Of a DNA stretch of 64,000 nucleotides, positions 1 to 64,000 are shown piece by piece. Within the stretch, counting starts at the first letter, position 1. Each line of letters opens with the position of its first letter. The DNA comes from Moniliella sp. 'wahieum' (lineage: Eukaryota), in assembly GCA_003971905.1 (NCBI GenBank), contig RSEE01000065.1, positions 1-64,000 on the forward strand, written 5' to 3'. Both the position numbers and the translations under genes were made by a program. The notes below the pieces were generated by a model, which was given only the letters and a program-made list of their open reading frames with translations, did not search any database and had not been told where the DNA came from.

Positions 1-24
1 CCCTAACCCTAACCCTAACCCTAA
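1..24 (+). repeat. Telomeric repeat (CCCTAA)4, chromosome end
   Basis: Four perfect CCCTAA units at the very start of the window, the C-strand of TTAGGG telomeres. Confidence 0.95.
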
Positions 25-157
25 CCTAGGGGAGGGCCGAGGGTAGATAGCGAGCTACCCGAAGGGGAGAGAGTTATGCCGAGGCGATAGCTCGCTAAAA
101 TCGTCCGCTCTATGCAGCATATGCCCTCCGTTTTCGATTGGACGCCCCTTCAAGTTA

Positions 158-223
158 CACCCACCCCACCCTAACCCTCACCCCCTCACCCACCCCACCC
201 TAACCCTCACCCCCTCACCCACC
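158..223 (+). repeat. Subtelomeric 29-bp tandem repeat (~2.3 copies) containing telomere-variant units
   Basis: CACCCACCCCACCCTAACCCTCACCCCCT at 158-186 and 187-215, with a partial third copy. Confidence 0.9.
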
Positions 224-547
224 ACCATGCCTGACACACCCCCCGACACACCAAGACCAGGCGTCGCATCACAGTGAGAGTGGTAGGGGTGGATAGCTAC
301 AGCCTTGGGCTACTCAAACTAACTCACTCCCGTGGTCTTCCAGTCAAAAGTTGTCTCAACCCTGAATGGGTGGGGTGGGCATGCCCTTGTAACCCCAAAA
401 AGGAATGGGTTGGGCAGCGGCTGGCCAGTACCGAGGTGTGGCGGATCTGAGTAATGCACCCGTGACGGGATAGACCGAAGATGAGGCCAAAGCGTGTGCG
501 CATGGATGGGCAAGCAAAGGCGAGTGGGGGCACGAAAGGAAAGTGGA

Positions 548-2656
548 TTACAGTCGACGGAATTCCCAATACTGGCGGATGGCATCGGCATCGAGGTCCT
601 GAAGTTCATCCACAGTCTCCTGGGGGAGTCCCATGGATCGCATAAAGAGCACGCCCTTGTGCAGCTCGGATTTTTGCCGCTCCTCGTCCCAAGAAAGCTC
701 CTTGGCCATGATGGCCACCACACGGGGAAGCGCCGATGTGGCCGCATCCACGTCAAGGAAAGAAAGACGAGAGCGGCGTGCAAGGAAGTCGGTGGCGGTC
801 TGTGCGTACTCGTTCCTGCAGGCATAGGATACCTCAGCCTCAGTCACTGGGAAGTGGGGGTCGAGACGGGAGCGTTGAGGTCCGACTTGCCACCGTCGCA
901 GCTCGCCCGAAGCCCGGGCTTGAAGGCAGTCGGCAGTGGCCTGCTCCAAAAGCGAAAAGGCGCGGTCACCATAGTTCTGCGCCAGGTATTGGGCCACATC
1001 CGTGTCGATGTTGTAGCGCTGAATGAGGTTAACATAGAGGGTCGGGTGCCAAAGGTGAGCACCAAGAAGGCGTGTGTTCTCCGTTTGGCATGGGCCGGCC
1101 TTCTTGTCCAGTCCATACTCGCTCACAGCGCGGTCAACCGTCTGCTGTGCCATCTCGCGGTAGGTCGTCCACTTGCCGCCGGCAATGGTGAGCAAGCCCG
1201 AGGAGGAAACGTTGATCATGTGGTTGCGCACCAACGACTGGGTATCGGCCGCATCAGGGTCCTTAACCAGGGGGCGCAGGCCCTTCCATGCCGAACGCAC
1301 GTGCTCCCGGGACAGCTCGTAGCCAGGTGCAATGTACTTGCGCACCTCACCCAGAATAAAAGCAATCTCCTCTTCACTGGGAATTGGGTTCTGCTCAATC
1401 GGATCCGGATGATCGGTCGTGCCGGCAATGGTTTGACCCTGCCAAGGCAGAAAGAAGATCACACGCCCATCACTTGTACGCGCGTCCAGGAGACCTCGTC
1501 CTCGAGGGCTAAAGTAGTCGGGGAGAGTAATATGCACGCCTGATGCGGGTTGGACAATTTCCGAGGCAGAGGGAGCGTCCATTTGACGGATGGCATCAGA
1601 GAAGGGACCTGTTGCGTTGATCACACCCTTGCACTTGATGTCCCACTCCTCGCCCGAAAAGCGGTCACGCACACGCACCCCACGCACTTGGTCCTCCTTG
1701 CCTGGAACGGGCGTCTTGTGCACAGCCACCACTTCGGTGTGGTTTGCGGCTACAGCACCATGGTGAATGGCAGTCAGAGCAATCATGACGTTCATTCGAG
1801 CATCGTTCTGCTGGCCGTCGTAGTACACCACCGAGCCTGTCAAGCCATCGTCCTTGAGCAAGGGCCAGGCCTCGAGAGTAGCCTTGCGGGTCAAGACGTA
1901 GGAGCCAGACATATTCTGCGACCCAGCCAAAAGGTCATACATCTTCATACCAGCAAAGAAATAAGGAATTTGCCACCAGGTGTAAACGGGGAGCATAATT
2001 GGAAGCGGGTCGGAAAGGTAAGGTGCAATCTTGAGGAAGATACGGCGCTCATGGAGAGCCTCCCGGACCATCTTGTATTGGTCGTAGTCCAGGTTCATCA
2101 CGGCTTTCTCCAGGTAGCGCACACCTCCATGCACCAACTTGGTCGACTTGGAGCTGGTGCCAGAGGCAAAGTCGTCCCGCTCCACAAGGGCAACCTTGAG
2201 CCCACGAGTGACCGCATCGAGAAGCACGCCCGTTCCTGTCGCACCGCCACCAATGATAACGAGGTCGTACTCATCTGAGTCGTCATCCTGGACGAACGAC
2301 TTGCCCCTCTTAAGCGCATCGAGCATTTCGGCACGCGAGGGTGCACGCCAGTCAATCGGCTGGAGAAAGGAGAGGAGTCAGCGCCTGAGGGGGAAGGGGG
2401 GGGGCGTAGGGATGGGGAAACGTACCGCAGTCTCATCATGGGGGCCCTCGCGGTCATGGGGTGCGGCAAAAACAACGGCAAGCGTAGCCACAGTGCCGGC
2501 GGCGAAGAGGAGCTTGTTGACGAGCGGGTTCCCTGGTTTAGGCTGCGGACGGGGCGGGGCTGAGGAGGATGCGTAGCGGCAGGAAAAGCGGAGGGGATGG
2601 GAGGAGGGCGTGTGGGCACGTGCACGCGCAGCCTGGGCAAGTATGCGCAGCGACAT
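548..2656 (-). CDS. GUT2: Mitochondrial FAD-dependent glycerol-3-phosphate dehydrogenase
   Basis: DLVIIGGGATGTG, SGTSSKSTKLVHGGVRYLEKA and GGKWTTYR motifs. N-terminal presequence/TM exon (MSLRILAQAARAR...) starts at 2656, with an intron at ~2360-2425 (GTACGT...GCTGAC...CAG). Confidence 0.95.
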
Positions 2657-3861
2657 GGCTGACGATGGAGCGGAGAGAGCGCGGGATGGTGGTGAAGGAG
2701 GAAGAGGGAGGCCGGTGGCGTGCAGCGGCAACAACTATACGACAGCTGCTGCTGCTGGCGGCTGGCGGCTGGCTGCTGGCTCTGGTCGCCGGCTGCTGCC
2801 GGCGGCACACTTGCGTTGTCCGCATACTGCCCCCCTGCGCTGTTTCTAATACGCCGTGCGGCACCCTGGTGGCGGGAAGAAGCGGGAGGCGCATCGGCCT
2901 GCGCTGGTGTGCAGTGCATCCAGCGTGCGTCCGGGGTGCCTCGGGTGCGCCGCCTGGCTGCCCCCGTGCGCAACACAGCACACCTTCCCGCTGCCGTCCC
3001 CGCACTTCACTGAGACCACACAGCCCCCATGCCGTCGCACACGCAAACACGAGTGGGCCGCAGCCGCCACAGCAGGCACCCGAGATCTCGGCCTCCACGC
3101 TCACCGGTCACCCGTCGCCGGTCGCCGATCACCGATTACCGGGTACCGACGGCACAACCAGCACCACCATCAACATGCACCACCATCAACTTTTGGACCA
3201 GCACACCCAGCATCCGCAAAGCCATCATTCAGTACTTTGCGCTGTTGGCTCGGAGGCTGGAGGAGGATTGGCTGGCACAGATCGCTGCACGCTTCCAATG
3301 CGGTCGACCGCCTAGACCGATGCCCACAAGCGCGCAACGCCAAAAAAGGCAGCGCGGCACACCGCTCCGTGTCAATCGATCGACGATCACTGAGCTGATC
3401 AGCATAATGTTTCTCCGCATAGCTGGGTGCCCGCACCAGTACTCAGGCATTAGGCCCTAGGATGGAAGTTGCTTCCTCTTTTCACTTTGGCAGTCTGGGG
3501 TCGACAGGCATTGAAGTCCGTGTGCTGCCGGCGCGTAGCCGCCTCGGCCCGGTGGGCTAGTAGCCCGCCGCGTGAAATGCAAACACAGATGGTGTCACGT
3601 GAAGTGGTCACGTGCCCCAGCGACAGCTCTCCTACAGTGCGGTGATTTGAAGTGCAAGAAAGGAGCAATGGTGCATGTTGGGACAAGCGAGCGCCTATGA
3701 ATATGACAAGACGCGAAGACCGTATTACAAGCGAGGTGGCGGCGACGTGAAGAGCCTGGGGAGGGCACGGACCATCGACCATCGATCATCCCCACACGGC
3801 ACACAGCACGAAGAGGGAGAAGTGTGTTTATGTAGGGACGCTCAGCAGAGCGGTTACCCAA

Positions 3862-4269
3862 ACCGCGGTGGTCTAACGGCAATGATGCATCTCTTCTACA
3901 TCCTCGGGGGAAGTGAAGATGGTGTGGGCGCTAGCGTTGGGCAAAATAGGCCTTCTGATGCCCACAGCTACCGGCTCCGGTCACCAGTTCAGTTCCCAGT
4001 GCGCACAAACATCATCTTCACGTCGATGGTGGGCGTAGTGCTTACACGAGTTCCATTGATGTTTCTTGATTGGTGGATCAATATACTGGATCGCATGCTA
4101 TAATGCGCACGGTACTCGGCTTTCCGAGTGCATGTATGCGACACTGTAGCATATCATCTTTGGCACACAGCACTGGGGGCTTTCTGTCGAGTGTCCAGAG
4201 AGTACCTGCACACACACCCAGGGAAGGGAAGATAAGATTGTGATCCGGGTTCGACTCCCGGTCGCGGTA
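3862..4269 (+). tRNA. tRNA-Arg(UCU) with a 335-nt intron (exons 3862-3898 and 4234-4269)
   Basis: Acceptor ACCGCGG/TCGCGGT+A73; D-arm GTCT-AACGGCAA-TGAT; anticodon arm CATCT-CT-TCT-A|A-AGATT; T-arm CCGGG-TTCGACT-CCCGG; TTTT terminator at 4273-4276. C32 can pair with the antepenultimate intron base G4231. Confidence 0.88.
3899..4233 (+). ncRNA. Highly structured tRNA intron, candidate independent ncRNA of unknown family
   Basis: Multiple long helices found by eye (3913-3925/4009-4021; 4025-4031/4152-4158; 4092-4098/4134-4140; 4114-4119/4124-4129) and an 11-bp complementarity between 3991-4001 and 4171-4181. Confidence 0.6.
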
Positions 4270-5199
4270 TACTTTTACTGCTCATGCTGAAGGGCGTGCC
4301 GTTATGTCACGGCCCTCACGATAAACCTCACAGGTAACTCTTCTAGGCCTCTCAACCGCATCATCGCGTCTCTTAACCGATGTTGCTTCCGTGTGATTGT
4401 GTCAGTGTGTCTTTTGAGGGTCCCTTTTGGAACGTGGGATCACCAACAGTCACCCTCATCTCGCTTTTCTCTTGTGCATACTCCTCATATGGCCAATCAG
4501 CGCTGGGAAGAACCTTTTTAGGAGGTTCCGGTGGTTCTCTGATGCGCGCCGTCCCTGTACAATACTTCGTTTCTGAGGCCAGACCATGTCCTCTCCTCCT
4601 GTATTTACCCCCCGCAAACTGCTGCAATGGAAGCCGCGATGAAGAGCTTTGAGCCTAACCTCCAGCCCGTCCATAGATGTATCAAATCCATCTGCCCCCT
4701 TCCTTTCATGGCATGTTTCCTGGCAGACTCCGAACGAGATTGGAAGGCACCGAGGGAGGCGAGGGATTCAAACTGTGGCTCAGCCCGGTCCTTGGCTGCA
4801 AGCACAACCTCACGCACATTGTGAAACACTACGACACCACGTACAACACATGCTAAGGCTCGTAGACGCGGTCCTTGTCTCGTTTGCTACGATCGTTTCG
4901 CCCCGGATACCAAACAACTGCTTCTGTTTCATTTGTCTTTCCCCCGACTCCAAGAGGAAAGTACCGCAAATACGCCAACATTACTTCTAGCTGCCCGCCA
5001 CGGGCATATAAGAATGGGTGGAACCACTGTTTCATAGACTGAGAGAATGGTGAATAGCAAGATGAAGGGGCCCGGATGAAGAATCGAAAAGCAAGGCAAA
5101 AAGCATAGGACGAGTGAAACAAAGACATGAGCAGGGGTAAAATCGGTAGCCGAGGAAACGGGGTGATGAAGCCGCTGTAATGGGCACCATTGCCCGCCA

Positions 5200-6319
5200 T
5201 TACCACGCTGGAGCCCAGTTATGGTACGATGCCGGGCGAGGGTAGTCCAGTGAACCAGGGGGGGCGGCGGGGTGTGCATAGTGGTGGGGGGGGCTAGTGT
5301 AGACAGTAGGCTTCCATGGCGTGCACTCGCGATCAGGGACGAGATGAAATGAAGGCTGCTCGTTTACCCCACCACCATAGTTGCATGGAGGGACGCTTCA
5401 TGTGGGTCCGGTGGGGGAGAGTAATAGCTTGGGGCATAATGAAACGAAGCCACAGGTTGCGACACGCGTGCCTGTGGAGACGGATGGAAATGGGGGTGGG
5501 ACGAGCGGGGAGGGGCAGCGGGATGAGAGAGGGGATGCGAGTGGGGGGGGGGTAAGGGAAGGATGGGGAGCGGAGATGGTTAAGCGAGTGCCGGGTGGAC
5601 GATGGCGGGAGAATGGGTTCAGGCGGACCTGTGTCGGCATACCCGCCTTGGTGTTGAGGAGGGTATGCGGAACATGAATAGCCCCACCGCCCCCCTTGCT
5701 CCATCGGCGGGGGAAGAGGGTCGAGTGTAGGCAGTTCAGGCAGGGCGGAGATGGGTGTCGGCAGCGCCGGCTCGAGCGGAGACCCGGAGACATCAACCAC
5801 AAGCGACGGAGGGGAGTAGGAACATGGACTCGTATTGACACCAACACCAACGGTCACAGCAGGGCCGAGAGGGGCCGGAGTCGATTGAGAAATAGAAGGG
5901 GGGCACGGAGTGGGACTGTTGGATTCGACATTTGCGATGGCAGCCAGGAGCCCCGTTGGGCCATGGAGACAGCGTCCGTCGGGCAGCGGCGACGAGATGC
6001 GAGCAGGAGGGATCGCAGGTGAGGCGAGGGTTCCAGCGGAGGGTCCGCTCAGGGGACGAGGCTTGATAAGTGAACTGGGGCGGCGAGGGCGGACATGGGG
6101 TTGAGCATGGTGGGCGCGCTGACGGCGTTCACGCTGTTGCTGCTGGGCAGAGGCGAAGTAGTGGCTGGGCTGAGCGGAGAAAGGCAGATGGGAGCATGTG
6201 TCGCGCACACAGGAGATGCGACGAAGCGAGTGCAGCAACGGGCGTGGAGCGAAATGCGGCGAAGGCAGTGAGGATGAGTCTGCCATCATGGCTGGGGAGA
6301 TGGAGGCGGTGGTATGCAT
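5200..6319 (-). CDS. Hypothetical Pro/Ser-rich protein
   Basis: Long low-complexity ORF (5333-6664) with a plausible ATG near 6319, a possible short intron, and a probable frameshifted end (...SYHNWAPAW*) at ~5200. No recognisable domain. Confidence 0.35.
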
Positions 6320-9300
6320 GGTGTGGGAGCACACGCTGAGCCCCCAAGAGGCCCAAGGGCGGGTTGGGAGGCCGGCCGCCACCGATCCGTCGCAGACGCC
6401 CTGCCGAACGTCCGCAGCGGTGGGGTCGTGCGCGGGGCCAGTGTGGAGTACTCTTGCACCATCATGCGTGTCTGAGTAGATGACTCGGCACACTGTGCTT
6501 GCGCGGCGATCCGGCCTAAGGCATGGAGGCACTGAGAGTCTCGCCGCACGGCCCGCAGCACGGCACCGCAGCAACCCGGCAGAATCATCGATCAGGAACG
6601 ATCGCACTAGCAAGCACGGGGGCAGCACACCCCGGCACTGCACCGCATGGCGCCGCCATGCCACGTGCTACGGCCCCGTAAGGCGTTCGTGTGCAGGGTG
6701 CCCAGGGTGCGACTTCCGGCATGTCAGGAATGGGGCGTGGGACCAGTGTTCGCCCCCCGCCCCCCTCGGCACAAGGCGTGTGCTGCAGGGCTAACTAGCT
6801 AACTGCGCGACACCCCCCATCTGGGCAGCTGTCCCACAGTGCCTCTGTGCCACTGAGCCCAACGGGGCAACACGGGGTTACACAGTGGGCCAGTGCGGCC
6901 TCCAACGGCGCGTGCCGCCTATGGTCCTCGAAGCTCGATCCTCGATCTAGAAGGATCTAGAGCTCACCGGCCGCGCCCTCGATGGCCTGCGTCGATGCAG
7001 TGCTGGATGGCATCGAGTAATGATTGTGGTGGGGCAATGGATATTGGGTGGGACACAGGCGACTCTTGATTAAATCGCCATGCGGTCAGTGGATACACCA
7101 GAGATGGATCCTCGGCCCCACCTGTCAATCACAGCCGCCGGCGCATCCTCCAGACACAAATGCACCCCAGCCCATTGCCCACCAACCCCCGGGACGAGGC
7201 GGTATGGAAGTCATTCCGTATTCATGTCGACCCGATCATACGCTCCACGTCCAGTGTGGTCCTCCAGTGCATCAAGCCGGGCGCCGGATTTCATCAGATC
7301 TGGAAGTGATTTAACTTGGGCGGTCGTGGACGCGATCGCGCACCGAGCTGAACTTTTCCGGACCTGGGCGTCAGTTTGCAAGTCTGTCGTGCTTCTCGTT
7401 TTCGCACGCGCCTGGTTAATTCCATATCCTTCATCTACTCGGTTCCGCGTGATCTGCTCTTGCTTCTTGCCCACGAGCAACTGCTATCCATTCCCCAACC
7501 TCCTCTCGACTCCGGTCCCCCTCTCGGCAGCCCCCAACTGTATGAGGCGTCATCTACGTGTTGCCGCAGGTACTACTGTGTGGCATGGAGGAATCGCTAA
7601 GCTAATCACTTGCATGTGTACATAGCAGTGAATCAAAGGAAATGATTCTAAGGGGACAAGACAATTAAGGGCCAAAGGGAAAAATCACGGGAGGCGAGAG
7701 GGCGAGAAGAAAGTCAAGAGTAAAAAGAGACCTGAGGGAAGAAAACGATGCAAGAGACGAGATGAAAGCCGAGGCGAGGGAACGAGTCAAATCATGCGGA
7801 GGTGGAGAGAGATGGGAGATGTTGATTGCCCTGAAGAGAGATCAAGACGGAATGATACTGAAGAAGCCGTGCTGAGATTGTGGGATGTAGGATGAGAAGC
7901 CAAGAAAAGAGACGAAAGAAAAGGGGAAGTGGCTTCTATGTAGGATGCCTATAGACATTGGTTCGTGACAATTATATATGGCGACTGAACGCTGTCGGAT
8001 TCTTTGCTTTCTCCTTTGTGCCACTTTTACCGGCTTCTTGGTCTCAGCCTCATCTCGTCTATTGTCCAGGTTCCCCACATGTGGAGGTGATCGCCAACCT
8101 CACCTGTATTCCTGGTAGTCTATACAAATAAGGTGAAGTGCGCCTTCGTGTTCATTTCTCTAATACTATTGGCGATTTCTTGTGATGTGAATGGTGCCTA
8201 GTAAACTGATGATGCAAAGAGTTCAAAGACATCCTGCTAGCCTGTGTGATCCTATGCAGCTGCTCTTATTCCTGCTCAAAATAGCTCGATGGTTAAACCG
8301 TTTGCGTTTCCGACCAATAGGTGATTTCGAGCGATTCTCTTCCTGATCATTCCATCATTCCCGCCCCAAATAGTACCTTCCTCTCTCATATACATTGGAA
8401 CGGTTTGGCTGCTGATTCCACTGGAGGGTTCATTCTCCACGTGTGCAGTGAACTTATTGATGTAGGTGCCAATTAACGGGGGTTGCAATCAAAGCTTGGG
8501 TTGGCCGATTCAACGACGCCCCTCTATAGCCCAAGGAGGCCGACAAAGACAGCCATGCAGCAACCGTACAAAAGGTGAATGGAACAACACACTGAAGAGA
8601 CCACCGCCTATATAAACCCGCATCTCGGCCCCTGGTATCGCCCACGCGTTTTGAACACCGGCCACGCACTCTCCAGCAGCTACGGGCGGGAAGCGGTGAA
8701 GCTATAGGGAAGTGGGATCAGGTTCTATAGACCCGAACGCCCAGCACTTTCCCTTCCGTGAATTGCATCGACGCCTGGTGTGCTTCTTGTTGGTTTCGTC
8801 TCTTCTCCTAAAAGTTCATTCGTTCAGAGAGAAGCACGCATCCTCTCCGTACGCATCCGGCAAGGTTCCGAATAGAGTTGATTTGTTCCAGTGACCGAAC
8901 GCATTCGAGCCGTTGCCTGCATCGCCTTCAATCCCAGCCAACCTCCTAGGACCAAGGACTGCTATAGGCGTGGTGGTCACATTCCTATAATTTCCAGTGC
9001 ATACTCAACCCTTCGCCAAGCGAACCGACGCGTCGATTAAGGCCGCCTCACTTCACCTCCTGTAGTACTATAACACAGTGAGAGGCGACTCCGTTCCGCC
9101 TCTCTTCCGCTCCACCTTGTTGTGTCTCCGGACTGCATTCCCCTGATTGCATCACCACCACTTCTTCCTCTGCCTTGCTCGCCTCCCACAACGTGATGGC
9201 CCACAACCCCTTCATCTGCCAACAGGCGCCAACAAGGGGTGACTCCCCGGTGACTAATCATGGGTGGTCCGACCTCCGCCAGTAAAACAACTATTGAGTC

Positions 9301-9838
9301 CTAAAATATGGGCCGGGTCCCAGACCCAGGTCTGCTCATGAACTTCAAGTATAGAAGGAATCGACATCCATATACTCACAGATAAGGGCCCAGGAGAAAC
9401 CGAGATAGAGAAACAAGCGCATCACAGGGTAGGGATGAAACCAAGGAATAGTCTGAGCAGTGAGAGGGGGCGGGGGGGGGGCAACATCTGTACTAGCCCA
9501 AACAACATGGAGTACATGGGAGGGGGTAAAGCGATTCTGTTGGAAAGAATAAAGGTTCAATGGCGGTGCCGGGGTGGCGGGCATATACGACAAGCCCGGC
9601 CTGAGCCAAAACGGCGCCCGCATTCTTGAAATCCACAGTAATCCATCGAGCTTGAGAGAGAGGGACGCAGAAGCGGGGGGAAATGGAGCCCTAGGCAGCT
9701 TGTCGTCATGTACCCAGGACATTTTTGGCAACTCCCCGGTTTCGGCATCGGTATCTCTGCCACGCGCCACGCACAAGGAGGACAAGGTACGCAACAGGAG
9801 CCCCACCTAATGACAGCGGTAGAGCGTCGAGAGGAGGG

Positions 9839-11660
9839 TTATGTATCGGTGGGCGAGCTGGACATATCGTCGTCCGAATCGAGCAAATAATCCTCCGGCA
9901 CGTACGACGGTTGTTCCTCTTGGATGGGCATCAATGCTTCGAGACGAGCCTTTTCGGCTGCCCGCTCTTGCCGCGTCTGTTCCAGCTCATGCAGCCAGAC
10001 AAGAAGCACGTCCTCTCCTCCGCGAAGAGACCGGATCAACTCCTTCAGTCCCTCGGCCTCGGACGAAAGCTGGGTTTCGCGGCGCTTCAGATAATGGATG
10101 TACTCAGTCGCCTTACCCAAGATCGTGGCCTTATTCAGTCTGGTCGCGGCACTGACCCCATCGACGAGTTCCTCAGGCGCCCTGGTTTCCTCGGTTTGCG
10201 AGGAAGGAGAGAAGATGAGCCGCCATTGTTCTGGGCGTCAGGTTACTGAGTGCGGGCACGGCTGCGCGTAGCGTCGCGAAACGTTCGTTGATGTTGTCAC
10301 GGTAGCGTCGTTCGATCGCATTGTGGGAAACTTTGTCATCTGAAGAGTCCAAAGTTTTCCTCCGTGGGCGCCGGCGGGCCTTATCGGGGCTAGGAGCGCG
10401 GGCTTGTGTCTGAAGAAGAAAGTCTGGTGGCAGACTCGCTTGGCGGACCAATCGATCCTGCTGCCGCTTCTGGAGTTGGACCATGACAGAGGGTATACTA
10501 TCGAACGCTGGAGATGGAAGGAAAAGCGGCATAGTGTTAGTGTTAACTTATCAGTACCAAGTGTCAAACCCTCGAAGGTTCCTCCCATCCATCAGCAATC
10601 ATTTCATGCAGGATGGATGGGGAGATACCAGCCAACGTCTGCATGTGGGCGATGGGACAAAAAGAGGGACATACCTTCAGCGGAAGGATGTTCCATTCAT
10701 CCACGTCCGCGACCTTTGCTTGCTCTTTGGCGTGGAGATTGAGCTTGTGCGCCAGCGAGGTCTCTGACTTGATCCGCTGACCCGGATGCTCCAGGGGAGT
10801 AGTACTGCCGGACTTGGTCATGCGATGCTTGAGAGCCAAGTCCTTGGGCGTACCATCAATCGTCACTGCTGTAGCCCGACCGCGACGGATGGGTCCAGGT
10901 CCGGAGGGCTTCGCTCTGCTGTAGAAGCATCACGTGTTGGGCCGCGCGACGAGGCGCCCCATCGAGCCAAGCAGGGGGAGAGACCAATGTGGTGCTTTGG
11001 AGGGCTGGCTGAGGGATGCCAGGCAGGAAAGATGGCGTGGATTGCATCGCACCGGGAGTTGGCAAGGGGGCACCAGGGGTGGAAAATCCACTGCCTGGCG
11101 CCGAGTTGACAAAGGGTGAATTCGGTTGGCCCATGGGTTGGGACTGGGGCCGAGACTGCTGGAACGAGTTGATCTGAGCTACGTTGACCGAACCCGAGGG
11201 CGAAGGCGTGTTCATCCCCGGAATGAAGGGGGCATAGGGCAGGGGGTTCTGTTGAGCAAGCGGCTGGGAAGTGGACATGCTCGACGTCTGAGGTGGCTGC
11301 CATATTTGGGGCGCTGCCTGCGGCTGCTGGCCCCCAGAAAAAGAGAATGGGTCGAAGGAGGTGACTTGCTGGGGTCCTTGGATCCCGTTGGACGCAAACT
11401 GCTGGTTGCTGCCAAAGGAAGTAAGGAGGGAGTTGACGTCCAGTCCCATCTGCGGATACTGGGGTTCTTGAACCAGTTGGGGAACTTGTTGCTGTTGCTG
11501 TTGCTGTTGCGGTTTGCTGCTGCGGCTGCTGCGGCTGCGGCTGCGGCTGTTGCTGCTGCTGCTGGGTGTCGGCCTGAGGCGGGGGGGGGGTACTGCCGGC
11601 GAGGACAACACTTTGAAGATACAAGGCCAGACTGGCGTCAAGAGGGGACTGAGAGCCCAT
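9839..11660 (-). CDS. SREBP-type bHLH transcription factor with a Gln/Pro-rich N-terminus
   Basis: KVSHNAIERRYRDNINERFATLRAAVP (Tyr signature of the SREBP family), then LNKATILGKATEYIHYLKRRE helix 2 plus zipper. Split by introns and frameshifts. Confidence 0.85.
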
Positions 11661-13361
11661 GGCCCAGGCGGGTGGGTGGAGGTGGGTCGGAGGAGCCCTG
11701 GGATGCCATGGCCGCAATCAACGAAGAGGACGGGGCGCGGAAGAGGTGGAAGAAGAGGTGGTGGTGGTGAGGTGCACACCAGGAACCGAGGTGGGTTGCT
11801 GCTGCTGCGGGCGCCGGCTCCGGTCGGTGGTGTCGTGGGTGCAGGTTGTGGGCCTGGCCGCGGGAATACTCTCTCGATCATCGGCCTGCCGCCTGCGCCT
11901 GGGCGCTGGACACCGTGACGGGTGACAGGCGACCGATGACAGCGACGGGTGAGGCTGCCGAGAGGCTGGCATTTGGGCGAGCGTTTTTTGGCTCGACGGG
12001 GGCCGAGGCAGAAGCCGATGCTTGAAGGCTTTGCGTGTGGCTTGAGATGGGGCTTTGGGTTTGGGTTTCGGCAGTGGTCCACTGTGGGTGCGGGAGTATG
12101 TCTACGCACGCTGTCCCCCTGCTGTGTCTCTTTTCGACCGCCGCCGTATTCGCCGCGGTTCGGTTTTCAGGCGCTGGGGCGCTCCCATATATCGTCCTCT
12201 AGTCCCCGATGGTCCTCTGGTCCTAGGGCCTCCCAGGGCCTCCCAGGGCTTGCCACAGGGCTTGCTCTGTCTGGCGCTACGGCGCCCACGTGCAAAGCGT
12301 AGGGCATTGCAGAACCCGTAACGCAATGCTACGTACAGCGCTAAGCTCGGGCTGCTGATGCACTCAACTCAGACTGAGTACTCAGGCTGAATAGCGATGC
12401 TCGACTCAGTACACGTGAACTTACATGTCACCGGCATGTCACCGTGCTCAATCGCGCTCATCCCCAAACGAGCACGTTGAGCTGAGCCTCAGCGCTCGCC
12501 TTGCTGGCTCCGCGGCTCCGATCTCAAGGTGACGCGGTGGTGATGTCACCTGTTAACGTTTCACGTTGAATGTTTAGCCATGCGAACGCGTAAAGTGTCC
12601 AAGTCCCGCGGCCCCCGACCACGCCCACCGGCCTCCGGCTTCCCCGCGTTTCCCCAGGCCCCCCGCGTCTCCCCAGGCCCCCGCCTCCTCCAAGCGTGGC
12701 CGAGAAGGGCCGAGATCCCTGGTTCTCAACAGCGTGGCAGCGCCTCAGCGCTGCGCCTGAGAGCTAACCAGTAACCCCGAGACCTCAGCCTGAGGCCGGA
12801 GTACCTGCGTACCTGAGTATGAGTCCTAGTCTCTGAGATTCCGAGAGCTAGGATGGTCGATGACTAAGTACTCAGCCTGAGTTATGAGTGTACTGAACTG
12901 ATGTCGATAATTTCGGGCATGTGCGCACGACGACAGCATGGTGGGACGCGCGCACGTCAATGTGGTCAATGCGCTGGGCTCTCCGCTCTCCCGCCAACTA
13001 TTACGCGAGCTAGAAAAAAACCTTCGAGCTGAATTGGCCATCTAATCTTCTTCCGGGACGTGCGACGGATGCTATAGGGGGACCATCCAGCCCAAGAGAC
13101 TGATAGCCCCGAGCTACAGTGCAGAACTGTCATCCGGCTGTTCCGGGTAGCATACTAGTGCACCATAGGTAGTCGATCTATTCTTTTCACACACGCCACT
13201 TTCGGGGGATTTGGCCCCTCATGCACAAAACGCCTCTCGAGCACCGCCAAGTAGGGACAGAACCACACATATGAACCCCATTTCCGGACCACCGAATTGA
13301 TGGTGCATTGCGGGTCAGTACCACGCTGTGGACTGGGGTTCATTCATTGCCATTGCCTGCT

Positions 13362-16300
13362 TCACCACTTGCGCTTAGCCGCCGCCTTTTTCTTCGGTCG
13401 CCGTTCGTCCTCCGAGTCGTCTCCATGTTCTCGACGGTGTCGGTCGTCGGCTTTGGCCGCCTTGCGTTCCAAGGCATCCCAGTCCTCGCCTTCGTCCGAC
13501 TCGTCGTCAAAGGACGCTGAGCCCGAATCATCCGATGCGTCTTCATCAAAGTCCGACTCGGATCCAGCGGTGGACTCGTCGTCCGATCCCATGTCCCCGC
13601 CCATTGCTTCCGAAAAGTCCGACTCTTGCTCCGACTCGGAGGAGGCGTCTTCGTCGTCCGAGCTGCCCTGCAAGAACCCCCAGCCACCGACACGGAAGAA
13701 TTCCGCCGGATCGTCCTGTACCGTCTTCATGATCGCGGTCCAGTTGAGGTTGACCTGTCCGACCGAGATGGGGATGTCGACGGAATCGAGCCACTCCTTG
13801 ATGCTGTCCAGCTGTTGGCTGGGGATCGAGTTGAGGTGAACCACAGGCTTGGAGTAGTCCTTCATTACAAACACCAAATCAAAGTTCTTCAGACCATACT
13901 GCACGCGTTCCAGGTGAGCAATCTCCACCTCGGCCAAGGTAAGGACAAAAAAGGGGGGTTCAGAAAGATGGACCAGGGCGTCCATAGTCGGCGCAACCAA
14001 CACCGAGCTGCGGAAGGGAACCGCATTGAACGCTAGCTCGCGGAACGGAATGTCCATCTCCAGCCGTCCGCGGCTGGCATCAGCAATCTTTTGGGTAAAC
14101 GCCTTGAACTCCTTGTTAAGTTGGTGACGGTGCCTCCGTTCCTCGTTTTCCAGCTCAATCTCATCGTCGTCACCGGTGCGCTTGCGTTTTCGGTTCCCGG
14201 TCTCGTCAAACTGCACATCGCTCGCCTCTCGGAAGAACTGAATATCGCGGGCCTCTTCTTACCGACCATGATGGGATGCTTCAAGTGCACATGCACCAGC
14301 ACAATCAGCTCATGGTCGGTCGGTTGGCTGGAAGAAGAGGTGCTTGATGTTGCTAAACAGCAAATCCACCTTCTGGTGGAGCGGCGAGGTAAACCGGAGG
14401 CCGTTTTGGTGGATCTCCAGGTCCCCGGGTACCCGTTTGCCCTCCAATGCTGGGCGTGGGAACACCTCGCGAAGCACTGGTGGGCGCTGTTTGTTGAGAA
14501 TCAGTTTCTCCTGCTCCACCACGTCGGCCAACTCCTTCTTTTCCGCCTCACGCTTGGTCGCTGCCTTCTTAAATTCGGTGATCTCCTTGTAAAGCTCAGC
14601 GAAATGATACGCATCTTGGCTGCGGAAAGTCATGTTGCGAACAAACGTCGCATCTGGGTCTTCAAACGGCTGGTCCTCCTTCTTGCCCAAGATCTGTCCC
14701 GGGGAGATAAAGTTGAAGCGGAGGTAAGTCCACTCTCCCTCGTCAGATTTGGACAGGTTCTTGAGGGTATGGATATGGAACGGCACGGCAAAGCCATAGA
14801 TGGGGATGATGATGGACGAGGCGCGCTGGTCGAGGAAGATCTTCAGGTCCTTAGCCCGCGAAGGAACCACGTGGTCCCCCTTGTAGCTCTCAAACCGCTT
14901 CCACACCTGACCTCTCGACTTGCTCTCCCCCCCATCGTCGTTGTCAAAGCGAGCGAGGCCCTCCTCTTGCTTCTGCCGAGCGAGCTCCTTCTGGTGCTCC
15001 TTGATGCGATTGTCCACACTTTCCTCTTGGTTGGTGGTGCGGTTGGAACTGCGTAGGCGTCGCCCGCCAAACGACTCGAGAAGCGCATCATCCGCCTTGG
15101 CTTTCGGTTTGGGCTTGGGTTTCTCCTCCTCGCTCTTTTCTTGGAAGAAGGAAAGGTCCGAGGTGGACTTGACCGCCGTTGTCAGGAAAGACGCAGGTGC
15201 ATTTGCATTGACCCTCACAGTGTCGATGAGGAGAAGAGCGTAGGTCTTGCCCGGGTGGTTGGGGTCGGGGATGTTCTCCACCCCAAGGCTGACATCAAAA
15301 ATCATGTCCTTCTTGATTTTCCGCTCGTTGCGTGGTGAAAGGGAAAGGCAGAGTCGCGGAATTCCAGGCCAGTGGCAAACCCAATCGACTTTGTCAGGTA
15401 GGAAGCAAGGTCGGGGTCCTTGGACTGAAGAAATTCGACTGCCTGGTTGTAAACCTGTTTGCCCGTCACGCCCTCGCGAAGGAAGTCCGAAGCGACCTTT
15501 TGTTGCGTCTCGAGGAGGAGCGAATAGGCAGCTGATTGCTTCTCGTGAGGGTCAACCAGATAGGTACGCCCCACATTGGAGCAATAGGAGCGGTAGCGAA
15601 TTCCCACCTCGGCAATGATCACACTGCCCCCTCCGTCGGCACCCTCGAGACGTTTGTTGTTGCTCTGGGCCGAGCTACGCAGGTCGTACTCGCCGCCACT
15701 CATGATGATGGGGGTGTAGCACAAGTCAGCATAAGACGGGTCCAGATCAGGCAAGACAGCCTTCTGCTTGCGCCAAAAGCTATTGTCGTCCAGCTTGTTC
15801 TCAATATTGATAGCCAACTTTTCGTGGGAGACCTTGCGTCCATCATCAAGAACGTTGGACATCTCATCCACCAAGTAGTCCTTGAGCAGTGCTGTCGACA
15901 TCTTGGCCGCAATACGGGTGAACTTGATTTCCTCCTCGTCTTTGGCGGCCCAGATGGCGCTGAAGGCAGGACCAACATCGAGGGATACCCACTTGTTGGT
16001 ATCAATTGCCTTGCCCCAGACTGAGCCCCACTCTTCGGCAAACTTGCCTACCACTTTGTCCTTGGAAAAGATCCCCACCTGGCCCGAAGTGGCATCCTTG
16101 ACCTGAGCAAAGAGGGCATCCCAGCCTGCCTTGTTCACTGCTTCGTCCTTACTCCGCTTGATAATCTCGACGGCAACACCCTCCTGGTTCTTGGCCAGCG
16201 GCTCGAGAAGTTGAGCTGTGCGAATGTCAGAGTCAGCCTTGAACAGGTCGCAAGAGGGGGTTAGAGAGGGGGCTTACCCTTGGCAGATGAAGTGACAAAT

Positions 16301-16690
16301 GTAACCTTCTGTTTGGTGAGGAGGATGACGGTCGAAGGAAACTCGTATCCCAGGAGCCAAACCTGCAATGGCGCAAGGGAGAAAGGGGGGTCATCAGGGC
16401 ATGCTCATGGTAAGGAGAGGAGAGGAGGACATACGTGGAGAGCCACCGTCTTGCTGTACGGCATATCGTCATTCTGGGCGCCCATGGGCACTACCACTGC
16501 ACCTGTCTCGGATAGCGGCTGGAGGGCAGGATCCTTGCTGGGCGCCTGTGGCGAGACAAGGCGGGGAGGGTCAGCAACAAGACGGAACGCGAGGACGGGG
16601 GCGGGGAGGAAGACGCACCGCCCATGCAGCCTGGATGGCGGCCGCGCGTCGGCCAAACGCGGCAACGTCAATTGTGACCTTGTCCGACAT
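13362..16690 (-). CDS. SPT16: FACT complex subunit Spt16
   Basis: Aminopeptidase-like N domain ([26 protein letters not shown]), [37 protein letters not shown], and an acidic C-terminus ([16 protein letters not shown]). Three 5' introns and internal frameshifts. Confidence 0.96.
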
Positions 16691-17169
16691 GGCGTGGCCT
16701 GTTGACGGGGGCGGGTGGCAAGGGAGAGGAGGTGGTGGCAGAAAGGAGCAGAGCCGTCGCCGCCCAAGGCTGCGTCCCCCCGATGGGGCCAGACTGGATT
16801 CGCAGCCAAACCCTAGCGGTGCTCACCCACGAAAAAGAACACGCGACGCGAATGTTATGTAACGCCCTCTCAAGCACGCACCCGCCGTGCCCCACAGTCC
16901 GAGCGCAGGAACGGCTATTACAATCGCCAATTAATACTCGTCACCTCCAAAATGTGCAAATGGAAATCATTCCGGGGCCGAGTCAGACGCGAAGAGCCAT
17001 CTGATGCAGGGCGTACAGCATGCAGCATGGGCCACACCACACCACACCGTCCCATGCCACACCAAACCAAACCAAAGAGAGGAGAGTAAGGACAGGGAAA
17101 AAGAGGGTTAAGAAAGCATGCGTCTCAAAATATATTAGGGAGAACGTTCATTGCCTGGTAACCTTTCGG

Positions 17170-18533
17170 TCAGTACATTGTTTCCTTCCCTCCCGCCCGC
17201 ATAGGTTTACACGTATGGGGAGACCCGGAAAGGCAAGGGATGTACGTAGTATGAAGGGTGAAGGGACAAGCGACGTCCGTCAAGGTGGTGCCAGAACCCT
17301 TGGTACCAATCATGCCCATCACCTTGAACTGCAAGCTGAACACAAGCTTGAGCACTTGACATGGGTTAGCTGAGATGCAGCCCACATAATAAACAAAGTG
17401 CAAAGCACGTACCTGGGCGAGAAGCTCCTGGCCACTTGGGACCATAGCCATGATAAAAGTCCAGGAAGGTCTGGTCCCCAGTCAAGTTGATCAACTTGTA
17501 AACAAAGTCGTTTGGGAATTGGAACTCCTTTTCTTCTTCTGCCCAGCAACGTGGAGGGAACCGATATGCCCCTCCCCAACCAAATTATTTGTGCTTTGGT
17601 CGCGCACCGGTCCATGTCGGTGATCTTTTGATCGGAACTTAGGATGCCTTGTTGTTAGCACGCATGTTGGCCATCATGGTCATGCTAAAATTGAGAGGAT
17701 TGTGCCCAACGCTCATCGAGCCAGCATCGGGATACTCACCGAGCGGATGAACAGTTCGGAAATCAAAGCTGGGCACACGAGTGATGACAAAGTAGAGCAT
17801 CAAGCCAAGGGCAATGCACACAAAAAAAAGGCGAGGAACGTAGTGGCCCTGCAATCCATCCCTAATACCTTGATGTCCCCCCGGCCCCACGCCACAAAGG
17901 AGGCTTTCTTGGCCTTGCGTTTTTGACGGCGACGATGAGGCGCAGTCATTCGTTTGCGCTCCTCATCTGTGTATTCGGCCCCGAGGGCGGGGACAGTAAT
18001 CATCTCGATGCCATGTGGCCAGCGAGCTCCAATTGCATTTCGGGATTGGATTGGATGATCGCATTCCTCTCTTTGGCAAAGGAGGCAGCGGCACGCTGCT
18101 GCTCGTCCCATGCGCGGGGATCTCTGTTTTGGGCATCAAACCAAATGCGTTGGACAGAAGTGCCTGCTTGGGACGTACACCCACCGCCAGAGGAACCAAC
18201 TCATCGTCCCCCCATGACTCGGTCGAATATAGCGCATGCCCCTCGTATCGAGGTCGACATTGGGATCGGTAAGGCCGGCGGCAACAAGACCCCTGGCGAG
18301 AGGTCGTACATTATTGAAGTCATCATAGACGTTCCAATCCTCGTCTCGCTCTCCTCGTCAGTCTTGTCCGCTCCCCACAACCCGCTGGCTCGTTGGAAAG
18401 TGGAAGTGGACCCCAACGCACTCGCATTATAGGGTGTATAGGGTTGGTGAAGGAAGGAGGTCGCCTCCCGCAGCGAAGGATCGTCTGTGTAAGGTTCGAG
18501 GGCCGTTACAGGACGCGAAATGGACGAGTCCAT
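17170..18533 (-). CDS. Hypothetical single-pass membrane protein (possibly LEA_2-like luminal domain)
   Basis: Chained minus-strand ORFs: ITVPALGAEY..E motif, basic stretch, a TM segment ending LMLYFVITRVPSFDF, then a beta-rich domain with a terminal Cys (VACPFTL). Confidence 0.6.
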
Positions 18534-19559
18534 GGGCGCAGATGAGTCGGGCAATAACAGCGCCACTGTGGCGGTATGAGTAAGATGGAGTTGGAGCTTT
18601 TCCCTTCGGCCACGTTCGCATGTTGCGCTCAACCCAATGCGAACGATTTTTTGGCGTCGGAGCTCCGCGCGCCACTTTTGTATTTGTGCTCTACAGGTGG
18701 CAACAAGTAGACCCTATAGCATAACACTGTACAGACATCCCGCGAACACGCCCCTCTTTGTCTGCCACGCCATCATGACCGGGAACAGGGCAATACCAAC
18801 CAAATCGTGGAATCTCGTCGCTCCTCTCAGATCTCAGCTCTTCACCTGAGGCCTGAGCCTCAGGGTCGAGCTGTGGGCCCAGAGAGAGGGGCTATTAGAG
18901 AAGGGGGAACGGACGCTGCAGAAGAGTCGAAGCGTACGGTGGCTGAGCTGCACTAGGATAAGTATAAGACTGACTGGCAATTGATTTGTCCCAAGGGATC
19001 ATCTTCTTCCAAGCCTGGATAACTTAATTGATCTCGGCACGCCGAATCTCCCGGCAGCCTGTTCGAAGGTCAGCACAAACTCTTGATTGATCTGGTGCAC
19101 ATATACGGTGCGGTGCTGCTGTCGAAAAAAACACGCGGTGATATAGGCTCCTGAGAATAAGGCCGTTGAAGCGGAAGCGAGAGCATGTCAGTGGCGCACA
19201 GTGGTCATGGTCTCTCGCCGCCATTTCCCGTTGCTCTTGGTGGCGTGGTTCAAAGCATACAGTAGTAGCTGGAGGCTGGAGGGAGGTACGGAGAAGAACG
19301 TGGCAAAAGGTATAGACCCTGCTGCCCCTCCATCAATCGAAAGCCAAAGCCGCACCGTTCAACGTTCAACGGCAACCCCCGATGATCGATGATCATGCAT
19401 CCAAGCGACCGTTGCTGGCCTGGCCGATGTGTTACGTCATCATAATTGCCATAGTCGGCGTCCGCTTGGCATTTCAGCGCAAGCACAGAGCGATGCGATA
19501 CTAGCAACCGGTGTAGCTAGCCTCCTCCCTTCTTCCTCCACCGAAAAGATATACCCGTC

Positions 19560-20404
19560 ATGAGTGGTATGGAGAGTACGTCGAATCCTGATTGCAACTC
19601 GGTGTGCACCTTCTGATCCTTGTCCAGAGTCGCTTTTTCAGCTCAAAGTGGGTTCGGTCCGTGGCACTGAGGCAGTCTCCTTACTGACACTTTCCAGTTC
19701 ACCGCCAAGTCGCTCCAGCGGCAGGCGCGCAAGGCCACCAAGGACGAGGGCAGTGAGAAAACCAAGCTGAAAAAAGTATGTCGCCTCTTGGCTTCTGTCC
19801 TGTTGAAGCTAACACGGTTTACCCTAGGCGCTGGCTCAAGGAAACACAGAGGGTGCGCGGATCTATGCGAGCAATGCGATTCGGAAAAAGAATGAGTCGC
19901 TCAACCTCCTCCGCCTGTCCTCAAGGATCGGACGCTGTGGCCAGCCGAGTTGAGACGGCTGTCACAATGCGTCAGGTAACGGGAAATATGACTGGCGTGG
20001 TCAAGATATGGACCGAGCTATGGAGAGCATGAACCTCGAGCGGGTACGTCCCCGTTTCAACCCTTTCCTTTTCCTTTGTGTATGGGAGCTAACACCTCTC
20101 CAGATCTCGGCGGTAATGGACAAGTTTGAATCACAATTCGAGGATGTGGATGTGCAGGACGACCATTATGGACAAACCATCAGCAACACCATGCCACTGC
20201 CACACCGCAGGACGAGGTAGACACGCTGATATCAACCAAGTTGCCGACGAGAATGGGATTGAACTCGACCAGCGCCTGGCCGAAACGGATATTGCCCCAA
20301 TCCACGCCTCAACCAGGAACTCAAGACACGCCTGTAGCAAGCCTGTTGCGGGCAGATGACGATTGGCGGCGGAACGGCTGCGTGCGCTTCGACCGGCTAC
20401 CTAA
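19560..20404 (+). CDS. DID2: ESCRT-III-associated protein Did2/Vps46 (CHMP1)
   Basis: Spliced reading [27 protein letters not shown]..., [42 protein letters not shown], and C-terminal LAERLRALR. Four short introns. Confidence 0.9.
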
Positions 20405-20446
20405 GATCCAATCATCAATGTCATGTGCATCTGTTCATTTTTCTGC

Positions 20447-21200
20447 TTATACGAGCAACGCGCTCAGTTGGGGGAGCTTGTTTGGAATGGGGTTAGTATG
20501 GCACGAGTGGTAGCAACGAACAGGGACGTACGCCAGGAATGAAGTGCCGTTCCACCCCTTCTCCGAAATGTCAGTCATGCGGATCGTGCCGCCAGAAGAA
20601 CCATCACGAGCCATGGCGAGGGAAAGAGCTGAGGTTTGGTTAGCTGCTGTCCTCAATTCACAAAACGGAGCACATACCATTCTTGACAAACTCGAGCGTC
20701 TCCTGCTTGCTCATCCCAGGCTTCCAGTTGGCATCGCAGTACCCGTAGATGTACGTCGAACCCGAACCGCCAATCGCCCAAGGCTGTTGGAAAAGGCCAC
20801 CGCCCAATGGAACATTGAACACAGATCCACCAAACTTGGGGTCCCATCCAGCAAACAATGGCTGCCAGCTGATAGAGCGTCCTTTTTGATAGACCACTTC
20901 CTGGAAAAGCGACGCGGCCGTCTTGACAGGCGGCTGACCGTGCTCAACCGAGTAAACGCCAAGGTAGTAGGTGATCATGTCAGCTACAGCTTGCGTATCA
21001 GCAGCCGAGCCACTGCGCAGCAGAGTAGATGCGATCCGAGATGTGGGTGAGCTTGTCGGTCACACGGTTGGCAATGTAGGAACCCATGGTGGTGCGACTA
21101 TCGGCACCAAGGACGACACCTCCGTCATAGGCAACGGCCATGATGGACGTGCCGAGGTTGACTTCTCCTCCTTGAGATGTTGGACGTCAATGTCGTTCAT
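20447..21200 (-). CDS. PRE3: 20S proteasome subunit beta-1
   Basis: [70 protein letters not shown]. Confidence 0.93.
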
Positions 21201-21586
21201 CGTTGATGGTAGTGGGAGTGGTGCTGGGGCTGGTGGTGATGGTGAAGAAGCTGTTGGCGCGATTATGTTCGGTTGCTGCAGCCTCTCACTGCCATTTGCT
21301 AGCTAGGGCCGATGTGGCTCTTGTATCGTACGCGGCCTGCGATGATGTAATTCCGCGCAACCTTTCCGCCCACAGGCGGTGGTCGTCACGTGATCGGGTG
21401 TTGAGCTGGCCTGGCCATTGCCTCCAGTGCCTTTCCAATGATCTCCCAGTCCCTCCCGACGTCTCCCCAGCATCTTCAAAGCCCACAGCAGGCATCCATC
21501 CCGCACAACCATCATTACCCCAAAGCGCATCACAATGGAAGAGTGTATCTCAGTTAAAGCTGTGCAAAACGCGCCTGGCCACTTCT

Positions 21587-22273
21587 CTACTGCCTCCCGG
21601 ACCGAACTGGATGGGTAGAGTAGACGGTACGTGGCCCAACCGGTGGCTGCGTCGCAGACGCAGCAGTCGAGTAGAAGCGGCGTCGATGCGGTTCAGCTTC
21701 TTGGCCGTACGGGCGTTGGCGTGAGTACGCTGGCTTAACGGGAACCGAGCGCATGCCGCCGACCACGGACGGTGCCAATGTGTTTGGGTGCAGAATGTTG
21801 GCCCGGTACTCGCGCTTGAGCTCGGCTTCGATCTTCAATTGCCGCCCAGGGTCCAACAGAGATGAGGGACGTTGTGCGGGAAAGCTGCATCTGCTCTTCA
21901 TCAGTCAGGCCCTTACGCCCGGTCGATTCGGCAGCAAAGGAGCCGCAGCCACCGCAGCAGGAAGGGACGCCTGCCCATAGATGGGGGTGGAGGAGAGGAG
22001 GTAGGCCATGTGGTGGAATGGCGGGTACTGATTGCGGCGATGAAAGGTAGGCGCTCAACTCTGTCACCTGAGCCTCAGTTAGCTCGGCGACCTTGGTCTC
22101 CATGTGGATGCCCAGACGGGCGCAGAGGTGGTAGGATGTGCTGTATCCAATGCCAAAAAAGTTGCGCAACGCAAGCTACGCACAAGAGTCAGACGAGAGC
22201 AAGACCGAGGGAGCGGAGTCACACATACACGCACGAGTTTGTGGTCGGGCAGATGGGTACCGAGCACGAACAT
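21587..22273 (-). CDS. SWS2: Mitochondrial ribosomal protein uS13m
   Basis: MFVLGTHLPDHKLVR|..LRNFFGIGYSTSYHLCARLGIH..KVAELTEAQV, and HIGTVRGRRHALG. Confidence 0.85.
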
Positions 22274-24498
22274 GCTGCTTCGCTGCTGACAGCGCCGACG
22301 TCCACCAGAGTCGTGCAAGCGAGGTTGGACAGTCACCTATGTGGAGAAGAAGGTCGGGCGTGCTTATGTCATGACAGCCCCGCCTGCTGCGTCCGGAGAT
22401 CTGATATCTGGAGCAAGCGGAGTGCGGCGCATTGGATTTCAAAGTAGCAGATATATGAAGCTTCACTTGAAGGTGCATAAACGTCAGTCGTTCGATTGGC
22501 AGCTGCTACCACTACATCTCCTTTTGGAGATATTAGGCGTATATGTGGTCTCCCCATCAGCACTTTTGGCCACTTATAAGAGCGAGCCAAATACAATTAC
22601 CAGTACCGAAGGATGGGCCGTTCGTAGCAGGCTTTATAACCCTCCTGAGAGATGGTCGTACTCTTCTCCAACGGAGGAGCCGGCAAGTGGCAACCGTGGG
22701 GGGAGTAGGATAGACCGCAAAGCGTCGAAGGAGATGTGTGCCGGTTAGGCACATGCGTGATGACGCTTGTTGGCACATGTGGCACGTACCCCGCACATAC
22801 CTGGTACCTACACATACCTGGTACCTAGTATCATATTCAACGTCGCCACATGCCACACCATGTCACACGTGCTTCTGTATCCACTTCAAGTGGCGGACGC
22901 TTGAGAGCTTGAAGCTTGAAGCTTGAAGCTTTTTGAAGCTTAATCGACAATAATCCTAGCCCTGCCCAGCCGACGAGGATGCCGGGGGGAGCCCAGGCCC
23001 GCTCAGGCTTAGCGCCGAGCAGGAATTACGTGTAACGCGTACGACAGGAAATACAAATTGGTAGCAGCGAACTGGTTTCCAAAGGGAAAGGTGGATGGTC
23101 GATGGGGGGGATACTGGATCTGAATTCTAGGTATAGATCTGAGATTCTGAGATCTGAGATTCGAGATTGCATGATGCATGATGACTCACCGGTCCCCGGT
23201 CCCCCCGAGTCCGAGGAATCTACGTTGAACATTGAACGTTGAACGTTGAACGACGTAACGCTGAAGTTGAAGACGTTCAAGCACGTTCACTTGAACTACG
23301 GCCTGAACTGAACGGGACGTGCGCGTGAACGTTGAACTTGAACCAAGGTTACCGGCCGGTTACTGGTTAACGTTTGACGCTTAAGCTTTAAGGCTTAAAG
23401 ACATGTTGGAGTTCAGCCGAACTGCCGCACTGCTATCGCTGTGCAATGCATGTCAGCAAGTCCTACGAGACGTGCGGCGGAGGTGCAAAAGTTGATGGAG
23501 TCGATTGATAATTCTCAGAGGCGTCCCATCCGCGGTCTGATGCTCGTCTGGATCAGTACGTCATCCCGACCAGCCAACCAGCGCCTCCGCACTTGGGCCG
23601 CCGAGGATGCTCCCCTCGCCCGCCCGATGACGAGGTGGGGGGTGACAGAGCAGCGCACGGGCGCCATGCTGCGGGCGGAGAGGCGGTGCGGGGGCAGTGT
23701 GGTGTGTGCGCCAAGTCATCCGACTTGGGGTCTCAGTCACATGTCACACGTCAGCACTCGGTGGTCATCCCACTTGGTGTGTGAGTGGAGCGCACCGCAG
23801 CCGGCAGCTGGGGCCACTTGAGGGGGCTAGTACCATAGTCATCCCAATGTCCCCCACTTGTGCTGGTGCCGTTGGCCACCGAGTGAGCGCGGTTGGCCGA
23901 CGCTTTGAGAGCAGGCTCCAGCTCACGCTCACGGCTCACGACTCACGCGGCTCACGGCCCCCGCCTGGAAGCTGCGTGCAGCTGCCCTCAAGCTCAGGCC
24001 CATGCTCCTGTATACCCAAACTAGCTTCTGGCCACAGGGCCACGACAGACCAGGACAGACCCCCACGGCGCACCCACGCACTCCCCCCCCCTTTCCCCCG
24101 CTTGAGCGGCCCAGCGGCCCCGTTGCAATGACCTGTTCCCAGCCCCAGACAGGAGGCCACGAGGTGGCCCGTGGGGCGGGTGTGTTCGGGTGTGTCTGGG
24201 TGTGTCTGGGGCCGCTCCAGCCAGACGCATCACACACGGTCTCGCATCCTCATGCATCGTGCCGTTCATCATTCCTTCCCCTCGCAGCACTGACCGCGCT
24301 CTGTATCGTTCGATGTTTGAGCCAGTAGTAGCCAGCTGCCAGCCAGTATATAAAGCCCCGCCCCCCCCCCCGAATCTCGCTCACGCTATACCCTCAGCAC
24401 ATCCCGCACCCTTACCGATTGTCGGTTATCGATTATCGCTCCTCCGCTCTTGGATACCCACCCCCTCCAGTACCCACCTCATCCGCTTTTCCTCCACC

Positions 24499-25584
24499 AT
24501 GTCCATCCCCTTCCGCTCCCTCGGCGGCACCGCCTCCGGTGTTTCGGTTGGCGCCAGTGCGTGTTGAGCTTCCGTCGCTCGGAGAAGATGAGGACGCTGA
24601 CCTGAATTACCCTTGTTGCAGTTGGCTATGGCGCCCTCGAGCTCACCTGGACCACCAGCCCGCCTCCCGATTCGCAGGCGTTTGAAGCGCTGAATGCTGC
24701 ACTCGATGCAGGCACGACCTTCTGGGTGTTTGGCACGTACTACTCGATGGACCAGACCATGGACAACCTTTTGCTCCTGGCGCGCTACTTTGATGCCTTC
24801 CCGCAGAACGCGGCGCGTGTCTTTTTGGCGGTCAAAGGCGGCTTTGCTCCGTTTACAACTTGACCCGCTCCGACTCGAGCGTCGAGACGCTGCGGCAAGA
24901 GCTTTCGGCTGCCTTCCGTTCGCTCAACCGGCACAAGCGCATTGACCTCTTCCTCTTGGCCCGCAAGGACACCCACTTGAAGAACAAACAGATTGGCGCC
25001 AACCTGAAGCAGCTGGTGACCGAAGGGTTGACCCGGCACGTGGGTCTGTGTGAAGTGTCGGCAACGACGATCCGTGAGGTGCATGCGGTCATCCCCCTGG
25101 CCGCCGTCGAAGCCGAATACAACCCTGCCACGCTCGACATTGAGAAGGAGGGCATCTTGGCCACGCTCAAGGAGTTGGGGATTGCCCTGATCGCGTCCCG
25201 CCCCTTGGCTCGCGGTATTTTACGGGCGCGTTGAAGAGCAAGCAGGATCTGCCTGCCGGTGATCCTCGGCAGTCCATGCCGCGCTTTTCTTCCGAGGCGT
25301 TTGATCACAACTTGGCCCTGGCCAAGCCCGTGGTCGACATTGCGGCACGGGAGGGCATCCCTGTGGTGCAGCTCGTCCTGGCGTGGGAACTGGCGCAGTA
25401 CGACAAGCTGATTCCCATCCCGGGCTCCACCCATTCCGCTTTGATCACCCAGAACGCCGACGCGGCCAACCTGGTGCTGTCGCCCGAGCTCAACCAGGAG
25501 TTGCGCAATGTGTTTGAGACGCTTGCCAAGGAGGTCAAGGGCGAACGCTTCTCCGAGACGGGTGTTAAGATCGTGTACAGTTGA
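24499..25584 (+). CDS. Aldo-keto reductase (pyridoxal reductase-like)
   Basis: VGYGALELTW, IDLF, HVGLCEVSATTIREVHAV, IPIPGST motifs. One intron near the 5' end, several frameshifts, and a TATAAA box at ~24349. Confidence 0.85.
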
Positions 25585-26023
25585 TTTGCTCTTCAATCTT
25601 CTGCTTATCATCGAGTGTATCCAGCACGCTTTGCTCTCTAATCATGTCGATATTGTTTCCCTTTCCTAGTTTATTTGCTCGTAAAGGTACAGATGTGTGT
25701 CATAGGGGCTGTGCCTCTAGTAAAGATAGGGATATGTTCGGCTAAGATCGAGCATCTTCTCTGTATCCTCGCTGTGGCGGTTGAACGTCGAGCTGCTAAC
25801 GGGGAGGGATGAAATATGCGGACCAGAAGAGGTCGCGGCAGCTTCAGCCAGCGCATTGACAGGAACGATAAGCTAAGAGACAGGTGTCTCTGGAGCTGTA
25901 TGAGATCCACTACCTTGTCTAGGAGCGGGACACGCGAGACGAAAGATATCGACATTTTGAGGAATTAGAGAAACAGTAGGATGGGCCAGAGGTCAAGGGG
26001 AGGGCGATGGCCATGGCCATGGC

Positions 26024-27214
26024 TCATGCACGCAGTCCTCCCACCTCAGCGCTGTGGGCCTTGCCCTCGTAGATCATCTCGGCCATGACCTTACCTGTGC
26101 CAGGCCCGAGGGTAATGCCCCAGCAGGTATGGCCTGCCGCAATGTAGAGTCCTGTTTCGGGCAGGCCGTCAATCAAGGGGCCACGGAACGCTCCGGCCGG
26201 AGGTAGCACGCGTGCTGTGCCTCGAGCAAGGCACCATCGCCCAAGCAGGTAGGTGCAATGATGCGAATCTGCTCCATGAGTTTTTTGGTCTGGCGCGGCT
26301 CGTAGCCAATGTCATCTGCCAGCCGGGCAGCGGCTCATTGTCCGAGCCACCACAGATGTACACCGTTCCGTCCCCGCGGGCATAAATCTCCGGTCCACGA
26401 GCAACAATGCCCGTGTCCCCAAAGCGCATGTCGGTGAAGAGGCAGTGAGCGGTTGTCGGCCTGGTACCGCGAAGAATGATCGAGTGCGCACGAGAGCCAC
26501 CGACAGTACGGCCTTTGCGAGCGACCTTGCTGTGGTACAGCAGGCTGGTAGGTTGGATCAAATTCTTGAACAGCTCTCCGGTCCAAGGCCCTGCGGCCAC
26601 CACCACCCGGTCACAATCCAGCGTTTCCGCCCGGGCGCCATCCACACTCTCAATCACCAGACCCTTGATCGTGTCTTCTTCCGAAAGGAGAATCTGAGTA
26701 GCCTTGGTGCCCACCCCACTCGACGCCTTGCTGTTTGCACGCCTCCTCGACCAAGTACTCAACAAGGAACTTGGGTGTGACCTGGGCCGTCGAACCCTTG
26801 CCGCCCATCTGTTTGGTAGAGGTGACAATCTTGGGGTCGATCCAGTGCAGCTCCTTGGGACACTTGGAGCGATGCTTGGAAGTGTCAATGTTGACCTGCA
26901 GCGTTTCGACCTCGCGGTACCCCCAGCGCTCAACGCCATTCCCTCCTCCGCCAGGTCCTTGTGCAGCTGATAACTGAGACGGGCCAAAGAAGAGGTGGAG
27001 AAGCCGTGCCAATCGCGGGCCAAGAAGCCGCCAGAACGGCCACTGGCCGACGCCGCCAGCTCATAGCTCGCCTCGAGAAGCGTCACCTTGCTGCCGGGCG
27101 GGCGGTAGGGATGCTTGGCCATGTAATACAGGATGGATGCGCCTATGATGCCGCCGCCAATGATACCACGTGCTGGGGTGGGGTGTGGGTGTGGGTGTGC
27201 TGGAAGGAGGACAT
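26024..27214 (-). CDS. FAD-dependent oxidoreductase (DAO/Tda3-like)
   Basis: IIGGGIIG, ASGRSGGFLARDW, VVAAGPWTG, PEIYARGDGTVYICG, AAGHTCWGITLGPGTGKVMAE. Confidence 0.88.
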
Positions 27215-27981
27215 GGTGGTGGTGATGGCGGATTCAGAGCGCCAGACGGGGCCGCCTGAGGCCAAGACGGGACCTGGTGCGTGACGCGTGGCGTGTGATG
27301 CACGTGATGTGTGATGCCCATGCGTCGGCGTTTAAAATTTAAGCCATCAGCTTGAAGACTGGGTTAGTAGGCGGTGGCCTTGCAGAACGGTGCAAGGCAA
27401 CTTGCTTAGAAGGCACCTCTCCACACCGTGCCTTGCTCGATGTACTTTGTCAAGGGCCTGCAGTGTCCACAGACCCATTCATCTGGCTCTGTCCCAACCC
27501 TGCCGTGCCCCCAGAACTCACGGGCCATCAGTACTTAGTACGGTTGCCCGCCACACCTGTTGAGGGCGCTGAGAGCCCGCTGAGTCCCGAGGTAAAGGTG
27601 GAGGGATTGGCAAGGCTGGAACTCTGGGCAGACCCAGTCGCGCGATTGAGCGGACATTCTCGCGTGTGGCAACGTCCTGTAGGTAGTTCCCTTTGTTGGG
27701 CCACAGATGCGATCGGAGAGCGAATTCGCCGGCCTCAGGCTTCACCCTTGGGATGTTCAGATGATGATGCTGCAACCCTGCCCCCCCTGCAGACTTCATC
27801 TTACGTGCATCTAAGGGGCACCCACGGAGGCGAACGAGAGCAGGGCCACGGCGGCCTGCCTGCACAGGCATAACCGCAACAGGGTATAGTGCGACATCAA
27901 CTGGATTCAATGGGTGAAGGTTACAAGTACAGGGAGGGGGACGAAGAAGGCGTGAGGGGGCAAGTCAAACATCCAAGCGCC

Positions 27982-28466
<485 letters not shown>

Positions 28467-28835
28467 GGTGGACGAACGCGAACGGTAGGGGAGGTAGGTA
28501 GGAGGTGGTCAAAGCGTGGGTGGTCTGTTGGCGTTAGCAACGTGGCCACGAAGTCTATTTTATAGCCTTGGCTGCCCCCAACAGTCGGGATGCCACTGTG
28601 GTTTTGGTGCGCATCAATATCCTCGTGCCAACCCTATTCGAACCACAACAGTAACAACACACCATCGCTTCCGCTTTTCAGTGCGCACCAAAACCTAGTA
28701 CCCCTGGGAATCCATTGTTGGTGTGGAGCAGTGGATATAAATGCGCCCCACCTGGTCGTCGGCTTAAGCGCACCGACTTCCTTTCTCCTCACCACACTTC
28801 CTTCTCGCTTTCTCACTCTCGAGCACCCCATCATT

Positions 28836-29329
28836 ATGTCTGGTGGAAATCTGGTGGCAAGTCTGGTGGCAAGGCCGGTGGTGCGGCGGCGCCAAAGCGA
28901 CCTCTCGGTCAGCCAAGGCCGGTTTGCAGTTCCCTGTGGGCCGGATTCACCCTGCTGCGCAAGGGCAACTACGGCCAGCGGATTGGTGCGGGTGCGCCGG
29001 TGTACCTGGCTGCCGTGCTAGAGTACTTGACTGCTGAAATCCTCGAATTGGCTGGCAACGCTGCGCGGGACAACAAGAAGAGCCGTGTGCGTACAGCTGT
29101 TCCTACCCCGTGTTTCTCTTGCGCTCCGCGGTGTCCTCCTAACCTGAGAGTGTTGTTTGGTTGCAGATTGTACCCCGCCACCTCCAACTCGCTATCCGGA
29201 ACGACGAGGAGCTCAACAAGCTTCTTGGTGGTGTGACCATCTCCCAGGGTGTGTGCTTCCCCACATCAATCCCGAACTGTTGCCGCCCAAGTCGAGCAAG
29301 AGCAAGAAGAGGCCTCGCAAGAGGTGTAA
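28836..29329 (+). CDS. HTA1: Histone H2A
   Basis: [93 protein letters not shown]. Divergent from H2B. Confidence 0.97.
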
Positions 29330-31176
29330 CCCTTTCTTGTTTGGCTACCCCCCCGACCCTGGTTTCAAAAAAAGGGATCGCCTGTACCGCTTCAGCCTTC
29401 AGCATTTGTACTCTAGAATTAGCAACCCATGTTACTGCAATCCCATGTGATCTTCGTGGCCAAGCATCAAGATACATAACCTGTACTGTCTGTCAATAAT
29501 CGAGAGAATTGATGGGATCTGGTCTGGCAGTCGCGCGGCCTTCTCCCATTTTGGCTACACGGTGGCAGCTGAGAGCCTGAAGGCAGGTTAGAGAAAGAAG
29601 TAGGTGGAGGTATTCGAGGGTGTTCAGGGGTGTCATGCATGCTATTACGCGCATCTCCCAGATCGCTCACATTGCGTACCTCTGCCGCGTGCACATCCAC
29701 GCCCCACCTCCCCCTGTTCCTCATCCCCACCAACACTCCCTTCTGCCATCAACACCGCACTGCGGCCTCTGGCCCGCAGGAGTGCTGCTATCTGGCACAG
29801 CCAACTGTTCTCTCCAGGAAGTGCACATGCACGAGGCGGCAAGTCAGGTGGCAGAAGCAGTGGCTGTCATAGTGATTAATGATTGCCCTTGTTACTGTGG
29901 CGTATATCTTTCTGGGGGTGGTCTGGAGTCACTGCTACTCCCGGGTTCCGTCGGATGGGATGGTGACCGGGTCCTTATACACTGGCTTCGCCTATTCCTG
30001 ATCGGCCTCTGTCGTTCCTTCATCCCGCATTCAGGTGTCGTTTTTGGCCTCTCTTCATAAGCTTCATAAGTCCTTTTGATGCTGGGCACCGTGGGCGGGT
30101 ACTGGCCTGGAATTCGGAACCCCCGAGCTCGGTACTTCCTGCACGGTCCTACCCCCTCCCTGCAGCGGCTTTCACCATCCCTATTCGGCCTTTTGCTCGT
30201 GTCGGAGGTGCCGCAGTTATTGTGCGTGGGCTAGCAAGGCAAATGACGTTTCCTGATTCTCTCCAAATTGCGACCCACGCGGGCGATTGAGGTGGATGCT
30301 CCCTTGGGAATGTGTCTCTTTCTCCTGCAGGCCGATAGGAGCTGTCAAGACTATTGGGGGCAGCATGGAACAGGCAACAACTTTGGACCTGCAGCAAGCG
30401 CCAGCCAAGCGCACGCAGCGTGGATGGGCCGCTGGGTGGAGCGCGATGGCTGAGGAGTAGGAGGTGGCAGTTACGCCCCTTGGCTGTGGATCCCGAGGCG
30501 ATGCGGCCGTGCGCTGTGACATGTGAAGACAGAGCGGGTAGAAGCGAGTTCTCTGCGTGTGTGGGTGGCGGCAAGAAGCATCGGAACCGCGATGGCGGAG
30601 TGATGGCCGTCGCACCGGCAGACGAGAGCCGGGCCGGGCCGAGAGTCGGCGCAAGCCGGGCGGGTGGGGGGGGGGGGGCAGCACTGGGGCAGCGTCCAGC
30701 TGGCACTTGGGTGGCGCTGTGGGCTGGACGAGTGGTGACTCAGTCGCCTGCCGGACGGGGAAGCGGGCTGGGCGCTGGGCTGGCGGGTGGCGGGCACTGG
30801 CGGGCACTTTGGCGCGGGGCCGGACCCGCGCAGCAGTAGGGTTGGGCCTCCCATGGGTGCTGCGGGCGGAAGAAGCGGGGCGGAGCAAGCGGGCCGGGCC
30901 GGACAGACCAGCCGATGCACGGGCCAGGCAGCCGCACGGCGCCTGTGTGTGCACCCCGCATTCGCTGCTTTTCCTCCCAGGTGGCTGGGAGCTAGGCTAC
31001 GCTCGCCCACTGCTGCAGTGCTGCAGCCGGTGTGAAAGTGGCCGTGCCGGGCCAGCAGCCACACCGCGCCGGCGTATAAAACGTCCAAGCACCGCCAGCG
31101 CTCTCCAGCATCGACCAGCTCGTGCTTGGCATCCCCCTCCCCCTCCGCCGCCCACACGCCCACCACACCCACCAGC

Positions 31177-32839
31177 ATGTCTGTCGAAGGAGTCCGTGTC
31201 ATTGGTACGTGTAGCCCAGCCCCCGCCGCGCCGCCCCCTGCCCGCGCCCTTGGTTGCTGACTCCCCCCAGCCCCCGTCGAGGGCGCCCACAAGGAGATCC
31301 TCACCCCCGAGGCGCTCAAGTTTGTCGCTGTTCTCCACCGCAACTTTGACGCGCGCCGCCAGAAGCTGCTCAAGGCGCGCGAGATTCGGCAGGTGCAGCT
31401 GGACGCTGGCGTGCCGCTTGACTTTTTGCCCGAGACCAAGTACATTCGCGAGGACCCCAACTGGCGCGCTGCGCCGCCGGCGCCCGGGCTGCGCGACCGC
31501 CGGGTTGAGATTACTGGGCCCGTGGATCGCAAGATGGTGATCAATGCGCTCAACTCGGGCGCCTACACGTACTGGCCGACTTTGAGGACTCCAACTCGCC
31601 CACCTGGAGCAACAATCTCGATGGCCAAGTCAACATGCGCGACGCTGTCTTCCGCCAGATTGACTTTTCTTTGCCCAATGGCAAGTCATACAAGCTCAAG
31701 CCGGCTGGGCAGACGGCGACGTTGATTGTGCGCCCGCGTGGCTGGCATCTGGACGAGGCGAACGTGCTGGTTGATGGCAAGCCCGTCTCGGGCGGCATCT
31801 TTGACTTTGCTCTGTACTTTTTCCACAATGCCAAGGAACTCGTCCGCACTGGCTATGGGCCGTACTTTTACCTGCCCAAGATGGAGCACCACTTGGAGGC
31901 ACGGCTGTGGAACGATGTGTTCAATGTGGCGCAGGACTACCTTGCCGTACCGCGCGGCACGATCCGCGGCACGGTGCTGATTGAGACGATCACGGCTGCG
32001 TTCCAGATGGACGAGATTATCTATGAGCTGCGCGACCACAGCTCGGGCCTCAACTGTGGCCGGTGGGACTACATCTTTTCGTTTATCAAGCGTCAACGCT
32101 TCCAGAAGGAGCAGCTGCTGCCCGACCGCGTGACGTGACGATGACGGTGCCGTTTATGCAGGCGTATGTCAACCTCTTGATCCAGACGTGCCACAAGCGT
32201 GGCGTGGCTGCGATTGGTGGTATGGCCGCCCAGATCCCCATCAAGGCAACCCGCAGGCCAACGAGGCGGCCATGAACAAGGTTCGCGCCGACAAGCTGCG
32301 CGAGGTCAAGGCAGGTCACGATGGCACCGGGTCGCGCACCCGGCGCTGGTCAAGATCGCGCTCGAAATCTTTAACCAGCACATGCTTGGTCCCAACCAGT
32401 ACTTTATCCGTCGTGAGGAGGTCACGGTCACGGCCAAGGACTTGGTCAACCCGGCGGTGCCGGGCAAGATTACCGAGGGAGGCGCGCGGGCGAACGTGTC
32501 GGCGCTGCTGGGCTACTGTGCCAACTGGGTCAAGGGCAATGGCTGTGTTCCGATCAACTACATGATGGAGGATGCGGCCACGGCCGAGATTTCGCGGGTG
32601 GGATTGTGGTCGTGGGTGTACCACGGCGCGTCTACGGCCGAGGGCAAGAAGGTCACGCCCGAGTACATTGACCAGCTCTTGGCTGAGAGGCGGCCAAGCT
32701 GACCAAGCTCGATGCGAACGCGGTGGGACTGGCGCGCAAGTACCTGTCGGAGCAGGTGCGGGCGCCCAAGCCGTCCGAGTTCCTCACCTCGGACCTGTAC
32801 CCCTACCTCGTCAAGGGTCTCGGCCAGGCTCGCCTGTGA
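31177..32839 (+). CDS. MLS1: Malate synthase (peroxisomal, PTS1 ARL)
   Basis: [77 protein letters not shown]-terminal -ARL. Confidence 0.96.
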
Positions 32840-34055
32840 GCATGGGTGCGAGCCTGTGCCCTGTGAGCCGTATGGGGGACCACGCGAAGAGCTGGGTGGG
32901 CGGCGAGGGTTCAAGAACTGAAAGCGTCGTCAGCGCTCAGCAGCCATGCTGTTTCCTCCATATCCTTCTACGCCATGTACCATACCTACTAAAGCTACGC
33001 ATGCCTCTTCTGAAGCTAATTGGTGTTGGGTGGCAGGATCGGGATGCAAGGTAGTCTATAGGGCCAGCGGTGTATGTACAAGTACAACCCACCTCAACCA
33101 CTGGTAGCCAGGTATGTTGCACGCGTATACCGCGTGGCGGCATGTCCTGCCCTGTCGTGTGTTTGTCTCTGTGCGCCAGTGTGGGTCGCCCTGTTTGGCC
33201 CCGCAGGCACTGGTCCCTAGTTCTTGCCACATGTCCCCACAAGCGCACAAGCAGAGTCTCCCGGGAGTAGCCGACAGGTGAAGGATGAGGCAGATGGTGT
33301 TGTTCGCGTGATGGCTGACCGTGGGGCAGCGCCTGACAAGCCTGACATGTGACACATGACAGCGCCGGAAGTGTAGAAAAAGGCGCCCGGGTTGAGCCAA
33401 CTTGAGCCAAGGGGTTGTTGAGGCCCGAGGGCCTGAGGACCGGCTAGCGGTGGCGGTGGCGGGGCGGTGGCGGTGGCAGAGGCGGAGTCCAAAAGAAAAA
33501 AAAAAAAAAAAAAGGCAGATCTTCGTCTCGCTGTCCTTCTCCCCGCACCCACATAGTACACAGAAAACAACCGAGGCAGCGGCGCAGTCGCCTAATACCT
33601 ACAGAACGATGCAAATGGCGGGGGCGTACATACTATGCTTCCGAACCGACAATCTCGTCGTTCTTTCTGCGCCCTCCGCGTAGCGACTTTATCCTCAGCA
33701 ACGTTCAATAGCCCCCCGTACCGAGTACCTGTGTAGTGAGTACGGTGAGCAATGCCTAACGCCTAATGCGTACTCGACCCAGGTGGGGCATGTGAAATCA
33801 ATCCAATGGGGGCAAATCAAAAGCCGATGTGGGAGCCAACCCACAGCCAAGCCACCTTTATTGCAGGCCCACTGCTCCTTCTCCCTCTTCTCCTTCTTTC
33901 TCCTTCTCCCCCTCCACCATCACCATCGCCACCTCCCTCCTCGACAGCAACAGTATACCCCGTCATCGCCCTCCACCGGTTCCACCCGCCCTCTTAATCT
34001 TCTTTGCCTCCTGCCCACTTCCGCCCCACGCCACAGTGGCCTCGTTCCCCGCAAT

Positions 34056-34752
34056 ATGTCTCCCCTGCCCGCGGCGGCCAGTGAGCGTGGTGCGCCGAGC
34101 CGGGAGCGCAAGCTCGCCGTTCTGGGCAGCCGGAACGTGGGCAAGTCCTCGCTGGTGGTGCGGTACGTCGAGGGGGTATTTGTGGACAGCTACTACCCCA
34201 CGGTCGAGGGCACGTTTACCAAGGCGATTCGTTTCCACCAGCACGTGTACCCTTGTCACATTATCGACACGGCCGGCCAAGATGAGTTTTCGTTGTTGTA
34301 TTCGCACCATGCGCAGGGCATCCAAGGCTTTTTGATTGTGTTTGCGCTCAACAGCCGGGCGTCGTTTGAGATTGTGCCGGCGATCTGGGCCAAGATCCTG
34401 GACCGCACCGGCGTCGATTCCGTACCCGGCGTGCTGGTCGGACAAAAGTCCGACTTGCACCAGCAACGCAAAGTAACGCGGGAAGAAGGTGAGACGATGG
34501 CACAAGAGCTGGACGTGCCGTACATTGAAACGTCTGCGCGACATGGAACGAATGTTGGTACGTCGAAATTGGCACCCCCTTCCTTCTCGCCTTACTTTGT
34601 TGGCCGCTCGGTTGGCAGCTGACAGGCTGCTGTGGCGTATATACAGACCAAGTGTTCCAACTGCTGCTCGAACAAACAGAAAAACACCTGCAGCCCTCCC
34701 CGCCCCCGCCCGTGCCCCCCCCAAGGAAGAGAGCGGATGCACGCTGATGTGA
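34056..34752 (+). CDS. RHB1: Rheb small GTPase
   Basis: RKLAVLGSRNVGKSSL, FVDSYYPTVE, DTAGQDEFS, VLVGQKSDL, ETSAR. An intron precedes the CAAX ending GCTLM. Confidence 0.92.
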
Positions 34753-36350
34753 TTCTGACCCCCCCCTCTAACCCTGCTCTGTAGGCGAAGGAGCAGTACC
34801 CTACACGGCACCCGGGTCGGATATACCCGAGGTGTGCGCCTTGTACGGGCGTGCTACTATTCCACCATGTTCGCCACTCGCTTGACCCGTTCCGCTTTGA
34901 CCCGTGACTGTACACTACTCACCTTCTCCTCTCCTCTCCTCTCCTCTCCTCTCCTCAGCTTTCGACGGAGGGACAGGGCGATTTTGCATCCATACGTCCC
35001 CTGGCCCTCCGTTTCCCTTCCCCTCTTCTCCGCCACGATACACGGGCGCGGGTATATTGTTGTTGATCCGTTTTCCCTAGCCTCCTCTTTCCTCCTGGCC
35101 TACGCGCACAGTGGGCACCTCGTGGTCCTGCACGCACTGTTCGGCGTAGATGCTGTGGTACACCTGTGCGCTGTCCTGTAGGCCAAGCAGGATTCCCTGC
35201 CCGCATCTGAGATCCGACGTCTGACGCCTCAACGCGCCCAACTGGGACAGCACCTGCCCTGCGGGGTAAGGGGGGGCCGTGGATCTGTATAGCAGGCTGC
35301 AGGCTGGCTTAGTTTGCTGTATGGATTGAAGCTTGAAGCTTGAAGCTTGAAGCTTGAAGCTTGATCGGCATGCCGTTGCTGCGGCCATCGGCCATGCACC
35401 ATGCGTCATCGACATCATCGATCATAGCTCATCTCGATCATCGGCCATCTCTACAGCCTAGTGTACCCAGTAACGCGCCCACCTACATCGAACCTGGGAA
35501 CGTGTGCGCACGAGGGGGGGCTGAGATCTGAGAAACGGTAGGGCACACGCGCAAGCGCCATTTGCGCCTCCATCGGCTCACTTGCGGGCAGGTTCCCATC
35601 GAGCAGCGCCCCTGCCGCAGAACTAACCAGTGACCAACCAGCCGCAATCCAAGCACGCCTACCGAGTACTGAGTACCGCCTGTCAGAGCGAGGCAGCTGA
35701 TCACGAGTACGGGGGGGGCGAAGGATCGAGTGGAAGCGGTGTCGGTTGTGGCGAGAAGACAGCAGCGGACGCGACCACAGCAGCATAAATGGAAGGTGCG
35801 AGCGCGCGGGCAGAGCACTGGCCTAGTACCCGCGTCCCATAGCGTCTGTTTAACGTTAACGTTAACGTTGAGGTCAAGCTACTGTTTCCACATCCCCACC
35901 GACCCTTCGCGGAATGGGGGAACAAAAGAGTGAAAAAATCATAAATCATTCACTACTCTCAACTTCTCAACTCTCAAATCCCAGCTCGGTACTCAATTAC
36001 TCACCTCCATGCAATAGACTACCCTCCTATTGTCGAGCCCGACCAACGCGAGCCACCATGCGCTGAAGCCTAATGGTCGAGCAGGATGATCGGCGAACGT
36101 GAAGAACAAAATAAAAGGGAGTGAAATTGAACCCGTCTCGCCCGAGGGTGGGAGGGTAGAAATGGCCATCACACAGGACACAGGGGAGGTCACCGGTCAC
36201 TGGTCACGACGACCTCCCTCGCACGAAGAAAGAACCTGGCCAAAGAAGCAGGTCAGGAATCAGGGAATCGGAGGCAGAGGCCCCAAGTGGGCCGGGGAAT
36301 TGGGAATTGGGAATTGGTGGGGTGCGCGTCGGGCCAGCGAGCCGAGCGGC

Positions 36351-36633
36351 TTAGTCGTCCCGGAGCGCGATGTAGAGCGCGTGGATGAGACCAGGGAAGT
36401 AACCAAAGCACTGGGGGAGCAGACAAGCACGTGGATGGTCAGTGGTGGGTCGGACAAGAGACGGGAAGAAGGCAAACAAAAGGCGCGCGGGGAGAAGGAT
36501 TTAAGTTAAGAAGACGTACGGTAAGAACAACGTTGATCCAGAACTGGGCCGTGCAGCCCACCTTCATGAACACGCCAAGAGGCGGGAGGATGATGGCAAG
36601 GATGATGTCAAGGCAAGTAGCGCCGCCGCCCAT
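36351..36633 (-). CDS. PMP3: Pmp3/UPF0057 plasma-membrane proteolipid
   Basis: DIILAIILPPLGVFMKVGCTAQFWINVVLT|CFGYFPGLIHALYIALRDD*, with one intron. Confidence 0.93.
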
Positions 36634-38199
36634 GGTGGAGAATGTAGCAAAGTAGAAGGAGGAGGAGGAGGAGGAAGCGGTGGTGGTGGTAGGTGGTAGT
36701 TAAGTTTCGCAGGGTTAAACGCTAGAGAGACAGCCACGGCGCGAGGGGACTTGGCCAACTTGGAGGGAGCGCGTGCGCAGCCAGAAGGAAGCCGGCAGCA
36801 GCACACTGGCGCAGCGCTGCCGACGCCTGCTGCCCCCCGCCGCGCACGGAGGGTTGAGATTGAGGGGGGGCACAGGGCGCGCATGCAATTATCGACACGC
36901 CAGATCGGAGGGCAGCAGGCTGCCCCTGTGCCTGGGCCAGCAGGCCACGGATGAGACGGGGGGCATGCAGATGACATCACCCTGCCGCCGTCTGGGCGCG
37001 TCCTGACGTGCATGATGCATGATGCATCACCCATGGTGGATGTTCGATGATGTCAGAGGCGGGCGGGCCTGCAGGGGGCTGGGCCCGTGGTTAGGACGTA
37101 GGCTTGCGGGCGGTGGGCGGTGGAGGGTGGCGGGACAGGTGGCATGCGGCAGGGCGCATGCCGTGTGCAAGTCCTCTGCGTCACGCGTCGGACCAAAGTC
37201 ACCGGTGCATGTTCTGCAGCCAGCTGGCTTCTCAGATCTCGACGCGCCTCGTTCGCTCCGTTGCCTTGTCGCCTTGTGAGGACGACGTTGAGCCTGGGGT
37301 GGTGCACTCGAGAGGGAACCAACGACGACACGCGTCAAGAGCGTACACCGGACACCCAGCCATCTCGGACGGCTCCCTCTGGTCTGTGTGCAAAGGCAGT
37401 ACCCTTAACGATAAGGATTAAGGTTGGTACCGGCTAGGATCCATTGGAATAACGATCTCAGATCTCAGCGCGCGCTCTCGGCCGGCCGCGGTGACTGGTG
37501 GCCCCCTCGTGGTACTCATCCTCACCGCCTCCGGCTCACCGCAGTGTCGATCGCTTCACACCTACCAGCACCAGGTACCGCTTGTGTCTTGCCTCTGTTT
37601 TTACATGGGCCAGGGTCGATATTTGCTCAGGCTGAGCGCTGAGCCTCAGCGCTGAGTGGGGGTTCGTTAAATGGTAAAAACGGTAAAGCAACGAGGAATG
37701 CAGCACGAGCGAGCCCAGTGACTAGTGCCTAGCGGCTGAGCACAGCGCCGGATGTGCTCTCGTCTGTCCCTGCTCAGGCGTTAAGCTTCAAGTACCTCGA
37801 GTAACGTTGATGATAGATATATCTGTGGACACTATCATGGCCTTTTGGCCACAGGACATTGCACCGCCCTTGCCAGGCAGGAGTCTGGAAAGGTGGAACT
37901 CGCTCCTCACCCGGACCGTCTGCGACGTAGGGGACATCCTCACCGTGGTCCACGGAAGAGAAGCGCCCCCACGGGCCTAAACTCTAAACCCTCAGCACTA
38001 AAAACAGGCCTACGTACTACCGTGGGTAACCTACTAGGTACGCGCTGGCCTGTACCATACTATACGCCTCGTGCATTGGTCGCAACCCACAGCTGCGCCG
38101 AACCGCAGACGAACACCAAGCACGCCAGCTGCCCCGCAAGGCCGCTGTGGTGACCATGACCAACCTGGGGGACGACGACAGAGGCCGCTGAGGGGGAGA

Positions 38200-39960
38200 G
38201 GAAGACTCAAGCCTGACTGGCTTCTTGGCACGCGGCCTCCCAGACAGCCGCGGCGACGCTGGCCACAGCGGCGGACAAGGACCAGGAGCGTGGCGCGGGG
38301 TGGGGGGGAGCTGGTTGGGCGGAGCGGTGGGCAGCCAGGCAGGCGTGTGGGCGGGAGCCAAGAAGAGCTGTTCCCATTCCGGATGGCGCGTGCGGCGTTC
38401 GACATAGGCCGTGGTGGCAGTGGAGGTGAGTGTGTCGCCATCGTCGGTGCTGGGGGGCGGGAGGGACCGCGGAGTGAGCCGTACCTCCTCCACCACCAGC
38501 ACGGCGTCCTGGGCAGTGGCCAGCCAGCAGGCGAGCCTGCCATCCCGGCGGCCTGCTGGGCGGCCGCGGTAACCGTCGGCGGATCTCGTGGCGCACCAGG
38601 CCGGTCCGACTCCAAGTTGGTCCACTGAAGACGCATGTCGATCGTCCGCAGGGTGCGGTTTGCGGCGCGAAGGACGCAGACGCACTTGGATCCGGCGCGC
38701 TGGGCCCGGGTCCGTAGGTGCCTCCGCGGCAGGTGGGGGGCGTCCGTGTCGTTGAGAAAGAGGAGATCATCTTCTCCCCACGCAGATTCCTCGAGCGGGA
38801 TCCAAGGCAGACCTGGGTCGTGGTCTTCCCCGCCCGAACGGTCGTGCTCAAAGGTAGGATAGCGCGCTCTTCGTTCTTTCCACACTTCAACGTCGCGCTC
38901 CGACGGAGAAGGAACGAGCCAGCGCATGGCGATGCTACCAAACCCGGCTGTCGCATACGCCGAAAGGGCGAGGGAGGGAGGCCCATCCTTGGATTGCACC
39001 AGGGCAGGGTTCGTGGCTTCCTCGGGCACTGGTCCCTCCGTGTCGGGAGGAGGTGGAGGTGGAGCACTGGGCCCAGCGGGTTTGTCGGTGCGACCGGGGA
39101 GGTCGAGGAAGGCGAGGGCATTGGCCTGGGCCCTGCGCGAGACATACGCTTGAAGGTGGGTGTTGAGATGGGCAATAAAGGGTTGAAAGCCCGGGTGAGC
39201 TTGGAGGAGTGGCAACAGCCCAAATCCACCTGTGAGCTCCGCGTTGGCGTAGTCCAAGTCAGGCGTGTGGGAGTGAAGGTGAGTGGCGAGCAGGGTGGTG
39301 AGCGGAACAAAAGGAGGGATGGGTGTCGGATCAACAGGAGGCTTTTGTCGTTGACTGCCTTGATCATCCCGGTGGAATGAACGGGCAATGCGGCGCGCAA
39401 CACAACCGGTTCATCTCCCACTTGGAGCTGGTCATTTCGGGCAAAGACGAGGTAGAATGGTTCGCAAACGAGCCTGGCACAAGCAGTGGACAGCATCAGA
39501 GAACTGACGGAAACCGAGACGGAGAGAACGCACCTTGAGCAAACGTATCGATTCGCACGCCCAGACCAAGAGCGGGCGCATCGTCCGACTGGTTCTCGAC
39601 CGATTGAGGAGCGGCGTGGAGTGCGGCTCGGCGGGCAGCCCGGGCGCGCCGACCAATGTCCAAGTCGATTTCAAAGCATGTAGCCCCACAGAGGGCGCGG
39701 TAGAGGACGGAGCGTTCCTCGACGTCGACCAAGTGGCGGCCGACGCGGGCGATGCGTTGCGGACGCGCCTCGTCTGGGGGGAGGCTGGACAGCGAGGCGG
39801 GCGGGTCGGCTGCGGCCAGGCGCGGAGGCTCGGCGGGCCGCTGGGTGCGGAGGGCAGCCAAGGACACGAGGGAGGCACGCTCCGACTGGAGCGAGGAGTG
39901 GGTGGCGCGTGCCTGGCTGATCTGTGCGCGCAGCACCTCGCGGACGGGGTCGGTGGCCAT
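38200..39960 (-). CDS. MCM21: Kinetochore protein CENP-O/Mcm21-like (3' end uncertain)
   Basis: N-terminal coiled coil, YRALCGATCF, LGVRIDTF, EPFYLVF, and F..HLNTHLQAYVSRRAQ, which match the CENP-O domain pattern as recalled. Confidence 0.65.
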
Positions 39961-41509
39961 GGCGCGGTGGGAGGGAGCAGCGGCGGGGGGCGCGGCGCCT
40001 TGCTTGCTTGCTTGCTGCCTCGCCGTCCCAGCGGCCCAGCTGCTCCCACGCGACGCGCCGCGCATCGATTTCAGTTTCAGGCTGCGCCCCCGCCACGGTC
40101 ACGTGCCTCCCCTGGGGCCACCAGGTGGCGAGCGGACCACTGGTGTCCTGCCTCCGGGGCCGAGCCCCATACGCACCACGCCCCCATGCCAACCAGCAGC
40201 ACACTCGGCGTTCGTTCCTACCGGGCTACCTGCGTCTAATGATGCTAAGGTGGTGGACAGTACTCTCACTGCCCAAGATGCGTTGGTTAGAAGCAATGGG
40301 TGCGCCTCGCGGTAACGTTGCTTATCGGGTGGTGCAACCCAAAGAACAGCCATCACGATCGTAGTAGAGCCAAGCTACTCCACTCGGCCACCGTCTGTCG
40401 TCAACAGGAGTATCGCCGCAGAAAACTAACCGGCGTGCCAAAAACTACACACATACAAAGACTACTACGTCCAGCAGTGTTGGCAACAATGCGAAATGAT
40501 TTGGGGCACACGGGGCGCAGGGGCCACTTGGACAGGGGGCATGCCCGACCGGCAGGGGGGCCGGCAACTTCACATGGCTGAGAAACAACGGCGAGCAGAG
40601 CTTCGAGCCATTGGCAAGCTCACCCAAAACGGGAGCTGCTTACTTGGAGCGGGCACGCATCTTTCTGCGTTTGCGGCGCAGACGGCGCATGCGTTTCTTC
40701 CTCCACTTCGCTCTCACTGCACCACGAGAGGTAACGTTAGCCACAGTCCTTCTCATCTGCAGCAGCAGCTGCGAAGGGGCCCGGGTAGGCGGGGGAGGCA
40801 GACACTCACTTTTCGGGTGACCGGTACTGAGAACGCTGGTGGAGAAGAGCTACACAACTAGGGCAGTAAACACCATATAAGAGTCTGGGGGGGACGGGTA
40901 GGGTTATTATAGGCGCATTTGCCGCAGCAACCCTAAGGTGTGGCGACATGGGTGACGCTGACAACATGAAATCGATGAGCCGCTGATGCATGATGCATGA
41001 TGGCGGCCTGTGGATTTCCTTAGGCACTAGTCACTTGTCACATGTCACTGCCTCCGCGAGCGTGTCCGATCTGGCCGGTCAGGTGACCTCATCGATGACT
41101 CGTGACGCGTGACGTCATCATTACTAATTGATTGGTCAGCATCTCCAAAAAGTTGAGACTCAACTTTATTATCACAGCGTCAAACCCAAGCACACGACCC
41201 AGCGTAACTCTAGCTACTTCTAAGCCGATCTGGGGTGCTCTGGCAGAGCATGCAACAACCACTTGTCCAGCCACTGGCGTCCTTCTCTCGAAGCAATGAG
41301 CCCAATGGGGGCACCATGTAACAGGTAGCCATGAATCGTGTCTCATGCATCATTATGCGTTACGCAGCATGGACCCGCAGATCCGCCAGCAGACTCCTCT
41401 CTCCATCCGAGATCGGGAGCACGCAGTCAACCATTAGGATCCTAGGATGGGAACTGCCTTGCAGTAGCTCTCAATCGCTCTCAGCAGAAAGAAAAGGCCC
41501 CAACATGCA

Positions 41510-43188
41510 TCATAGGTCTCCGATACGCTCTGGTCGGCCCGTGTCGTCATCGGACTCGACGGAAGCGGGCGACTCCAGAGGCGGCGCGACGGACGGTGCC
41601 TGCTGCGTGTCTGTCGGTTGGGCCGCGCCAACAGCGCGTGCGTACGCGTCGATCGCCGTGCCTGGTCTTGCGTCCCGCAGCACTTGGCCCACGGACGCGA
41701 CCAACGCCGGGTTGCGCGTCAACAGTCCCCGTCGCAGCCACCCATTCTCCTGCACCAGCAACCCATTCTCACTTTGCAGCTCCCCCTCGCGCTGGGTCAG
41801 GTAGCGTATATCGGCCGATCGGATCGCCTCCCGTACCTCGTCGCGCGCATGTTTCTTGTCCTTGGCAGTGTCTGCGATGTGCCGAGGAACAAAAGAAAAG
41901 AAAAACAAAAAAGCAAGGTCAGTACACCGTAGCCATCGCACGAGACACAGCGAGGAACCAATGCGTACGCGTCGACATCTCCCCAATCGCCATGTATTTC
42001 GCAGTTGTTTGGCCGCAGCGAGCGTGTTGGTAAGCTGCGCCTCGTCGTCCGTGCTGGGCTCCGATTTGCCCGGCTCCTCATCCGCCGATTCCCGACACGA
42101 CGGGGCTCGGCGCCGCGGCAATCGTCACCCCGGGCGGCAACTTGCCTGGGAAGACGACATTGTGCGGCAGCGGTGCTGGCGGCGGCGCGCCCGGGCGCAA
42201 GTTGAGGATGATGGCACTTCTTGCGTCCGCGGAGCCGTTGGCCCGACGTGAGCGGGTTGATGGGTACCAGCGGGGTTTTGCTCTTTTCCGCAGGACGGGC
42301 GGGGTCGCGCCGGTGCCGGTGCCGGTGCCGATTCCGGTACCGATGACGGTGCTGCGCGGGGGAAGGTCCCAACGGCGACGGGTTGGACACCGACCCACGC
42401 GGGGACGAGTGGTGCGAGGCAGGCCGGCGAGGCGAGGTTTCCCGTGAAAGTGTTCTTTGCACCCACGGATTAGATGGGAGTGGTGGGGCGGTAGGTGCAG
42501 GGGGGCGGATAGGAGAAGGCGAGGAGCGGCGAGAGGATGTAGAGGGATGTGCGGCAGTTTCATCCAGAAAGGCAGCCAGCCACTCGGACTGGCTGGCGGG
42601 AGAGAGCCAAGGATCAAAGGGGGGTATCCCACCTGCTTCATGAGGCGCAGATAAGGGCCCAGGACGAGGTGCCAAAGCTGCCATGACCTGCGGTGTGGGG
42701 CGAAGAGGTGCGTCTGCAAGGGAGAACGGTTAACGATTTCGGATGTGCTGTCGGGCGCAGACAACGTACCCAAAGACGGAGCCCAAGGCCCGGGACCCGC
42801 CATGGCGAGAGCACCGCTATTAGGGCCGGGCCGATTCGGGTATCCAAACTGTGGCTACGACGGGCAGGCGGTTGCGAGGGATGGTGGATGAGGTGCTGCT
42901 GAGCCTCGAGATGCGAAGGGAGGGGCACTGGCCATGCCGGAGCTCCTGGGTGGGTGTATGGTTTGGCGGGGTGGGACGAGGGGGCGCAAACGATGGCGGG
43001 GGGAACGATCATCGGCTGTGTTGGATGAAAGAGGGGCGGAGGCGGTTCCTGCATTATCTGATCCGGATGTGGGGGGGGCGGGGGGGGGGTACCGGACGGG
43101 AGGAAGGAGCGGGATCAAGAGCAAAGAGGGAGTTGACGCTGTGCCAGAACGCAGCGTCGCCGGCTCCGGGGGGCTGGTTGCTGCTCAT
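41510..43188 (-). CDS. Hypothetical Pro-rich protein with a C-terminal coiled coil
   Basis: Chained ORFs from MSSNQPPGAGDAAFWHS... to IRYLTQREGELQSENGLLVQENGWLRR, with an intron-like segment at ~41885-41930. Confidence 0.5.
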
Positions 43189-44654
43189 GCAGCAGCGGGC
43201 GCATCCAGCGAGAGAGATGGAGGGGGGTGCACAGAGGCGGTTGAGCGCGTGGGCGTGGGCGTGGGATGGATGGGGTGGAGATGGACTGGACAAAGCAGGC
43301 GTGCGCAGCCGTGGCAGCGAGATAGGGGACGGGCGGGGGATGTGTGTGGGGGGGGCATACGCGTCTGCAATGGCGTAAGTATGAACCGGTGGCGTATGCT
43401 GTGGGTGCGCGCACACAACTCAAGCAGCTCCGCCAGATGGTCAGCCGGGCACGGCAGAGGCGAGGGAGAGGTGTGGCACTTACCCAGCTGGCTATCCGGC
43501 GGGCCGAATCCCCCACGGAGCAGAGCAGTGCGGTCTGGGCCGCGTATGGATGAGGACAGCAGGCGCGACGAGGTGGGCAGGCGGGCATCGGTGACACACG
43601 AGTCGCCCACGGCGGAGGGCATGCAATCTAGGCACTACATCGTTCACGCGCTCTGTGGATCTGTGTATTGCGCGTGGAGACTACTACTGGTGTTGCTCCG
43701 CTGTGCGCGGCTGGGCCAACGCACGAACCCACGTGCGTGCGCAGGGGGGCGGCGGCGTTTGAACGCAGGACGTGCCGCGGGGGGCTTGAGCTTGACGCTG
43801 GAAGCTGGACGCAGGCGCTGGGGGCCTGCCGCCTGAAGCAGCACGCTGGGTGGCTCTGGGCGCTGGCGTTGGTGTCGATGGGGGGTTCCGACGCGGATGG
43901 CGTGCTGTTGGCCGGCGCTCGACACAGACGCGAACACTGGCGTATCGGCTGGCCCGATCACAAAACGCTCCACAATGGTGTGCTCATTGCGTTCCCTGCT
44001 AGGTTTGGCTGGGCGCTACGCCGGAATCGCGCAGAGTAGGGTTATTCTCTCGCTTAAAACGGGTGGCGTATTGGCTTCAAGCTTCAACCGTACATAGGAC
44101 AAGACAGGTCAGCCGGCCAGCAGACCGCTCGGGCTTAGCAGCCGCCCGAACCCCCCGCACAAACCGCATCAACATCAACGGCAAACCGACCGCGCCCCTT
44201 GGGGGCCATCCCCGTTTACCACCTGTGACCACCATCCCGACACGAGCACCAATCGGCCAAGTCAGGGTATGCCGCAGCGCCCGCGTGGAACGGGCAAGCC
44301 CTGCCCTCAGTAGGCCTCATGCGCATCCCACATCCAGCGTGCACGCCAGTTCTGTATTTCTCACCATGGCCAACTACATCTACCCACACAATCAACAAGG
44401 AGGGGGCGTAGAAGCGCCACAGAGTGGCAGGCATGCGATTGTCAAACCTTTTGGGTTCGGGGTGGCCAGTAGCACAACCATCCCCTGGGGGCGAGCGAGT
44501 CGAGGCAAGTGCCTGACCCTCTCAAAAAGAAACCATGACAGGAGCTGTGGTGACAAGGGAGCGTCCCATAGAAGCACCGGCAAGAGCCAGCACAGGCCGG
44601 GCAAGTCCACGTTAACCCTTAACCAACCACAGTAAACGAACCAAGCTACCCGGT

Positions 44655-45274
44655 TTAACGGTTGCTCTTGGCCACGCGCTCCAACTCGTCCTTCTTCTTG
44701 ATGGCGTACGAGTTGGAAGAGCCCTTGGCAGCATTGATCAGCTCGTCCGCGAGGCACTCCGAGATGGACTTGACGTTGCGGAAAGCCGACTCGCGCGTGC
44801 CAATGGTCAGGAGCGAGATGGCCTGGTTGACGCGACGGAGCGGCGACACATCCACCGCCTGGCGGCGCACCGTGCCGCCCGAGCCAATGCGCGTCGAGTC
44901 TTCACGCGGGCCCGTGTTGATGATGGCGTCGACCAAGACCTGGATCGGGTTCTGGTCGGTGAGGAGCGAGATGATCTCGAACGCGTGGGCGACAATGCGG
45001 ACGGCCATGAGCTTCTTGCCGTTGTTACGGCCGTTCATCATGAGCGCATCCACAAGACGCTCAACAATCGGCATCGACGCCTTCTTGAACGCCTTGGAAG
45101 CGTACCGGCCAGCCGTGTGAGGCACGTACACGGCATTGCGCAGCGAAATGTAGTCCTGCAGCGACAGGTCCTTCACCTCCACATCCTGCACGTCGTACTT
45201 GCCAAAGAGGAGCACAGCACCCTTGGGGCGGCTACAGCCGCAGCCTCCTTGGGGATAGTTTGCACGGTCGCCAT
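44655..45274 (-). CDS. RPS5: 40S ribosomal protein uS7 (S5)
   Basis: [63 protein letters not shown]. 5'-UTR intron at ~45287-45424. Confidence 0.97.
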
Positions 45275-45595
45275 CTTGGGTTGCTAACTGGGTAGACGGA
45301 GGAGGATCAGCCGTCTGCATACACCATCGCAAAACCGTGGCCTCGAACCACGCAACGGGGGAGCGCCGCCAGAGGCGCAACAGTAACCCCCGACTACACC
45401 CACACGCATCGTACGCGTACTCACCTTGCTGGGCCGGACCGTCGGAGTAAGTGTTGCACACAGAGTCGAGCACGATGGCGGGGCGGCGGACCGAAGCCGT
45501 CCGGCTGGCTGGCGTACGCGGGCGACAAAATTCCGCCAACCAGCAGCAGCGCCGGTGAAAGACTGCCCCTTCCTGAATTACCGATTGCTATTAAC

Positions 45596-45611
45596 TAGGG
45601 TTGCAACCCTA
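45596..45611. promoter_or_regulatory. Palindromic telo-box (TAGGGTTGCAACCCTA) in the RPS5/RPS28 bidirectional promoter
   Basis: Perfect 16-bp palindrome of two inverted AACCCTA half-sites, located between the divergent RP genes. Confidence 0.6.
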
Positions 45612-45687
45612 CTCTGCGCCATGCAGGAATATGCCAGTCTCCTTGGCTAGCTCACCCATCTCGTGTCCCCCCCCACCCTCATCCGCA

Positions 45688-45945
45688 ATGGAAGCCGTCT
45701 CGAAGCAACCCGTCAAGCTGGCCAAGGTCACCAAGGTTCTCGGGCGGACTGGCTCGCGTGGCGGTGTGATTCAGGTGCGTGTCGAGTTCATGGACGACTC
45801 GACCCGCTCCATCATCCGAACGTCAAGGGCCCCGTCAAGGTGGACGACATTCTTGCCCTTCTCGAGTCGGAGCGTGAGGCACGGTACGTTCTACGCCCTT
45901 GTTGTGGTCTCCCTTGTACTGACTCCCTGCAGTCGCTTGCGTTAA
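45688..45945 (+). CDS. RPS28: 40S ribosomal protein eS28
   Basis: [57 protein letters not shown]. Confidence 0.96.
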
Positions 45946-46575
45946 GCAACCTCGGTCCTCCCTTCTCTGGACGAGAATCTTGTCTCCTGTGCTCCGCATT
46001 TGGGTTCTGTCTTGTTTTTGTGCGGTTCTATCGTTTGTTCGGCACACACGCATCGGGCCCCGATTTCTCTTTGCACCGGCAGCCTCTTCCCGGTCTGCTA
46101 CGCTCCCAAAACGCATCTCGCTTATGGCATTGCACACGCGCGTGCCTCATGTCATAGTCCTGAACTTGCTGTATTCATGCCAGCATGATGTAGGTGTCCT
46201 GATGCATTCTGGTCGCCGCAGGCGGAAGAGAGCATGCATCGTCACGTGCACGTGGATGCGGGCGGAGTGACGATTGCGGCCTCCTCTTCTCAGGTGAGAA
46301 TGGTCCGTCAGGCTGCCGGGGTCCGGGCTCGCTGGCGAAGGGGCCAAGGAGTTTGCTTCGCTCCCTGATAGGTAGGGCAACACATACTGTTTCGCGCGGA
46401 CGCCACGCCAGGTCCATGCATACCCGATGCCACCGATATGCGAACGAGCTGGCCAAGCCATGGTGAAATGGTGTTTGGAAACCGAGCGGAATGCCTAAAT
46501 TCCGCCCTTCTTCGCCCCCCGAGCGAAGCTACCTGAGTAGGCTGCGTCGGCTCCACCACCTCCCAGTCCTTAGTC

Positions 46576-46908
46576 ATGGCCAACACGCTGAGCGAGACGG
46601 ACCAGAAGGAGCTGCAGGGCTTCCTGGAGGCGGAGCAGGCCAAGGCGCGTGTCCAAAGCTCGGTGCATCAGTTACCGATATGTGCTGGGACAAGTGCGTC
46701 ACCTCCATTGGTTCCCGCATGGGCAAGGAGGCCACCTGCCTGTCCAACTGCGTTGAGCGCTTCCTCGACTCGTCGCTGTACATTGTACGTGCGCGTTGCC
46801 CTGCCTGTTGACTGCTCGTCTGACTGCCCCTTTCTCTTTTCGCCTCGCTGCGCTTCCCAGGTCAAGCAGATTGAAGCCCAGCGCGCCCAAGCCGGCTCGT
46901 TTGAATAA
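46576..46908 (+). CDS. TIM8: Mitochondrial IMS small Tim chaperone Tim8
   Basis: KELQGFLEAEQAKARVQSSVH..TDMCWDKC..EATCLSNCVERFLDSSLYI (twin CX3C). Confidence 0.92.
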   Translation: MANTLSETDQKELQGFLEAEQAKARVQSSVHQLPICAGTSASPPLVPAWARRPPACPTALSASSTRRCTLYVRVALPVDCSSDCPFLFSPRCASQVKQIEAQRAQAGSFE

Positions 46909-48873
46909 GCCGATCCGCATCCTCGCAATTGTACTACTCCTGCCACCCAAACCCCGTCTGCATAGAGGAAAGCACGTTGAACCCAGCTGTGCTCGGCCTG
47001 TCCTCGTTTCATTCAGTCAAATAGGCGGCCAAACGCCTTGCATGGGTTCGTCATGGCCTCGGCCATCTACATTGATCGCGGTGCCCGCTTGACAGACCGG
47101 TTCTTGGCAGTCGAAGCCGTCTCGATCCAGTGTCCGCTGTTTGGAATGGCGGGACCCAGTAGCTATTTTGTTGCCACGGAGGAACGGACCGCTGCACCTT
47201 GTCCTTGCTTTTGGACTTGTATATAGCAAGTGGCCCAAGGAGTGGCACGTGCAAAGAACAGGGGGAGACCAAGTCGATAATGTACCTTGCGCCCCGTAGG
47301 CAACGAAGATATACAAACCTGCTTGCCCAACCGCTTCTTGGCAGCGAAATGGGTAGTGCACTGACTGGTTGCTGGGTCGCGGCCGTTTCCCGGATACGGT
47401 TCAGCCGTCTACCCTGGGTACATGAGCACGAAGCGTTGCACATCAGCTCGCACAGAGCCAATTCGGTCCGACACCCAACAGCTCCAAAGACTCCACCACC
47501 GATAGTGGCTGTGGGGTTTCAGTTGAGCTGAGCACGGGAGCGATCGCCGACTCGATATGAAAAAGGGAAGATTCACCTGCCAAAGAAACGCACGGATGGA
47601 CGGACGGAGCAGCGTGGTTATACGTTAAGGCCTACAAGGGAGTGGTTGTGTGTAAGCACGGTTGGCGTACCGGAGAGAGGTCGTTGAAATTGGTCAATAC
47701 ACAAACGACTTATTGTTATCCGTTTGAACCCTGGCCAGGAATGAGATTGGCACTGAACATGGAGGTATAATAGTAGGTACGATTGGCGCCACCGAAGATC
47801 CGGTTCCCTTGACCAACTGCACACGCCAAGCTGAAGGGCGAGAGGGTAGAAGCGAAGGGTGGCGGAAGGCTGAAGAGCAAGACTACGGCTGTAGGGTCCG
47901 CAGTGTGTTCATTGATCTGGGGGGCCAGAGAGGTTATCCAAGTTGCCGTAATGCGGCGCAGACTCCCGTCACGGTGACGCGGCCAACCCCAGGTCAGCAG
48001 TACTCAGTACCAGTTTGCAATGCTTCCCTTACAATGGGGGATCCAGCCATCTTGAAGCGCACTGCCAAAGCTGTACAACTGCCACACGAACGCAGCGGCC
48101 CGAGCCGCTGGTGCGCTACAGCGCGTACCCATCTGACACTTTCCCACCAACGTACGCCGGAGGCCGTGCTCCCGCCCCAGACACCACCTGTAGCATCGTG
48201 CGGAGCAAACTGCAAGTGCTGCTCGCTGCGACTGAGTACTCACACTGAGTGCTCAGGCTGAGCGCTCAGGCTGAGCGCCGAGTAGGTCCTAGCTGCTGGG
48301 TAGGCCCCTCTCGAGCGTGCGGTGGGGTTAAGTAAAACGACAACGTTTCTGCTCCGCAGCAAACACCTCGGCGGCAACAATTTTGAGTGCACGACATGCA
48401 CGGAGCACGTGACATGCAACGGGGGTGGCAATCGGCCAGGGCACAACCCTACCTGTTCTGCTGCGGCACGGCGGAAGAATGGACCGGAGGAAGTTACGCT
48501 TCCTCCGTGCGGAAGAGCTGGTACAAATATCAGAATTCCGACAAGACTGGCGAGGTGCCAGGAGACAACCCTAGGCCCCGCGAAGCCAGCGGCGCCTCCG
48601 GGCCCTAGGTGGCTGGGAGAGGGTGCCGGACACCACCAGCCAAGCAAGGTCGTCAGTCAAGTGCGTATCTGTCCCTGTCCTTGGGAAGCGCAGTTGGGTC
48701 CGGCGTGACAGAGGGGGAGGAGAGATCGATGCGATTCCGGATGCGGATGCTGATGCCGATGGACGATCGCATGGTGACCCTCGAGTGCTGTCCGCTGGGA
48801 TGGGGTGCTCGAGCGGTGGGACACAAGGGCTGACCTTTTGTTTGTTTGCATTTGCCGGTTGCCGTTTGCCAGG

Positions 48874-49493
48874 ATGGGTTTCCGTCACACAACATTCTCC
48901 ACAACAACCACTTCCGCAAGGACTGGCAGCGCCGGGTCAACGTGTGGTTTGACCAGCCCGGGGCGAAGAAGCGCAGGCGCAATGCGCGTGCTGCCAAGGT
49001 GGCACGTTCGGGGCTCAAGCCGGTAGATGCGCTGCGCCCGGTGGTGCGCTGCCCGACGCTCAAGTACAACCGCAAGCTGCGTGCCGGTCGTGGGTTTACG
49101 CTGGAGGAGTTGAAGGCGGCTGGGGTGCCGCAGAAGCTGGCGCGCGTGATTGGGATTGCGGTGGACCACCGTCGCAAGAACCGCTCGGAGGAGGGCCTGC
49201 GCCTGAACATTGAGCGCGTCAAGGCGTACCGTGAGCGCGTGGTGGTCATCCCTGCCAAGGGCAAGGGCGCCAAGCTCGCAGAGCTCGCCTCGGCCCCCAA
49301 GGTGCAGAACGTGGCGGCTGCATTCCCCATTCCGGCCGGCACGGTCGCGGAGAAGCCCCGCGCGATCACCCAGGAGGAGAAGGACTTTGAGGCATTCAAG
49401 ACGCTCCGTCATGCCCGCAACACCCACCGCCAGGCCGGTGCCCGCGCTGCCCACCAGGCCAAGAAGGAAGCCGAGGAGAAGGCCAAGAAGTAA
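48874..49493 (+). CDS. RPL13: 60S ribosomal protein eL13
   Basis: HNNILHNNHFRKDWQRRVNVWFDQPG..LRPVVRCPTLKYNRKLRAGRGFTLEELK..IAVDHRRKNRS. 5'-UTR intron at 48661-48872. Confidence 0.97.
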
Positions 49494-49863
49494 ATTGGCG
49501 CTTGACTATCTTTGGACGATGGAACAGGAAAGAGGGGATTATCAATGCTGTGATCGTGGGTGGATCACAGTCTGTCCCTCTCCTCCTCCTTTCAATATGG
49601 CATCAAAAAAGTACGGCTTTGGATCCTCTTTGTGGCGGGCCCTGGCCGCACCAGCCCCCCTGTGGTCAGGGCGTCAAGGTTTGGGGCGCGCTTTCCTATA
49701 GCGGAAGAGCTGAAACCTCGCTTTCATTTTATGCTCCCAAGCTCCCCTCATGATCCTTCCCACCTCCCTATAGCGCGATCGGATTCCGGATCAATCCATA
49801 GCGGTATGCATAGCTGACTTGGATCTGACTCGAAAAAAAGGGCCATACGGGTGCTGGATAGAG

Positions 49864-50776
49864 TTAGGAATGGAACAAGCCTGCTTCCCGCTCGATGCGC
49901 GGCACCGTCCCTGACCGGGCCATGTTGAGAAGCGACAAGTAGATGGTCCAGAAAACCTGATGGGGGGTTAGTACCTAGTTAGGATCGGCCTGGGCATGGG
50001 AGCATGAGGAAGAGTGGGAGACGCACCCCGCACGTCGACATGAACGGCACACGGTACTTGAGCGGCATGAAACGAAAGTTGACCAATTGGACCACGGGCC
50101 ATACTTGCCAATTGGCCAATAAGGCTTCGGTGTACATCTGGTGAGTCTCCAAAGTCAGCTTGGTTGTACCGTGGACGGGAGGCACGTACGGATCGGTACT
50201 TGTCCCCGATCTCCTTGGGAGCCTGTCCTTCCAAGACGGAGATGACACCAATGAACGCCGCGACGGAGAAGGGGCCACTGGGAAGGTGTAACATGTAAGC
50301 AGGACAAGCACAGATCAGATCAGGGCAGAGCACAGCCGCCGAAGCGGAAGCAGGAGCAGGAAGCAGAAACAGAAGCGGACGAACAAGATGGTTTGATCTA
50401 CGACGACCCGTCGGAACAGGAGAGGCAAGCGAACCACGCCCGCTTGCACAATGGGAAACCGGCGCTCCAGCATCTTGTTCCATACATCCAACGGCGGAGC
50501 CATGAACATGCCAAAGCCGAGAAACCGGGCGGAGCGGGCCAGGTCAACGCCCACGGCCGATGGGGCTGCTGCTACGTCCGGCACGACGGCGGGCTTTTCT
50601 TCCAGCTCGGAGCTGGCTGCAGCAGGCCGCGTGGGTGAGCGGTGGGCCGCGTACAGCTCAAAGCCCTGTGCACACGCATCAGCCACGACGCTCAGGCCGC
50701 CATTGGTGGCAGCCAAGGTGAGCCACGGATGGTGCTCAAACGAGCGGCCATAGAACGCAGAGAAGCGAGCGAACAT
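49864..50776 (-). CDS. SYM1: Mpv17/PMP22 family protein (Sym1-like)
   Basis: TLAATNGGLSVVADACAQ, DLARSARF, RRVVVDQ, NWQVWPVVQLVNFRFMPLKYRVPF, FWTIYLSLLN. Three introns. Confidence 0.88.
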
Positions 50777-51599
50777 GTGGGCGCCGGCTCGCGAAGCTGC
50801 AGAGGGCAGGCGACGGCAATCGGAGGCGGGGGGGCGGGCGCAGGTTGGCGGGGGGAAGCAGCACGCGACGGCACGTGGAGCTGCTGGACTCGTCTGATCA
50901 TTTCAGTGTGCTTGCCTTGCGGCGAGGGATGGGGACCAGACGGAGGAGGATGGCATTCAGGCACGACGTGCTGCCGGCGACGCTGACGGGCGGAGGAGGG
51001 CGCCGTGCGCTGCTACGCGCTAACCCCCGGCCGGCGACGGAGGAAGTGCGACCAAGACGACGCAAGCGGGACGTGCCCAGAGGCACAGCCAGCCCATCGT
51101 AGCCCGTCGCCCAGTCCCGTCAGCGTCTCGGCTGCGACACGGCCGCGGGGCAAGGCAGGACAACAAGACTGCTTCCACGGCGCTTCCGCCTGCGCACTAG
51201 GGTTGCCGTTTCTGAGCCCCTACGGTAGCCGTGCCGGCCGCAGCCGGGGGGCAGCTGAGCCACACTGACGCCCTGCGCGTCGATTTTTCTCGCGTGCTGC
51301 GACGCGGACGGACGCGACCCGGAATCGTGCAGGGAGCACGCCCCGCTCCCGCCCCGTCCCCCACCTCCGTCGTCCCCCGTCCCCGCCTCACCACCGTCCG
51401 CCTCTTCTCCAGTAGCACGCCCTCGCGACGTCGGCCCTGGCTTGGAGCATAAAATCCAAAAAAGTATGTGTTCTACCGTGTATGCCTGCCCCTGCTGACG
51501 CTCCATGTGCTTACTCCAGACCCCAAAAAAAACCATAAAACACCTGAACCCCCCCCCAGGAACCCCCCTCCCCATTCCCTTCCCTCGTGCTTGACCATC

Positions 51600-53471
51600 A
51601 TGTCCGCCACCGAGCTAGCCGCTCCCCCGTCGCCTGCGACCGCCACACAGGCTCCTGCCGCTACTGTGCCCGCGGTCGAGACGTCCGCTGCGCCTGCTGC
51701 CGAGAGCACGCCCGCTGCTAGCAGTGAGGCGGCGCCGGCGTCCAACCCATCGTCGTTGTACGGGGGAGCTGGACCCGGTTGTGACGGAGGCGCTGCTGTT
51801 CCAGATCTTCAACACGATTGGCAGTGTGCAAAGCATCCGGGTGTGCCGAGATGCACAGACGCGTCGGTCGCTCGGGTACGCCTATGTCAACTTTAACGAG
51901 CCGGCGGATGCGGCCAAGGCGCTGGAGGAGCTGAACTACTCGGCGATCCGGGGCCGGGCGTGTCGGATCATGTACTCGCAGCGTGACCCTGCGCTGCGCC
52001 GCACGGGCGCCGGCAACATTTTCATCAAGAACCTGGACGAGAGCATTGACAACAAGACGCTCCACGACACGTTTTCTGCGTTTGGCACCATCTTGTCGTG
52101 CAAGGTGGCGACGAACGAGCGGGGCCAGGGCTTGGGCTACGGCTTTGTCCATTACGAGACCAAGCAGGCGGCCGACCAGGCGATTGAGCACGTAAATGGC
52201 ATGCTGATCAACGACAAGAAGGTGTGTACGTTGGTCACCACATTCCCAAGAAGGAGCGTCTAGCCAAATACGAGGAGGCCAAGGCGCGCTTCACCAATGT
52301 GTACGTCAAGAATCTCGACCCGGCCACGACGGACGACGAGTTTGAGGCGTTGTTTGCCAAGTTTGGCGAGATTACCTCGTGGCACGTGGCCAAGAACGAG
52401 GAGGGCAAGCCGGCTGGGTTTGGCTTTGTCAACTATGCCTCACACGATGCGGCGCAGGCGGCGGTGACGGAGCTGAACGACACGGAGCTCAAGGGCCAAC
52501 GGCTGTTTGTGGCGCGTGCGCAGAAAAAGTCGGAGCGCGAGGCGGAGCTGCGGCGCAACTACGAGTCGGCGCGCAACGAGCGTCTGTCGCAGCTGCAAGG
52601 CGTTAACCTCTTCCTCAAGAACCTGCCCGAGGAGTTTGACGACGAGCGGCTTAAGGCCGAGTTTGGCACGTTTGGCACCATCACCTCGACCAAGGTGATG
52701 CGCGAGCCGACGGGCGTCTCGCGCGGCTTTGGCTTTGTCTGCTTTCTCCACCCCCGAGGAGGCCAACAAGGCAATTGTCGAGATGAACGGCAAGATGGTT
52801 GACAACAAGCCGCTCTATGTTACCCACGCGCAGCCGCGCGAGGTGCGTCGTCGCAGCTCGAGGCGCAGATGCTGCAACGGCAACAGCTGCGCCTGCAGCA
52901 ACAGGCGAGCCAGGGCATGGGCTACGGCGCTCCCAACATGTACTACGGCCAGCCGTTTGCTGGGCAACCAGCACCGTTGCCGCGGGGCACCCGCTACCCG
53001 CCGGGGGTGATGCCGCCTGGCATGCCCCTGCCTGCGTACGGGCAGGTGCCAGGCCAGTATGCCGGCGCGGTGCCGCCGGCGGCGTACGGCCGTCCAGCGC
53101 GTGGCCCACGGGGTGCGCCGGCGGGTGCGTGGGTGGGTGCGGGTGCGGGTGGGCCGCAGGAGCAGGAGCCGGTGGCTGTGGCTGTGCCTGCGGGCGGGAC
53201 GGCGGCGGCGGGCATGGCGGCGGGGCTGGACGCGGCCACGCTGGCAGCGGCGCCGGCGGAGGAGCAGAAGCAGATGCTGGGCGAGGCGATCTACCCGCAG
53301 ATTGCCGAGACGCAGCCGGAGCTGGCGGGCAAGCTGACGGGGATGCTGCTGGAGATGCCGGTGGAGGAGCTGCTGCACCTGGTGGAGCACCGCGCGGCGC
53401 TGGACGCAAAGGTGGCCGAGGGGCTGCGGGTGCTGCAGGCGCACGTGACAGCAGACGAGGCGCGCGCGTAA
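51600..53471 (+). CDS. PAB1: Cytoplasmic poly(A)-binding protein
   Basis: Four RRMs ([38 protein letters not shown]) and an MLLE domain ([22 protein letters not shown]). Confidence 0.96.
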
Positions 53472-53839
53472 TCATAGCGGGGGGGCAGTATGTATTTGGG
53501 CAGTATGCATGCTGGGGGGGTCGACGGGTGTGTGTGCGCTGGGGCTAGGGTTGGCGGATGGGCGATGCTGTAGAAGTGCAAGGGATGGAACAGCTCCCCT
53601 CGCGCGCTGACGCGTGACGGACGCAGCCACAAGCAGCGCTGCCTGGCGCGTGCTCAAGTTGAACGTTCAGCCCCCGGTGAATGCTGCTGATCAGCACCGC
53701 GCATCGATCACCGATCACCGATCACCGCGGCCCCCAGCCAGCCCAGCCCGCCCACGCCGGTGGCGGCCCAGGCGCGCTCCACACCCACACCCACACCCAC
53801 GCCCACGCCCCCCCCCCCCACCACCGCCTGCTCCTCGCC

Positions 53840-55741
53840 ATGGGCAACCTCTGCAGCTGCGGCCGCTCCCGCCACGCCCAGTACGAGCCGCTGCTGCTCG
53901 ACACGGAGCGCGACGCCGTGGCCGACCTGCTCCAGTACCTCGAGAACCGCTCCGAGAGGACTTTTTCCAAGGCGAGCCGCTCAAGGCGCTGTCGACGCTC
54001 TCCTTTAGCGACAATGTCGACTCCAGCGCAGTGCCGCGCTGGCCTTTGCCGAGATCACCGAGAAGGAGGTCCGCGAGGTCGGCCCCGACACGCTCAAGCC
54101 CATCCTCTTCCTGCTGCAGAGCCCGGACGTGGAGGTGCAGCGGGCGGCGAGCGCGGCGGGGCAACCTGGCGGTAAACAGTTGTTGGTTTGGTTTTGTTTG
54201 CGCTCGTTGTGTTTGGTCTGCTTGTTGACCATATGCCTGCTCCTGCTCCTCCTTCTGACCCGTGCGCCGTGCTCCTCCCCAGCCGAAAACAAGCTGCTGA
54301 TCGTGCGCATGAAGGGGCTCGAGCCGCTCATCCACCAGATGCTCAGCCACAACGTCGAAGTCCAGTGCAATGCCGTCGGCTGCATCACCAACCTGGCCAC
54401 CCACGACGAAAACAAGACCAAGATTGCCCAGTCGGGTGCGTTGCTGCCCTTGACGCAGCTGGCGGGTCGAAGGACATGCGTGTGCAGCGCAATGCGACCG
54501 GCGCGCTGCTCAACATGACCCACAGCGACGAGAACCGGCAGCAACTGGTCGCTGCCAATGCGATCCCTGTGCTGGTCAGCTTGCTTTCCAGCAACGATAC
54601 CGATGTGCAGTACTACTGCACCACCGCGCTCAGCAACATTGCTGTCGATGCAGAGAACCGGACCAAGTTGGCGCAGACGCAGCCGACGCTCGTGCAACGC
54701 TTGATCGCCTTGATGGACAGCAACAGTCTGCGCGTTCAGTGCCAAGCTGCGCTCGCACTGCGCAACTTGGCCAGCGACGAGAAGTACCAAGTGGAGATTG
54801 TCCGCTTTGGCGGGCTGACCCGCTGCTGCGCCTGCTCCAGAGCTCCTTCCTACCTCTCATCCTCTCTGCCGCTGCGTGCGTGCGCAACGTCTCGATCGAC
54901 CCCCACAACGAGACAGCGATCATCGAGGCGGGCTTCTTGCACCCGCTGATTGAGCTGTTGAGCCACGACGACAATGAGGAGATCCAGTGCCATGCCATTT
55001 CGACCTTGCGCAACTTGGCAGCCAGCAGCGAGCGCAACAAGGCCGAGATTGTGGCGGCGGGCGCGGTGCAGCGCATCAAAGCACTTGTGCTGCATGTGCC
55101 GCTGGCAGTGCAGAGCGAGATGACGGCCTGTGTCGCGGTGCTGGCCTTGAGCGAGGACTTGAAGCCGCAACTGCTCGGGATGGGCATGTGAAGTTCTCAT
55201 CCGCTCACGGCGAGTGAGAGTAGAGGTGCAGGGCAACTCGGCGCCGCAATGGGCAACCTGGCCAGCAAGAGCGAAGACTATGCACCGTTCAATGCGGTTT
55301 GGGACCACCCGGCCGGTGGGTTGGAGGCCTATCTCGTTCGCTTCCTCGAAAGTGGCGACTCGACCTTCCAGCACATTGCCGTCTGGACCGTGCTCCAATT
55401 GCTGGAGGGCAAGGACCCGGAGCTGGAAGAACACTTTAAGCGATCCCCAAGATCCTGCCCTTGGTGCGCCAACTCGCCTTTGCCCCGTCCGAGTACCCGC
55501 CGGACACGTCCGAGCACAAGGAAGGCGGGTCCGACGTCTCGGGTCTCCCGAAGGTTCATCGATCGTGCCCTCCAACTCGGGCTCGGACGACCAAGGCGCC
55601 GAGGCGGAAATTGCTAACTTGGCCCAGCGCCTGGTTGCCATGCTGGAGGAGACGAACAAAATTGAGTTGGTGAGGTGTGCGCGCGCCTCTCCCCTGTTCC
55701 TGCCCCCTCCCCCCCCCCCGCCCCAACCTGGCCATACGTAA
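53840..55741 (+). CDS. VAC8: Vacuolar armadillo-repeat protein Vac8 (3' end approximate)
   Basis: MGNLCSC acylation motif, [23 protein letters not shown], and ARM repeats ([46 protein letters not shown]). Confidence 0.95.
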
Positions 55742-55766
55742 CCCATACGTAACCCATACGCAACCC
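55732..55766 (+). repeat. 11-bp tandem repeat (CCATACGTAAC) x3
   Basis: Seen directly; the last copy has one substitution. Confidence 0.8.
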
Positions 55767-56290
55767 AGGTTGGGACGGAGGGTAGGAGGGAGTAGGATAC
55801 GACGTGCACCCCTTGCCATGCGGCAACGACGAGGAGATCGTGGCCCACCCCTCTGTGCCGCTCCGAGTGTTTCTCTTGCATCTGTTTCCCATGGTCCTTT
55901 CTTTTCCGTAGGTATCTTTTGCTCCACGGCCCTTTCCCCCGCCTCCCGCCATGTTTCGCTTTCCTCCCTCTTCCATCTGCCCTACCCGCCTTTCCTCCCC
56001 CGTCTCGAGGTGAACTTTTTTTTTGTCTATTGTTTGGTGCTGGAACGCCGACAAGCTGCTTCCCCCATCCGCCATTGATCTACATACACCATTTCCTCAG
56101 GTCCTCTTCAGCTGCGAGCTGCACAGGTGGAGTGGCGGAGAGACGGTTGTAGGTGGCAGCTGGTGAGATGCAGACAACGTGCTATAACGCGCACTGGATT
56201 CGATTGCTCACATGGGGATCGCAGTGACTAGTGACTAGTGAGGACGATCGAATGGGCCGTCAGCGCGTCAGTACAGTTCCAAAAGTAAAG

Positions 56291-56361
56291 TGGACGAACA
56301 GGGAATTGAACCCGGACCTCATGCATGCTAAGCAAGCGCTCTACCCCTGAGCTATCCGCCC
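56291..56361 (-). tRNA. tRNA-Ala(AGC), intronless
   Basis: GGGCGGA TA GCTC AGGGGTA GAGC G CTTGC TT AGC AT GCATG AGGTC CGGG TTCAATT CCCTG TTCGTCC A. G3:U70 Ala identity pair, followed by a T-run. The variable loop/T-stem looks one base short. Confidence 0.92.
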
Positions 56362-57060
56362 GTACTGGCCTTGCCAGGTCATTCAGAGGGACCTGGAGAA
56401 GATCAAGCCAGGACTAGAATTGACAATTCCCCGCCACTGATTAACCTACTTTCGTCCCTCAGTCCAAGCGTAGGTGCCGGCAGCCAAGGCGGACAGACCC
56501 AGCGTAGGAGAGTCTTGGCCAACACGCGCCCCCATCTACCCTACCACCCTCCTACAACCTCTCCAGTACCCTGGCCACACGGGCGTACAGCGTCCGAGCG
56601 CTGGCTGTGCCTGCCCGTCGGGAAGAAGCGATGGGACAACTCTCCTGTTTGGGGCCGACCAAACCACAAACGGGCGGCGTAGGGGAGCACCAGGGCGAAG
56701 CTGGTCGCCGAAGGAGGAAGGCGTGCCGAACAGATTCGCGTGTCGGACGTCCTCTCTTTCACTTTCACATTCACTTTACTGTCTCCTTCGCTTGGCCAGG
56801 GTCGCACGCCCACCCACGTACCACTGTCCCCGCCCGGTAGGCTATCGGGGCAAAGGAGGCACGCGCGCAGGGCCGCCAGAGCGGTGCGCGTGAACGCCGC
56901 GAGGGCACGGTGAGTAGTTGGTTCGGAACGAGCGAGGGTAGCAGGCAGAACACAGGCCGCGCGAAGCACCCAGCAGTGGCAATGAATTTTTTGAGAGTAC
57001 AAGTACAGCGAGCGCGCGTGCGGGGCCCAGGCGCGAGGCTAGGGAGAGGGGGCGAGGAGA

Positions 57061-57347
57061 CTAGCGCGCCTCAAAGTGCAACTGGACGAGGAAAAGGAAG
57101 GAGAGGTCAGCGGCCGATCGCATGGCGACCCAGACCCAGCCCGAACAGCACTGCACCGCAGCGGGCGGGCAGATGGCCAACGTACCATCTTGGTCGTCCG
57201 GGGCTTGTACACGATCCGGTGGCCGCACTCTTTGCAGGATGGGCTCCTTGGGCCGGATCTCGACCTTGGCGGAACATGCTCCGCAGATGTACTGCGGCAC
57301 ACTCTGGGGCTTCGAGGCGTAGGGGCGCCGGTGGCGTAGGTGCTCAT
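57061..57347 (-). CDS. RPC10: RNA polymerase I/II/III shared subunit RPABC4 (Rpb12)
   Basis: YICGACSAKVEIRPKEPI.CKECGHRIVYKPRTTKM|LHFEAR zinc ribbon. Confidence 0.92.
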
Positions 57348-57578
57348 GGCGCGCAGGCGGCGGTGGTGGCGGCAGGCTAATCCCAACCCTCGTCCCGCCC
57401 GACAAATTTAGATGGGCTCGGCGCGGCTTACCTCAGCCTCTCTCCCGCCAGGTTCCGCTGGCTGCCGAGTGACGCCAGTCCAGGCTGGTTGCGGGACGCG
57501 GGCACCCGAAAAAAGAAAAAATACCGTCCCACGCTTGGCTGTCCTCCATCGGAGCTTCCTGGCCTGCTCCCCGCCCCA

Positions 57579-58287
57579 ATGTCGTTCCGTGGTGGCCGTG
57601 GTGGCTTTGGCGAGCGCGGTGGCCGTGGGGATTCCGCGGCGGGCGTGGAGGTGCGCGTCCCTTCACTGCTGGCCCACCCGACACGGTGCAAGAGATGGGC
57701 AGCTTGGTGCATGCCGTGGAAGGCGAGATGCTGTGTGCGTCAACGGACGCCAAGCACGTCCCTTACTTCAACGCTCCCATCTAGTATGTATCTCTTTGCG
57801 CGCCTGTCCGCGCCCGGTCCGCGTCCGCGTCCGCCACCGCCCTTGCGCCCCAGCACCCTGACCGTTGTCGCATTCCATAGCTTGCACAACAAGTCGCAAA
57901 TCGGTAAGGTGGACGAGATTCTGGGCGCGATCAACCAAGTGTTCTTCACTGTCAAGATGGATGCTGGCATGGTCGCGTCCTCGTTCAAGCCGGAGGATAA
58001 GGTGTACATTGGAGGCGACCGTCTGCTGCCCATTGAGCGGTTTTTGCCCAAGCCCAAGGCACCCAAGGTGGCCAAGAAAAATCCAGCTCCCAGCGCGGCG
58101 GCTTGGGTGGCAGCCGCGGCGCCCCGCGCGGCCGCGGTGCATTTGGCGGCCGCGGTGGTCGTGGGGGCTTCTCGGCTGGCCGCGGGGGTGGACGGGGCGG
58201 GTTTGGTGCGCCCCGCGGAGGGCGGGGTGGGTTTGGTGCGCGGGCGGCGGACGCGGTGGCTTCCGCGGCGGGCGGGGAGGATACTAA
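57579..58287 (+). CDS. GAR1: H/ACA snoRNP protein Gar1
   Basis: RGG-rich termini, VPYFNAPI|..[34 protein letters not shown]. Confidence 0.95.
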
Positions 58288-59531
58288 ATGAGCCTCAGAT
58301 TCCCCCCCACACCCCTCCCTCTGTGGGAGGATTGAGCGCTCATGTCGGTCAGGCGTGAGAGGCGCGTGGCTCGTCCTGCGCTGGGTGTACGAAGCCAAGG
58401 TTCGTTGTACTAGTTACCTTTCTTTTCCTCTCGGTCTACTAGACTGGACAAAAAACGGTCACGATAGAGCTGTATGTGATGGGATAGGACAGGGCTCATG
58501 GACGGTGAGCATGGAGGGTATCTGGTACTGGGCATCCCGCCGTCCCTTTCGGACGGCGTGCAGGTGCAATGCGATCGGGATGAGGAAAGAAAGAGGAGCA
58601 ACGGGGACGAAACAGATGGCCCTGTCGCCCTCGTTGTAGGCGGCTTGATGGTGGTAAACAAGGAGGATGCCATCGAGGAATGACCGTGGCAGGAAAGGGC
58701 ATGTGTGATGCACCACTCTTCCATCCCACACGGACTTCTCATTTGCCCCGGGGTTGGCTTAAGGAAAACTGGGGCATAGGTTGGATTCACTTCGAGGGAC
58801 TGAGAGTTGTGGGGACCATGGCTGTAGGCGAGGTCGATATGAAACAGTATCTGCATCGCATTACACAAGCCATCCTTTCTCCGGCAGCTGTGATCCTGGT
58901 GATTAAGGGGAGTTTTGAGAGGTTTTGTTATGTAGCAACTAGTAATGACTTTGATCGTCCGCTTGGTGTTCGTTCATTAATCATTTCTCTCCGACCTATT
59001 TTGGGAAACAGTCTCCTTTTTGTGACTTATTGTTGTTCAGTTTCGTTGACACAGCAGACCTATATCTCGTGGATCTCGTGCTCTGCTTCTGTGGTATGTG
59101 TCACGGGGGGCGCCGCCAAGGGGCCGCCCTGTGGGGTTTTTGGGGTACAATCCCTTAGGCGACGGTAGGTCGACTCACGGTAGTTTCGGGCTTGGGCTGG
59201 TTGGGTATCCGAGCGGAGCTAGGGACGAGGAGAGGCCTTTGGTGGGGCGGCTGCACGTGTGGCAAGGCTACGTCTGCACCGGCTTGGCTGTAGTAACGTC
59301 TGAAGCCTCCGGGACTTAGGGACCGGAGGAGGCAGAGGGGGACAAACACTGCCTCAACTGAGACTGGGAATCGACGCGACCAAAGGAGGGCTCGCGCGAC
59401 TGGACTGACGAAGGGCTGGAGGACGAGGTCGGAGGAGATGTCGAACGCTAACAAGAGGAGCTGCCTGTACTGGATCAATTGGCTGGAAAACGGGCAGGGG
59501 TCGGACAGGATAGGCGGGAAAGGACGAGAGG

Positions 59532-59574
59532 ATGACGAGAGCATGACGAGAGCATGACGAGAGCATGACGAGAG
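59532..59574 (+). repeat. 11-bp tandem repeat (ATGACGAGAGC) x~4
   Basis: Seen directly. Confidence 0.85.
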
Positions 59575-60579
59575 TGGAGACGAGAATGGAAGGTGGGGAA
59601 AAGATCCCCATCAACCAGGGGTACAGGCAGGATCAAACGGAAACGGATACAAGAGGGGGTGTAGAAAGGAGACACGTCAAAAGCGGGGGTGGTCGCTGCA
59701 GGCGCGACCGAGAAAGGAAAAGGAAACGGGGACGGGGCGACAGACCTCGCCACGGCACTGGAAGCTCGGTGGCCTTATTTAGGCCGGCCGACTTGGACTT
59801 GGGCGGGGGGGACTATTGTCTCGCTGAGCATGGCCCTTCGGCCACGATACTTAATTAGCCAACCATCATCACACTTGTTGGTTGGCTTGCGGAGCACGCT
59901 CTACTGGGCATGTGTGGAGCAGGCGGGCCTTAGCTTGGGTCGGACCACATCTCGTGTCCGCCACAGCCCGTGACAGCATGAAGGTTTCGGATTTGGTCTC
60001 ATGTCGGTTGCGACTTTGGTTGAGCGTAAGGATTCGTTCGTTCGGATGCAAGAAAAAGCACACAGAGTGGAGGCGCCGTTCTGCCCGCTAGGGGAACGTC
60101 ATTCTGTCGGTGACGGTGCTGATAGTACAAATGATAAAGTGTCACCAACAGCTCACTAGTAGCTACAGTATGGAAGGGCTACAGCCAACAAGAGGATAGT
60201 AGGAACGAAACGGAAGGACCTAAGACGGAGGTTTGGGATGGTGGGGGGGGGGTGGACAGGTGCATGGATAAAGTGAGGTTGATATATACGGCCTACGAAT
60301 GGGAAGCCCCATTCCCAGGAAAAAGGAGAAGGCGCTGAGGCTGTCTTGAAAAGGCTGCCCCGTGCGGTCTCTACCGCGCCGGGCAGAGGGGTTGCGGCAG
60401 GGCGGAATGGGGTGGTGGTTCCGCTGGACGGGTGGATAGTTGCGGTGGTGGGTGATTGGGTGCTGTTTGGTGCTGGTTGGTGCGGCTGTGGGGGCGCGAA
60501 TTGAGTGTTGTTCTCTCCTGGCCTGGCTGGCCACGATCAACATCCCCGTCACCACCACCTCCTCTTCCTCCTCCTCCCC

Positions 60580-61796
60580 ATGTTTCCACGCTCCAAGGCT
60601 GCGCCCATGGACTGGGAGCGGGACGAGGAGATCATCTCCTCCCCCATCTGGACCCCCCGCGCACCGCAGTCCCAGCCCCCACCACAGGCGGCGGACGAGT
60701 CGGTGCCGGATGTTGAGATGGCGGATCAGTCGCTCCTGTCCCCCGGGGAAGATGCCAATCAAGCACAAGCACTTACCCACGCCGGTGCTGCTGCATCGTT
60801 CCCTTCCGCAGCGGTGGGTGGGCCCGCGGCCGCAGCGCACAGCGAGGAAGAAGAACGGAGGCCGCGGGTGTTTGAGAAGAACCATCTGTTCCACGCTTCG
60901 CGGACGCGCGGAGCGGCCGAACGTGCACGTGGGTTGCGCCACCGCCGCTCGCACCGTGCTTTGGTTCCGTCCGGCTCAGTGGACGATCCGGACCAAGACG
61001 ACGCCGACGAGAGCGATAAAGCAGGCGATGTGAGTCTGTCGCGTGCGGCGGGCACGGCGATCAATTATTTCTTCTCCTCGCCTGTCCCGCCCCCCGTGCC
61101 AACATCGTTGACTCACTTTGATTGGCCCGAAGTTCTGCTTGGGTACGCCCCCCCCCCCCCCCCCTTCTTTCCATGATCGTCGTCGCTGACCAACGCAAAC
61201 TAGCTACGCCAGTTCATCTTTAATGCCCTCGTCCTCGTTGGCATCCTGTGGGTGGCCTACATTATTCTTGCCACCATCACCAGCGACGTGCGGGAACGAG
61301 TGGAGGAGACGACGATGGACTCGATGAGCCATGTGCTGGAATGCTCAAGGCTGTTTGACATGTACAAGTGTGGCACGCCCCAAGAGCTAGCGCCGTCCTA
61401 CAACAACTGTCGTGAATGGGAACGGTGCAAGGTGCGCAACCCGTCGGTAGTCGGGCGTACGGCCGTCGCCGCCGGTTTGTTGGCCGAGACGCTCAACCAA
61501 TTTTCGACGGCCTGTCGTGGAAGACAACGCTGGTGCTGCTGGTGCTGGTTGCGCTTGTCGTGCGCGCCGCCAACTCCTTCTTTGCCTACTTCCGCATCCA
61601 AACGGCCCAGCGCCGCTCCCAACGTTCTCGCTCTCGCTCTCGTTCCCGCCCACGCTCCCACCCCCACCCGGACGACTACTACGCCCATGCGTTGCGGGCG
61701 CCGCCGGCTGCCGTGCGCACACGTACTGCACCAGCTGTTGTGCCTTGGCATCCGGACGACTCGGCAGATGCCTCGGCGGACGTGACGTCGACGTGA
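60580..61796 (+). CDS. Nuclear envelope protein of the Brr6/Brl1 family
   Basis: PMDWE N-terminal motif, a TM segment, a four-Cys luminal loop (LECSRLFDMYKC..CREWERC..VGRT), and a second TM after GLSWKT. Confidence 0.85.
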
Positions 61797-62910
61797 GCAG
61801 GAGTAGCACGCCATCGTTCGGGCGAGTAGGGGGCCGCGTTCCTATCCTAATGTTTCAACGCTCGTCGTGCTTCCAGCTTACCGCTCCCTGCCCCGTCTCC
61901 CTGCCCTGACAAAGAAGAACGTCCATTCGTGTAGCCCTGTCCTTTCGGACAAAAACATCATTGTTCCAATCTGCAGATGGGAACCCCGGGGTTCAGGGTC
62001 CCCAACGACCCCATCAGAAGAGTATAATCCGTGTACGAGGCGGTAACAAGGAGCAGGCAAAGTCGAAAAGACAGGTAGTCCTCATGGAAAGCTACTCATA
62101 AGCGAACCTATTAAACCCAGCAGACAACCAAACAAACAACAACAGCAGAACCGAGAAAGGGGAGCTAAGCAGGAAGTGGAGGGTTCCCCAGACAGTCTCA
62201 ACCCCAGTTGATGCGGTGAAATGGATCGGGAGTGTGGTAGGAATTGGTAAGAAGCCCGAGCACAGTAACAAGTACGGGGTAGGAGGTTGGGTGTTGTGCG
62301 CGGTCACACAGTGCGCGAAAAGTCAATGCATTACTACCTACATCACCCTACTAATATGCTCTAGGGACGCTGTCCCCGCCTCTCCCTGTTCCTGTCCCCC
62401 ACGGGCACTGGCACCTGCTGCAGAACTGAGATCTGATGTTTCCTGCTCATGCACTACATTCAAAAGATCAGTTTCGGTTTGGGTTGGAGAAGGGGTACTA
62501 TTAGGGAGGAGTTCCATTGCCCTGTCGGGCACTAACATCGCTAGCCCAGTACACAGAGAAAGTGACGGCGCCCATCGCGTTTGGGGAAGAATCGCGATGG
62601 GCGACGGAGGAGGGAAGAGGATAAAAGGGGAGGGGAGCACAAGGGAGAGAGGGGCAAGTCGAAACCAGTCGACAGGGAACCAAGGTCATCAAGACCATGG
62701 CTGCCCTTGCCTCACCTCGTGCCCTAACCAACCATGGCAACATAGTTGGTGGGGGGGGTCTCGGGGCCCCTACCAGGGGGCCCGAACAGTACAAAAAAGA
62801 GGGCTGTCTCAGGGTACGGACGTGTAGATAGGGCAGGAGGGTGGCGGCAAGGCACAAAGGGCAGAGAAGAGGGCAAATATGATATCGAGCGCATGCGTGT
62901 TCTCCAAGTC

Positions 62911-64000
62911 TTACGCCCACACAGCTTGGCGCGGGCGCATGTAGTTGGAGGAACGGTGGTGCGGCATGCGCTTCTTCAGTTGAGCTTCGATGTGCGCCTC
63001 GGTGCGTGCCTGAACGGCAGCGTTGCGTTCGGCCCGAGTGGAGCGACGGCGGCGGTCCGAGCCCGAGCCCGAGCCCGAGGTGGCAGAGGAAGAGTGCTTC
63101 GGCTTGCGGTGGCATTGCCCGCCCTTCTTGGAGGAAGTGGGGGCAGGCTTAACCAGCGAGCTGGACGAGGAGGCACTGGCGCTGACCGACGGGCGCGGCT
63201 TGCGGTGCGACGAAGAGGAAGAAGTGGGAGAAGCTTGGGCACCACTCTTGCTCTTGCTCTTGGACTTGGTGGACGCCGTAGCAGAGGTAGCCGACGAGCT
63301 CTTGCTCTTGGACGCACTCTTGGAGCTGGAGCTGGAACCGGAACCGGAACCGGCGGCCGACGAGCCAGCCGATCCCGAGCCCGAGCTCGGCGAGCTCGAG
63401 CCCGCGCTGGAACCCGCGCTGGAACCCGAGCCCGAGCCAGCAAACAGGGCAAAGTTCTTGTAGTACGTCTGAACGGCATTGGGGGTTGCCCACTCAGAGC
63501 CCGAGCCACCAAAGAAGGTGGTGAACATGATCTTGTCGACCCAGTTGTCCGACGAAGCACGGGGAGCGAGCGCGTGGCTCTCCCCCGCGTCCAGGGAGCG
63601 GCGCGACTGGCTCGAGCTGCCCGAACGGAAAACAATGTTGTTCAAGTGAATGCTGGGCTGGGCTTCGCCATTGAAAAAGAGCTCGACCAAGCCGTCGGCC
63701 TTGCCTTCCGAGTTGAGCTTGACGTGCAACGCCAGATCGTTCCATTTGCCCTTTTGGAACGAAAACGCACCGCGGCCGATCGAAGTGCCGTAGTCCGAGT
63801 TGCAGATCAACTTGGAGCCCTTGGCAGTCGACGAGGCGGCCGGACACAGGTGGTAGTCCGTGCCAGACAGGGTGGTGGGGATGTAAGCGTACACTTCCGC
63901 CTGGCCATCTTTACGCCACATGATACGCGTGGACCAGCACGTGGACCCCACCCCGCCCTCGGAGCCGCCTTCGCACCCCGACGTGTCGGCGTCGAGCGTG
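62911..64000 (-). CDS. Polysaccharide lyase family 14 protein (5' end outside the window) with a Ser/Gly/Lys-rich tail
   Basis: CWSTRIMWRKDGQAEVYAY, CNSDYGTSIGRGAFSF..GKW, ADG, IMFTTFFGGS..WATP. Confidence 0.88.
   Translation of the reverse strand, partial: TLDADTSGCEGGSEGGVGSTCWSTRIMWRKDGQAEVYAYIPTTLSGTDYHLCPAASSTAKGSKLICNSDYGTSIGRGAFSFQKGKWNDLALHVKLNSEGKADGLVELFFNGEAQPSIHLNNIVFRSGSSSQSRRSLDAGESHALAPRASSDNWVDKIMFTTFFGGSGSEWATPNAVQTYYKNFALFAGSGSGSSAGSSAGSSSPSSGSGSAGSSAAGSGSGSSSSSKSASKSKSSSATSATASTKSKSKSKSGAQASPTSSSSSHRKPRPSVSASASSSSSLVKPAPTSSKKGGQCHRKPKHSSSATSGSGSGSDRRRRSTRAERNAAVQARTEAHIEAQLKKRMPHHRSSNYMRPRQAVWA

Follow-up and report, generated by a model that had tools for sequence, protein, structure and literature searches.

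A fungal nuclear tRNA-Arg(UCU) gene with an outsized intron of 335 nt at the canonical position

We found, in a 64-kb stretch of DNA (64,000 nt, referred to here as the window), a locus whose features support its being a fungal nuclear gene for tRNA-Arg(UCU), interrupted at the canonical site by an intron of 335 nt. On balance we lean towards a live gene with an outsized canonical intron, the interior of which would be palindrome-rich filler that is excised and degraded. The initial annotation had described the same intron as a multi-domain RNA with a loop-loop pseudoknot and had put it forward as a candidate novel noncoding RNA released by tRNA splicing; its observation is confirmed and its interpretation partly supported. 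The gene is arranged as follows.

3862-3898, plus strand: 5' exon of tRNA-Arg(UCU), tRNA positions 1-37, with the acceptor strand at 3862-3868, the D arm, the 5' strand of the anticodon stem at 3888-3892 and the anticodon TCT at 3895-3897 (ARAGORN on the spliced sequence, span given by ARAGORN -i, and read from the sequence)
3899-4233, plus strand: intron, 335 nt, at the canonical 37/38 position, 52.8% G+C (ARAGORN on the spliced sequence and constrained fold)
4234-4269, plus strand: 3' exon, with A38, the 3' strand of the anticodon stem at 4235-4239, the variable loop, the T arm at 4245-4261, the acceptor strand at 4262-4268 and the discriminator A4269 (ARAGORN on the spliced sequence and constrained pre-tRNA fold)

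The window is nuclear DNA of a basidiomycete near Ustilaginomycotina (Ustilaginomycotina-like). An ORF for a mitochondrial glycerol-3-phosphate dehydrogenase is located at 548-2326 on the minus strand, and its best named relatives, at 64-66% identity, belong to Thecaphora, Tilletia, Ceraceosorus, Jaminaea and similar genera. This GUT2 homologue is on one side of the tRNA locus, and a minus-strand gene that ends at 5333 is on the other.

Neither ARAGORN with default settings nor the Rfam tRNA model, applied to the whole window at the gathering threshold, detected a tRNA at 3862-4269, and the sole tRNA that they saw in the 64 kb was a tRNA-Ala at 56290-56361 on the minus strand. When introns were allowed (-i), ARAGORN returned a split tRNA spanning 3862-4269, but placed the intron non-canonically and called the gene Leu(aag). 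In silico deletion of 3899-4233, however, left a normal tRNA-Arg(tct) of 73 nt, with an acceptor stem of 7 bp, a T stem of 5 bp, a C27-U43 mismatch and a U13-U22 pair (ARAGORN). Since removing exactly this segment yields so clean a tRNA, the exon/intron boundaries proposed in the initial annotation are right. It is extremely improbable that the two tRNA-like parts are unrelated and have come to lie 335 nt from each other by chance, with no intron between them. Such an accident would agree with default ARAGORN and Rfam calling no tRNA here, but the two halves provide a complementary 7-bp acceptor stem and a 4-bp anticodon stem and make up one Arg(tct) cloverleaf, and the anticodon loop is paired, in the canonical register, with the sequence just before the 3' half.

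The architecture of the splice sites was examined by folding the precursor (3862-4269) with the cloverleaf helices enforced. The intron begins one base 3' of the anticodon, and in this constrained fold the anticodon stem runs on into an anticodon-intron helix.

3893-3897, plus strand: 5' strand of the anticodon-intron helix (C32 to U36), forming 5 bp with 4227-4231 (constrained fold)
4227-4234, plus strand: 3' strand of the anticodon-intron helix (4227-4231), followed by the 3-nt bulge A4232, U4233 and A4234, which contains the 3' splice site (constrained fold)

The proximal base pair is formed by C32 (C3893) and G4231, an intron base located 3 nt before the 3' splice site, and is extended by four more pairs. 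A4232, U4233 and A4234 remain unpaired between the two helices, A3898, at which the 5' exon ends, is also unpaired, and there are 6 nt from C32 to the exon end. The two ends of the intron form a short rod (3899/4226, 3901-3904/4221-4224 and 3906-3908/4217-4219), from which the large insert protrudes. A proximal base pair, a 3-nt bulge and a 6-nt rule are regularities reported for eukaryotic pre-tRNAs (PMC6614914), and the splice-site features at 3862-4269 match them as they are given in that source. In addition, tR(UCU) introns have been reported as conserved in animals and fungi (PMC12168002). Position, cloverleaf, proximal pair and bulge are all those of a SEN-type intron, and the length alone lies outside the range of 6-133 nt, which is a description of known members and no mechanistic requirement. 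From these features we infer that the intron is outsized but mechanistically canonical, and excision by SEN followed by exon ligation is predicted.

The layout of the locus is also that of a Pol III type 2 gene, in which the A and B boxes are internal and a T run follows downstream; the two boxes are assigned here by eye, from their consensus.

3869-3879, plus strand: TGGTCTAACGG, presumed A-box region (tRNA positions 8-19), read by eye from the sequence
4248-4258, plus strand: GGTTCGACTCC, presumed B box, read by eye from the sequence, 368 bp past the end of the A-box region
4273-4276, plus strand: TTTT run, likely Pol III terminator, 4 nt past the gene end

The motif ACTTTT just downstream is common to both tRNA genes found in the window (tRNA-Arg and tRNA-Ala). 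The sense strand of the intron has no TTTT, which we considered as a sign of selection for Pol III read-through and discarded as uninformative: the absence carries no weight because 64% of the 335-nt windows of this DNA in sense, and 56% in antisense, also lack TTTT.

Both the size of the intron and the spacing of the promoter boxes are extreme. Canonical eukaryotic tRNA introns are given as 6-133 nt long in a 2014 review (PMC4090602) and as roughly 10 to 100 nt in a 2026 paper (PMC13079951), so that 335 nt is about 2.5 times the maximum of 133 nt published for eukaryotes in the former. In the literature searched, mostly outside the subscription journals, we came across no description of a fungal tRNA intron that is this long. 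Separations between the A and B boxes of up to ~365 bp are said to stay active (PMC12498455), and the gap of 368 bp between the end of the A-box region (3879) and the start of the B box (4248) is at or beyond the limit cited there.

These dimensions would also fit a disabled gene, the main rival to the live-gene reading and one that we regard as possible though doubtful. The locus would then be a dead or dying tRNA gene in which a foreign or locally duplicated segment entered a once-short intron, leaving it poorly transcribed or unspliced while other tR(UCU) copies do the work. Besides an intron 2.5 times the published maximum and a box spacing at or beyond the ~365-bp limit (both as given in the sources above), this reading is favored by the C27-U43 and U13-U22 mismatches, by short motifs common to the intron and the 5' flank, and by a direct repeat, GGGAAG[T/G]GAAGAT, close to each end of the intron, of the kind expected after a duplication.

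4221-4233, plus strand: 3' end of the intron, GGGAAGGGAAGAT, a direct repeat of GGGAAGTGAAGAT at 3908-3920, 12 of 13 positions identical (10 of 500 shuffles score as high)

However, the acceptor, T arm, B box, proximal base pair, 3-nt bulge and terminator are all intact, no terminal inverted repeat with a target-site duplication was seen by eye to frame the insert, and the window holds no second copy of it. Nor does the interior resemble the tRNA itself. We rejected an origin of the intron from degenerate tandem tRNA copies, as its interior is unlike the mature 5' half (352 of 500 shuffles as high), the 3' half (368 of 500) and the 5' half with its leader (479 of 500), and only the 13-nt repeat GGGAAG[G/T]GAAGAT stood out in that test (10 of 500). 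A MITE or foldback element finds no clear support either: an inverted repeat of 13-16 bp is present, but a flanking duplication is absent by eye and there is no other copy in the 64 kb.

If the gene is live, the interior of its intron could still be more than filler. The initial annotation proposed that the tRNA gene may act as a Pol III promoter and processing cassette, and we consider it unlikely that the locus encodes such a functional, lineage-specific structured RNA, with the tRNA gene providing the Pol III promoter and the SEN sites and the excised 335-nt RNA persisting, linear or circular, in a role of its own. In this reading the RNA would have several domains, possibly held by a tertiary pairing between 3991-4002 and 4170-4181, and would work, for example, as an RNP scaffold or as a base-pairing regulator similar to the yeast fitRNAs. 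What speaks for a functional RNA is mainly the complementarity within the intron. Every string quoted in the initial annotation was recovered at its coordinates and every helix it listed exists, including the 13-bp helix (here H1) drawn as the closure of a first domain and the long-range pairing drawn as a pseudoknot.

3913-3925, plus strand: 5' strand of H1, a 13-bp helix with one G-U (duplex -17.9 kcal/mol, ensemble probability 0.004)
4009-4021, plus strand: 3' strand of H1 (helix search and string check)
3991-4002, plus strand: first arm of the long-range pairing, which is nested in the MFE structure and would become a pseudoknot on formation of H1
4170-4181, plus strand: second arm of the long-range pairing (MFE, helix search and duplex energy)

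The long-range pairing is real, although it had been described as 11 nt and actually comprises 12 bp, two of them G-U, with a strong duplex energy of -20.5 kcal/mol; the mean pair probability is 0.36 over the 11 pairs 3991-4001/4171-4181. The inner hairpins TGGGCA/TGCCCA and ACTCGG/CCGAGT are likewise present, with mean pair probabilities of 0.97 and 0.99, respectively. To obtain the chance expectation, we made 2000 dinucleotide shuffles of the intron sequence. Helices of 13 bp or more with no more than one G-U appeared in 0.4% of them, and at least one helix of at least 11 bp with at most two G-U in 17.35%, while at least two of the latter kind, as in the intron, were found in 1.75%. H1 is therefore beyond chance, the pseudoknot pairing alone is not, and the two together are unusual; the long complementarity noticed at the outset does exceed that of dinucleotide shuffles (0.4% and 1.75% of 2000). 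A tandem duplication of domains 1 and 2 is faintly suggested (8 of 300 shuffles as high, in a gappy alignment).

The fold that had been drawn by eye did not come out as the preferred one. Without constraints, the MFE structure of the intron (-120.8 kcal/mol) includes a nested long-range helix, 3997-4009/4159-4175, and is without H1, without the closing helix of domain 2 (4025-4031/4152-4158, 7 bp with two G-U and a weak duplex energy of -4.9 kcal/mol) and without the CGCATGC/GTATGCG pairing, the mean pair probabilities of these three being 0.004, 0.000 and 0.001, respectively. Its hairpins include the following.

3908-3997, plus strand: imperfect palindrome of 90 nt, forming a long MFE hairpin (self-BLAST 63% over 95 columns, E 0.002)
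4095-4152, plus strand: second imperfect palindrome, forming a long hairpin capped by GUACUCGG-CUUU-CCGAGUGC at 4112-4131 (MFE and self-BLAST; ACTCGG/CCGAGT probability 0.99)
4176-4207, plus strand: terminal 11-bp MFE hairpin, GGG GCUUUCUG ... CAGAGAGU. CCU

Within the first of them, 3909-3924 pairs with 3982-3996 around the TGGGCA/TGCCCA hairpin in the MFE structure (probability 0.95 for 3920-3924/3982-3986), and the last competes with the hairpin drawn by eye as domain 3. H1 reaches a probability of only 0.004 because of competition for its 5' strand: with alternative partners, the stretch 3908-3926 can form three mutually exclusive duplexes of -19.7, -17.9 and -13.5 kcal/mol. With all the helices of the by-eye model enforced, the energy is -111.6 kcal/mol before any pseudoknot bonus; a bonus of about -20 kcal/mol could make that model competitive with the nested MFE, and in these models energy alone would not allow a choice between the two. 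Taken in isolation, 3913-4021 folds exactly as drawn by eye (-42.0 kcal/mol), which favors a functional RNA, but the mutual exclusion of the alternative helices counts against it. It is quite improbable that the intron yields a stable structured RNA matured by tRNA splicing in which the pairing of 3908-3925 with 3982-3997, 4009-4024 or 4150-4162 works as a conformational switch.

A folding energy no better than that of dinucleotide-shuffled sequences had been named beforehand as a possible refutation of the structured-RNA proposal, and the result was borderline. The sense strand had an MFE z-score of -1.90, with 3 of 100 shuffles folding as well, and of -1.98 in a separate run (5 of 150); for the ensemble energy of the sense strand, 4 of 150 shuffles were as good. 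Sense MFE and ensemble energy are thus in the best ~3% of shuffles, a point in favor of a functional RNA. Ordinary sequence from the same DNA reaches this level as well: among 43 background windows of 335 nt, taken in steps of 1500 nt (mean z -0.10, sd 1.25), four had z <= -1.9. The antisense strand scored better than the sense strand, with z-scores of -2.77 (1 of 100 shuffles folding as well) and -2.83 (none of 150, separate run). The frequent G-U pairs had been taken as a sign of selection at the RNA level, and that argument fails here, as a fold selected in the transcript should favor the sense strand, because sense G-U pairs become C-A mismatches in antisense. Ensemble diversity was the same as in shuffles (z -0.08 sense and -0.15 antisense, in the 150-shuffle run), so no single fold is defined. 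The better antisense score, the undistinguished ensemble and the four matching windows all stand against a functional RNA.

Helix motifs of the intron also occur well upstream of the gene, which again does not favor a functional RNA.

3743-3753, plus strand: CGACGTGAAGA, copy of the H1 motif in the upstream flank, perfectly complementary to 4015-4025, 109-119 nt before the gene
3798-3809, plus strand: GGCACACAGCAC, 12-mer in the upstream flank, identical to the intronic 4162-4173

These copies sit 53-119 nt before the mature 5' end and presumably fall outside the Pol III transcript. The similarity between flank and intron was reached by 4 of 400 shuffles in direct and 17 of 400 in inverted orientation, and a 12-mer in common with the intron was found in 2 of 316 other 200-nt windows. 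In combination, the antisense score, the background windows, the ensemble diversity and the flank motifs suggest that the complementarity arose from local DNA duplication and inversion, and selection on an RNA fold has little in its favor.

The initial annotation did not recognize the RNA family, and a search with the 4227 models of Rfam 15 (including RNase P/MRP, SRP, group I and ribozymes) bore this out. At gathering thresholds the tRNA-Ala was the only match in the whole window, and when 3700-4450 was searched with the limit relaxed to E<=10, the sense strand still gave none. As judged by this sequence comparison, the intron would not appear to be an RNase P, MRP or SRP RNA, nor to belong to the group I introns or to the known ribozymes and snoRNAs. 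On the antisense strand there were C/D-like matches to ceN40, snR76 and sR1, at 17.8, 15.1 and 11.8 bits against gathering values of 35, 55 and 45; having by eye no D box beside the terminal stem, they were set aside as chance. No C/D or H/ACA layout was seen by eye on the sense strand and, like the absence of a sense-strand Rfam family, this counts against a functional RNA. The sequence is unique in the 64-kb window, with no second copy of the intron, which is a point on the other side. A comparison with plasmids (blastn, distant setting) gave no match, and one with phages four records, all limited to a 22-nt T-arm stretch. Scans of bacterial and archaeal genome contigs with the 5' exon and a degenerate version of it gave 0 loci each, which says little, as no fungi are among them. 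Within the 64-kb window no complementarity of the intron to a target exceeded chance (best 17 nt at 94%, E 0.19). As for coding potential, a spurious ORF at 3675-4103 runs across the exon and 205 nt into the intron; a homologue search found no relatives (7 candidates scored, 0 at E<=10), and one match among 1.84 billion representatives (E 3.6e-4), to a repeat protein and over the exon region, was dismissed as chance.

We therefore return to a live gene with a passive intron. That the gene is live is suggested by the clean spliced tRNA, the anticodon-intron helix, the bulge, the rod and the TTTT downstream, together with the reported conservation of tR(UCU) introns and the ~365-bp precedent for box spacing in the sources cited above. 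That the intron is passive is suggested by the better antisense z-score, the 4 of 43 windows, the diversity z of -0.08, the H1 probability of 0.004, the flank motifs, the lack of a sense-strand Rfam match and the ORF without relatives. Against this reading we count the excess of long helices, the energies in the best 3%, the pseudoknot-bonus model that rivals the MFE, and the C27-U43 and U13-U22 oppositions. Moreover, if the 335-nt insert were neutral, a cost would be expected from its bringing the gene to the limit of TFIIIC spacing, and the fact that it has persisted might itself be a hint of function. For such a live gene, TFIIIC would bridge the 368-bp gap between the A and B boxes and Pol III would read through the intron, which is free of TTTT in sense. 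SEN would measure from the mature domain and cut at 3898/3899 and 4233/4234, Trl1 would join the exons, and the linear intron would be broken down as other tRNA introns of fungi are. The hairpins and alternative helices inside the intron would be by-products of DNA repeats and palindromes, namely, 3908-3997, 4095-4152 and the GTGAAGA and GGCACACAGCAC motifs, which are also found in the flank.

The main interest of the locus lies in the size of the intron, the limit of TFIIIC spacing and the invisibility of the gene to standard tRNA annotation. If the gene is live, it would push several accepted limits together: TFIIIC would have to span the roughly 370 bp that separate the A and B boxes, SEN would process an intron whose length is 2.5 times the eukaryotic maximum given in the review cited, and an organism of the Trl1 type would have to dispose of, or use, an excised RNA of 335 nt. 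As default ARAGORN and the Rfam tRNA model missed this tRNA-Arg(UCU), long-intron tRNA genes may be under-counted in fungal genomes, an annotation blind spot by which a genome could wrongly appear to be without an isoacceptor. Were the intron conserved and stable, it would represent a new class of tRNA-intron-borne RNA in eukaryotes and, if the functional-RNA reading were true, this would be the first eukaryotic tRNA gene to provide a large intronic noncoding RNA with both its Pol III promoter and its processing cassette.

Among known systems, the canonical SEN/TSEN-type introns are similar in the 37/38 position, the C32-G proximal pair, the anticodon-intron helix, the 3-nt bulge and the 6 nt to the exon end, and differ in that the intron described here has 335 nt and a large branched insert beyond the closing rod. 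Group I introns, a few hundred nucleotides long, occur in the anticodon loops of bacterial and organellar tRNAs, whereas the present gene is nuclear and its splice sites have the architecture recognized by protein enzymes; a group I intron is not supported here, Rfam giving no group I match at E<=10. With metazoan tricRNAs, as described in PMC6614914, it shares a structured intron longer than usual, a BHB-like motif and a possible release as one molecule. However, tricRNAs are made by RtcB, whereas the enzyme reported for fungi, including Basidiomycota, is Trl1 (PMC10946435), after whose action introns normally remain linear.

Two further systems offer precedents for a functional RNA. The tRNA-Trp introns of archaea contain a nested box C/D guide RNA (cited in PMC4090602) and, if the noncoding-RNA reading holds, would resemble the present case as tRNA introns that carry a second RNA gene. 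The difference is that a box C/D RNA has C (RUGAUGA) and D (CUGA) boxes at its ends forming a k-turn on the transcribed strand, while here the sense strand lacks this layout and H1 is fully paired where the k-turn would be needed. In yeast, free introns (fitRNAs) are described as regulating mRNAs, and one intron family as forming circles (PMC13079951). The fitRNAs are, according to that paper, excised linear fungal introns able to act by base pairing and regulated in their levels, in which the intron described here could be like them; they are short, however, whereas this one extends over 335 nt.

The last 13 nt of the intron of the tRNA-Arg(UCU) gene, those that pair with the anticodon loop, have a near-copy close to the intron's 5' end, and two further motifs are shared between the intron and the 5' flank of the gene.

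3908-3920 and 4221-4233: 13-nt repeat in the tRNA-Arg intron, 12 of 13 positions identical
3743-3753 and 4015-4025: inverted 11-mer, 5' flank and intron
3798-3809 and 4162-4173: direct 12-mer, 5' flank and intron

The upstream copy of the repeat could form a rival mini-helix with the anticodon loop, and it may be the remnant of an older intron of 22 nt (3899-3920). The inverted and direct motifs common to flank and intron hint at an exchange of sequence between the two, through duplication or inversion at this locus.

A weak match to a snoRNA model and a second tRNA gene were also seen in the window.

4261-4369, minus strand: match to the nematode C/D snoRNA model ceN40 (17.8 bits, gathering cut-off 35, E 0.15)
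56290-56361, minus strand: tRNA-Ala(AGC) gene without an intron

The weak ceN40 match is antisense to the tRNA-Arg gene, overlapping the 3' strand of its acceptor and the spacer downstream; since no D box could be seen in it by eye, it is probably a chance match. Default scans of the window returned no tRNA other than the tRNA-Ala; its gene is followed by CTTTACTTTTGG, which has ACTTTT in common with the sequence downstream of the tRNA-Arg gene, suggesting that a run of four T would be enough for Pol III termination in this organism.

In base composition, a patch at 7600-8400 has a GC content of 0.45-0.46 (0.60 in the whole window); there the GC skew passes from +0.43 (7601-8000) to -0.16 (8001-8400), and the AT skew from +0.37 to -0.24.

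Several protein-coding ORFs were also identified.

14310-15305 and 15302-16138, minus strand: SPT16 (FACT complex) gene fragment, two adjoining ORFs
26169-27122, minus strand: second FAD-dependent oxidoreductase ORF (DAO domain, E 2.3e-10)
548-2326, minus strand: GUT2-type mitochondrial glycerol-3-phosphate dehydrogenase (592-aa ORF, DAO and DAO_C domains)

The SPT16 and PH_SPT16 domains lie in a single ORF with its neighbor on the same strand, the arrangement to be expected of a gene split by spliceosomal introns. The FAD-dependent oxidoreductase bears no relation to the tRNA-Arg intron finding. For most of the 760-900-aa relatives of the GUT2-type ORF, EF-hand domains (PF13499/PF13405) are listed; these are missing from the ORF itself, and hence the gene may extend into another exon below 548. 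Two database proteins are 88-90% identical to this ORF; thus, nearer relatives of the organism have already been sequenced.

Follow-up and report, generated by a model that had tools for sequence, protein, structure and literature searches.

Eukaryotic tRNA introns are usually short. A 2014 review gives a range of 6-133 nt (PMC4090602), and for 3,723 yeast tRNA introns the interquartile range is 15-31 nt (PMC5951914). The closest described systems are the canonical introns of 134-318 nt in the tRNA-Leu(CAG)-Z genes of Kluyveromyces, Eremothecium and Lachancea kluyveri (Krassowski et al. 2018, PMC5951914), which persist in several yeast genera and which tRNAscan-SE missed in budding yeasts. In the literature searched, that study was the only source of a nuclear tRNA intron longer than 133 nt, and none was found for Basidiomycota. 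In a canonical intron, C32 or U32 pairs with an antepenultimate A or G and the pairing is extended to further bases of the anticodon loop (PMC10275265); tR(UCU) introns are reported to be conserved in fungi and animals (PMC12168002). The 113-nt intron of Drosophila tRNA-Tyr is a source of circular tRNA-intron RNA (PMC8450103, PMC4536317), and an archaeal tRNA-Trp intron nests a box C/D RNA (PMC4090602). Fungal tRNA halves are ligated by the Trl1 heal-and-seal route and not by RtcB (PMC10946435).

The locus described here lies in a 64,000-nt stretch of DNA (the window) and is a tRNA-Arg(UCU) gene of a basidiomycete nucleus, split at the canonical tRNA-intron site (Table 1). The host is a 60% GC fungus of Ustilaginomycotina type (Basidiomycota); the best named matches of its proteins are to Thecaphora, Tilletia, Ceraceosorus and Jaminaea at 63-66% identity, and relatives at roughly 90% protein identity also occur among the matches. 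The flanking DNA is nuclear and carries SPT16 and GUT2-like genes, the tRNA locus lying between the GUT2-like gene and its neighbour. Exact-string scans with stretches of the exons, made against bacterial and archaeal contigs only, gave no match.

When the two exons are joined they form a 73-nt class I cloverleaf. All seven acceptor pairs are present (one is G-U, 7:66), as are three of the four D-stem pairs (13:22 is U.U), four of the five anticodon-stem pairs (27:43 is a C.U mismatch) and all five T-stem pairs; the acceptor and anticodon-stem counts given in the initial annotation were recomputed and are the same. The anticodon, TCT (UCU), lies in a 7-nt loop (CTTCTAA) that has U33 and, at position 37, a purine; positions 15 and 48 form an A:T pair. 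Each of the 24 conserved or semi-conserved tRNA positions that were checked against the textbook consensus carries the expected base; these took in U8, A14, R15, G18, G19, A21, U33, R37, Y48 and others, with G53, T54, T55, C56, R57, A58 and C61 in the T arm. ARAGORN scores the joined exons as tRNA-Arg(tct) at 113.1, and the uninterrupted tRNA-Ala of the window at 111.6. The original identification of a tRNA-Arg(UCU) gene split at 37/38 is supported.

The same annotation warned that default tRNA finders may miss such a gene, and they do. ARAGORN at default settings makes no call here, and Rfam misses the gene both at its gathering threshold and at E<=10 on the unspliced DNA of 3700-4450. With introns allowed, ARAGORN reports a gene whose outer ends are exactly 3862 and 4269, with a score of 105.9. 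Thirty dinucleotide-shuffled 64-kb windows gave two false intron-containing calls, the better of them at 103.6, below 105.9. At a relaxed threshold the real window gave 30 calls, and only the tRNA-Arg gene and the tRNA-Ala exceeded 98.1. The match of the locus to a tRNA gene is more than chance.

On unspliced DNA ARAGORN parses the locus as a tRNA-Leu(AAG) that has a long variable region and, between positions 34 and 35, an intron of 328 nt (3896-4223). This preference is counted among the points against a working tRNA-Arg gene; the parse was reported at 105.9, and once joined it reaches 113.5, where the Arg form has 113.1. We regard it as scarcely credible. Its intron would lie away from the canonical position, at a site that the body-measuring eukaryotic endonuclease is not known to cut. 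In the anticodon stem as drawn, a C/A mismatch adjoins the loop, and the supposed long variable arm lacks the stem of a class II tRNA-Leu. The Arg form, in contrast, is an ordinary class I tRNA of 73 nt: it has a 5-nt variable loop, the 15:48 pair, U33, A37 and the C32:G pair.

Table 1 Features of the split tRNA-Arg(UCU) gene (window coordinates)
Feature	Position	Strand	Details	Basis
5' exon	3862..3898	+	tRNA positions 1-37, 37 nt; acceptor 5' strand, D arm, anticodon stem 5' strand, C32 U33 U34 C35 U36 A37	Sequence; ARAGORN call on joined exons
A-box region of internal RNA polymerase III promoter	3869..3879	+	tRNA positions 8-19; TGGTCTAACGG	
Anticodon-loop strand of predicted anticodon-intron helix	3893..3897	+	C32-U36 (CTTCT)	Constrained fold
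Intron	3899..4233	+	335 nt; canonical 37/38 position	Length, composition, T-run count
5' arm of predicted intron-closing helix	3901..3908	+		Constrained fold; also in fold of intron alone
Largest internal hairpin of intron	3910..4024	+	Arms 3910-3925 / 4009-4024, 88% complementary	Inverted repeat
3' arm of predicted intron-closing helix	4217..4224	+		Constrained fold; also in fold of intron alone
Intron strand of predicted anticodon-intron helix	4227..4231	+	GGAAG	Constrained fold and pair probabilities
Predicted 3-nt bulge	4232..4234	+	A, U, A38; 3' splice site between 4233 and 4234	Constrained fold
3' exon	4234..4269	+	tRNA positions 38-73, 36 nt; A38, anticodon stem 3' strand, 5-nt variable loop, T arm, acceptor 3' strand, discriminator A73	Sequence and position table
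B box	4248..4258	+	tRNA positions 52-62; GGTTCGACTCC	Exact match to GGTTCGANNCC
Likely RNA polymerase III terminator	4273..4276	+	TTTT run, 4 nt past gene end	

The intron sits between A37 (3898) and A38 (4234), so that the break falls exactly after nt 37, as had been claimed. In the constrained fold C3893 (C32) pairs with G4231, the antepenultimate base of the intron, giving the anticodon-intron pair, and four further pairs (3894-3897 / 4227-4230) extend it; the helix contains one U.G, and its pairs reach probabilities of 0.77-0.85 when the partition function is computed without constraint. The CTTCT/GGAAG pairing, the C32:antepenultimate-G pair and the 3-nt bulge proposed from the letters are all recovered in this fold. 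At the 5' splice site the constrained minimum-energy fold of this one sequence leaves only A3898 unpaired, between U3897:G4227 and C3899:G4226, which predicts a tight bulge and not an open loop. The intron-closing helix had been described as 3901-3908 pairing with 4217-4224, eight positions on each arm; the helix itself is there, with seven pairs and not eight (one is U.G) and a mismatch of C3905 with A4220. The 37/38 position, the predicted anticodon-intron pairing and the predicted 3-nt bulge match the published definition (PMC10275265) and the geometry read by the eukaryotic tRNA splicing endonuclease (Sen/TSEN). At 335 nt the intron exceeds both the 6-133 nt of the review and the published maximum of 318 nt (by 17 nt); length is descriptive here and is not, to our knowledge, a requirement of the endonuclease.

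The cloverleaf-plus-intron structure has a predicted energy of -145.6 against an unconstrained minimum of -148.5, a gap of 2.9 kcal/mol. In the unconstrained ensemble the pair probabilities are 0.06-0.07 for the D stem and 0.19-0.44 for the anticodon stem. These low values are counted against a working gene, as is an intron interior that does no better than shuffled sequence. With 150 shuffles, 23% of shuffled interiors did at least as well as the native one at leaving the tRNA body free, and 19% at leaving the anticodon-intron helix free. Selection for an intron that spares the tRNA fold is not detectable against these shuffles.

An assembly artefact or chimeric join could in principle have placed unrelated DNA in a normal tRNA gene. 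Nothing was found in favour of this. The insert starts precisely at the 37/38 site, and its ends form pairs with one another as well as with the anticodon loop. A random misjoin is an unlikely source, because such a position and such end pairing would not arise in that way. The region is also free of N and of any repeat that would provoke misassembly. We consider an artefact very improbable.

The elements expected of an RNA polymerase III gene are present. We take TGGTCTAACGG at 3869..3879 to be the A box. The B box is one of two exact matches to GGTTCGANNCC in the window, where 16 matches occur at one mismatch or fewer. The ACTTTT context of the likely terminator is also found shortly 3' of the window's tRNA-Ala gene. 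A bacterial promoter and terminator scan found 0 sites, which is not relevant in a eukaryote. The intron contains no T4 run; since 1620 of 2547 335-nt windows on the same strand (64%) likewise lack TTTT, this is uninformative as a sign of selection. The distance from A-box start to B-box start is 379 bp. Separations of up to ~365 bp are reported to be compatible with transcription (PMC12498455), so this spacing is at or just past the published tolerance.

The initial annotation spoke of a 'passenger' in the intron, and this is not established: the intron yields no sense-strand Rfam family at E<=10 (searched over 3700-4450), nothing in Pfam and no second copy elsewhere in the window. Its composition is G94 C83 T83 A75. 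The predicted fold-energy z-score is -1.90 for the sense strand, with three of 100 shuffles as good, and -2.77 for the antisense strand. The largest internal hairpin recurs in the unconstrained, constrained and intron-alone folds. By these predictions the intron is only moderately hairpin-rich.

Several candidates for its content were considered and rejected. A self-splicing group I intron has no covariance-model match, neither group I nor group II families being among the Rfam matches at E<=10 on 3700-4450, and the surrounding DNA is nuclear. A mobile element or repeat is not indicated, as BLAST of 3700-4450 against the window returned the region itself and 15 matches of 12-23 nt (E>=0.48); no tandem repeat was found in the intron, and inspection of the inverted-repeat listing by eye gave no clear case of a terminal inverted repeat with target duplication. 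A nested tRNA was sought with ARAGORN at an 80% threshold, which made one low call in the intron (86.8) with an undetermined isotype and a 4-base anticodon. As to coding sequence, a 142-aa ORF (3675-4103, + strand) starts upstream, crosses exon 1 and ends in the intron; this and seven other ORFs (2098-5279) have no Pfam match at E<=0.1, with one exception, a 12.5-bit LVIVD match at E 0.097. A direct repeat (3908-3924 / 4226-4242, 14 of 17 identical) crosses the 3' splice site and suggested that the intron might be a partial duplication of the gene. Local alignments of the intron interior with the exons, the junctions and the joined tRNA were no better than those of dinucleotide shuffles (p 0.26-0.99). 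The sole nominal signal was a 12-nt exact repeat that also occurs in the upstream flank (p ~0.01, uncorrected for the 10 tests made).

The intron might nevertheless host a functional RNA of its own, snoRNA-like or regulatory and possibly circular, freed by tRNA splicing. The sense fold is somewhat better than shuffles, and there are precedents in the archaeal tRNA-Trp intron with its box C/D RNA and in animal circular tRNA-intron RNAs. Against this, the antisense strand folds better still, which points to inverted repeats in the DNA and not to strand-specific RNA structure. The sense strand yields no Rfam family at E<=10; the antisense strand gives three weak box C/D matches, at E 0.15-4.4 and 11.8-17.8 bits against gathering scores of 35-55. 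No terminal D box (CUGA) was seen in the three by eye, and we judge them to be chance. A sense-strand box C/D RNA of the archaeal tRNA-Trp type was rejected, as the only matches are antisense and below threshold. With ligation by Trl1 rather than RtcB (PMC10946435), a circular intron product would not be expected by default. Overall we find a resident functional RNA improbable, and take the intron to be expanded, hairpin-rich filler and not a gene.

The serious rival to a working gene is a pseudogene: an intron-containing tR(UCU) gene silenced by ~300 nt inserted into, or grown within, a short intron. Its exons would be intact because the event was recent, and another tR(UCU) copy would do the work. 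We hold this to be doubtful, though it has several points in its favour. Counted against a working gene and for this reading are the 379 bp between the boxes, at or beyond the ~365 bp tolerated (PMC12498455), and the two stem mismatches, U13.U22 and C27.U43. The intron shows no selection signal, its lack of TTTT being expected in 64% of cases and its interior being no better than shuffles. AGA is the rarest Arg codon, at 5 of 119 Arg codons in the four Pfam-supported ORFs of the window, and demand for tRNA-Arg(UCU) is thus low, a point that is also counted for the working gene; the loss of a single copy would matter little. Soon after an inactivating insertion, moreover, the exons should still be intact. 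On the other side, the locus keeps the expected base at all 24 positions checked, has a perfect B box and retains a tRNA-Ala-like terminator context; both intron ends still give the predicted splice geometry, though less clearly at the 5' site; and introns of 134-318 nt have been kept in several yeast genera (PMC5951914). The window's tRNA-Ala, as drawn by ARAGORN, itself has a U.U in the anticodon stem and one unpaired T-stem position. As that gene has such flaws too, stem mismatches alone are no sign of decay here.

On balance we think it probable that the locus is a genuine nuclear tRNA-Arg(UCU) gene whose canonical 37/38 intron has grown to 335 nt. The anatomy of the gene and its splice geometry can be read at the locus itself; from them we infer how it may be transcribed, spliced and used in translation, and how its intron may have grown. 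TFIIIC on the A box (3869) and the B box (4248) would direct RNA polymerase III to start upstream of 3862. Meeting no T4 run in the intron, the polymerase would read on to TTTT (4273-4276) and stop there. In the resulting ~410-nt precursor the tRNA body would fold and GGAAG (4227-4231) would pair with C32-U36, while the rest of the intron would fold on itself into hairpins closed by 3901-3908 / 4217-4224. The tRNA splicing endonuclease would measure from the tRNA body, use the C32:G4231 pair and the 3-nt bulge, and cut after 3898 and after 4233. A Trl1-type fungal ligase would then seal the two halves, giving a tRNA of 73 nt for the rare AGA codon. The intron probably began as a short ancestral tR(UCU) intron that grew in a tRNA gene under low demand.

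An active gene would raise the size limit known for canonical tRNA introns and offer a natural test of the reach of TFIIIC across ~380 bp. It would also indicate that giant tRNA introns recur in a distant fungal phylum and are not peculiar to one budding-yeast lineage. A further claim, that this is a working gene with the longest canonical nuclear tRNA intron recorded (335 against 318 nt), arisen independently in Basidiomycota and in a tRNA for a rare codon, we consider rather unlikely. Were it true, it would suggest a general rule by which giant, structured introns can evolve in isoacceptors under low demand. Possible roles of such introns would be to slow or time the maturation of the tRNA, to protect the anticodon loop against anticodon nucleases (a proposal made for yeast tL(CAG)), or to supply a stable intron RNA that has its own function. 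Since genes of this kind are invisible to default annotation, a genome could wrongly appear to be without tRNA-Arg(UCU). As a pseudogene, the locus would be an ordinary relic.

Compared with ordinary eukaryotic tRNA introns, this one shares the position, the pairing of C32 with an antepenultimate purine, the complementarity to the anticodon loop and the bulge at the 3' splice site (PMC12168002, PMC10275265, PMC4090602); it differs in its length, 335 nt against 6-133 nt (PMC4090602). The Drosophila tRNA-Tyr intron is likewise a long canonical intron that was missed by a finder (there an older one) and that depends on common splicing machinery, but the intron described here is three times as long. 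The archaeal tRNA-Trp intron also lies at the canonical position and is long through its contents, whereas no credible sense box C/D RNA is present in the 335-nt intron, whose context is the eukaryotic bulge-helix-loop and not the strict archaeal bulge-helix-bulge.

The closest likeness is to the tL(CAG)-Z introns. Both belong to nuclear fungal genes, lie at 37/38 and interrupt a tRNA for a rarely used codon; both are an order of magnitude longer than usual, have much predicted secondary structure and were missed by finders. The differences are that the present gene is from Basidiomycota and not Saccharomycotina, is Arg UCU and not Leu CAG, and has an intron of 335 nt known from a single sequence, whereas the tL(CAG)-Z introns are conserved across genera. 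With a UCU anticodon and host proteins nearest Ustilaginomycotina, the gene was rejected as a member of the tL(CAG)-Z orthogroup and is an analogue only. Because both the phylum and the tRNA differ, the intron is best seen as an independent expansion and not an orthologue. The rarity first claimed for it, by comparison with the short introns of yeast, was overstated, as canonical nuclear introns of this order had already been described (PMC5951914). The 335-nt intron is a modest extension of a known phenomenon and not a new kind, and brings to it a new phylum and a new rare-codon tRNA.

Nucleotides 3862-3898 (37 nt) and 4234-4269 (36 nt) of the forward strand read directly as complementary tRNA halves with 335 nt between them. 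Joined in silico, they form a 73-nt cloverleaf that ARAGORN identifies as tRNA-Arg with anticodon TCT, scoring 113.1; the uninterrupted tRNA-Ala(AGC) gene of the window scores 111.6. Splicing in silico, as proposed in the initial annotation, with ARAGORN scoring upholds its tRNA-Arg(UCU) split after nucleotide 37 by 335 nt. The stems are largely complete (table), and all 24 conserved or semi-conserved positions checked carry the expected base of the textbook consensus. The B box, GGTTCGACTCC, matches its consensus exactly. TTTT lies 4 nt 3′ of the gene, in an ACTTTT context shared with the 3′ flank of tRNA-Ala (TTTACTTTTGG), suggesting that T4 suffices as an RNA polymerase III stop in Moniliella sp. 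'wahieum'. ARAGORN draws tRNA-Ala itself with a U.U pair in the anticodon stem and leaves one T-stem position unpaired.

Features of the interrupted tRNA-Arg gene and its surroundings
Feature	Position	Strand	Description	Pair probability, unconstrained ensemble
GUT2-like mitochondrial glycerol-3-phosphate dehydrogenase	548-2326	-	592-aa ORF, DAO + DAO_C domains	
ATG ORF	3675-4103	+	142 aa; from upstream of the tRNA gene via exon 1, 205 nt into intron	
GACCATC, three in tandem	3770-3790	+	~75 nt upstream of the tRNA gene	
12-nt direct repeat GGCACACAGCAC	3798-3809; 4162-4173	+	exact; ~55 nt upstream of the tRNA gene, and in intron	
Acceptor stem		+	7/7 pairs, one G-U	0.67-0.90; closing G.U pair 0.19
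D stem		+	3/4 pairs, 13:22 = U.U	0.06-0.07
Anticodon stem		+	4/5 pairs, 27:43 = C.U	0.19-0.44
T stem		+	5/5 pairs	0.93-0.99
Anticodon-intron helix	3894-3897 / 4227-4230	+	extends from C3893:G4231	0.77-0.85
Intron-closing helix	3901-3908 / 4217-4224	+	7 pairs, C3905/A4220 mismatched	
Largest intron hairpin	3910-3925 / 4009-4024			
Direct repeat across 3′ splice site	3908-3924; 4226-4242		14/17 matching	
Box C/D matches	4261-4369; 3942-4022	-	ceN40 E 0.15, snR76 E 4.4, sR1 E 2.2	
Adjacent ORFs	13362-14216; 14310-15305; 15302-16138	-	domain scan covered 14310-15305 only	
SPT16 fragments	around 14310-15305	-	SPT16 and PH_SPT16 domains, FACT complex	
Second, shorter FAD-dependent oxidoreductase (DAO) ORF	26169-27122	-		
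tRNA-Ala(AGC)	56290-56361	-	intron-less, ordinary; Rfam 54.4 bits, ARAGORN 111.6	
Polysaccharide lyase family 14 domain ORF	62911-63951	-		

As had been anticipated, default finders miss the gene: it is absent from default ARAGORN output and from Rfam output at gathering thresholds, and 3700-4450 holds no Rfam match to it at E<=10. When introns of up to 1000 nt are permitted, ARAGORN calls a gene with outer ends exactly 3862..4269 at a score of 105.9. When the whole window was shuffled 30 times with dinucleotides preserved, two false intron-containing calls arose (best 103.6), both with odd intron positions; among 30 relaxed-threshold calls on the real window only this gene and tRNA-Ala exceeded 98.1. 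These controls show that the observation is real.

On unspliced DNA, ARAGORN's own choice is a tRNA-Leu(AAG) whose 328-nt intron separates positions 34 and 35, and the joined forms are near-equal (Leu 113.5, Arg 113.1). The Leu parse requires a 'long' variable region that lacks a stem, a C/A mismatch adjoining the anticodon loop and a non-canonical splice position. We prefer the Arg parse because (i) the intron falls at the canonical 37/38 position; (ii) the product is a standard class I tRNA whose variable loop has 5 nt and in which A15 pairs with T48; (iii) U33 and A37 are present; (iv) an anticodon-intron pair results.

The precursor was folded with the mature-domain helices enforced and the remainder free. 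In this fold the antepenultimate base of the intron, G4231, pairs with C3893 (C32), a 3-nt bulge (4232-4234) contains the 3′ splice site, and A3898 (A37) at the 5′ splice site is unpaired; the pair and the bulge had both been described from the sequence. The intron-closing helix is likewise present, with seven pairs where eight had been implied. The cloverleaf-plus-intron structure (-145.6 kcal/mol) lies only 2.9 kcal/mol from the unconstrained minimum (-148.5). The predicted geometry fits the eukaryotic bulge-helix-loop with anticodon-intron pair, as defined in an excerpt of a review (PMC10275265). The anatomy is confirmed as a tRNA-Arg(UCU) gene interrupted at 37/38 by an intron of 335 nt, with a predicted canonical splice geometry that is less clear at the 5′ site, where the lone unpaired A3898 makes a tight bulge.

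The intron has no second copy within the window, no tandem repeat, no Pfam-supported ORF and no credible nested tRNA (relaxed-threshold ARAGORN); its sense strand yielded no Rfam family at E<=10, and neither group I nor group II introns were matched. Three weak antisense box C/D matches (E 0.15-4.4, far under Rfam gathering scores), one overlapping the tRNA 3′ end and two inside the intron, are probably chance; each has a GAUGAUG-like C box, and a terminal D box was not seen on reading. The intron is moderately hairpin-rich (fold energy z-score -1.90 sense, -2.77 antisense), and the better antisense fold points to inverted repeats in DNA, not strand-specific RNA structure. Growth by junction duplication, suggested by the 14/17 repeat, was rejected, as alignment of the interior with exon or junction was no better than shuffles. 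The 12-nt repeat is nominally unusual (p ~0.01 against shuffles, uncorrected for 10 comparisons). The 142-aa frame lacks any Pfam match; in G+C-rich DNA it probably stays open by chance.

No selection signal was demonstrable in the intron by tests of TTTT absence and fold compatibility. TTTT-free 335-nt windows are common on this strand (1620/2547), so absence is expected, and the native interior frees the tRNA body and the anticodon-intron helix no better than shuffled interiors (23% and 19% of 150 shuffles, respectively, were at least as good). The main rival reading, a recently disabled copy, is less likely but serious. The most likely reading, with moderate confidence, is a still-functional low-demand tRNA gene in which an ancestral short intron has expanded. 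RNA polymerase III would transcribe it across ~410 bp, and the normal endonuclease and ligase would splice the precursor.

The window (G+C ~60%) carries nuclear eukaryotic genes, and the tRNA gene sits in a ~3-kb stretch without supported coding sequence. Among named relatives of the dehydrogenase, the best (63-66% identity) belong to Ustilaginomycotina (Thecaphora, Tilletia, Ceraceosorus, Jaminaea, Tilletiaria); two database proteins without a name share 88-90% identity with it. Many homologues have 750-900 aa and C-terminal EF-hand domains, which the 592-aa ORF lacks; the missing part may be encoded by another exon below 548 or may not exist. The adjacent ORFs in 13362-16138 may belong to a single nuclear gene, as exons separated by introns. 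AGA is the rarest Arg codon in four Pfam-supported ORFs of the window (5/119), and demand for tRNA-Arg(UCU) is therefore low. AGA and AGG make up 13 of 33 Arg codons in the second DAO ORF, far above the other three ORFs.

The A and B boxes start 379 bp apart, right at the ~365 bp up to which a passage of PMC12498455 states transcription to be compatible; part of a preprint describes the TFIIIC halves as thought to be joined via a flexible linker (bioRxiv 10.1101/2020.04.17.046805). Exon stretches found no match in a prokaryote genome collection, as expected. Eukaryotic tRNA introns span 6-133 nt in an excerpt of a 2014 review (PMC4090602), and conservation of tR(UCU) introns in fungi and animals has been reported (PMC12168002, in part). 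Our literature search found no such giant intron reported in Basidiomycota and no nuclear tRNA intron >318 nt. According to the sections seen of Krassowski et al. 2018 (PMC5951914), the tL(CAG) introns of Kluyveromyces, Eremothecium and Lachancea kluyveri measure 134-318 nt, have much predicted structure and were missed by tRNAscan-SE; the authors suggest that they may slow maturation or guard against anticodon-nuclease toxins. Because budding yeasts already provide described examples of giant canonical tRNA introns, the Arg gene is another member and not a new kind. At 335 nt against the 318-nt maximum in those sections, it is an independent case, slightly over the record, in another phylum and another tRNA.

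Follow-up and report, generated by a model that had tools for sequence, protein, structure and literature searches.

A duplicated inner 3' splice site in a 335-nt tRNA-Arg(UCU) intron suggests expansion from 17 nt by a single insertion

We describe here a tRNA-Arg(UCU) gene with a 335-nt intron, which is of a known kind and a marginal length record among the published cases found. What is new is a duplicated, apparently hidden inner 3' splice site, suggesting from its sequence that the intron went from 17 to 335 nt by one insertion. The gene lies in a window of 64,000 nt, the whole stretch of DNA that was analysed. For very long tRNA introns, the 318-nt cases of yeast come with a hypothesis on why they are long, and none on how in the accessible text of the source (PMC5951914). 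In the gene described here the footprint of a one-step route, a splice-site duplication at insertion, seems to be preserved. That a nuclear tRNA-Arg(UCU) gene is working and at the same time had its intron expanded in one step from 17 nt, by an insertion that duplicated the splice site, is a combined claim to which we give slightly better than an even chance. Taken by itself, the claim that the gene works appears likely from its sequence features, and the insertion route, provided that the gene works, seems probable to a similar degree.

The gene is made up of two exons followed by a candidate terminator:
3862..3898, plus strand: 5' exon of tRNA-Arg(UCU), nt 1-37, with the A box in the D arm, C20, the anticodon at 3895-3897 and A37
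4234..4269, plus strand: 3' exon of tRNA-Arg(UCU), nt 38-73, with the B box at about 4248-4258 and the discriminator A73
4273..4276, plus strand: TTTT, candidate Pol III terminator, the first 4-T run downstream of the gene start

The exon coordinates of a preliminary description of this DNA were correct, and the acceptor stem fully paired with one G-U and the anticodon stem paired at 4/5 positions, both reported there, were re-derived from the sequence. In silico joining and scoring of the exons had been suggested as a check: 3862-3898 joined to 4234-4269 gives a 73-nt tRNA that ARAGORN reads as Arg(TCT) with a score of 113.1, slightly above the 111.6 of the intronless tRNA-Ala of the window. 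The acceptor stem (3862-3868 with 4262-4268) is paired at 7/7 positions and begins with A1-U72, the T stem is paired at 5/5 and the D stem at 3/4 positions (U13/U22 unpaired), and the unpaired position of the anticodon stem is C27/U43. The anticodon TCT occupies 3895-3897 and A37 is found at 3898; U33, A37 and A38 are intact, as are all 19 stem pairs and 15 invariant positions examined. The features of a type 2 Pol III gene are present, with an A box, a B box and a downstream oligo-T, and without internal oligo-T. The terminator is merely four T long, resembling the TTT-AC-TTTT that follows the tRNA-Ala. C35, U36 and C20 agree with the yeast-type arginine identity determinants, described as C35 and U or G at position 36, with C20 or U20 tolerated (PMC4742068). 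A first pair A1-U72, here 3862 with 4268, is otherwise said to characterise initiator tRNA-Met (PMC8450103).

Between the exons, the following elements define the intron and its splice geometry:
3899..4233, plus strand: intron of 335 nt at the canonical position 37/38, with no run of four or more T inside
4217..4224, plus strand: 3' strand of the intron-closing helix, pairing with 3901-3908 at 7 of 8 positions (34/3000 shuffles as good)
4226..4242, plus strand: distal copy of a direct repeat, with the anticodon-intron strand 4227-4231, the bulge 4232-4234, the 3' splice site 4233/4234 and nt 38-46

An interruption directly after nt 37, a pair between C32 and the antepenultimate G of the intron, and a 3-nt bulge at the 3' splice site had been claimed, and all of these could be confirmed. 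The intron spans 3899-4233, the anticodon-intron helix joins 3893-3897 to 4227-4231 by four Watson-Crick pairs and U36-G, and C32 (C3893) pairs with G4231, the antepenultimate intron base, leaving 4232-4234 as the bulge (predicted pair probability 0.82-0.91). The helix said to close the intron is present at 3901-3908/4217-4224 but imperfect, with 7/8 pairs, one of them G-U, and a C3905/A4220 mismatch. The comparison drawn earlier with canonical substrates of the TSEN/Sen endonuclease also stands, as the geometry matches the description in PMC10275265; the bulge-helix-loop of TSEN substrates is likewise described in PMC6614914. In position, C32:G pair, bulge and mature domain the interruption is, as far as sequence goes, a canonical Sen/TSEN intron. 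Following the known pathway, Pol III would transcribe a precursor of about 410 nt, in which the exons would fold into the tRNA body and the intron would fold aside as hairpins. Sen/TSEN would then cut after A37 and at 4233/4234, where the geometry is seen, and Trl1 would ligate a 73-nt tRNA that, charged as the pathway predicts, would read AGA.

A strict scan for this canonical architecture returned one locus, the tRNA-Arg gene, in the real window and none in 1500 shuffled windows (0/1500), and the scan is conservative because it misses the real tRNA-Ala of the window. ARAGORN with long introns allowed is a weak discriminator alone: 3/25 shuffled windows gave matches with scores of 101.5-104.8, and the unspliced tRNA-Arg locus scored 105.9. 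The warning that default finders may miss the gene proved justified. Default ARAGORN overlooked it, ARAGORN with introns allowed miscalled it as Leu(AAG) with a 328-nt intron, and the Rfam search gave no tRNA match at the unspliced locus. The Leu(AAG) reading was dismissed, having a 9-nt loop, a non-canonical position and a lower score. A self-splicing group I intron or a spliceosomal intron is so improbable that it can practically be set aside. The pairing of 3893-3897 with 3909-3913 ends in U-G and is P1-like, and the length would fit a group I intron; however, a 7-nt anticodon loop is restored by one boundary only, at which the intron ends in T where a group I intron would have G, no group I or II match was found in Rfam at E up to 10, and the intron ends are CA...AT instead of the GT...AG of spliceosomal introns. 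Standard finders drop or mislabel long-intron tRNA genes, which calls for caution, and tRNAscan-SE is reported to have missed some tL(CAG)-Z genes (PMC5951914).

Absent from the earlier description of the gene and newly recognised here is an inner 3' splice site at 3915/3916. It belongs to the upstream part of the intron:
3908..3924, plus strand: proximal copy of the 17-nt direct repeat, equivalent to the final 8 nt of the intron and nt 38-46 of the tRNA, containing the inner 3' splice site
3899..3915, plus strand: putative ancestral 17-nt intron, ending at the inner 3' splice site 3915/3916
3925..4225, plus strand: unique sequence of 301 nt that separates the repeat copies, the putative insertion, with no homology found

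The segments 3908-3924 and 4226-4242 form a direct repeat with 14/17 identical positions and a spacing of 318 nt, as an insertion with target-site duplication would leave at its flanks. Because the distal copy spans the last eight intron bases and nt 38-46, the proximal copy amounts to a full second 3' splice site, which would define an intron of 17 nt. Pairing with the anticodon arm is even more complete for the proximal copy (10/10) than for the distal copy (9/10). A 14/17 repeat was attained in 1/3000 dinucleotide shuffles of the intron, a 10/10 splice site arose in 5000 intron shuffles at 1.4% anywhere and at 0.08% within the first ~30 nt, and a 9/10 site in 24% of intron shuffles, all of these being tests picked post hoc, once the repeat had been noticed. 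The three differences between the copies are two free bulge bases and nt 43, which is G43 in the proximal and U43 in the distal copy. The copies match also at positions whose identity is not dictated by pairing (-8, the G-U opposite U36, nt 38 and nt 44-46), which points to common descent. When the 318 nt are deleted and the proximal copy is kept, ARAGORN reports an Arg(TCT) gene (111.1) in which 17 nt of intron follow nt 37, whereas keeping the distal copy leads to a miscall as Gln (106.4). In the mature form, the tRNA with the distal copy scores 113.1 and that with the proximal copy 118.5.

We propose that an ordinary ancestor with a 17-nt intron received about 300 bp near nt 46, and that this insertion would have duplicated the 17 bp covering the 3' splice site and nt 38-46; the repeat is seen and its history would have to be read from it. 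The downstream copy would have recreated a splice site ahead of an intact T arm, so that the insert turned into intron, and the leftover inner site may be neutralised by pairing with intron sequence, as folding predicts. Introner-type spliceosomal introns arise by transposon insertion, with a target-site duplication supplying a splice site. The route proposed here is similar in that an insertion-born duplication recreates the splice site and the insert is spliced out, and unlike it in relying on the tRNA endonuclease machinery, in having no identified element and in concerning one locus. Since introns of tR(UCU) are conserved in both fungi and animals (PMC12168002), a short intron is expected in the ancestor.

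The insert is single-copy within the window. In Rfam nothing rose above noise (the top score, on the opposite strand, was 15.1 bits where 55 is the cut-off), and the insert has no phage match, no Pfam match in 8/8 reading frames tried, no internal tandem repeat and no poly(A). There is no terminal inverted repeat (499/500 shuffles as good) such as a MITE or DNA transposon would carry. Similarity to the upstream and downstream flanks, the exons or the tRNA-Ala was not found (best alignment matched in 28/500 shuffles), and these alignments rule out a tandem duplication of the whole tRNA gene. Scans of metagenome contigs and viral contigs with the exon pattern gave no match. The lone match among prokaryote genomes, in an alphaproteobacterial MAG (L001 1-1221, minus strand), was rejected as a chance 21-mer within a coding sequence that we take, by eye, to be Cas9-like. 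A working gene whose intron grew gradually, or under selection for slower maturation or anticodon nuclease evasion, with the inner repeat due to chance or convergence, is rather doubtful. Structured introns of 134-318 nt with such a proposed cause are published for yeast tL(CAG)-Z (PMC5951914), and gradual growth agrees with an insert that lacks terminal inverted repeat, poly(A) and homology. A repeat of this size anywhere in 441 nt is also unremarkable before its position is conditioned on. However, the repeat lies exactly at the expected end of a typical short intron and covers bases beyond the pairing region.

Three further elements lie within the intron:
3909..3996, plus strand: predicted long hairpin whose outer stem 3909-3928/3977-3996 buries the proximal site (z -3.4, 0/500 shuffles, boundaries set after folding)
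4010..4021, plus strand: second element complementary to the proximal copy, 12/12 pairs with 3913-3924, one G-U
4095..4152, plus strand: stable predicted internal hairpin (z -4.1, 0/500 shuffles, boundaries set after folding)

With the acceptor, D and T stems fixed, in a thermodynamic prediction that leaves tertiary contacts aside, the anticodon-intron pair probability is 0.90-0.91 for the distal and 0.00 for the proximal site at 25-37 C. The proximal copy is sequestered in the 3909-3928/3977-3996 hairpin with a probability of 0.88-0.95 in the folding model, and the complementarity of 4010-4021 covers the two bases that differ between the repeat copies. The best of the anti-site duplexes is equalled by 13/300 shuffles and the second best (-20.0 kcal/mol) by 0/300. 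The overall distal-minus-proximal energy gap is -3.4 kcal/mol, and 62/376 insert shuffles do as well. In the model, nascent RNA of 69-99 nt has its anticodon arm trapped in a slipped hairpin, which is replaced after 3996 has been transcribed. If the inner site is cut first in the model, the probability of the distal anticodon-intron pair drops to 0.004-0.023, and therefore an inner-first route looks like a dead end. Recursive splicing, first at the inner and then at the distal site, was modelled and is disfavoured by the same values. The gene is a natural substrate for studying how TSEN picks between two valid 3' sites.

Some of these observations would also suit a gene that the insertion disrupted and left dead or dying, its precursor cut at the inner site, misfolded or degraded and another gene supplying tRNA-Arg(UCU), a scenario that we consider unlikely but by no means negligible. 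A target-site duplication by itself accounts for the distal splice geometry, re-splicing at the distal site is improbable once the inner site has been cut in the model, and the slipped hairpin of the nascent RNA traps the anticodon arm. The distal copy is the poorer one, with 9/10 pairs and U43 unpaired, so that the C27/U43 mismatch sits in the distal stem; this counts against the preferred reading of a working gene. On the other side, 19/19 stem pairs and 15/15 invariant positions are intact although the repeat copies differ at 3/17 positions, two of them free bulge bases. Under neutral drift, all 19 stem pairs and 15 invariants would survive with a probability of 0.26, 0.068, 0.018 and 0.004 at 3, 6, 9 and 12% per site, where 9% corresponds to the 3/17 repeat differences split between the copies and is a point estimate from just three differences. 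Moreover, the closing helix and the hiding hairpin connect the old intron with the insert. The stretch of 408 nt without TTTT is a weak argument against a dead gene, since we estimate that it would occur by chance in about 40% of cases.

A dead gene would also be compatible with the rarity of the AGA codon. AGA accounts for 8/166 Arg codons across seven ORFs, some of them partly out of frame, and for 2/93 where Pfam domains match, the two occurrences falling in the weakest ORF; GUT2, the only gene that was aligned to homologs, uses it for none of its 43 Arg codons. As AGA is rare, selection on tRNA-Arg(UCU) may be weak. A low demand for AGA would make a slow precursor tolerable, yet it would weaken selection too. 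Among the 1424 Pfam-matched codons of the window, TTA (0), ATA (0) and CTA (1) are as rare as AGA, so that nothing marks AGA out, which argues against an intron lengthened gradually or under selection.

The intron had been called a passenger, a notion that is unsupported: Rfam, Pfam and phage searches gave no match, and folding of the whole intron is only modest (z -1.9, 3/100 shuffles as good), with 2/19 off-centre background windows reaching -1.8 and -2.0. It is probably tolerated cargo rather than a separate functional RNA. It seems quite improbable that the intron hosts an RNA with a function of its own, such as an H/ACA-like guide around 4095-4215, or that it regulates the supply of tRNA-Arg(UCU) as a two-site switch. 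The high local stability of two hairpins (z -3.4 and -4.1) and an ANANNA motif at 4151, after the 4095-4152 hairpin, fit an embedded RNA, and competing splice sites that are only 3-5 kcal/mol apart fit a switch. However, no Rfam family comes near threshold, the second hairpin that such a guide would need is not stable (z +0.7), ANANNA occurs six times in the intron and, by the snoRNA box consensus, a C box is missing. A precedent for nesting exists in archaeal tRNA-Trp introns, which harbour a box C/D RNA (PMC4090602). We would attach an equally small probability to two competing TSEN 3' sites in which the distal site yields working tRNA, the inner site leads to a dead-end RNA whose variable arm is 318 nt long, and the choice of fold sets the AGA-tRNA supply. 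If this two-site reading were true, an insertion would have given rise to alternative tRNA splicing, and this in an intron whose length exceeds that of the published cases found.

The closest known systems are the tL(CAG)-Z genes of Kluyveromyces, Eremothecium and Lachancea kluyveri, whose structured introns of 134-318 nt were called the longest known and for which a response to killer toxins has been suggested (Krassowski et al. 2018, PMC5951914). The gene described here shares with them the 37/38 position, a length of hundreds of nucleotides, predicted hairpins and the failure of gene finders (PMC5951914). It differs in being Arg(UCU) instead of Leu(CAG) and basidiomycete instead of Saccharomycotina, and it contains a duplicated inner 3' splice site, of which none is described for tL(CAG)-Z in the accessible part of PMC5951914. 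Codon reassignment, a further point of difference from tL(CAG)-Z, gave no sign here, where the one aligned gene, GUT2, contains no AGA codon that could show it. The exceptional size claimed for the intron stands in part: at 335 nt it exceeds the published maximum found, 318 nt, by about 5%, but the S. cerevisiae yardstick of 14-60 nt, a range correctly quoted (PMC10275265), overstates the case in view of the published 134-318 nt introns of yeast tL(CAG)-Z (PMC5951914). For yeast tRNA introns an interquartile range of 15-31 nt is given (PMC5951914), for canonical eukaryotic introns 6-133 nt (PMC4090602) or up to 133 nt (PMC10275265), and for metazoan introns about 40-250 nt (PMC4536317). Like ordinary fungal and animal tRNA-Arg(UCU), the gene is an intron-bearing isoacceptor with a bulge-helix-loop, C32 paired to the antepenultimate G and a 3-nt bulge (PMC12168002, PMC10275265, PMC10485636); unlike these, it has two candidate 3' sites and an intron roughly ten times as long as those in the yeast interquartile range. 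The intron is further comparable to the metazoan introns that yield tricRNAs, such as Drosophila CR31905 (Lu et al. 2015, PMC4536317), which are likewise canonical, structured and of unusual length. The structure of CR31905 is conserved and covarying (PMC4536317), whereas that of the present intron is predicted from a single sequence. Fungi, which are without RtcB, normally release linear tRNA introns (PMC6614914). On record-length tRNA introns, the literature searched, with few subscription papers and bioRxiv supplements, yielded only PMC5951914. Neither for target-site duplication as a source of introns nor for nested or recursive tRNA splicing was anything on the mechanism found in literature titles and abstract openings. 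An insect tRNA intron of more than 1 kb may exist, which could undo the length record. No such intron was found in the accessible part of PMC4536317.

Among the 19 ORFs of the window that were scanned, seven have Pfam matches, the encoded products including GUT2, SPT16, a Gar1/Naf1 protein and a family 14 polysaccharide lyase. One of these genes neighbours the tRNA gene:
548-2362 (about), minus strand: GUT2, glycerol-3-phosphate dehydrogenase, one open frame of ~600 codons

GUT2 is encoded on the opposite strand, and the tRNA-Arg(UCU) gene is found 1.5 kb upstream of it. The quality of the assembled sequence can be judged from this gene and from SPT16 (window 13362-16400, minus strand), which has a real-looking intron and is, besides, split into several ORFs by three or more frameshifts of a single base each, close to short repeats and homopolymers; these are most likely assembly errors. 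GUT2 aligns without frameshift over ~600 codons. Since SPT16 is affected and GUT2 is not, single bases here, including U43 and the exact intron length, may be errors. That the insert or the repeat itself was made by misassembly is very improbable. The frameshifts of SPT16 in the same window would be in line with such an artefact, but the repeat copies differ at three sites, the insert occurs once in the window, and frameshift-free GUT2 is only 1.5 kb off.

The GUT2 protein has 88-90% identity to its two closest proteins (P0001, P0002) and about 65% to those of Thecaphora, Tilletia and Ceraceosorus. In a quick tree built from this protein and 39 proteins hand-chosen among the 120 matches listed, it shares a long branch with these two closest proteins, within a group of support 95 together with Malassezia and smut-related entries. 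From this placement the host is therefore a Ustilaginomycotina-like basidiomycete. An EF-hand domain was found neither in this GUT2 nor listed for its two closest relatives, in which many smut-fungus homologs of 730-900 aa differ. The tRNA-Ala(AGC) of the window, intronless and located at 56290-56361 on the minus strand, has one unpaired T-stem position and a U-U pair in the anticodon stem. Upstream of the tRNA-Arg gene, two short arrays of 7-nt tandem repeats are found at window positions 3101-3142 and 3770-3790.
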